Shown: piece by piece, positions 1 through 64,000 of the stretch
Layout: each line of letters begins with the position of its first letter
How positions within the stretch are numbered: the stretch's first letter is position 1
Assembly (NCBI GenBank): GCA_976226885.1
Contig: OZ320317.1
Span: forward strand, 78,492,001 to 78,556,000
Direction: 5' to 3'
Source of the DNA: Iphione sp. A-MEVVRFRX5
Taxonomy: Eukaryota
Length of the DNA: 64,000 nt
Position numbers and translations under genes: made by a program
Notes under the pieces: model-generated
The model's database searches: none
What the model saw: the letters and a program-made list of their open reading frames with translations, nothing else
What the model was told of the DNA's origin: nothing

Positions 1-126
1 GGGGTATTCTGGTCTCTCAATTCTCAACAATAGATGGTAGTATGCTACCCCAGGAGGATATGGAAGATCCCTGTCGTATGATAGGTGGATATATTCCTGG
101 TAAAAGATACAATGACAATGACAATG
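1..126 (+). mobile_element. 3' end of a SINE, same family as the copy at 61033-61364
   Basis: Shares TCTCAAyAATAGATrrTAGTATGCTACCCCAGkAGGATrTGGAAGA...TTCCTGGTAAAAGA with 61269-61356. Ends in an (ACAATG)3 tail. Confidence 0.8.
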
Positions 127-1609
127 AAAAAGGGAGCACGGTAATGAACATGGATTAGCATCCTATGGCAATATTGCCCATGTAAGAGAAACTGTTTGAA
201 AAGTAAATATTTAAACAGATAGCTGGCTATCTCATCTCAAATGATTACTTTTGTTGTGAACAGGACAAGTGGGACTGCCATTTTACACATAAATGCATTT
301 TTCTCGTAATATGAACGGTAAGTACTTGAGAGTGAAGGGGCACGATGACAATTTATTTGGATTTCAGTGAATTGTCAGCGGATCCCTGTAATATTATCTA
401 AACGCCTGGACTATGTGACAACTTTAGATTGTCTTCCACGTCACACCATTTCTGTATATATGTGCAGGTTATCATCTGAATAAATAAAACGAATAAATCA
501 TCACAACATCAATATAAAACTTTGAGAGAAGTCTTACTCACCACAGTGGAAATCCTGCATAAGGATTCCCTGTAGCAATGTGCATGTTTAGTCATATATG
601 AACAAAGTATTATAAGTGTAAAGATAATCATATGTAACTACTCCATCATGGCGAAAGTTACATGATCGGGGAATATAATCAGTACGAATGTTGGTAGCCA
701 TTTGTACTACAGTACATTAGTCCTGCTCCCTAATGTTTTACCTCCTGCCTAGTCAATTCGTCCTGTTACCTTGCCACTGTATCCAGCTACTTAGATGTGT
801 TATATACCAATATATATTTTGTTAAGGCACGTACAGTACATTGAACGGGATGTTGATCTGTGCTGTGATTGTGGTGTCTAAATTAGGTAACCATAAAATA
901 GGGGATTACCCATCAAATCAGGCCTAATTAAGAAAGGCCTGTTTCTGCTAACAAGTAAATGAAAGGGTCAGATGGTAGGTAGGTTTAGTTTTCTTTTTCT
1001 TTTTTTCAATATAAATTCAAAATGGAAGCAACAACTGTATAAGGCAATATTACTTCTTCTGCTTAGATTTTAATGAAACTGGTATCATGTGAAAGCTAAT
1101 GATGTTACAAAATGGGGTATAGCATTATTCATTACCAAGATTTTGGCAAAACAACTATAAAATAAAAAAAATAACTGGCCTAAATGTAGGGTCGCTTGGG
1201 TCACAGATATTAATTACAAATGGAGGAGGAAAATGCGGGTGGTACATTACTTCAGTGCATCGAACCAATATACAAAATGTTCACTTCCCAATTCAAAACA
1301 AAAGAAACCCATCTTTTTTTAACAATATATTCTCGGAGAGTACGAACAACACGTCCATGAAAATTACTGTTACCAGGGAAAACAGTTCATTCAAATGGTT
1401 ATAGATGCATATTACTATGTGTATTCGAACCAGCGTGTCGTTTTGAGGGTCTAGGGCACGGAGTCTGGAAGCGTATAGATAACTTCTCATCCTCCCCAGC
1501 CACCTACCAATTTCTAGGTGAGTCATCCTGAAGACCAGTCTGGCCAGCCGGGCCGGCGACCTTTTCAAACAGGATTTATCTCAAAAAGACCAACTTTGAG
1601 AAGAGATTT

Positions 1610-2061
1610 TGTAACCGCGCGGGACTACTTAAGGACAATTAGTTAAGAGTGGGATGAGTCCCCTGGGAACCAAAACAGTTTGTCGCGTGTAACTCACAAT
1701 TTGTCATAGCCATTTTACAGGGGCGTGACGAAACCAGTGCAAAATCAAAACCAATAGAACTATAAAAGAAGCCCCGAGATACAAAACCAGCCTATGAGAG
1801 AGACGTCAAGTCAGACATCCGCCGATCTTAGCTCCACCAGGCAGGCGCCCGATGAACTAAGAATACCTTGTCACGTGAAGGCCTCCATGGAGACGCATTA
1901 GCTTAGGAGATAAGAGTCCAGTTTTTTCCGAAATCCAAAGGGGAGTTTTGGGAGTTGTCACGTCTCCACTGTGTTGAGTCTAGTCGGCTAAAGCTACGCG
2001 CACATCAACACACATACATACACACACCTATATACACCTGCACGGCCACACCATCGTTACA
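1610..2061 (+). mobile_element. LTR-like element (452 bp)
   Basis: TGTAAC...GTTACA inverted termini, internal CCAAT and TATAAAA, preceded by a purine run GAGAAGAGA (PPT-like). No target-site duplication. Confidence 0.5.
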
Positions 2062-2754
2062 GTCTCACATCCACACAATATTTTTTCAAATTTGTACAGT
2101 CATACAAGCCTAAAGCATCATTTAAACGGATTCAGCAAGTATCACTTACTCTCGTTTGGTCACTGAGTCCATAAGCATTGTCAACTTATCCTTTCTTCCC
2201 AAGAACTTAAGTAAATTAGGAATCAATCAAGGAAGACAACGAAACAAAGTAGTAAGGATAAAAGAGGTACGGATGAAAGACAAGCAGTGAGTGAACAGCG
2301 GCACAAATAGATGAGGGGACATTCACATTTGTTTGGTCGAAGCCTCTGCATTTCCAGTGTTTCCTTATTGGCCTTGATACCAGCCGTCTCCACTGCAACC
2401 ACCTCACGTTGGCCGTGCTTTTGCAGGAGTATTGGGTCGTCAATGACTCAGCCTTTTACTGCTTTGTTCAGTAACATATTACAACCGAGCCATTCCTGAC
2501 CCTGCACCATTCTGCCGTCCCTTACAGCGACCATTAGGGGGCAGCAGATGTGTCCTAGGCAGGTTACTGGAGAAATTAATCGCGTATGATGCCATCCTTC
2601 TTTCATTACTGAGCGGGGAGTCAGCGTCGGATAATAGCGCAGGATCATCCGGCCTTGGGTCAACCACGCAGATACAACGGGCAATTATGCGCGTCGATTA
2701 GAGTCAATATCAAAGCTGTTTTAGCTTAGTATCTAGTATCACTTCTCTTACTTT

Positions 2755-3032
2755 NNNNNNNNNNNNNNNNNNNNNNNNNNNNNNNNNNNNNNNNNNNNNN
2801 NNNNNNNNNNNNNNNNNNNNNNNNNNNNNNNNNNNNNNNNNNNNNNNNNNNNNNNNNNNNNNNNNNNNNNNNNNNNNNNNNNNNNNNNNNNNNNNNNNNN
2901 NNNNNNNNNNNNNNNNNNNNNNNNNNNNNNNNNNNNNNNNNNNNNNNNNNNNNNNNNNNNNNNNNNNNNNNNNNNNNNNNNNNNNNNNNNNNNNNNNNNN
3001 NNNNNNNNNNNNNNNNNNNNNNNNNNNNNNNN
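2755..3032. other. Assembly gap (278 N)
   Basis: Run of N. Confidence 1.
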
Positions 3033-6000
3033 TATTCATTCGAGCGTTCTAGATGGATATCTGTATTGCCAAGTTAAATCCATGAGAATCGTATGGGACA
3101 AAAGGGCAACAATATACTGGACAGGCAAGACTTCAATATCAAGCGATCAGATTGGTGATTATAGATTTATGATAGAGATGTCACTTGGAGGTTAATCTTC
3201 GTACTGCTACATAGATGACCTTCATTCTGTATGTCAAATAGGGAAAGGATTGAAAACAGGTGCTCCCAACCCACGAGTACGGATGAAAAGTTGTTACCTT
3301 TTCCAACCATGTTAACGCGAAGAGTGGGGGAGATGAGTTTAAAATTACTCGCTCGCTTCCAGCAGACATTCCCAGACAGGCTGTACGACAGAGTATGCAC
3401 TTTCCTCTCAGTGTTGAACCAACTCCAATCTTACCCCTTCTTAATGCACCAGCAGCGCTCTTGGGCAAAGAGCCCGCGGTTTCTATTACGCCACAGCGTG
3501 GATTGGCAATCAGCATAAAGGTCCAGTAATTACCGTTCTAATAGCCAGGACGACAGGGTGATCGCTACTTATAATTGGTTAACTTAAAGGGGACGCTCCG
3601 TGGCTGGAGGCCCGTACCACAAGCTGCTGGGCTTGGTCGCAGCCCCCAGCCTTACCCCCCCAACCAACCAACCAACCTCCGCAACGCTTTGATCTTTAAA
3701 TTGCCTTTTTTACAGCTTTATTACTGCGCGCAACGGATACAATTCGGAGTAGGGGCGGGGGACACGACGGGGGTGTGTGATGTTTTCTTCAATATCTTTT
3801 TTTTGTGGCCAGTGGTTGAGGATACCTCCTGATGCTCCGGACCTGTCACCGGCAGCGTAACAAGCCTCCCGTTGAAATATCGGAGCGTCGACCAGAGATT
3901 GGAAAATACGACGCGAGGTGGCCGCTACGGCAGCAGCAGGGTAATATGGCGGCCGTTCGCTTGCTGTGGGGGGGGGGGAGCTGGTGCATCGCTGCCTTAT
4001 TTGGATTGGGAAGTGCAGTTAAGCACATGAGCTGACAACGTTTGCTGTCAACTTGTGGGCTCATTGATCAGCACCCTCTCCTGGGTGTGTTCTTGGTCCC
4101 AAACTAACACCTTGCCTAATGAACGGAACACTCCGCACACAGTTAAGATTACACTTAGGTTTTATGAACAGCACTGTACTTATTTTTGGTTTCGTCCCGA
4201 TAAAATTTGCAGTAGACGCGTTGTCGTCTCAGTGTGAAACGATAGTAGCGCACCGTATGAATTCTAGGCTGCAGTTTTAAACCACAGAAATTAGAATGCC
4301 TTCAGTCATACCATATGCATATTCGAGTCCTTTTTTATTGCAAAGGAAGTTTTTTTCCAGATTACAATGAAGAAATCAATGAAAACATGTTCGAATTAGC
4401 ATTTAAACGGGTTCTTGCTGAATACACGGCTGAATCCACAGAGATGGAGATCAAAGGAGGCAAACGAGAAAGGGAAAGCCAGAGACAAGGGAACAAGAAA
4501 ACTGTATAGGGAAAAGATACAAGCAGGAGAAGAGGAGAATAAAGGATTGGTTAATGAGCAAGCCGACTTTTTCCCCTTTGATCTATATATGTACATGGTA
4601 CATATATGTAGTTGAATAGTTTTCAAGCTCATTAGCACCACCAAGTATCCATTTACAGCTAATCGTTTCCTATAATTAATTGCCTGCTCAATATGACACG
4701 ACTGTTATTGGACGTTATGGGGGTAGTCGTAGACATCTGTAGTTAAAGAACGTGTACACTGCAGGTCGAACCAGGCGCCGCCGATACGTGTACGTTCCTG
4801 TGTGCCAGCATCTTTCCGATGCACGTCTCATTATTGACATGGCTAAAAGACAAATTCAAACACCCCCTTGGACGACTGCCATATCGTGCCGCTCCGGTTT
4901 GCTCGGTGAGCATGTATTAAGATTGAAGGCAGGACCGGTTCTAAAAGACTTCAATGCAACGAAGGCTTCCCTTTACAGTTTGTTAATCATTCACTGTACA
5001 GGAGGACTCCCCCCCCCCCCGCAGCCCCCCCCCCGCAACCGGCAGCAAATCTTTCAGTTCAGTACGATATAATTGCTGTCTGATACATCATCATAGCATG
5101 TGTGTCTTAAATATTTCTGGCGGCTTTTCATCATTTATTCAAAACTGCAGTGTTTTGCAAAAAAAAAAAATTAAGAAAATCGTTCCTATCGCTAAAATAG
5201 TGGCGACAACCCCCGCATGTTTTAGAGAGTGTTTTCTATCTGTTTTACATATGCGTGTGTTGAAAAAGAACTTCTCCCGATTACCATGCAGATTGATTTA
5301 ATTTCGGTTATCGCCAGTTCCAGAAGACGGACATTTTCCCTTTCCTTCTATGGTAAATATTCATCTCGATGACACTAAACTTATACCGCGCCAAATCACA
5401 CTTTCTTGGTTTATTCACACGTGGACGCATATGGATGTCAAACAGATATGGTGGGTAAATAAGTGAGCAGTTAAATGTTCACCATAGTTGCCGTCGCAGA
5501 CGTTGAACAAGGCAAATAACAATGCTGAAGACAAAGGGTTAACTTAACAAGAAGCCGAGACGAATACGGACCACATCAACAGGGAATTTCTCGTGTGTTC
5601 CATAACTTAACATCTTTTTGTTTTGGATGCTTTATTTGTAAAACATCTTGTCGCTTTTATTATCCTCTCGGCATCTTGACGTGTTGATCATCCTCATCCT
5701 CATTCAAGGGATACAGAGAACTTGAGTCACTCATACTCTCTATACAATATTATTCTGTGTTTAAATACCAAAATAAATATTTGATAAAAAATAATTAACC
5801 GGTGTAGTATTATGTTTGGTTTTGGTTTGCAAATTTTAGTCTCCCTCAGTTTGCATTCTGACAGCGAAACGCAAGCCAGCAGCAATGATCATTCTGTGAG
5901 TGGAAGGTTTGGATAATTGAGCTCAAAGATAAACAAAGACTTGTCAAAGCTGATTTAATATCAATTTCAAGGGTAGCACCTGAGTCTCATGACATGACGG

Positions 6001-6217
6001 TTTCATACGACTATTGATTAGGAAAAGGATTTAATCAGTGATTTTCAATTAAATTCTCTTCTACACTAATAAGATAAGCAAAAGGTATGAGGAAGTGAAG
6101 CCGAGATGACAACAGGCGCATTTATGAATATTTCTATCATCGTCCTATGTCTTCCCAAAACAAAGTAATAATAAGCTTGCTTATACAGGTCTCATCTACA
6201 GGTAATTCTCATTATGA

Positions 6218-6606
6218 TGGCAGGTCCCGATACCTACATTGCATTTCAATGTGTTTGCATTGCATATGAGTCGTTGTGTATTTAACCAATGGAGCATATT
6301 CAACCGGAACATTTCTATTGCTGCTTTGCATTCCTTTCATTTGCATCATGTTTGTGCTGTTTAAAACAGACATTGCTCATAATTGTAAAGCAAACACCAT
6401 TCAAATGCATGCGTAGCCTAGAGCAGATAGCCTTTTCTTCATCAAGTTCCTCACATTTTCGGCAACACAGGGAAATGCAATGCACTGCGAATGCAACCAA
6501 CCATTCTTGCATTCATGTATCATTCCTGTCATTCCATTATATGTATATGAAGATCCAATGCACACACATGCACACCCATGCACAACCAGATATGGAGACT
6601 GTGCCC
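6218..6606. mobile_element. Older copy of the same Harbinger-type MITE family
   Basis: Right end GATATGGAGACTGTGCCC followed by TTA. The left part GATACCTACATTGCATTTCAATGTGTTTGCA resembles the reverse complement of about 14000-14038. Left boundary approximate. Confidence 0.5.
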
Positions 6607-8215
6607 TTAGGCAGGTATTACATGGGTACAATTTTCACAGAAACAATTAAATGTCTTGACGGGAGTGTGTGAATGAGTGGCCATTGATTTTAATTGACTT
6701 TCATACATGTGCAAGTCCTAACACTAACGGTTGCATTTACATGAGAGCAATCCGTCTAGGAAAGCTTTTAACGCAAATGCATGCGTTACCAATAAATTTT
6801 AACAGTGTCTGGACATCTGGAAATCATTGACACACAACCTTCTGTGGCTTTTATGCCAAGCACAGCATTTGGAATGAAAGACAACGTACACATGTAAAAC
6901 CAGCCTTTGTGTCTGTAGTACACTGCCGGTCGTACTACACCACCTGCCACGCTGCACACAGCTCTCTGAACCATACACGTGCTGAACGATTAGAAAAGAA
7001 TGGTGGCGCGTGCGACCTGCTGAGAAAGGACAAATGAGTACTTGCGACTTTCACACAACCTCACTAAACCTTGAAACACACCTGCACCGTGTAGCATTCC
7101 TAGTGCTATATCGACGCATCAGTCGAACTAATATTTTGTTAGAAAGGAGCATGCTATACAGACCGGTGTCAACGCAGCTGGACAAAGGAGGGACACAGAG
7201 TAGAGGAGGGATACAGAGTAGAGAGAACAGGACCAGTCCATGGAAATGAATCTTCTTTATTCTTATCAACAGACAAGTGAATGGGTCCAATGGATGTAAC
7301 ATTCCAACACGTTATACGTCCTGATGATGATGAGTATGTACACGTTATTTCAAGCACAGGATAGAACGTTTGCCAAAGTTAGGTCTAATCTCTGCACACA
7401 CAACTGAGGGAGTTCCACTATTTCTCTGGCTGTCACTGTCCTCTGATGAGCAATTGATGAATACACTGTTTACGTTTTTCTTCTCTTTGTTTTTTTCGAC
7501 ACGTGATTGTCTTTTGTTGGGTATCGGTTCGTGGTTGGGAAAATAAATAAGCCAAAAAGTGCACAGTGAAGTGCTGATGATGGAAACACATAGGCCTACT
7601 ATGAACGTGGGTGGGGGTTGGGGGGCAGGTTCAGATGTAGGGAATAAGGCGGGACACAATTTAGCATAAAAAGACCCTATCGAACAACAGAGATTCAATG
7701 TGCCATGTTAACCGGGGTATCGTACGCAAATATACATAACAACTAGTATGAAGGGGTTTGCTAAAAAGGAACTAGGGGTGCACAGAAATGAGATACTACG
7801 GAAAACAAAGGTTGGCATCGAACAGTGCACGGTGTGTCGAAGGCTACGCGGACGTTCGTGTCTGGGTGAATTCTACAAAATAAGCATATTTATTTGTCAA
7901 CGATAGCATTGTCATAAGTCCTTTTTGTATCGGCGGTGATTTCTGCACTTGAATATGGTCTTCTCTGCTACTGGGAATGCGTAGGCCATGAAGTATTAAT
8001 TTACATCGTACCCGTATACGTAAACTTCAGTATCCATAGGCACGCCCGATTTCAAATGTATATTTGGCTTATCCACATAGTAGTTTATCGTCACCCTAAT
8101 GTCCTTGCTCTTTCACCATAGGGGCTAAGGAGAGAGACAGACGTCTGGTACCAGCAGATATGTAGATATGAGTATATCATAGAGAGAGTTACATGCGTTC
8201 TGTTCATTAGTATGT

Positions 8216-8221
8216 TTTATT
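8216..8221 (-). terminator. First AATAAA downstream of the stop codon (candidate polyadenylation signal)
   Basis: Plus-strand TTTATT at 8216-8221, about 480 nt past the stop. Further candidates lie near 7887 and 7255. Usage unknown. Confidence 0.3.
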
Positions 8222-8697
8222 GTTCATGCTCGTACAAGACTATGTCATCATAAGTATGCTTTGGTGGCATGTGCAGTTTTCTTCAGTTCGTGATATGCAC
8301 ACCGTGATGTGCGAGGTATTGTCGCACTTACAGAGCGGAGAAGGACCTTTTTGTTCGGGAGCGCTACCATTGTCCACAGAGCAGGCCCTGTAACTCGAGC
8401 TGCTCGCTCCATTAACACGGCAGCCACGGTGATAGCTCGAGCCTCTGCTGTGTCAGCAACATGTCCCAGTCCTGCCGATGGACCGTACCCAATCCCCGGG
8501 CCTATGCACAACCGTCCTTCAAATGTGCGGCCAACGTCTTGCCGCTCTGTTGTTGTGTTTGTAATTGTACATGTGTATGTTTGTGGGTGTGTGTGTGAGC
8601 ATGTGTGTGGCCTTCTGTCCCCTCCCACTAATCCATTGCCCTCTGACTCCCCCTGTCCATCCTCCCACCCTCCCTAACGGCCCCCTAGTCGCACACA

Positions 8698-9332
8698 TTA
8701 CGTCACAATGCCCATGTAGCGTGGATAGAGCAGGATGAAGACGGCTGATGCCGTCATGCCAATGAAGAGCATCCAGAAGAAAAGCCGATCTAGTACGTGG
8801 GCGAGCTCATGCCAGTCCTGCGAGTAGTCCGCCTCGGCCTCCTCGTCGCCCGAGCTGGTTCCGCCGCCGCCGCCACCGCCGACGCCGCCGCCGCTCCCGC
8901 CGCCGCCCCCGCCAGGGCCACCGCTGACCATCGCCTCTCCGCACGAGCACAGGTTGTGGCCGTCGCAGGCGGCATTCAGCGCCGTCGTGTCCTTGACGGG
9001 CACGACGCGCGGGCCGTTGACGGGCTGGCGCGTGCCCACCGTCAAGCTGAGCAGCTCCATGTCGTCGACAACGCCGTTGCCTTCAGGGTTGAGCTGCTTC
9101 TTCTTCATGCGGCCCACCTTCTTGGAGTAGAGCTTGGCGCGCGCTGCACTGCCCCTACTACCGCCGCCCGACTGGCTGCGCACACAGACGAAGCGCGACA
9201 GGTAGGTGAGCACCAGCTTCTTGAGCCACGGCGGCACTGGGTAGCGCGCCCCGCGATGATGAACGTTGAGCACGAGCACGGTGAGGCAGATGGATATTGT
9301 GCCGAGTGTCATGGTGGCTGTCAGGTAGATCA
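8698..9332 (-). CDS. Exon 6 (terminal, 635 nt): TM3, intracellular loop with MX and MA helices, TM4, stop
   Basis: Acceptor TTCCGCAG|TG (G+TG = Val). Contains TM3 ...LTVLVLNVHHR, MX PPWLKKLVL, MA QDWHELAHVLDRLFFW and TM4. TAA at 8700-8698. Confidence 0.96.
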
Positions 9333-12085
9333 CTGCGGAAAGAGCACATCGTTAACTCGGAGGGTATGGGGAAAGCAGGACGAAGGGAAAAAATCACCGG
9401 TTGATTCGGACTTCCGGTTATCTCGAAGTTTCGTCGGACAAGTATGACTAGGGTAACCATACTGTAAATAGGGCACTGGTAGTCTATGCAATATATGAGC
9501 GTATTTCGAGGGAACAAAGTTGACAAAAATTGCCTGGTTTATTACTACAATCAGAGGTACCTATTATTGGGCATTTAATTTGGAAAAAAAACTGGCCAAA
9601 TTGTTGGAAGTTCCGTCAACTTCGGAATATCCGGCACTCTACTACAAAACAACCACGAAGCGTTATATATTTAGCAACAGTCTTAAACGAAACCTAAAAG
9701 AGAGAGGTGTCCATTGGCCATACCAGAGAACACCCCTACTCCTAGGACACCATGTAGTCTCCATTTGTTCAAACAAACATGCAGTGCTATTGTACGGTTT
9801 TGCGGAGCCATTGGTTTCTTGAGAACAGAGTTTTAATGAGAGATACTTTATTTTATAAAAAAAATATATAAATATGAAGAAAGATATTAGACTAAGTATA
9901 AAACGCGAAATACAGAGGTAATTTGAAAGTATAAATCAATACTGTCCCAGGCTTAGATATAGAACCAAAATAAAACTAAAGACCAGTAATGATTTTCCGT
10001 AAGATTAACTGTTCTCGGAGAAAATATTCCCGCAATTAGTGTTCTTATATTCAATACGTATTGACCTAGCCATAAATTGAGGAATACATAACAAATCTAC
10101 ATCAGGGGTTATCTAAATTTTCCGAATATAGTACGGGTATTTCGGGGCAGAAGACTGACTGGACTTGGTTGCTTTTCACTAAGACATTCAGGTCTGTTAT
10201 CAACAAATGTTTCTCCAATAGCCAAAAGAGTGCTCATAACGTAGAAGGGTAAATATCCTTGGGCCAAGGAATGTTTAACACGTATCCGTTTCCAACGCAA
10301 ACGCATCTTGTCACAGTATTGCATTACCAGCCGGTCCTCTATGAATGGATGTATCATTCATATGTACAGGTTGGTGACGCGAATGGATGTGTTTGCATTG
10401 TACCAGTTGGTCCAGAACGGGTTATCACGCAAACAGACGCATGAAGCCACAGAGAAGCATTGAGAAGCACAGCTGGTATCCACGTGGCATTATATAGCCG
10501 TGCTTCTCTACAGAGGACTTCACGGTAATGGATCCGTTGGAATGAAAATTACTACGGATTCATGTGAAATCCTCTTGTGAGAGCGTAATGAATCTTCCAT
10601 CTCTTCACGTATCAGGTCGTTACTCACTGAACGAATGAGTCAGCATTTTGCACAAGTGGTATTTACAACAGGCAGTATAGACGCGCACACATCACACAAA
10701 ACGAAGTCATATCGGCCCATAGCGAGTGTTAGTGCATTTCAGCCATTTCAGCCACTTATACATACGTGTGTATACAGAAATATGATCACAATGCTGCTTG
10801 TCGTGACCAGGTGTCAGCACTAGTTAGAAAATGGCAATCATATTCTGCAGTGGTATGCAAGAAACGCTGCAGGAAAATATTCATTTTCAGATTATTATGA
10901 TAGAGGAGAAAAACTGTCAGTGACTTAATATTTTTCCTTGAGGTATTGGGTATTGCAGGATGTTGTTTTGCATAATAGAAACAAAAATACTTTTAAAATT
11001 TCCACGATAAATATCAATATTAACAGTTTGTACAAAATTGTCTAAAAAATGTACTTCCCTCTGTCAGAATGGTCTGATGGAATCTAAGGACATCGTGTCA
11101 AAGATAGGAATAAACCATACATACTTGTGTCATGTAGTGGAAAGAAGGCTAAGCACACCTCAAGAGGTCAGAGGTCATACTTAGGATATTGATCGAACTG
11201 AGCGTATCCTCACTGTGCTGGATTACCATCGAAAGCGAAGGGTTGGCAATGGTGTAGGCTTTGAGAGGCTGATGAGTATGGATGATGTGATAACTGCGGT
11301 TGCTGATATCCTGTAGCCTAACTCTTCATTATGAGGCATTGCCCTATCTTCCGGCCTGCTGATTATGGTTGCTTTAAACTCTAGAGGTCTACAGCCATCA
11401 TTGGTGCTTTATCTAATTGAAAATCAGCTGTATAATGACTACTGCTGTTCTTAGACCTAACGTTAGAGACTGCAGCTACATCACGATGAAGCTATTTAAG
11501 CAGTGTCGCAAGCGCGAAATGTGCCGAAGCCATCCATTAGCATGAGATTAAAAAAGTAACTGACAAGAAATTGGAAATGATATTTGTAAATACGCATTAT
11601 ACAATTATGTTCTACTTACGGATTCGCCGCCTAAATGAAATACGTCATAAAGGTGCCGCGGCTGCTATGCTTCCAGGAAACTGGTATGATACCATCCTCG
11701 AATTCATACAATTTCAGCAATGTACTGTAGATTGCATACCGAGCCAGGAAGCAGGCAATAAAATAAATATCTAAGCACTAACAATTAGTGAAGAAAGATC
11801 ATAATTACATGCTCTCTAAATATCTAAGCTTAAGTGCCTATTCTCGTTCAAATTAAAGCGTGACTTTCTTTGTATTGCGTGACGAGAAAGAGCCCACTTG
11901 AGGGGGTCTTTGTCACCTACAAAGGAGTCAAAGAAATGCGATTAATTTAGTGCAAAGCTTTGAGAAAAGCTATCAACCCACGACTAAAGTGGTGGGAGAA
12001 GGGAGCGGGATGGGGGGCTGCTCCTGAAGCCCATCCACCTGTTTAAAGGGACGTGTGGGGGGCGGTTGGTGCGAGCTGTACTAAC

Positions 12086-12624
12086 CCATCAGAGGTATGG
12101 CGAGCGAGGTGCGGGGAATATTGTCGGCAATCATCAGCAGGAAGACAGTGAAGGCTAGCAGTACGGATATGCCGAGAGAGATCTTCTCGCCGGCATCGGG
12201 CGGCAGAAAGAAGCCGATCATTATGAGTACGGAGAGCATGACACAGGGCAGCACAATGTTCATCATGTAGAACTTGTAGCGGCGCTTCAGATGTAGCGTG
12301 AACACCACATGGGGGTAGCCTTTGCCCGGACAGCAATCCAGCACAGTGATGTTCCACTCGGTCGACGTGCCGTAGACGTGCCACTCGCCGTTGAGCCTAA
12401 AATCATGCGTGCTGATCTCGGACGACGTGTTGGTGATGTTCATCTTGGACGAATAGTAGGAGTAGGCCCCAATGAGCAGCGGACAGTGCTGCGTGTCGAA
12501 GGGGAAGTAGGTGATGTCGATGTCGCACGTCGTCCTGAAGATGCCGCCTGGTTCCCAGTGCAGCATGCCGTTACTCGAGAGCAGCACGCGGATACGCTCA
12601 AAGTCTGGTATGAGCTCGTCAGCC
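12086..12624 (-). CDS. Exon 5 (539 nt): loop E, Cys-loop, loops B/F/C, TM1, TM2 and TM2-TM3 linker
   Basis: Acceptor TCTTTCCCCAG|G, donor ATGG|GTTAGT. Contains the Cys-loop CDIDITYFPFDTQHC (C-x13-C), loop C LDCCPGKGY, pre-TM1 LKRR, and PPDAGEKISLGISVLLAFTVFLLMIADNIP. Confidence 0.97.
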
Positions 12625-13392
12625 CTGGGGAAAGACAAGGCGAAAACCTTCATGAAGGGAAGGAAAGTGGGTATGGGAGCGGAGACTAAAGGGAAATAAG
12701 GAGGAAGAGCGGGCGAAATAGAAGAAGCGAATGAGAGGGAGAGAGTTACGAAGAGTATGAAGAAGTAAAAGAGTTTGAAGACACGAGCGGAGGAGGAAAA
12801 GAAGAAGGGGTATAGAGAGGGATGAGGACAGAGAGAAAGCGAAAAAAAACTAGAGACAGACTGAGAGACCACGTAGAATACACCGGTGGAGCGAAAGCGA
12901 AAAGCAGTTGGGGATAGACAAACAGGAAGAACAGGGCAATCATGGGGGTCGAGGGAATTAGGGCTGAAACCAAGAAGATTGCCACGGACGAGGGTTTGGG
13001 AGGATAGATGGCAAAGACAGACCTGATGATACACGTAGGACATCTCAGTTCGTACTTTCTTGAATCCAGCTTGCTGAAACGATGACTAGAAACACTTGCA
13101 AAAATAAATCAATATCCTAGATACTTGTCCAATCCTTCCAATTACAAAATATATGTGGCCAAAGAACGAAACATTTTTAAATACTCGGTCCCGTGAACCA
13201 CGAAGCGTGTAATGAATATATTCAATGAGAAAGCTGCCACGCCATATGAAAAAAATCTAATCTACTACTGTGCCATGTTAAACGTCTCACACGCACCGCC
13301 GCCTTTTTTTTTAATCGTGGCAATCAATGCACACTTTAAACAAGGTCCAGTGAGTCGGAAAGAGCGTTTCCAGAGACCAACAATTAACCTAC

Positions 13393-13502
13393 CCATTCAT
13401 GACAGCGAGCTCTGGTAGCCATATCTTGTCTGCCTTGATAATTATATCTGTGAGGTTACCGAAGTCCTCCGGGTCCCATTTGAGACGGTCGTCCTTCCAC
13501 TC
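13393..13502 (-). CDS. Exon 4 (110 nt), loop A: EWKDDRLKWDPEDFGNLTDIIIKADKIWLPELAVMN(G)
   Basis: Acceptor CCGACAG|GAG, donor GG|GTAGGT, phase 0-2. Same length as the 110-nt nAChR exon, with W.D..L.W.P..(F/Y)G and IW.P(D/E) motifs. Not in the ORF track. Confidence 0.96.
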
Positions 13503-13641
13503 CTGTCGGATGGTGTAGATAACATACACAAGATTTAGAACTAGCACGAACTGTAACCCTCCGCCCCCCTTCTTCCGCGGTTGCCTTGAACGTTAACTTT
13601 TATGTATAGTTTTAGTTCTAGATTAATGTTTTCAGGATTTA

Positions 13642-14114
13642 GAACCGGTTTCCATACTGTTGTTTCTGCATAAATTGGATTTGCATCATGTGAAAATCAC
13701 CCATTGTCAGATGAAAAAAAATCATGCAAATGCAGGGGGGTATAGTTTACTTGTGTCTGTGTTATGTGAATGTATTATATGTAGAAATTTGCAAAAAAAA
13801 AATAATGGAAATATGTCGAATGTCCCAAATGTTTCTGGAAATGTCCTTTGTACATCGTTTTCACTTGATGTACTCTCTCACACACAGCCTCCTTTTAACC
13901 CTATCTGCAATACACCTGTACTACTCATGTAATTGTATGTGTTTGCATGAAATCTATGAGCATCATCCAAATATGAACGATGCAAACACAATGCAACTGC
14001 AAACACAAACACACTAATGCAATGCAGGTATGGAAACATGTCCACTGGGCAGGCTTGGTTCATTAGAAAGGTAATGCAAATGGAATTTGTTAATGCAAGT
14101 ATGGAAACTGGCCC
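13642..14114. mobile_element. PIF/Harbinger-type MITE in intron 3
   Basis: Imperfect TIR GAACCGGTTTCCATACT / AGTATGGAAACTGGCCC, with TTA on both flanks (13639-13641, 14115-14117) and a TGCA-rich interior. Confidence 0.7.
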
Positions 14115-14415
14115 TTACAGATTAAGGTTTGTTTTTCAGTTTCACAGAACAGAATGAATGTTACAGAATACCAGATTGTTTGAATGAGCTTTCCTGACAA
14201 ACACGACAATTTGAGAACTGTACAAACATATTATAACAGAATATTTTTAACTATGTTGAACCAATTCTTATAAGATTTTTTTGGTGAAATGACAACTGAA
14301 AGGAATTCAACGTCATATTATCCTTTTATGATTTTTCGAATCCTTTTTATAATACCACTGCTTGTTTTGACCTTTTTAGCAATGTGCGCACATGGGCATC
14401 TACAACAGTACTTAC

Positions 14416-14460
14416 AGCGATTACTAGACCTGTAGTAGTCAAGACCTGACTCCTCTCGTC
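14416..14460 (-). CDS. Exon 3 (45 nt), loop D: DERSQVLTTTGLVIA
   Basis: Acceptor TGTCTGTCCTTGCAG|GAC, donor GCT|GTAAGT, phase 0-0. Same length as the 45-nt DEKNQVLTT exon of vertebrate nAChR genes. Not in the ORF track. Confidence 0.95.
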
Positions 14461-16579
14461 CTGCAAGGACAGACATAAGAGGAATGGGTCAATACTACGA
14501 CGTACATCATAGAAACAGATAGAGGACGAACAACAGATGCTGGGGCAAATAAAAAGCCTTCGTCAAGCGACATTCAATTTTATCCTGTTTATGAGGTACA
14601 TGCTACATATGATTATCTTTTCTTCTTTTGTAATCAGCAGGCTAACACTCACAGGCGATGAGATAGAGGTACATCGGTTCATCATATTAAACACGACATC
14701 AGTCGTAGCAGTAGCTGCTAACTCCCTGCACCCCTTCCATCTTTCCTTTATCAAATTGAATCAAAAGTGACGTTTCGTTAGTTAGTAGAGAGCGGGTGGA
14801 AAATGTCCAGATTGTTGCATTAAATCCCCGTTCTCGATGATAGTAGTACGCAGACCACGCCATCTGGCGACATGATACTATAGGACTCGGGAGCGGGGCA
14901 CGGCCCGGAGGGGTGGAGGCTGTTCCTGTAACGAGGCTAGCGGGTGGAGTAAGCGCTGCAGATCCCCTGGCGACTGCCCCTAATAACACCTGCTTCTACA
15001 TGGCGGGCGAGTAGTCGAAGCTGGCCGTAACGATGTACGGACAAGCTAAGGACTTTCTATGGAGAGCGAGAGGGAGAGCGAAAGGGAGCCAATATGAATG
15101 ACGGCAGGGTGGGATGAAGGTCGTACTGAGATGGCCGAGTGTTTCTTCTCCCCCAGGTTGAAAGCTATGATATCCATCTCCCTCTTCGCCCCCGGCGGCG
15201 TGTTAGAGGCAGTAAATACGATTAGTCTGGAAAGGTCGACCGGCCGGACAAGTGCACCTACTAAGATTTAGGTCTATACAATTGACGTGGACATACACTC
15301 AACTGTAAGCTTACTGCTGCCTTTTCCATCATTTCAAGAAATGGCGGCTGCGCAATAAAACTAGCGGGGAATTCTTTCGTGCTGTATATGCAATCTGAAT
15401 TGTACTGCTTGTAGTCAGCAAGGGGTCACCGTTGGCTCGTATAATTCCCCTCGCATAATGCAAAGCTAATACAGGCTGTATTCTCCCAGCCTCCTGAATT
15501 ATTGATTTACTATTGAAGCATTGTGCCTATAGGTAGAGCTATTTTTCAGAAGCAGTCTGATGTATTCTGCTAAGTTGATATTCCGTAATATAACTTGTGC
15601 ATATTTACAAAAGAAGAAAATGATGCCTTTATGTAATCCTCTTTGTAATATCTGAAAACTATCTTCAAATGAAAAACTGTTGAATATACACAAAGTATGA
15701 TGATGCATTAAGCTAAGGCATTAATGCTTGTGATCCCTATGCTCTTTACCTGTGGATCCACTAATTGTCTCCTGGTAGCACATATAAGTTTGTTCATTGC
15801 ATTGTAGAGGGAGGAGCATGACTACCGTATATGAAGACGAAAAAATAAAGACAAAACCCCAGTAGCTCATAGGATGGCAGGGAAAATAGAAAAAGGAGAT
15901 TGCAGGGAAGTGGAGTCTTGCGCCACAGTGAAGGATACCTGAGCAAATATTCGACTGCTCGAACACGAGCACTGCTACTACCTCTCACGCCCCTCCAATC
16001 TGCAAGGCTGATTGCTTATCGGCCCTCCAACCCATACAATCCAATCTGTGAGATTGGTGAAGGGATCAATAACCAATGACCACACAGATTTCCTCCGACA
16101 GCACTCCTTTTGCAGGCAGTGTTGGGTCCAACTACCTCGGGTTATTACGTCAGAGCTCCCCGGACGCTAGCTAAAAAGAGTCGATGCTATCTTGGGCTAT
16201 TTATCCTATCTTGACGTCTCTGACCTGCCAGTATTGAATCTCTCCCAAAAGCTGCCTTCAGACGTGAATGGCCGTGTTCTGAAAGGTGATAAAATTATAT
16301 ACGTTTGGTTCAAGAATACCTTCATTGCTACTGTCAATTGATACTGAGCTTTGCCGTACGGTACTCCATACAACTTACATTTATATACAGCAACATTCGA
16401 CGGATTAATTTTACTCCTGTGCTTTTGGGTCAGATTTGAAGCCGTGGTCAGTGCAACAGTTGTAGTGGCAGTCCCGTCGTATTATCTCTGTTAAAACCTT
16501 AATTGATAGTATTAAAGGACTCGTAAAATCTAGCGTCCGATGCTCTCTTTGCAAGAATCAGCATTCGGCCTACTACCTC

Positions 16580-17046
16580 TGACCCTACACAGCAGACCCT
16601 ACGTCTTACCCCCATATAACAGACCCTACCTGTGACCCCAACACAGCAGACCCTACTTCTTTCCCCACATAACAGACCTTACCTGTGACCCCAACACAGC
16701 AGACCCTTCTTCTTACCCCCACATAACAGACTCTACCTGTAACCCCCACACAGCAGACCCTACTTCTTACCCCCACATAACAGACTCTACCTGTGACCCC
16801 AACACAGCAGACCCTACTTCTTACCCCCACATAACAGACCCTACCTGTGACCCCCACACAGCAGACCATACTTCTTACCCTCACTTAGCACACCCTACCT
16901 GTGACCCCCACACAGCAGATCCTACTTCTTACTCCCATATAGCAGACCCTACCTGTGACCCCCACACAGCAGACCCTACTTCTTACCCGCACACAGCAGA
17001 CCCTACCTCTGACCCCCCCAAAACAGATCCTACCTCTGAACTGCCC
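16580..17046. repeat. Minisatellite, 54-bp unit built from two 27-bp subunits, about 8.5 copies
   Basis: CAGCAGACCCTAC recurs at 16590, 16644 and onward. Produces the repetitive RVCYVGVRS/RVCCVGVTG pseudo-ORFs. Confidence 0.95.
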
Positions 17047-20000
17047 CCTCCCGCAGACACACACACACACAGCAGACTCCTATTCTATCGTAATCTGTCT
17101 TGAGTTCCCTGACGACCATTGCACAGGTCTGTCTGGAAATACATTCTCTGTTTATCTTCACACATGGAGGGTCAGACAATTAATGGTCTGAGACAGTAAC
17201 ATACTGATGACAATCTAGTTGTAGCTTTTGAGACAGAGGCTGCTAAAAAGCAGAAGCAGTGAGGGAGGGCGTATCTGCCACCAAAATATGAGGTGCTCCA
17301 CAAGGATAAATATAAAGTGCCTCTCTCTGTGCCCCCGAAGGAGCGACTAAAACATCGATATGCAAATGAGGGGAATATTGTTTTTTTGCTCTGCAAACTC
17401 ATGGCAATGCGTTCTGTTGGGGGTGACTGTTTGAACTTGCCATTGAAACAACAAAGAATATTGTGAACATGTATTGCCTAGCAACTCAAAGGTAAAAATG
17501 CCATGAAGATTGACGGATGTGAGTGAACTATGAAAGTTGAAGCATTGTTAAGTGGGCGGTTTATACAAGCAGGCAACGCAAGCATGCCATGAGAGTTGAA
17601 ATCATCGATGCTGTCACAATGCATTACGTTTTTCTGCTATTTTCGCTCAGTAACACAAGACGAGGTCAGTGATTAACTGTTCCTTTGTTTGTCCCAATTG
17701 ATTGTAGAAATCAAAACTAATACGTCCAGTACTCTAGGTGGATTGATTCATAAAGAAGCAAATAAAATATTCATACTTATGTGGTATACCAGATTGCAAC
17801 GGAAATAAATCAAATAGATAAACTTTCAGAATTTATAGGATAGCCACCGGCTAGTACGTCACTGACACAGAAACATTGATGTTATGTTCTGTACCCTTTC
17901 TAGCTTTCATGTCCTCCGAAGTTGTTTACGAGGTCCGACAATTAGCTCTGAGAAAAGTTACTCGTAAAATATGCGCAGGATTCTAGTATTAGCTCATCTA
18001 GTATCTACTTAAAGGGCTTCTAATTTATAACCTTACAGCAGACTTCAACGACCAAAGAACAATGTCAGCGCCATGAGAATCTATATAAAGGAATATGAAT
18101 ACGTTACATTGGCAGACACATTCATCTAAATTCAAACAATCTAAATTGGGTAGTTTGATAACATTTGCTCTCGTTCTTACGCCTACGACGCATAGCTCTA
18201 GCTTTGTGCCTTATGACAAGAACATAAACAACGCACTTAATGACTCATAAAGTTTGGCTTGGGACTTCCTGGAAATGAACATGTTGCGACAATTTCTAAC
18301 TGGTTTTAATATCTATCGATGAATACGATCGGTTTGAAATGAGATCGCCGAGATCCAGAACATTGATATCTGGTTTCCATAGTGTCGCAACTTTGCCAAG
18401 GTCGACCAGGAGAAGATTTATGACAAACACTAGACACAGAGGCGACAGATGCCAGGTCAGCATTTGCCTGGTGGGCGCAGGCCAGGGTAGCCTGAGTGCG
18501 TGGCGCTCCTTGAGTAGTGAGGAGAGACGTTGTCAGCGTGCAGTGTCAGCTCCTTGCTGCACCGCCGGAAATAATAGCCCATCGGGGACGTGGAGATTCC
18601 CCTGGCAGCTTCCGTATAGGTTACATGTTCTGCTCCCTCCCATCAGCTTTTTGCATTCAGCCACTCCTACTTACGTCTTCTGGCCTCGGTTCTTGTTTAC
18701 GCGAGCCGGCGCATCTTGCGCCTTAACTTGATAATTTGTACGCTGTTTTGATGGCTCCCGTAATACAATTGGCCCAACCAATTCGGTTATGTCGTCAGGT
18801 GCATTGTTTTTAAATTGCGCTTTTTCTGTCCTGAATTAATTCAAAGTTGCCCGGGTGAGTTGTTACTGTCATTTTCTTTGACTTATCCAGGCACCAAGCG
18901 AATAACATTTGACGGAAAATATTTGAATCGGACAGTTTAAGGAATTCAATGAAAAAGAGAGAGGGAGGTAGACAGAGACAAAAACAAACAGACAGAGTGG
19001 ACAAAAGAAGCAGATAGCAGGGACAGAGAGGAAAACACAGCAGTAATACGTGCGGGTAGAAGTGAGAGGCTCAGATGAGAGAAAAGCTATACATCCTGCA
19101 CCAGACCGCCATGTGCCATCCTCTGAAGACATCATGAGAACCTATTACACAAACTGCAATATGTAGTTCGTTGGATTATCTCTTCCCACAACCATGAATA
19201 ATAAATATAACACAGTTTTGATACTACCGAGAAAAATAGCATAAAACCGATATCCTTGTCATTCACGTAATATACGCTTGCCAAGAATGGACCATGTGTC
19301 ATGCATATGAGCAGAGTGTCGTCCTGTCTTCCTCAGGTTAATATTTCATGGAGGATAAAACAAACATGTGGGTTTGCATTGTATGACTATATCGGCGAGT
19401 TCTACAAAGTGAGCGTTCAGAGTACGTGTTCTTTTGGTGAAATCTTTTCAATGCCCACTAGTCTGACTCCCCTCGACGGACACAAGGAATAGAAGAGAGA
19501 CCGATGGAGTCTGATGGAGTCTTATTTGTCAATAAAGAAGTAAAGCAAAACAGAAGGGAACAAATCCGGGAAGAAGCGCCGTTAAAGGGAACAAGATACA
19601 AGAGAGGAAGAGGGATGGACTAAATTCAGGAAAAAAGGAACAAGCAGGGATATGACGAGTAGGGAGGATCTTGGGCCGTCTGTCAAGTCTGCTTTGATGT
19701 CCGACAAGCTTAGCGACCACACCGCCAGGGGTCGTTTGGTTGTGGCTGGCCAACTCTCGTCACACTGCACGTGGCCACTCTCAAATCCCACCCGCAAGTC
19801 TCGTCTGCCCACGTGATCGATGCGTCCTTCCGGCCGTTTCTCTGTGGTGCGCATGTGCGATAAACCCGCCTTTTATGTGGCTCGGAGGGGCGCCTGTTGT
19901 GTCTGTGCTGACAGGCTGTTCTCACAGAAGCTTGGCTGTTGTTAGCCGACGGATGGCGAAAAAGTGGACGGACCAAAACGAACTGCTACCGCCACCGGTA

Positions 20001-21719
20001 TTGCTACCGCTACCGCCGCCGCAGCCGCCATTCGGGTGCCGAAACTGGACTCGACAAATGATTCAGGACAAACCCTTCGGCGTCCCCCTCCCCAACGCAC
20101 TCCGGCATGTAAGAATGTAAAGTGCACTGAGTACTACGGATTAAATCACTATAAGAGTGAGGGCATAATGACATATTAATGATACATGTATTTTCTTTCT
20201 GAGGTGGTCCTTCTCACAAAGAGACGCATCTCTTTATCAACCGTGAAATGACAAAGAAATACCAAACTTGTACTGATAAGCGTGCTTTAATAACACGAGA
20301 TTAGAGTGCACAGACCGGGCAGGCTGGCAAATAGGTCAGGTGCTCTTTTCTGAAGAATGGGCCTCATCGATTTCCTTCTCTCGACCATTGATCACTGTGT
20401 TTGCGGAAAACCCGTATCTAGTACTGTTTGAAATGCCCAGTCGTGCTACATGCGATGTTAGCGGGGCATAGAAAAAAACGAGGATAGAGAGACACTCACA
20501 GGTACAAATGGAGGTTATTGAGAGGCATCCGTAGTATTCACCATTGTAAAGTGAATGGCTCCAAACGGAGTATAAAGTTCACGCGAAAATGAACTGGGAG
20601 CAACACGATAATTTCATCATGTTAAAGACAAAACAACCTTTCTCAATGTTAATCATTTTCCCAGATGGGGCCGTTTGGATTCGGAAGACTTTGGTTCCAA
20701 GCGTCTCTGGCCTTTTAAAATCTTTTCTAAGAAAAAAAACCCCAAAACATTTCAACTCCGCACTCTTCCCCATACTCCGTACTCACTATTTGCTCGTTCA
20801 TCAAGGGGAGATATATACAACAGACCGTCAATTTATTCCTGTTGTGACATTATCCTCCGCTAGACGTCTCCCTAATGAATAATCTCCCAAACAAAGAGCA
20901 GCGCAGGACGGCACGATTGATTCGTTTGACATAGCTGGCGCCGTCCATGAGCGCCAGGCCCGACGCGCGAGTTGCTCGTCCTCCGCACGTCGAACTGCTC
21001 ACTGTCGGCAGGAATTATGCGCACCGCGTCGAAAGTAAATTAATTAGCTGGCGAGCACCTCTCCCTAGTCGCCGCCCGCTAGGAGGCGGGTTTTACACCG
21101 CCGTCTGGCGGGCGATGCCCCTACCGCCGCCGATGGCTTTGTCTCGATGCACCGGCTTCGCCTCTGGACGCACAAACACGTCCTGGGAGGCGGTCTGGCC
21201 AACGTCCCATGCGTAGGGCATCGAGGGCTTTTTGTTATCAACACGAGTCGCTCAGCTATAATTAGAAGCCCCGTATTAGACACGTCCGACCGGTTACGGT
21301 GGCATCTCTCGCCCGGCCGCAATGGCTGAGTGACGTCAGATCAAGTTACCTCTGCTTGGAAGAAGTTACTCCTCTCCTGGGGGCCGTTGTTATGTCCCCG
21401 TGGTGGGTCTTTATCTTCCAATATGTGAGGATGAACGGGCATGTTCGTTGTTTGTTGGGTACCTGTATAGTTGCGTAGCTGCTGGTGCTTTTGATTGTGT
21501 TTGTGCGCTCGCCTTTGTGTGAGCCGGAGAGGTGTTACCAGGTCATGCGAGTACAAGTACAGTGTACACTCATTCATCTTTGGGTACTGTTGTTGGAACA
21601 CTGTGAAGAGTGTGTATGTACATATATCATTATATATAATATATTCACTTCCTTTATACAAGACGAATTTTTCAACTGAAGATTAGTGAGGAACAAAAGG
21701 TGTTGATAATACAAAAAGG

Positions 21720-22020
21720 ATATTCAAAGAAAAAAAGACGAATGCGCTTTACATAGAAGAGATCCGAAACGTAAGACATGATCAGAGCACAAACAGATTT
21801 GTCACATATACACAGACGGATAAGAGATTGCCAGTTCACACTATGATTTCATTGAGGGACGACTCTTTACAACCCTCTTAAAGAAACCAACATCCTCAAT
21901 ACTTCTTATGGCACTAGGTAGGCTATTGCACGCTTTAATGCCATCACAGAGAAAGCTTGACGATCTGAATTATTGCTGGCCTTTTTTCGATGAAGTGTCA
22001 CTCCAGTAGCCTGTCTTGTT
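21720..22020 (-). mobile_element. 3' fragment of an L2/CR1-type LINE
   Basis: Frameshifted RQAFSV/GIKACNSLPSAIRSIEDVGFFKRVVK fits the (W)N.LP..IR....L..FK..LK end of L2/CR1 ORF2. Followed by an L2-like 3'UTR motif TGTAAAGCGC. Confidence 0.65.
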
Positions 22021-23975
22021 TAAATACAAACACAACACGACAAATATCTTGTCTAAACAGAGACTTTGACTAAAGTGCAATATTATTATGAGTGTACATC
22101 CATGTGAACGTTTCTGTTCATACGTGTGGGTCTCAATTACAAGATGTCTCCCTTGGACAGCCCACGTCCAGAGTCTAGTAACGAACGGGCGCCGTAGCAG
22201 TGCAGTCTAGGGGGGGGGGCTCTCATTCAGAGTCAAGACAGACCCCCATGTGTGTCGTACATCCGCCCTCTATCATGCCTCATACCTGGGCCATATTTCT
22301 TGCTCGCCCACCACGGGAGGGTGCCCTGTACGTGATGACCACAGGAAATGTTTACTACCGACAGTACAGGTAATATCTTACCTGGTGTGCAAGTCTATAC
22401 TTCTGCATCCAATCAACGTCACGAGGAAAAGAGCATCAAGAGGAGGAAAAGAGGACAATAATGAAAATTCTGCCGGGGGAACATCGTGACACGCTAGACC
22501 TTCCTCCCTTCAGGGGATGACGCAGGTCTGGCTGATGCCCGATACTTGAATTACGCCGGTAAAAGCCGCTGACATTAGCCTCTCCATAAAGATGCTGTAG
22601 TTTATGAGTCAAAGCGCGGGGGACACCTAAAAAGACCAATTAATCACCATATCGGTGAAAGCGTGGTTTGCAGGCCTATAGCCCCTTGCTGGGCTTCGTC
22701 ACCTGTTGACCTCTTCAGGTCGATAACCTTCTTGTTCTGCGCAGTGTTTAAATGCCAAGACGTCGATGCTAAGCTACTCACCATAGGTGGCTTATACCTT
22801 GCCTCCAAGCACATCCTATATACGGGAGGCTTACCAGGCTCCTAAATAGACCTAACGCGAAGCCAGGCCTGTGTAGACCATTCGAATCGTGATACGCCAG
22901 CTGAAGCTCTTTTGGAGGGAATGTAAAACCGTTGTTTTCAATATTTGCCAATCACTGGTTTGTATTGTAGGTCTGTTTTCAGTGGTATGTCAAATAAACT
23001 CTGAGATACAATACTCTTTCAGTCCAGAGTTGACTGAGGAAAACCATACCACCATAAGGGTTTATTTCGGACAAAGACAGACCTTTATACGAAATTTATC
23101 TTTAAAAACACACTCAGTTCCTAAGATTTATTCTCAGTTCTGACAAGAGACCGGGTTCCTGACTGTCTATGTTGATATGGAAAGCATCCCCTATGAGAAG
23201 ATTATCGAGGGACAACATTTCGGCGCGTGTTATCAGGTACCAGTTAAATCGTCACATCACCCATGAGCCTCCGATCGGAGATTATTTCATTCTAGATAAG
23301 ATAAACCTGGATCAATCTGGTCCACGTAATAGTAGTCGTGGCCAACGGTATGCAATCTATACAATCCTGTGTCTCATTTGAGGCCCCCTCCTTTCAGCAT
23401 AGTACATAAAACCATCAACCTGTAAAGCACCCAGGATGTATGAAAAAAACATTACTTTCAAAATGGTGAACTCAAAATGTCACTCTTTACGCGAAATGCC
23501 CTGACAGTTACATCCCTCTTGCCTCCGACCTTCAGTGTTTTGACACGGCCCAGCCACCTGCACTTTTCGTCGACGCCACCCGACGGCGTCTCCAGACCTG
23601 CTCTGTCCCTCCCGCGGAGTAAGCCACTCCATCTTGTCCGATCCAGTACTTACCACTTTCACCTCATAGGTAGAATGGAGAAGGGCTCCTCGCCAAAATG
23701 TCACAACTTTTTCCTCTCCCCGCAGGGTTTACTATTAGTGGTGCTAAAATGCGAAGGGTGAGTCATATGAGGCGGTGTTTGCCATTTTTAAAAGGATTTT
23801 TAAGCTATTGTGTCTCTGATAGCAAGTATGTATCACGTGTAAACACGGAAGCACCCGGCACTTGTCAACAATCAGAAACTAAAATACTTTGAATGGGACT
23901 ACCTAGGTTTCTGGCCAGGTTTTTCATGTGATATACAGCTCGTCTTTAATTACATGTATATTTTAGAACAGATCA

Positions 23976-24032
23976 AGAGAGAACGAGAGATAAAGAAAGA
24001 GAGAGAAAGAGAGACAGAGAGAGAGAGAGAGA
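23976..24032. repeat. (GA)n-rich microsatellite
   Basis: Direct inspection. Confidence 0.85.
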
Positions 24033-24578
24033 TGCCAGGAAAGAGGCGAACCTATGTGTAAAATATTCCTTTGACAAGAAAGATTTATTCATATTTGCAG
24101 TTGTCCCTCTATTTTGTGGCACAAGAACCTATTTTCCGTACACCATCGATATCACAACAATGATTTGTTACTGGTAACACCAACAATTCCTTTTTTCGAG
24201 CAATTCCTTTGTCGCAAAAGCCTTCCATAGAAGCCTAATGTTAACTGAATCATATTCTGGCAACAAAGCAGAACCCAACACAGGTAATAAATAGCCTCTT
24301 TGCATATTCTGTGCCTAGAATGTTTCGATATATAAACTAGTTATACGCTGAAAATATATATAGCTGTGATTGACATATTGAGATTGTCTTTGAAACATCA
24401 TGAAGGGATCGAAACGTTTCTCCCCTGGAGTCGTTTATTTGAACACGCTGCTGAATGGACTTTTTCCATCTGACACTTTGTTCTTTCCATAAATCCAAGG
24501 ATATAGAGTGTAAGCTCGTCCACAGACCAGCTTATTCCCTTGCTGAAATCAGACCACTTCAGACCTGACGTGTAATCG

Positions 24579-25792
24579 AAAGGGTGCCATGTTTATAAAC
24601 ACTCTGCAGAGCTCTCCAAAAGCCGGCAAGTGATATGCATTAAAATATTTTCGAAGCAACCGCCTTAGAAACTCGCCTACATTTCTAGCCACATTAACTT
24701 TAAAAAAATCCCCAGGAGAGGCGGTTCTTGGAAAAGAAAGAAGATGTTTACTTCGGAGGTGCGCGGTTACTCTACAATGAATCTGATGGGATAAAAATAT
24801 TGTTCACCTATCGGCAAACTGTTCATTGAGCCACCGTGTCTCGAGTGATGAACACAGGTTAATAAAGGAAGAGATACATTCTTAAATTAAAACATCATTT
24901 CCAATACGGCTGTGAGTTTCACAAGGGTGACTGGAGGAGTTGACTTCAACCCACAATACTCATCTAGTATTAAAACAGATCACAAAAGAAGTTGGTACTT
25001 TTTGGAGGTTATAGGAATTAATGCTAACATAACTGGTTACACAAATATAGATAAACCTACCCCCTACTACAGTTGCCCTTATCAGTTTATTGAGTTACTT
25101 TCGTCTCTTGCAAGTTATCTCTCTCCAGGCGAGCATTATTACTTTTCGCCAAGAGAGAGATCTAGACAATATATATTTATCAGTTTGTCTTGATAAGATT
25201 GTCCCTTTAAAGATTTGTGCAGCCGGAAAATATGCCTAGGTGTTGCTGGCAAGTAACAAACTTTGGGGTGTGGTGATTGTGATGTGAATTTGTGTCTACG
25301 TCTGTTTCATCATCTAACACACAGTATGCAAATAGGCAATGTAGACAACTTGGACAAAAATAAACCAATGCGTGAGTTTTAGCAATAAATCCAGAAAGCT
25401 TATGAACCTACCTTGTCTTGTTCTCCCTTTTAAGAAAACCATTGTAATCCAAAACACATTGTATTCCTAATGTTGTAATGCCAGTTTCTTTGGAAAACTG
25501 TTTTGGAATACATAAGCCAGTTTCACTGTTGTCATTTAATTAATGACTAATGTACAAGATTTTCCAAATTGTCGTTTATACAGTATTCCTCTCTATCCGA
25601 TGTCATTCATTCTTTGCAGATTGGAGTGAAATTTAGTTTTGAAAAATGAAAGTCACCAAGTGTGTGCAAGCGCCTTGTGCTCACGCTTTGGGAGAGTGCA
25701 CATAATGCCACCTCACCCTACAGCAATGTGGGCGTAATGCCTTGGGGCCTGGTGTAAAATAGCATTACTAATTCTGTAAGACCATTACAGGG
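24579..25792 (+). mobile_element. Decayed piggyBac transposon (3' half), antisense in intron 2
   Basis: Ordered frameshifted motifs KGCHVY, FRSNRLRNSP, WDKNIVHL, GGVD, INANI and the Cys-rich tail GCGDCDVNLCL..CFII*H. Putative right end CAGGG|TTAG (TTAA-like). Confidence 0.75.
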
Positions 25793-26349
25793 TTAGCAGT
25801 TGTCTCCTTAGCTAACAAATAGATATGAATGTGTAAAACAGCTTTGAAATATGTTGTTCATGATTTCAAAGTCGTTGTTGGTAGCTACAGTGATTGTATA
25901 GACTACGTTATTTTCGATACACTTCAGCTCCTGATGAGAATGTGGCAAATATCTGTTTTAACGCAACTTGTTCAAATATATGTTCACGTACTTATGTTCC
26001 ACATTTAGAGACCCGTATTCCAGTCATAGACATTATGTCTGTTTCGTTCAGTAGGATTATAATAGATATTATAAAAGGAAAGTGTAAAGTGAGATATTGA
26101 CAGTAGGTGAATATATGTTTGTGAGACCATCTCTGAAGACTATCCACACTCAGTTCCATTGTTGGTCAGATTGGTGAACCCCAGTTATGTGTACACAATA
26201 ACATTGAAAAATGATGCATATAAATCAGTCCATTCTAGCTCGAGCACGAACACAAGAGAGAGATGTTATTCCGTTAACATATAGAAAACGCAAAAAAAAA
26301 CTGTTTGCTCGTATAAAGGATTGGAGACAGTCGAGTCCTTGATACTCAC

Positions 26350-26495
26350 CAAGCCATGGATTCTTAGAAGAACGAAGTCGACGGAGACAACAACGGGCTT
26401 GCTAGTGTCCATCACGGCTCTGGCGACAGGATCATACGCTCGAAACAGGTACGCTAATAATCTCTCCTCGTGGGACATGTTCCGGTGGGAGCTCC
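26350..26495 (-). CDS. Exon 2 (146 nt), N-terminal helix and beta1: (G)SSHRNMSHEERLLAYLFRAYDPVARAVMDTSKPVVVSVDFVLLRIHGL
   Basis: Acceptor TGCTTCTCTTTGTAG|GG and donor TTG|GTGAGT. Matches the Cys-loop N-terminal pattern E.RL...LF..Y....R.V.....V.V. Confidence 0.95.
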
Positions 26496-29400
26496 CTACA
26501 AAGAGAAGCAAACGACCATAACTAACAATCAAACACAGGACGAGAGGCTGGAGTCGGGGCGCTCGCTGAGGTAACTGTTGTCCTCACAGTCTGCATGGCC
26601 CCCGTGAGCCAGATTAACCCTTCCACCCAGCTACCCTTCCTTCAGTGAGCTCAGATTAACACGCCAAGATGATTGCTTTGTTGTAATGGCTTTTTGCTGC
26701 TTCCTCCAATTCGTAAGTTTATTTTATCTACCGTTATCGTAATTTTGAGCTCCTTGTTGTCGAATCATACTTAGTTAGCGTTGTTTATTTTGGCTGTTAG
26801 GTTATACAGTCTTATTCGTATACATGTATATACATTAATGTATATATACACTAATGTAATGCACGCAAATATATATATTTGTGTGCATATATGTACTCTA
26901 CAGGGACATTTTTAAATAGATTCTTTGCCTGTAGAGTACATGTGCTTTTCGATGACTTTGAGCACGCAGTACACTGTGGAAATTGTTGGTGGGAAGGTGT
27001 TAACATCGGGATGAAACCAGGAGATAATGAGGCGATACACGACCTGTCAGAGGGGTACACGACAGTCCTTCCCAACGGACGCAGGTCTGATTGAATCAGT
27101 CACTCGATGGACGTCGTTGCTGAAAGGATTACTGTATTGCAGCCACCAGGGATAGTGCACGGGTAACCCCTTAAGCGGTGGATGGGGCACACGAGGCTGG
27201 CACTATAGTTTGACATGAGAGATGTGAAGCTGGCAGTGTTCATTCTGTGTGGCATTGCTCACAATGCCTTGAGACATGAATAGCTTTGTTAAATTGTAAA
27301 TGTTTCAGAGGTTAATCTCTCTGTAGAATGCCTATGCTTCGCTACCTTGAGAATGTTACAAGAGAATGTACCCAGAGAGTTCGATGATATACTTCTACGC
27401 GAGGAATGTGTCATATCGATACAATGTAATTTTGTTTCGGTGTTTACAGTTGGCCAGTTCAATAGACGTTCAGTCATCAGAATAGTTTATTCTATATCAA
27501 CCTGTATTCGTGCAAGGGTCAAATTGTATCCCTTTAAAGGAATACTATTATTCCGCGGCAAAGATTCTGGAGTAATGGTCCTTCCGTGTAATCAGAAATC
27601 ATTTTAACCTCATGCAGAACTGAGCAAGTATATCACCGTTTCACAAATGTATGATAGATTTATATTAACTGCATATTGCACAGCAAATATGTACTAGTAT
27701 GCGTGTTTTTACTATACCAAGACCACTTATTTCTCCCCCAATAAAAATGTTTCAATAATCTCAGAAATGGATTTTTGGTTTTTCTAGAATCCAATAGCTC
27801 TTTTACGATTGAAGCTATTTCAACTTGGCTAAGAATAAGGGTCCATTTATCATACAGTGTACAAGTAGAACTAAAGTAAACAAGAAGTAGCTTGCCCTGG
27901 ACATTTGCGCCGGTATTATTTTAAGTCACCCCAGCAAAGTCCCCTCGCCATCGCCTGATAAGGCTTGGGGTGGCCGAACCTATTTGAGGAGCAGAACTTC
28001 TTAACAAAGTACGCAATTGCCTATAGGCGCGCAGCGCCGTGGCTTGCACGGGTGAAACCACTGAAGCAAGGAGCCCGAGAAGAGTGATGCCAGTAGTATA
28101 GAGAAATGGGTATTTGGGGCTGGCGACAGGGGGTCATCCTGTCGGCTGCCAGCAGTTTGCACTGCTCTGACCCTTCTCGCCTGTTAAGGCGGTACACCAA
28201 TGGCCTGTGACCACCATGATTAGGAAGCAGGGCCGGGGCAGTAAGGAGAACCTGGGTGGTACACATGGGCAGACGACATTGTGGGCATCAGGCCAAGTAA
28301 CACAGTACGAGCCCCTGTGATAAGTGTACACAGTATCTACCCTCCCCGGACATGTCTAAGCACGGGCACCTACCAAACTTAGCCATGCAGATATTTGCAG
28401 GAAAGTGAGGTCTCGGAGAGCTCTAAGTTATCAGTATGGTTTTTCATACATGTGAGGGTGCTTAGAAGTCGGAATGAATATGGACGAGCATACTTTTCTC
28501 GATATTGTATACATCAACGTCCTTAGGAACAGAAGGGCAGCTGATGGATCGAATTTGAGTATGGAAATTTACTGCAGACGACATTTGTTTCTGCCCGTCG
28601 CCTGTAGCCATCTTCATCCATATGTCCATTTTAAATAAAGGTGTACTGCATACTTTCCGTGGACAGGGTGCCGAAAGGAGAAAACAAACATGGTATAAAA
28701 AATGTCCCCATTACATTCTGTTTTTCTGCAGCCGCCTTGCAGACAGACGTATGTATCAAGCGGTCAATTAAGAAGATTGATCGATCCGATAAGGGAACAC
28801 TAATCAGTGGATTTCTCTATTTGGCGACGTAGATAAAGATCATCACTGTCGGCGTAATTACCACCCACTGGTCGATGGCGGCTGCGGGTAATAAGAAGGA
28901 GTGATATACTGTGCACCGCTCGCCTACACCGAAGGCAGGGGGCCTGGACATTGTCCAGGCGGCAGGTGTAGGGGGCCCGGCAACTCATCGCCCTGGCCCC
29001 TGTGGCTACCAAAATACATCGTCCTATCAGTACTTTCACAAGGCAGTCTGTGTTTATGTGTGTGAGTGTGTGTGTGTGTGCAGTGCTATCGTTATGCTAG
29101 AGGCGCCCAGGCCGCTACCCGTTAGCCAGTAGGTCAATACTTTCGCGGGGGTTATCTTGACGTCGAAGCCTAGAACAGGCGGAGGCCATTCTTTATGGTC
29201 TAACTCTCCACCCGTTTGCATTGACTCGATATACAGTCGTCCCTGGGTTGTTAGGATTTCTCAGTTAGACCCCCATACGTCCGGATAACATTTCCCTATA
29301 TAGCGAGGCACAAGAGAGATAACGGTGGAAATGTGCGTAATGCCGTCTAACAGTATATAGTAGGAACACTGCCAGGGAATACCCCCATATCAGAGTTTTG

Positions 29401-29797
29401 TGAGCAGGGGCGGTACCAGGCTGTAGAGACAGTTGAGCCTATACCAAACGCTACGCTTGCCTTGCCCTTACGGTCCTGGTTAGTCTGGAGATTGGGGCTT
29501 TATCGTCATGTCCAAACGCTTTAAGATGAGTCAAAAACCTTCCGATCTGTTTGTAATTGGTTAATGACCTAAGTGAGATGGCTTCTTATGAAGCAGATGT
29601 GTAGCCAAACGTATGGAATCACACTCCATAAACAATGTAGTTTTCAAACGCACTTTGCCTCAATTATTTCACATATGTTATTGTGGCAATAAATCATATG
29701 TATCTCTATTTTTGGATAGAAATAAATGATTGACCTGATTACAGGTGTCCATGGTGCTTACAGTAAATAACAATGCTTTTCAAGTATACGGCTTATC

Positions 29798-30737
29798 AGT
29801 GGGGGCTCTTAAGGTCAAACTCGTTACAGGTGGATAAAAGCATCAAATTTTATATATTGATCTAAAAGACTCTAAATTTTAATTTTGGAAGGATCAAGAT
29901 CTTGAAAGCTGAACATGATTGCCATGAAGGAATTATAACTTTAATTCCAAATTTGTGTCTGAAATGAAGGTCAAGCTATTTATGTACATTTGGATTATAG
30001 ATGAGATTTGAGGTGAATAAAGAATGACGGTATTGCTGGCATGAAGCATGACATTTCAGATAAAGCTATGAATAAAAGTCCTAATTTCTTCAGTACTGGA
30101 TTTTTTTACTATTCTCTGGTTGGAATATTTCATAATCTAAAGGAAAAAAACTACCTAAATATGTAACACTTCACTGATCATTAAGTCAGAACTGGGACAC
30201 TCAACAGCAGAATTTGACCAAATTTGGAAATAACATGTCTATAACATGATTACAATTGAAGAAAGGGCAACAAAGAATTATCATAAACATCCCCCAAACC
30301 TTAAGATAACCATTTTCTTTTAAGCTAAGAATTAAATTAGAGTAATTCGTTGAAATCGTTTCAATGGAAACAATATAAGGTCAAATCACCTTTTACATGA
30401 AATTTTGAGGTCAAAGTTTAAGCTTTATTGACCTTGACGTTAACAAATAAAATTAGTGAATTTAGAACAATTATCTATAAATATTTATGGATGAGAATTT
30501 ATATCTTGATATGATACTTAGCTTTTTATGAGGACAAATTTTTATATGAAAATTTGATGCAATGACAATTTTTATAATTTCTAGATATAATTAATTGCCA
30601 TGGCAACCATGTTCAGCTTTCAAGATATCAACCCATAAAAAATTAAAATGTGGAGTCTTTTAGATCAAAATACAAAATTTGATGCTTTTATATACCCTGT
30701 ATGAGTTTGGGCATTTTAGGTCCTAAGAACCCCCACT
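29798..30737. mobile_element. AT-rich foldback/MITE element with long terminal inverted repeats
   Basis: The left end AGTGGGGGCTCTTA...AAAAGCATCAAATTTT...GATCTAAAAGACTC...ATCTTGAAAGCTGAACATG.TTGCCATG matches the reverse complement of about 30590-30737 over roughly 140 bp. Confidence 0.85.
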
Positions 30738-33700
30738 ATATGTAGAATTTAAATATAAACACCAATGATAATACTTTCATACTTGTATTCTGTAAAACAG
30801 CATTAACATGTTGATGACCAAGACATTTTGCAGCATAGTATTTTTAATGCTAGTTCTCCTTGAAAAAGACTACCATTACCATCTATGTAGATGCTTGGTT
30901 TGCTGCTTTCTTCCTACGATTCGTTGCAGCTGGTGTAAAAGCCATGATCATGTTTGTGTTGTCCCTGTCTTTACGGCAGGACTCCCTGGAGTTCAACTCC
31001 AACCTGCCAGGGGGGGTGACAGGTGGTCACGGGGCTCTTCATTTGGATCCTTATCAGGGGCACCATCTGCGGCTCCTGTGGCCAACTAGCAGAACAGATT
31101 GTCTGGTTCACTGGTCTTAAGGCGTCAATTTCTATGCCAATATAATTTCTCAATGAAGGTGTTCACAACGGTCATCACAGAGGTCCTGCATGGCTGGACG
31201 GTGGAGAGATTAGAGAAGCTTTTGACTCAGCCATCATGAAAATAGATCTGAAAGCGTCAGGTCTTACACCTTCCTCTGCAAATCCGGTGAAGTGGTATTG
31301 TATTGCTCCTCTATACACGGTTTCAAGACAATGCAAACGTAACGCTTTATGGAAACATTTATGATATTTGAAAAGTTTAAAAAAGTTTTATTAATTATCT
31401 CAATTATATACAAATTAGTCTTTCATGATTAAATCGAATTAAAAGGTATACAATAGGAATAGAACGAAAATCTTACCGCTGGTGATACCAGAAGTACCTA
31501 AATGTAGCCGCAATTTGCATCATTTGTTAGGCCATACCTTAAGCCACGGTATAATAATGTTGTTAACTGAGGGTTGGTCTGCAATCAATTACTCTCATAG
31601 TAATGGTATTGTTACCACCTATAGATAATGACACGTACTGCAGAACACAGGTATTATGCCGACCACAGTGATGTTAATACGCTCCCATCGAGTGACAGGC
31701 CATCTGAAGAATCGCATGCGATCAGGGTCTCAAAGGTGCTATATGTGAGTGTGGTTTTATTGCTTTGACCCGGCTTTGTTGGTCGGCTCTCTTTCCGTAC
31801 TTGCATGACGCCGTAAAGCCCAGGGTCATGCCTGCCTCCGCACCCACTCAATGTCTTTATATGAAGTTAATCACAGGCTTACTCCTGCCAGTCGTTACTT
31901 AACGATTCGTACGGCTTTGCTTGTAAAGTCGGCTGCACATTGAATCACAGGCCCCATACAGACAAGCAAGTACCTTACTACTAATACTACCGTTACTACT
32001 ACTTTCACCACAACTACCTTGATTATCTGCATGGATAAGTTTCATTTAAGAGAACTGACACTACTCTTCCTATAACAACTATTATTTTACATTATATATG
32101 GGACAATTATTATTTTAAACACATTTGATACTATACGTATGAAAAAATGCTATCATAGAATTATATAAAAATTACCACAGCATTCTCCGTACTCTTACAT
32201 CTACTAGTACTGTCACCATCATATATACACTTGTAATTACATACATCAGTACACAACTAACCCACTACCTCTATGCGGAAACTATGATACCGGTACTTTA
32301 CTACCGGAACTATGCATATATTTTACTGAAATCCTACTGCTCTTGTGAGTTTTCTCTTTATGAGCAAGACGAGCCTGCTTTCTGGAGTCCGCGAGCTGCT
32401 CTCCTCGCTCGTCTGGCCGTCATCGACCTGGATTACATAGCTCTCCGTTTAGGCCTTGCCTTGATGAAGGGGTTCATGCTTGCTTGGAGGTATACGTTTG
32501 GAAGGGGGGGAGGGAGGGAGATAAGGCTGGCTCACTAAAGTAGTGTCTTGTGTTGGAGAAGGACGCAGGGGTGGGGGCAGCTACTAATGCTAGTAGTGCC
32601 TGAAGTCTACATGGTATGTTCTGATGAGGGTTGTAAAGAACCGTGCTACTCTCCACACCTGGGAAGTGATACTTCTTCACTATCTACTCACAGGAATGGT
32701 GATTATAAAGGATGATAAAATAAAAATACAATAACTGAGACTTAGAAAGTACATATGCCTCTCGAAGGAGACGATGCCATTTGGGAAACAGGCGGTTTTA
32801 AATGTACCATTTCCGATTTTTCTTATGAATTGGCGGTTTCTCTGAAATGCAAGGCCGGGAAGGTGTGTAGGGGGTCATATTGACACATCGTAAAATGTCA
32901 TAGTAGCTTTTCGATACGGACGTACCCAGTGCCTAAACTGGTATGTTACATGCTAGAATGATACATTACATCAGAGAATGATAAATTACAACAAGGTTGT
33001 CGTCTTCAACGAGATATGTGGCTCGAACAAAACCACGATAACGTCCTAGGTATAAGTGTGCACCTGTCTAGCTTTAATAGAAGGACCCATTATACCATGT
33101 CAACTGACGGTGCTTGTACTCAGAGAATAGGTAACTGCTTACAGAACGGCTAGCCCTCAGCCACCGGCATCACTTAGAATCTCACTATTGCATGTAGGAA
33201 TCAACACCCAGGCGGTTTGCATGAAGAGCCAATTATTATGCATAGAACTAGGCTGGTATGGATGCGGCGGGCAACATTATACCGCCCATCTAATGGCACT
33301 CGCCTGGCTCGGAGGCTGCTGCACACGCTTCTTCTTGTGCGACGCTCAAGGAGACCGACTACAACTGGGGAGGCCGGGAGGGAGGGGAGGGAGGGGAGGG
33401 AGGTGGGGGAGTGCCTGCTCTCTCCTTTCCCACCCTACCCCCATGGGTCCCAGAATGGCGCGTCAGTGGGCGAACTCTCTGTAAAACATCTCATCTCCAA
33501 TTAGATGCTCGCCAGACTTGCGCCCCGTCCCACCGGTCGCCGCCAATTTGCTGCATTCCCTGCTCCTCGCCCGCTCCCCCGAGCCCAACTCATCTCCTTT
33601 GCCAGCCGACTGCACCACTTTACCTACCTTCTACCGCCACAAATACACGGGATGGGAAACTCTTTACTTGAGCTGTGGGTCTCGGTTCCTGAGAGGCGGG

Positions 33701-36700
33701 GCTGCGTCTTCCATATCGAGTAACAAATTGAAAGAACAGGCAAGTGTAAAATCTTTATGTGCAACCTCGATAATGTGCCTCGATAATGTGAACTATTTCG
33801 GATAACCATCTCATATACAACGATTGCAATACTGCGATAGATTGTAGAGTGGTACGAGTTCACATAGACTAACAGGAAGACGGTAAGTTATATCTTGAAT
33901 ACAACTTGCTAAGTTGAGGCATATTTTAAAGACTTACACCTAAAGGGCTATTAACTTGTCTTCAAATGGATCAGAACCACCGTTTACAGGAGAAAGAACA
34001 AAAACAGCAAGGGGGAAATTGAATAGAGGAGTATGATTGGGTCGTAGTGATTGTATACATATATATATGTGTAGTGAGCTCACTTTGACGATGCACTCCC
34101 CAGAAAATATGGCATCATTTTTGGCCCATATACCATGACAGATCCTGTAGCTAATTACCACCGACGTGGCCTCCCGCAAGAGAATTGTAGCATTTTGTCA
34201 AGGGAAAGTGGCCCTAATCAGCAGAGGAGAAGTTTTTTTTTCAAAGCTCCCATCTGCCTGTCATGTCTTTGGAACTGACAGGTAATGCCAGCTTAGTAGG
34301 GTGTAAGGGGGGAAGGTAGGGAAAGCACCACCGCAGGTGTCCCAAACAAGCGCCTTGCCACGCATCTGCCTATTGGAGGAGCAGCTCGGGTGGGCCTCAC
34401 CTCGGTCGGCGCCCGGGTCACTCAGTAATAACGGCGGGCGGTCTGCAAGCTGCGGCCTGCAGGCGCTTCCGCAGGCGCCTCTTTTGTCGACTACTCATAT
34501 ACCATATTAAGAACAAATCAATATGGAAACCGCAGAAACATCTGGCCCAATTTCATGGATGGAAGTATCCCAGACGTCCTGAGAGATGCTCTTTGGATGC
34601 AATTAGTCTTGAAATTAAAATGCAACACGAGGCTTGATAATTCTCAATTCAATCTGCGGCCGCCCCCGGTGTTAACGGAGTGAACATGAAATTACGCTCT
34701 GTATCATAAACACCTCGCTAGCTGTGGGTTTACAATATTCTGCTAAGGACAGAATGTGCACTGATTACCGTTCGTATGTGGTAAACTCTATGGTACAAAA
34801 TATACTCAATGTGCATGATTAAACTTTGAACACATTCCATATCCATGCTGAGCACGTGCGTTCATCTGAAGGGCGTCTATTGGTGGTTTACAAGTAACAA
34901 TGGAACTACGTTCTGAATCAGACCATGTGGGCGTAGTGTAAGAGGAATGTATGTAGTATTGTACAGAACCACAGGTATTCTGCGTGATACCAGCTTTTGC
35001 CTATTAACAACATAGCAAGAATACATTCACGAGGGACTCTTTTTGAAATTGTGGTTCATGCATGGAGAATTAGTTCTTTTTTACCAAAGATGATTTGTTC
35101 CTGTTGCAGCCGAACACGTAAAGTCCACGAGTGGTTTCTAATGTACATATTTTTACTCTGATAAAAATGCAAATCCGCAAAACATTCCTTAGCTGATTCC
35201 AAATATAACGATACCTTGTTCTTCATAATTTTTAAGATCGTTTTACCCCCCTCCCCTAACTGATTCCAGATAAAACGATATCTCGTTCTTCGTAATCTGT
35301 TAGATCCTTTACCCCACGTTTGTTTTTTACATACATTGAATGGTTAATGTCTTTCTGGTCACAGATCTGCCCCCCGCCACCAACACTATGGTTCCCAGTT
35401 GTTCATATGGACGCAGAGGAATATATAAACAAATCTTTCGGGGGGCAACCGATGGGCTGTGCCGCAGAGGACCGAGTCAAATGTCGATAGGGCCAGCTTC
35501 TTTATGCAGGAAGGGTGATCATACAAGGCAAGTCAGCAGCAGCAGGAGAGGTCGATGACTGGCCTGGGTCACTGCAATCTGGATGATACCAGCCATTGGT
35601 TATAGTGTATAAATCTACTCCCGAGGAAGCCCGATAGTCCTACAAGCGATGCTCCAATGCAATAGGAACGCCTTCAATGGGTTCCCGGGAACGTACGCTG
35701 GAGGAGGCTCCTTGGGCGCAGAGCGAACGGTAACAGTGGCCAGCCTGTCGTCTATTAGGTAGGAATCACCATTCACTTCGGATATGCTACTTGCTGCCTC
35801 CTGTTGACAATGCCGGTTGATTGCTCCCGGGGCTGCTGTACGTATTAATATGGCAGGCGGGTATAAATAGAGAAAGAGGCCTCTGGGCATGCACATCAAT
35901 TCAGGGTTGGCTGCTCCCTTCAGGTGCAAAGCTTGTATTCAGATAGTGGGCGTGCTGGTGATGATTTATTATTCAGTCAGTGTAGCCCAGATGCTGATTG
36001 CAACATATGCAAATTCGTCCACTTTGCAAGGCACATGTGCATCGCACTTGATGAGGTCACTCAGTAATGACGGTCAGAAGTTAGAACAGAGATTCATCCA
36101 TCATCTACATTGTACTACATGTATATATTTTCTACACCTGGCCCGTTGCTACATACCCGAGTTTAGTTTAACCATTCCATTTTGAAATGCGGAAAATCGA
36201 ACATGTCAGCCAAAAGCAGACAATAATAAATTGGAGTTTAGACTTTATGGTGCTTTTCGAGGAATACAAACAGACGACGCATAGCGTCTAACTACTGGGT
36301 GAAGTTTTATCTCATGGTTAAGCCAGTACAGCTTTCAGCGAACAACCTAGGCTTTTAACAGGAAAGGGCAGTTCCTACGCGAGTCATCGTCACGTCAGCG
36401 GCACAAATTTCGAACTTCTATCTGGTATTTTCCTGAACACAATATTCAACGAAACAAATGTGCGCATAACGAATACAAGTTGTATCTGACACCACTCTGA
36501 TGCTTTACAAATGTCGGCTATTAATTGGTCGGTGTTTTCACTACAATATGTCTAGTTGTCCTTCTTTCAGCACTCTTTTTTCTGCTCTGTGGAGCTACAA
36601 TACTGCCATGCCTTCATTTAATTATATCCAAAATCTTTTATTACAGACTAGATTGAATAAAACGACATTGTTAGGGCATAAACAGAAATACCTTTCTAGG

Positions 36701-38189
36701 ATGGAAATTGCCCATAAATAACACCAAGACCATAAAAAGCGTCGCGATTTAAATGCGGCGCCTTGGCTTTCTTGTGTACAAGAATTCATTTAAAGAAAAA
36801 AAACACACTCTGGGGAGAAAATACCAGAAAAAAAACTGCTGCTTACTTGTGTCAGAGAATGTCAGATTGAATTGACTTTGTATACTGTATGCGGAATTAG
36901 ACTGTTGACTACAAATGGGGCCTGCTACAGAATCGGTCGCAGCTTCAAGTCACAATCGATTAGGCTCTCTCCACCGGTGAGGTCTTTATGTATTAGCTAA
37001 AGTACGAGGAGTGGTGGCAGGGGTGGTTTAAGTATTCTGAGTGCTATCGGGAAGTGGGTAGCTCCTACCTTGCCACTGGAATCGAATGATTATTCCTTCT
37101 CCGACGCCCAAATCAATTCGAATTGCAATTTAACATGGCAAAATGGTTGATTGCTTCATCGTGAATCAAGTTGAGTATAATCCTTGATTTAAAGAATTAA
37201 ATTATCTCTAATGGATTTATTTTTCTCATACCACTGGAGCCGGGCAATGGTCTTGCTGAACAAGTGAAAAACATAGCCATTGAACAAGGGAATGGAGAAA
37301 CACCATGGCATGATTTAGAATGATGTGGCGGGATGCAATTTCCTAATCCAACATGATGGCAAATATTCATACGACCAGTGCTCTCAGTGTATGAATTACC
37401 TCTTTTACTTCACAGGAGGTATGGGAGTAGTCACATTACAGACAGCTTTATTCATACTATGGAGCAGTACTGATTGGGAACGCATGAGTATTTGTTGCTG
37501 ATATAACTGAGATCGAAACTTCTCCTGGTTAGAAGTGTTTTGCACCCTATATTTGAACGACCCCTTCTGTTTAAATCCCTTATCACAAGCAATTGTATTC
37601 ACTTTGAAATACAAATTGTTTTAGTATAATTTCTTATATGTTGAGATGGTGATTTTCTCTTCCTTGTTAACAAAGACATCTTAAAAACATTGTAGGAGGA
37701 CCTTTCGAAATTCAAGCGATGCGTGGATAATTTCAGGAGGAGGGAACCAGACAGAATGGGAGGAGGAAATGGGCTCTGGACAGCATTCATGTTTAAAGTG
37801 GAACGATTTTTCACGTGTAATGGTTTCCCGTTTTAACATATGGGATGCCAAGAAGCATATTATCATTTTTGCCCGGACATCTTATTAATATGTTCAGGGT
37901 TCGAGTGAGATAATGACATGCATTTATCATTATTGAATAATTTATACCGTGTGCACTTAAAGACCTCTGTTACTCTCCACACACAGAAGATCGTGTCACG
38001 TTATACTTATGCTGGTTAGAGATAGAAATCATTGTATATGTACCATGGATCTAGACCTTGACATGCATATCAATTTAATCAAATGCGGTTTGTAGATGTT
38101 TATCAGTATTTGTCTTTAAACCATGCAGATAATTTAGGTCAGTTAAAGCATGCAACTTCTGGATGGTTGGATACATTGATTTCTATGTA

Positions 38190-38813
38190 CAGTCGAACGT
38201 CCCAATTCCGGACACCCTCCGTTCTTCTCCAAATCGTCCGCATTTCAGAAGTGTCCTGATTACAGATCACTGACTAGTATATGAGATGTGTACAGTATAC
38301 AAGAACATACATGTAATGTGACTATGCTCCAAGGTTCACTGAGCATAGGGGACATTTCACCAAAAATAAATTACTATCGGCCGACCCACAAAGCTCTTTA
38401 GATGTAACGCCACCCTCTGATTTGCTTGGGGGACACCACTCTACAGCCCAATAGCAGTACACAACCTTGCGTAAAAAGAGGTGTGGGGTACATCAGAGAG
38501 GTCGCCGTTGACGCCCCTGGTCTTCCTCTACCACTCTTACAAGTATTAACAGAGGTGTGAGCACATCAGAGAGGTCGCTGTTGATGCCCCAGGTCTCCCC
38601 TGACCAGTTCCTCCAGGGTGTCAGGCCTCTCTGCTGCCTCAGATTCGCACAAAACCAGTGTCCGTAGGCGGACGCTCTGGGAAATTAGCTGTCCTGATTA
38701 CAGACGTCCCCACCTAATGGTTAAGTATAGGAAAACTTTCCGTTCTTCTCCAAATTGTCCGCCTTGGAGAAGCGTCCGCATCCCAGACGTGTCCGCAACA
38801 GGACGTCCGACTG
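38190..38813. mobile_element. Tc1/pogo (Tigger-like) MITE, 624 bp
   Basis: TA|CAGTCGAACGTCC ... GGACGTCCGACTG|TA: 13-bp TIR with one mismatch and a TA duplication. Internal direct repeats include a 74-bp doublet at 38478 and 38552. Confidence 0.85.
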
Positions 38814-52970: not shown

Positions 52971-54049
52971 TCAGCGTCTACAGACTGTGCTGAAGCCAGG
53001 GCGTCGAGGGTGATATTCCTTGGAGGTGCTACTGAGCCGTGTGGTGTGTATTTGGTCGGCACCAGACGGCCGGTCAACAAATCCCTGTCCGCTCACTCCG
53101 GCAGTCCCGCTTAGGGTTGAAGTTGTTGGAGGGGGATGGGCTGGGGAGTAGGGGTCACCCCGACTCTTCCCCCGATCCCTCCCACCCACCTTCCCGGACG
53201 CCGACCCACGGTGAGAACTGAACACCGTTCAGCCTACTGCTTCTCTCCGCCGGAAAACAGGCAGAGGGAGGACTTTCAATGATTGCTGTCCATCTGGTGG
53301 GCTGGAGGCCCGGCAGACTGCTGGATGCGAGCCTTCTAGAGTGCCTTTTTTCCGGGCAGCTTGTTTGCAGGGCACTCAGCCGTGGACTGTGCGACGCGAG
53401 CACGCCTTTCAACGGGCCTGTCGCCAACGTGGGGCCTAATCTGGCAGTATGAATCTAGGCACACGCTATTGGCTTGTATTTCCTGTTGATGTTTCTCCTC
53501 CTCCTCCAGACGACAACAGCGCCCGTCATCTTCTACAGTCGACACCTGGCCCCATCTATTCGCCTTCAATCTCTGACGGAGGCGGCTACCTTTTTCATTA
53601 ACACTACAACAACACCATCAATTGGAGTTCTTGCAGCACAGAATATACTGCAAGCACGTCGTGCTAAACAACGATTGATAACTGTTATCTAATCAGCTCG
53701 TTGTCAATTCAATCCGGACGCCTTAGCCGAATGTCGACAATCTTAGAATCTGGGTCAGAGCCCATAACCGACCTTGGATTTTATGAACACAACCAGCCAG
53801 AAGTGGTGAGGTCGACGAATGACAAGTCTAAAATAGGTCACATTTCGTCGAGCCAACCAGCGCCCAAAGCCCCTCTTTGACCTTGGGAGTTGACCTCAAT
53901 TACCTGAGCTGCTCGATAAGACGCAGGACAAAGCCAGCCTGCGTGGCTGGCCGCCTCCCGCCCAAACATTTTGATATAGCAGTAATAGTGGACGCTACCC
54001 CGCCCATGCTAGTAATAACGGCTCCGCTTGATGGCGCTTCGGCGTCAGA

Positions 54050-54069
54050 GTCACGTGATGCGCATGCGC
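54050..54069. promoter_or_regulatory. Overlapping E-box (GTCACGTGAT) and NRF1-type motif (TGCGCATGCGC) in a CpG-rich patch
   Basis: Exact motif matches; function inferred. Confidence 0.4.
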
Positions 54070-55082
54070 CACCAGCGGTACTGCGGGCAGCGCTAAATAT
54101 GGTTAGGCGGTGGGAGGGTTGGATAGCAATGCTGAATAACGTACATTACCCGGGTCTGGATCCTCTGCTCTCAGCTGCTCTCCGCCATGGTGATACCCCC
54201 CCCCCTCCCCAGGCATCCCTACCCCCCTAACTTTTATGCCCTCATTCCTTCACCTAACATTGCGCATGGCATGGGGTTCCCGGCGGGGATTCAATTCATA
54301 TTAGGCCCCTGTGCAATTGCCCCCGTCGAGTGTATCCCCAATCTGTTTCCCTGGCTGGCTTTTATTCCACCTTTGCCCGAGCTGTCCCCCATCCCAATGT
54401 TGATGAATGACAGAGGCGGACGAAGATTGAGTGAATTACCGCTGGTCGGCAGCACAAAAGAAGGCGGCAGCGCAAAGATGAACGGTGAAGGTTAGATTGG
54501 ACCCACCTTTGGCGACGCTTAAATGGAAAAATAGTTATCCCCGCGTGCCAACACGGCACCGAGATTCGTAGCTATTGGCCAGCACGATAGCCTCTTAGAG
54601 ACTTCGGTTCGCCATACCTCAACTGTATAGAGGACGGGGGTCGTAACCTGCATCCTGAAAATGTGAACAATGTCAAATTCCATTCTATAGTTTGCAACCA
54701 AACCACACACACTGCCTAAGTGAATTTGTATTTCAGGGACCAATGCTCAAGTGGACAACCACGATCAATGTATTAGATGAACTGAATTGGTCGAAGTAGT
54801 TTCAGGGAATGTAAAACAGCATTTAGCTACCCACCTAGCCGACCATTCCTACTCGACCCACACCTTCTCCTGGGCGTACAAGCGGCCACTCCTCCGCTGT
54901 TCGCCGCCCGCACCTTTTCTATTCCACCCCACCTTCGTGACACACCCACTACCTCTTCCAGTCCGCACACCCCTGACTCCATGCTTCACCTACCCTACCT
55001 TCACTCCTCCCTCCCATTCCCCTGGGAGATGCTTCTCTTCCAATGCATCCCTCATCCCCTCGTCAGCCTCAGTATCCAACTC

Positions 55083-55128
55083 CCACCAGATGGCGCCCTG
55101 TGGACTGCGGATAGAGCGCCGCCATCTT
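55083..55128. promoter_or_regulatory. CTCF-consensus site (CCACCAGATGGCGC) next to a YY1-consensus site (CCGCCATCTT)
   Basis: Exact motif matches 22 bp apart; function inferred. Confidence 0.45.
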
Positions 55129-58100
55129 GGTGCTTCCTATCACGTCCAACTTAAAGTGTCCTCGCGGGCGTTGAGGCTGAGAGTCCGGCTGCAAATTCAG
55201 ATCACATACATAATGAATGCCAATTGCGTGCTTCCTTCGCATTAGGGTGTAAAACCGAGGTTCGGTCCTTAGGAGCCCCAGCAGTAAGGAAAGGCAGTGA
55301 CTGACATTACGCTTGTCTGCCTAGGTCGGGCAGCTGTCCGCCGCAGGCACAGGCTTAAAAATCAGCGCCGTGATTGAGACTGCTTGTCAAGATGGCAGTT
55401 TACAGCCAGAACAACACCACACCTGGAGGCTACGACCGACATACGGCATGCTGACTCCTTGTGACTGCAGCAGACAGTCTGCCCACGGTTCTGGGCCGAT
55501 ATATTAATAGAGATCATCAAACCTTCGGCGTATGGACAGTATTGAAGCTGGAAGTGGAGGGAACTGCGTCTCACTGTCTTGTCATTTTAGTTTGCTGTAC
55601 AAAACATTTTAATCTGCAAGGAAACAGGAACTAAGACGAACGGCTGTAGTCCTGATGTAATATAAAACTTGTACCGTAAAATAACTACGGTACTGGCTCA
55701 AGTTAACAAGCAATCATCAACTCACAATACTATCTTCCAAGCTCAGGTAATTTCATCTTTTGTTCTGAAAAACATATTTGTGATGAATCCCACTGAACAG
55801 GTTTTAGCACACTACCACAAAATAACGGCTACATTAAGGTAATTCTTGCGGCTATTTTAAATACCACTAAAATGGAATATGTAAAGATCTCAGAAGGCAT
55901 GTGTAAACATGCTTTATTTGCTCCATGTGTACTAAATAGGACAGCAGTTCCCTTGAAACTTTTCACATTCGCTAACTTTACATATATATTTCCATAGAGC
56001 AAAAGTCTGCTTCACATCAGAAACTTATCTATATTATTACTTAGGGAGAGTGATAAAATGTTACGAGACACATCACCAAAATGGAAACGATGGATAATGT
56101 ATCCCTTATCAGCTGGTAATGCCAGTCCGCCATATCAGCGGGAGGTGCTGTCGTTTCAGTGACATGTGACTGCCTCCAGCATGGCCCCCTCACCCACATT
56201 CACACCACCTTTCGCCTCTATGGCGCCGCAAAGAGCTCCCAAGGGCAGGCAAGGACGCTTCTCAAGTGGAGACGCGATCAAAATGAAATTAGTAGCGACT
56301 GAAGCGCCGGCCTGAAAGCTAACCCGGTAAGCAGGCCTCAAGGACGTCCGGTGTTTGAAGTGAGGCGTAGAGTTGGGGACCCAAACCAAGCCAAAGGTGT
56401 GAATGGGCCAGACGAAAAACCTTGAAACAGCATTCCCATCGGCATAGCACGACACTCTCCTTTTTCCCCTGTAAGTTCGACTCCGAATTTAAAAAAGTCT
56501 CTTTCGAATTCCATTTGTTTGCACCACTTCGTCTGTAGTCGAGCGGTACCATAGTTATCAAGTCCCAAACAGTTCAAGACATCTTTGTATTACGGTCATG
56601 TTTTACAACCGACGTACATTTAGAGACTCGGATATGCAGTAGGCCACTTCATGCGAACATATATGATGAAGCTGGAGAAAAGAAAATGCTTGGTTCCGTG
56701 TGCATGTGACTTCCTGAAGTAACCATATTTGTAATGATGTCATTGAAGGGCACGGAAAAGACAAGTTAATCAAAAGGGACGAGAATTCTCTCTCTGCGTC
56801 TTAACGACATTTCCTGCATCTGAGGATCGTTCGTCAAAGCGGCAGGAGGAGAGAGATTCGACTGGCTCCCCCGATTATGCTAATGATGTAGCCAGTAAAC
56901 CGCCTTCCGAAAGCCGGTTTAATGAACTGCTACTAGAAAGTATTTTTGAGATAATATGTCTACTCTACGTTCAAGCAAAGGTGCAGGCATTTTATCGTCG
57001 AATGCAAATGACTAGTCCAGTTGAATATTTGATTAATAACCTCTCCATATACAGGTATACACAACATGTAATGCAAATCATAAATGCAAGTATATTACTA
57101 ATATTGTGGATACACATTGACATTCAGCCTTGTGTTTTGTAAAGCAACAGCCGATGTATTAGACATAAACCCATGTACCAATTAGACATTCTAGATGAAT
57201 TCCTCAAATGCCTCAACAAATTTCACAGAATGTCCCTTGTATATGTGAAGAGAGTCCGAGTCGAAAGGGTAACAGATGTATTCTTGTGTGGAACTTGACA
57301 CTGTTCGGTGGATATATTTGTATTGATCGTTCTCTGAAGGGCAGTAGAGACATCGAAGACAGTTGGTGGCTTCTTTAAACACTCACAAGTAGAAGAATCA
57401 TCGAAAGGAGCAGCTCAAAGATAGACGAGGACTGCTCAAGGTCAGTGGACGTTAATAAATACTACATCCATCTCGAGGAAACAAATTAATCAGTCTGAAC
57501 CTTCGCCCTTGGCGCCATTCCCAAAGACAACGACTCCAGCTGCTCGTCCTGCTCGACCAACAGGGCCGAGTCACCAGGCACGTAGCCGGAGCCAAGTCGG
57601 CGAGCGGCTCGCTATGTGTCAGCAGTTTTTTTTGTTTTTCCCCCAAATCCAGACGACAGTCTAGTCTTACCCCCACTTCTGCTTGGCGTCATTTGCGGGG
57701 ATTTTTCTCCAGGTTTAAGGGGTGGTCGTTAGCAATCTAACCTCGGCGCGTTCAGCTCACCTGTCAATCAATGGAATTTGTGTCCGTAGGGGGTTGCGCT
57801 CAGGGAGGCAAGCTGCTACTGCCTGGTATTCAGGCGAGCTATTACAGCAACGACCAGTGCCTTCTATTCGGGATTTTGCTTATAGATGTTAATTGTGTGT
57901 AATCACAATGGAAGCCTTAAAAGCTTTTTGTTTGGACAAAATGCAATTTAATTGTCACGCATGTAATTAAGAGGCCAAAGGAACTTTCATGTTCTTCTAA
58001 TCGTGTTCAAAGTAGACAATTTGAGGTGAGTTTGCCCTTGGCTCATGTGCAACTGAAACCCCTTGCGAAGCTCATAACATGTCAACTTCTGGAGGTGTCA

Positions 58101-61032
58101 GGGATCTGATTTCCAAACACAGCGGTTTGGCAGTTTGCCATTACCCGCGAAACGGGTAGGGCAAGCGGCCAAAGACACTAGGTCGGTAATTTTATGGGTT
58201 TTCCGGGGAGACCTGAAATTGGTTCTGACAGACAGAAGCCGAGGAACAGTACATGTGATGAACTCCTGAATATTTCAAAATTCTTGGGGAAAGAATGCCA
58301 TGAGTACCATAAAATCGTGCACCCTGTAGTTACATGGTGTATACATTGTACATGTATACATTATAAAAGCGTTTGTTAGAGCAAACTGAATTATAACACA
58401 CATTTAAATAAGTAACAGATATTTCAGAAAGGGGCACAATACATGTATATCTGTAAGATAAATGGATAGATTTACTGTCATCAGCCCATATGATTCGCTG
58501 TGAATTGGTCGTAGAGATATTTCATCGCTGAATATTTCACTGACACGATATTGAAGGTAATTACAGAGACATCTCGCGCCAGATATGTATGCAAGAAAAA
58601 GAACACGAGACATCAGCAGTTGCTGATGAAATTGAATGAAGCGAGAGGAAAGGGCCCCTTTACGCTAGCATATGGTGCAGGGGACAAAAAGGCCCATGAA
58701 TAAAACATCGTCTCCAGTTGTTGGACCCTAAGCACTGCCACTCAGCCAACAGTGTAATGTGCAAGAGATTATTATCGGTAGGTATATATTCTACAGTCTG
58801 ACGCCTGTGAACGGGACGTCTGGATTTAATCAGGTGAACAGCTCCTGTCTGCCGTGCATAGACCGGTCTTTAGCTGGTTACCTCGTCTCCAGGTCTCCAA
58901 GTCAGCAGTACGGGCAATAACGAAGGGAGAATCAGTCGGACTTGCCCGATGGATAAATTAAGCTCATTATGTGTTGGCAAGACCGAATTATTCTCCATCA
59001 TGTTGTCTTTAATCTATCCATCACGGCTCGCGCCGATGCCTTGCTTGACTGAGATGATTGGTTTTCTGGTTTTCTTACACGCACCATTGTTAGCGGATTA
59101 TGGAAATCAATGTGACACGCACCTGTCGCATGCCACTTGCTTTGCGACCGCAGAGAGGCTTTTCCTAGCGGCGAAATGTGGCATCGGTTTCTATAGAATT
59201 TCTTCAACGAAAGGAAAGAGGAATTTTTTTTTTACTTTGGCTCGGTAACTGTGTTACCACTGCACGCACTGACTCTTCTGGTTAGCTACACTAGGCTTGT
59301 GAATACATGTATAGGTCAAGTTGTTAAAGATGCTGGTACGTGTAGCGTACGTAAATGTATGACTGAGACTGATGCATTTCCTCTACAACATGAAAGGCCT
59401 TTGCACACAGGATCGAACTTTGCACCACTGGCATTGTATGCTTCTTTTTATTCCTCATTTGAAGTATCAATACAAGGGGATATTTGATATCAGGAGGGAA
59501 CAGGGTGTGGTGTTAGGAAGCCTTTGGCTTTGCACCTTTTTTTTATAAGACAGGTGGTATGGAAGCCGAAATAGACTGGTATCTTTATCAACCTTTATAG
59601 CGGAACCCGTTGTGAGCCACTCGGGAGGGGGCCTCGCGGGACAACAGAGCAGTGCACCAAGCTACTCCAGCATCGCCGCTGCCTCTCCCTGTGAAGAGAA
59701 TGACCCCCTCCCCCGCCCCCCGCCACCCACTTCTGTCCACTGTATAGCCAGCCAGCCTCCCTCCCTCCGTTTTCCTAAACCCATGGACACCGCAGTACCA
59801 CAATGAACACCTGCATAATTGGTATACGGAACGTGAAGCGGCGGCGTTACGTGAGTATATGTAGCGTCATCGCATACATCATCGCTCGTCAGGCGCTTGG
59901 CGATCACCACGGAGGACAATATGAGCTGATGTGCCGGCGTACGTACTACCAGTGGGGCCAACAATACGTCCAATGCCATCAGCATCACACCTGCCACCAT
60001 CAAGTTGTATCATCTCTCACAAAGCACGCCATAGTGGCTACTGTAGAGGTCGGAGATGCCATCACAACGGATATCCCTAGAAGAATTCATAGATACTAAG
60101 ATTAGACTGCTTCAACTCTAATAACCCTGCCATTTCAAATACTCCAGTGTGTACGGCATCTTGCTCCCAATGCATACCAGAGAACTGTGTAAAAGGAGCT
60201 GGCTTTATGTTGCAAGTTTATCCAGACACCTTCATGTCAATGAGGTGTCTCCTTTTCCTCATTACTTTCCGAAATTGTGTTCTTGGAAATACCGCTTACT
60301 AGGACTATTCGTACGGACCTAACATTCTTATACATCTACCACTACATTTAGCCACACGATGGACGGGCCAACAAAGGCGGTTTTAATTCAGCACAGTATT
60401 TTCCATACATTTCTATATCGTTAACACCCATATTTGAAAGAACAGTGAGTCTGGGCACAAGATAGGCTTTTTCACCACAATGCAGACGCCTATGGCTTTT
60501 ATTTATCTACTATACTGATACTTCTGCTAAGAAAAGATCACTTTCTTTAAATTCTTGGTTATACATGTTTTTGTAAAATTTTCATGCATATATATTCGTT
60601 CTCTGGAGATACATTTCTTACTGAATTGTCTAAGAATGTTATCGGGACAACAATTTCTTAACCACTAGATAAAAGCATTTTAAGAACATTTTACACAACA
60701 GTTTTCCGACCACCTTCTTAGAATGTCCTTGAAATGTCCTCTTAAATCAACCGTCTCGAAGTTTTAGAAACATCCGTCGGAAAAAATTCTCCATGAAGCA
60801 AAGAACATTTTAGAAACACATCAATACATTATTTTAGGAATACAACAATAAATGCTTTAACAAGGATTTTATGACAGGTATTTCAACACCTCAAACTCTT
60901 TGTATTCAGTTTATATCAGACATAAGGGAGACGAAGATGCTACTGCTTCCTACAACCTGGTTTTAACTGAGTTCAGTATAACTAGGTTTTCCAGAAAATA
61001 GAGACTACCTACATACATACATTACCACTTCT

Positions 61033-61364
61033 GGGAGTTAGCTCAGTTGGTAAGAGTGCTGACTAGCACTGGTCCACTGATCAAGAGGTCACAAGTTCAA
61101 TCCCAGGACTGGCACTCTTGATCATGACCAGACAGATTTACTGTAGCCCCAACCCAGACTTGTCCACAACTTATAAAAAGGCTATGGGTATGTAAGATTT
61201 TGTCTTCTATATACAAAAAGACCTGAGAAGCCTATTTGAAATAAGAATAGGGGGCAACCTTGGGTACTTCTCAATAATAGATAATAGTATGCTACCCCAG
61301 TAGGATGTGGAAGAACCGCTTAAATGATATCTGAATATCTAGTTCCTGGTAAAAGAAAAAAAAA
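61033..61364 (+). mobile_element. tRNA-derived SINE, apparently full length, antisense within intron 1
   Basis: tRNA-like head with A box TAGCTCAGTTGG (61039-61050) and B box-like GTTCAATCCC (61095-61104), an unrelated body and an A-rich tail. A second copy is at 1-126. Confidence 0.8.
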
Positions 61365-61513
61365 TTAAATGTACAGCCATCTCCTATCAATATCACACTA
61401 CCATCCCTGCAACCGTCTGACAACCACAGAATATATGGTCACCAGTTTCTATAAAATAGGTCTTGAGCCTGTCCTATCATCATGCATGCAAGGCGCACTG
61501 ATCGTATGATGGT

Positions 61514-61600
61514 AAGACCAAAGTTGGTATTATTCTGGGGACCTGACTGCAAGACCAAAGTTGATATTATTCCGGGAACCTGAATGCAAGACAAACGTTG
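61514..61600. repeat. 37-bp tandem duplication, about 2.3 copies
   Basis: AAGAC(C)AAAGTTG at 61514, 61551 and 61588. Confidence 0.8.
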
Positions 61601-62712
61601 ATTTAAGCAGTTTCATTTGGTCGGGTACACTATGCAGTGCGAACTGAGTATATGGTTATGCTATGTTTTCTATAAAAGGACAAATCATTCATTGACGTAA
61701 ATGGCAAACTAAATGTTCAAACATAATTAACAAATTCTCCCCTATTCTCTAAATCGCTAAGAAATAAGACCATAGCACCTAAAACTAACTTGCCAATCAT
61801 CACCCAGAACATTGCAGCTCACTGACTATACCCATCACCATCACTAAGACAGATTACCACATATCTAAAACCAAAGAGTACCGAGCCCTGAGCTCCTCTG
61901 ACTAGCTAGGCGGGGAGGCCACCACTTCTGCCAACATGGTGCCACTCTCTTAGTTCCCTCCATTAGGAGGTACCACCGAGTCATCCGGAGTGGCCACCTC
62001 CCTTCCCAGCGCCAAGATTGATCTGTGCAATGTCCGTACAACCGGCAGTCGTATTGATAGCAGCAGCATATGGATGCACGGATGGCCGAGAGAGAAGCTG
62101 CTCTGACAGAAAGCCACCCAGACCGTATCCTTTCAATATATAGCTGAGGGGGGCTGGCTTCTCACAAAACCGTGCATCATCTACTCAGTAGGGATTTCAC
62201 GCTATTTGACTCTCTCATGTAATGTTCCTTGAGGTTCTTTTTCTCCTGGCAACCACTTTCGTCTGGGCTCCCTATGGTAAGGCCCCCTTTACAATAAATT
62301 ACCGTAAGGGAATGGCAGCTGAAATATTTATCTTTTTTTCCCTTAAATGTACTATTCCTCTCACACAAGGCCATAAATTGCAAGCATCATGCATTTTTGC
62401 ACTAATTAATTACGTTCAGTCTCGCAGGAATAGCCCTCTCCTGGCTGCAGCTGCAGTCTTATCTGATGGAGTGTTCACGATTGTAAATGGACATTTGATT
62501 ATCGCCGAGCGATTCTGTGTCTGCAATTACATCGCAGCCAGTCGGGAAGACAAAGAAACGAAATGTGCCGCGCTGCGTACAACCGAAGTAGAACCTAACA
62601 AACAGCATCCTTTTAAACAAAAGGACACTTCCTTTGTTAAATTCCCAGTTCATTTTCCGAATTACCATAATATGTACGCTTTAATGTAAATATGAACGGT
62701 AACGACACTTAC

Positions 62713-62782
62713 CTTTATTCCAGGCTTGTTGTACACAGGCTAGGACTACGATAGCCTGAAGAACTCGCGTAAAGCAGGTCAT
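62713..62782 (-). CDS. Candidate coding exon 1 (signal peptide) of the nAChR-alpha-like gene: MTCFTRVLQAIVVLACVQQAWNK(G)
   Basis: GCCATG start at 62782-62780 with an in-frame TAA upstream. Basic n-region and hydrophobic h-region. Ends in a consensus phase-1 donor AAAG|GTAAGT, matching the phase-1 acceptor of exon 2 (G+GG = Gly). Linkage across 36 kb is inferred. Confidence 0.65.
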
Positions 62783-64000
62783 GGCTAAGCCTTGGGCGAC
62801 AGCAATAACTATTGGAGAGGCTGGAATCAAAGGGAAAACGAATTAGGGCGATGTTGGTGGAGTGCTTTCGACAAATCCTGCAGTACATTTGACAACGGAC
62901 TTGCATACATCAGTTTTATATATTCACATACAGTGTAAAACAGCCTTTAAGATCATTAACTGAGATACTGAATCTTCTTTGTATAAATACATGTATAACC
63001 ATATCGGCGATTTGACATAGAGTACACAGTTTTAAGACTGGGACACATAATTTTATCGACTTGTAAACAACATATATGCGTTTTATTATCTCGAGTAAGA
63101 GTTCGCATCTTCCTTTCAAGTATTTTATGTGAGAGAAAAAATAACAACGAATATGTTCATTCATTCTGTTTGTCCCTACTGCCCAACTACATGTACAATG
63201 ACATTTATTCTCTGGAAACATGCATCCCCAAAGGAAATTCGACAGAGTTTGTTGCAAAAGGAAATATCAAGTCAAAAAGGACTGGGCATTGAGTCGGAAC
63301 ACATGTCTTCATGGTGTGAAGGAAAGTAAAAAGAGGTCGGACTAAAGACCCAGTGGATGTCTCATTCAATAGTAAATAACTGCTTGTATTAAGAGTGAAT
63401 GCCTTAGACTTGCTTAGACTTGGGTAGCCGTTGAATTAATTTTTGAATCTATATGTAAATAGAAATAGCACTGGACGGCTTGTGTCATAGCACCTTCATA
63501 GTTGAACTATTTCGCGCTTCACCTACTTGGGCCCTAACCAAATTACTGCCTGTTTGCTTCAAAAATTGCATCTGTAGATCTGTGTACTGGCATTTTTGGC
63601 CGTTAGACAACCATAATAACTGATGTGTAGAAAATTGGTAAAATCTCCATAATCTATTATTATTTTTATTGCCTTTGTCACAATAACTGCAGAAGTCAAA
63701 GGTGTTCTCAAGAATAATACTAGTGATATATATTTCAGTTTTGCTCGGTTTTCCCCTGTCGAACGCACATTTAAAGTTTATATGCTCTCCTTGAATTATT
63801 TAAACGAAGCTAAGAATACACTACGTAATTACCTCCCAGGAAATTTTCTCTTTAGATATTCACACGACGAGCTACTCGCTTAAAGTCTGGTTGACATCTG
63901 ACTCTACGCCTGGCAACAGGCAACTCATCTGTAGTCTCTCGGTGAATACATGTCCACGTTGGCGCCGCCGCCCAATTGGAGTGGCGTTGCTGGCAGAAGG

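Follow-up and report, generated by a model that had tools for sequence, protein, structure and literature searches.

A gene of Iphione sp. A-MEVVRFRX5 is a member of the nicotinic acetylcholine receptor (nAChR) family and is best explained as coding for a functional subunit of a pentameric, cation-selective ligand-gated channel. Sequence alignments support the conclusion that the canonical acetylcholine (ACh) aromatic box cannot form on either face of the subunit. We favour a role within a heteromer, as a structural or accessory subunit, a reading whose chances we regard as evenly balanced, over one in which the remodelled pocket binds a ligand of its own, which we consider possible but less probable.

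Gene model and family membership

The window analysed is a stretch of 64,000 nt (assembly GCA_976226885.1, contig OZ320317.1, forward-strand positions 78,492,001-78,556,000). The nAChR-family gene lies on its minus strand and comprises six exons with an open frame. Each definable intron is GT-AG, and the classic nAChR exon sizes of 45 nt and 110 nt are both present. Neither a second copy of exon 4 nor any other coding-looking long open frame was found within the 64-kb window. The parts of the gene are as follows.

62713..62782, minus strand: candidate first coding exon b, MTCFTRVLQAIVVLACVQQAWNK plus 1 nt, donor AAG/GTAAGT, giving a protein of 514 aa
41898..41955, minus strand: candidate first coding exon a, MRPKGYGIFHLSLIAILAR plus 1 nt, donor GAG/GTGAGT, giving a protein of 510 aa
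26350..26495, minus strand: exon 2, 146 nt, encoding the N-terminal helix and the beta1 strand, ...HEERLLAYLFRAYDPVARAVMDTSKPVVVSVDFVLLRIHGL
14416..14460, minus strand: exon 3, the classic 45-nt exon, DERSQVLTTTGLVIA, loop D TTTGLVIA with a Leu codon (14427-14425) at the Trp55 position
13393..13502, minus strand: exon 4, the classic 110-nt exon, EWKDDRLKWDPEDFGNLTDIIIKADKIWLPELAVMNG, loop A WLPELAVMN with Met (13400-13398) at the Tyr93 position, PF02931 E 8.7e-10
12086..12624, minus strand: exon 5, 539 nt, loop E (LHWEPGG), Cys-loop, loops B, F and C, M1, M2 and the M2-M3 linker, PF02931 E 1.2e-21 and PF02932 E 3.4e-20
12483..12527, minus strand: Cys-loop, CDIDITYFPFDTQHC, C-x13-C with FPFD, seen in the sequence and in the alpha7 alignment
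12462..12464, minus strand: loop B Tyr codon at the Trp149 position, motif IGAYSYYS
12309..12344, minus strand: loop C, VLDCCPGKGYPH, Leu (12341-12339) for Tyr190, Cys-Cys (12335-12330), Tyr198 retained
12114..12191, minus strand: M2 pore lining, GEKISLGISVLLAFTVFLLMIADNIP, Glu -1', Leu 9', Asp 20'
8698..9332, minus strand: exon 6, M3, long intracellular loop with a poly-Gly run, amphipathic helix, M4 and stop (8700-8698), PF02932 E 4.8e-12

Both first-exon candidates satisfy phase, signal-peptide character and donor consensus; candidate a begins with an ATG and a signal-peptide-like hydrophobic stretch, in a phase matching exon 2. None of the orthologue sequences compared reaches the N-terminus, so both candidates stand. 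The 514-aa protein given in an earlier note on this DNA is obtained with candidate b, and the length hangs on the choice of first exon. Exon 2, with an AG acceptor and a GTGAGT donor, is 72-75% identical to the Capitella and Helobdella orthologues (tblastn), and the exon 3 peptide recurs letter for letter in Helobdella and in two further contigs (L017, L020).

Exons 4-6 encode an extracellular ligand-binding domain followed by a transmembrane domain (Pfam PF02931 and PF02932), with two Cys 13 residues apart and an FPFD motif in the Cys-loop. The best 60 solved-structure matches are nAChR subunits throughout. M2 (GEKISLGISVLLAFTVFLLMIAD) carries the GEK -1' Glu, Leu 9' and an outer acidic ring, as in the cationic nAChR branch. 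It is almost identical to M2 of human alpha7 (GEKISLGI.VLL..TVF), and is kept in nearly every sequence of group A, as we call the orthogroup containing this gene, and of the paralogue groups B-D. As in alpha-type subunits, loop C has a vicinal Cys pair at its tip. Human alpha7 is also the best solved-structure match (e.g. 8c9x, 7koo), sharing fold, domain order, the FPFD Cys-loop, the Cys pair and Tyr198. Alpha7 differs in being a homomeric ACh receptor whose aromatic box is complete (Tyr93, Trp149, Tyr188/195 in its own numbering, Trp55). Identity over the whole protein is about 30% to the aligned vertebrate subunits alpha3, alpha4 and beta1.

Residues of the acetylcholine pocket

In a phmmer alignment with human alpha7 (E 3.9e-42, exon 5 region), FGSWSYGG stands opposite IGAYSYYS and RFYECCK-EPYPDV opposite TVLDCCPGKGYPHV. 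MAFFT alignments with canonical vertebrate and invertebrate subunits pair TTNVWL with TTTGLV and WLPDIVLYN with WLPELAVMN, both free of gaps. The principal face therefore presents Met, Tyr, Leu and Tyr at the positions of Tyr93, Trp149, Tyr190 and Tyr198, and the complementary face presents Leu instead of the loop D Trp55. This means that three of the five box positions, spread over both faces, are aliphatic. In loop E, His and Glu lie opposite Gln117 and Leu119 of alpha7.

The earlier note had named W55>L, Y93>M, W149>Y and Y190>L at these same codons, with only Tyr198 and the vicinal Cys pair (12330-12335) left, and the alignments agree. Its description of the box as "dismantled" overstates the case for loop B, where the Tyr that replaces Trp is still aromatic.

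Conservation and the order of residue loss

The loop B Tyr and the loop C Leu are present in all 16 orthologous annelid sequences, the loop A Met in 6/6 (five orthologues besides this gene) and the loop D Leu in all five reliable sequences (four orthologues besides this gene). Since the same residues are fixed in each orthologue examined, the substitutions are not due to chance. Among the orthologues there is no variation in loop D or in the pocket residues that lie outside the tip of loop C (Met, Tyr, Leu, GY.HV). Exon 5 is 77-92% identical across annelids, with dN of 0.07-0.19 and saturated dS. Omega is about 0.1 or less in 28/28 pairwise comparisons of this exon, a value to be read as an upper bound only, since even sequences with 92% protein identity are saturated at synonymous positions. 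GC3 is 0.79 in this gene and 0.52-0.55 in its two nearest relatives.

These values bear on the alternative of a duplicate that is decaying or not expressed, whose odd residues would come from relaxed constraint. In favour of such decay, the first exon still has two candidates, and searches for RNA sequencing runs with exon 5 and with the 5.8-kb stretch of exons 3-6 listed none. Against it stand the open frame, the canonical splice sites, the identical pocket residues in all orthologues and the low omega in an exon conserved across annelids with saturated dS. We therefore reject a pseudogene and hold decay to be extremely unlikely. This agrees with the earlier note, which had seen an intact frame with its splice sites and no obvious decay. 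It had proposed to compare dN/dS of the pocket residues across orthologues; the comparison made over exon 5 indicates purifying selection. The pattern it had named as speaking against its own interpretation, canonical residues in the orthologues with relaxed selection in this copy, is contradicted by the shared residues and by omega.

The gene is single-copy in each genome and one-to-one across annelids. In word-based sequence searches the named members of the group A clade were annelids only, and so far the orthogroup appears to be confined to annelids. Three group A fragments (P0001, P0008, P0013) run past exon 5 into the intron, and are therefore genomic contigs rather than transcripts. No part of the domain varies more within group A than the tip of loop C, which differs in both sequence and length. 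The Cys pair at this tip has been lost in 3/16 group A sequences (P0012, P0014, P0016), which are not mutual nearest relatives; it is retained in 20/20 sequences of groups B and C.

Five paralogues of ancient groups, this gene among them, lie on one strand in a 0.6-Mb cluster made up of groups A-D and one divergent copy. The aromatic box was lost stepwise. W55L and Y93M/I are common to a wider annelid clade and Y190L to four paralogue groups, whereas W149Y is limited to group A (Tyr in 16/16, against Trp in 24/24 sequences of groups B-D) and is the single pocket substitution that cleanly sets one group apart. In the tree, the stem branch of group A is long (0.65) and is followed by tight conservation. 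In groups B-D, Trp149, Tyr198 and the Cys pair are present and Tyr93, Tyr190 and Trp55 are missing, so that a canonical ACh site is absent throughout the cluster.

The subunit could still help to bind ACh at one face of a heteromer, with low affinity or in an atypical mode, which would make it a divergent but otherwise ordinary nAChR subunit. In line with this, Tyr198 and the Cys pair are retained, loop B is aromatic, and the gating and pore elements are wholly nAChR-like. Non-canonical ACh pockets also exist in some pentameric receptors, such as the nematode ACh-gated chloride channels. We nevertheless consider residual ACh binding improbable, given the aliphatic residues on both faces and the loss, specifically in group A, of Trp149, the chief cation-pi partner for ACh.

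Structural subunit or receptor for another ligand

If the subunit is structural, it would occupy non-agonist-binding positions of a heteropentamer, like muscle beta1 or neuronal alpha5/beta3, and contribute to assembly, gating and the pore. Its likeliest partners would be the linked paralogues B, C and D, whose principal faces would bind the agonist; the alternative is canonical alpha subunits. We infer that the subunit assembles into heteromers, which partners it has and that it does not bind agonist; the linkage of the genes is a weak pointer to co-assembly.

We lean to a structural role because of the beta1-like Y93M and W149Y/F, the variable loop C tip, the threefold loss of the Cys pair, and the linked paralogues with Trp149 and a Cys pair. 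Both faces are non-canonical, the gene is intact, its M2 is cationic and alpha7-like, and its gating elements are conserved. Muscle beta1 of amniotes (five sequences) also carries Y93M and W149Y/F, has likewise lost Trp55 (as W55Y), and conserves the pore and gating elements as this gene does. In contrast to this gene, beta1 has no Cys pair and its loop C is shortened. The two are not orthologous and fall into separate clades of the tree; the likeness is convergent. Vertebrate alpha5 retains the Cys pair but not key binding tyrosines, and takes a non-binding fifth position; in the CHRNA5-A3-B4 cluster it is genomically grouped with the subunits with which it co-assembles. The gene described here resembles it as a non-canonical subunit with a Cys pair that is clustered with paralogues. 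However, it is not orthologous to alpha5 or beta3, the paralogues clustered with it are themselves non-canonical, and co-assembly is here a proposal.

Several observations weigh against a structural role. The Cys pair, absent from beta1, is present in most orthologues, the proposed partners B-D are themselves without Tyr93, Tyr190 and Trp55, and the invariant pocket residues and loop D would equally fit a remodelled binding site. Such a site might bind another small amine, choline, betaine or a hydrophobic molecule, with the subunit gating the channel as a homomer or as the binding member of a heteromer, a possibility that we entertain tentatively. Fixation of Met, Tyr, Leu and Tyr in the pocket, and of Leu in loop D, goes with strong purifying selection, and loop E has a His and a Glu opposite Gln117 and Leu119 of alpha7. 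The aromatic loop B Tyr could make a cation-pi contact, as a Tyr or Phe in loop B does in GABA-rho and glycine receptors. On the other hand, a variable tip and repeated Cys-pair loss are unusual in a loop that caps a ligand, the substitutions match those of a known non-binding subunit, beta1, and the single-copy, conserved gene is neither expanded nor diversifying like sensory receptors.

The last point also separates the gene from the cephalopod chemotactile receptors, to which the earlier note had likened it. These receptors (CRT1, CRB1) are cation channels derived from nAChRs; they have no ACh motifs and give no response to ACh (PMC10338036, PMC11526382). They form lineage-specific expansions, with up to 26 in Octopus bimaculoides, and show diversifying selection in the pocket (PMC11526382). 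By these described features they are set apart from the present gene, with its annelid clade, one copy per genome, invariant pocket residues and purifying selection. None was found among the best 120 matches to the Capitella orthologue. The analogy is therefore a poor fit. The earlier note had offered both a receptor for a non-ACh ligand and a structural subunit that kept the Cys pair. An intact and constrained orphan is what we find, and the beta1 pattern and variable loop C tilt the evidence towards the structural subunit.

Another comparison is Alpo4 of Alvinella pompejana, an annelid nAChR-like orphan with a loop E His that is silent to ACh and serotonin; a missing accessory subunit has been raised as one possible cause (PMC10338036). 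Like Alpo4, our gene is an annelid orphan of the lophotrochozoan expansion with a His on loop E. By its published description, however, Alpo4 shows the reverse pattern: F103, W159, Y199, Y205 and W65 are retained and the Cys pair is missing. It also stands alone phylogenetically, unlike this gene with its one-to-one annelid orthologues. Orthologue accession numbers were not found in the supplements of the Alpo4 paper (PMC10338036). At least 141 exon-level matches to an exon of this gene in the genome fit the lophotrochozoan nAChR expansion described in annelids and molluscs by Jiao et al. 2019 (PMC6896357), the main text of which contains none of the binding-residue terms looked for. Our literature search found no paper describing the group A orthogroup, its stepwise box loss or its function.

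A broader proposal, which we regard as doubtful, is that the cluster encodes an annelid-specific heteromeric cation channel for a non-ACh transmitter, to which this gene would supply a dedicated structural subunit of the beta1 kind. A ligand switch would then be recorded in the order in which the box was replaced: first Trp55 and Tyr93, then Tyr190 and last, in group A only, Trp149.

Taken together, the gene is a real and fairly ordinary orphan of a hugely expanded family. To our knowledge, lophotrochozoan genomes hold about a hundred or more nAChR-like genes, almost none with a known ligand or role. On either reading, structural subunit or receptor for a ligand of its own, the gene is an incremental addition and defines no new kind of system. 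Group A is a tractable entry point into the family, being single-copy, conserved across annelids, with a history of residue loss that can be ordered, and set in a small cluster whose paralogues retain different subsets of binding residues. If it encodes a structural subunit, co-expression may be needed to de-orphanise its cluster neighbours, as was raised for Alpo4. If its product binds its own ligand, it would provide a conserved, non-sensory example of ligand switching in the nicotinic family.

Gene structure in the window

The nAChR-like gene lies on the minus strand, and its first coding exon has two candidates:

26495-26350, minus strand: exon 2
14460-14416, minus strand: exon 3 (45 nt)
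13502-13393, minus strand: exon 4 (110 nt)
12624-12086, minus strand: exon 5
9332-8698, minus strand: exon 6, with the stop codon at its end
41955-41898, minus strand: candidate first coding exon
62782-62713, minus strand: candidate first coding exon

All defined introns have GT-AG ends, and the 45-nt and 110-nt exons are the classic nAChR exons 3 and 4. Pfam assigns the ligand-binding domain to exons 4-5 and the transmembrane domain to exons 5-6. Both first-exon candidates suit in phase, signal-peptide character and donor consensus. The 514-aa protein of an earlier note is obtained with 62782-62713, but 41955-41898 fits equally in kind and yields 510 aa.

No further convincing coding frame was found in the 64-kb window. 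A minisatellite in intron 2 (16573-17039), scored either as 17.4 copies of a 27-nt unit (74% matches) or as 8.6 copies of a 54-nt unit (89% matches), gives rise on each strand to long open frames that are spurious. The exon 6 region, which encodes a poly-Gly run, is the GC-richest part of the window (0.51). Antisense to it, an Ala/Arg-rich open frame of 217 aa (8794-9444, plus strand) is most likely no gene but a side effect of GC richness on the coding strand. Runs of N occupy 2755-3032 (278 bases) and 40057-40184 (128 bases), the latter within intron 1 whichever first exon holds.

An annelid orthogroup and its linked paralogues

The named close relatives recovered by word-based searches are restricted to annelids (Paralvinella, Capitella, Helobdella and Dimorphilus). 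The gene and 15 further sequences form an orthogroup, group A, with 77-92% identity to the window gene in exon 5; over its whole length, the protein matches Capitella at 64% identity and Helobdella at 60%. Outside the annelids, sequences from arthropods, molluscs, nemerteans, echinoderms and vertebrates share at most 33% identity with the Capitella orthologue. Maximum likelihood on 90 rows covering the exon 5 region (LG+C20) gives the 16 rows of group A 100/100 support and a stem branch of 0.65. They fall into a fully supported 41-row clade with three paralogue groups, B, C and D, and a divergent copy from the same genome (L003). The sister of this clade is a six-row group, and the combined 47-row clade contains no named non-annelid sequence among the relatives that word-based searches brought into the tree.

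The 1.18 Gb assembly holds at least 141 nAChR exon-level matches. Each of groups A-D is present as a single copy, with one divergent extra, and all five paralogous nAChR-like genes (loci L001-L004 and L016) sit on the minus strand of the window's contig within 0.6 Mb:

78.50 Mb, minus strand: group A gene (window at 78.49-78.56 Mb)
78.71 Mb, minus strand: group D gene
78.83 Mb, minus strand: divergent extra copy
78.97 Mb, minus strand: group C gene, its exon 5 equivalent divided into three exons
79.09 Mb, minus strand: group B gene

The clustered groups are older than the split between Capitella, Helobdella and Dimorphilus. Among the search matches, Dimorphilus gyrociliatus, which has a miniaturised genome, contributes only group B and C members (P0018, P0027). 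No group A orthologue was seen, perhaps because this species can do without the subunit, perhaps because of the search's length filter.

The pocket and its stepwise history

When exon 5 was searched against solved structures with phmmer, the best 60 matches were nAChR subunits only, led by human alpha7 (E 3.9e-42). This alignment pairs alpha7 FGSWSYGG with IGAYSYYS in loop B, and RFYECCK-EPYPDV with TVLDCCPGKGYPHV in loop C. Thus, Trp149 is replaced by Tyr and Tyr190 by Leu, while the Cys pair and Tyr198 are retained (Torpedo numbering). MAFFT aligned loops A and D to canonical vertebrate and invertebrate subunits without gaps, pairing TTNVWL with TTTGLV in loop D (Trp55 to Leu) and WLPDIVLYN with WLPELAVMN in loop A (Tyr93 to Met). 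The earlier note had quoted these motifs and codon positions correctly, and the alignments bear out its four substitutions and two retained features.

Outside the pocket, the protein is canonical, with the Cys-loop CDIDITYFPFDTQHC, the pre-M1 Arg-Arg, a conserved M2-M3 linker and an M2 (GEKISLGISVLLAFTVFLLMIAD) that is near-identical to alpha7 and of the cation-selective type. It has the features of the pentameric-channel superfamily, of the cationic nicotinic branch and, formally, of the alpha type (Cys pair present), and lacks those of an agonist-binding face on both the principal and the complementary side.

Aromatic box residues in group A and related groups
Loop D (Trp55): sister group Leu or His; groups B-D Leu; group A Leu
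Loop A (Tyr93): sister group Ile; groups B-D Met or Ile; group A Met
Loop C (Tyr190): sister group still Tyr or Phe; groups B-D Leu (Ile in P0039); group A Leu
Loop B (Trp149): sister group Trp; groups B-D Trp (24/24); group A Tyr (16/16)

Judged against canonical outgroups, this distribution points to a three-step loss of the aromatic box, the final step being specific to group A. The loop B switch is the sole clean group-specific change of a pocket residue in exon 5. Loop E reads (H/R)WEPG throughout the 47-row clade, placing His and Glu at alpha7 Gln117 and Leu119. Sampling of loops A and D was widened by three more orthologue contigs; exon 3 is identical to the window gene in two and reads TTTGLIMA in the third, and loop A is WLPELAVMN or WLPEIAVMN. 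In loop D, TTTGLVIAEW or TTTGLIMAEW occurs in the window gene and in four more orthologues, against TTTAGYLQEW in the Capitella model P0010 (CAPTEDRAFT_104243). The deviation is probably not real, the annotation having placed the exon 3 donor wrongly.

Candidate roles of the subunit

Across all 28 pairwise comparisons of eight orthologues, exon 5 has dN of 0.07-0.19 and synonymous differences at or near saturation (pS 0.63-0.89, dS at least 1.4). Omega, read with synonymous sites near saturation, is about 0.1 or less in every pair, so the gene is under strong purifying selection, and its non-canonical residues are ancestral and fixed. Decay of the gene is hence very improbable, and we did not find the canonical orthologues beside a relaxed copy here that would have spoken against the earlier note. 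Third-position GC of exon 5 (12087-12623) has shifted strongly between close lineages: it is 0.79 here but 0.52-0.55 in L013 and L014, the two nearest relatives, whose proteins are 92% and 90% identical to this one.

We give about even credence to a structural or accessory subunit. Muscle beta1 takes no part in any agonist site, and five amniote beta1 sequences carry Met at Tyr93, Tyr or Phe at Trp149 and Tyr at Trp55; on sequence comparison, the same pattern in group A must be convergent. The loop C tip is the domain's most variable stretch within group A, in sequence and length, and the Cys pair, retained in 20/20 sequences of groups B and C, is absent from P0012, P0014 and P0016, which are not mutual nearest relatives. 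One-to-one, single-copy retention across annelids favours a fixed physiological role over a sensory family. Finally, Trp149, Tyr198 and the Cys pair persist in the linked paralogues, which could thus supply principal faces. These four points lean towards a role without agonist binding. However, the pocket is invariant outside the loop C tip, most orthologues have the Cys pair, and three box residues are missing from the putative partners too.

That invariance would equally suit a subunit that itself binds a ligand other than ACh, as would the loop B Tyr, which is still capable of a cation-pi contact like that made by loop B Tyr or Phe in GABA-rho and glycine receptors. The variable loop C tip and the three losses of the Cys pair speak against such binding, which we regard as a tentative possibility; atypical binding of ACh itself appears unlikely. 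Of the earlier interpretation, the intact, constrained nAChR-family gene stands, and its structural-subunit alternative is sharpened to the reading we favour.

That nAChR genes have expanded in annelids and molluscs is already known (PMC6896357). Cephalopod chemotactile receptors, to which the gene had been likened, are described as expanded and under diversifying selection in the pocket (PMC11526382), whereas the window gene is single-copy and under purifying selection, which disfavours the analogy. By its published description, Alpo4 of Alvinella pompejana, an annelid orphan with a solved structure, has the inverse pattern, with the aromatic residues kept and the Cys pair missing, and is phylogenetically isolated, unlike the one-to-one window gene (PMC10338036). 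Our literature search found no published description of the group A orthogroup, its cluster or the ordered box loss. The window gene adds a well-conserved member to the orphan, divergent nAChR-like subunits of lophotrochozoans.
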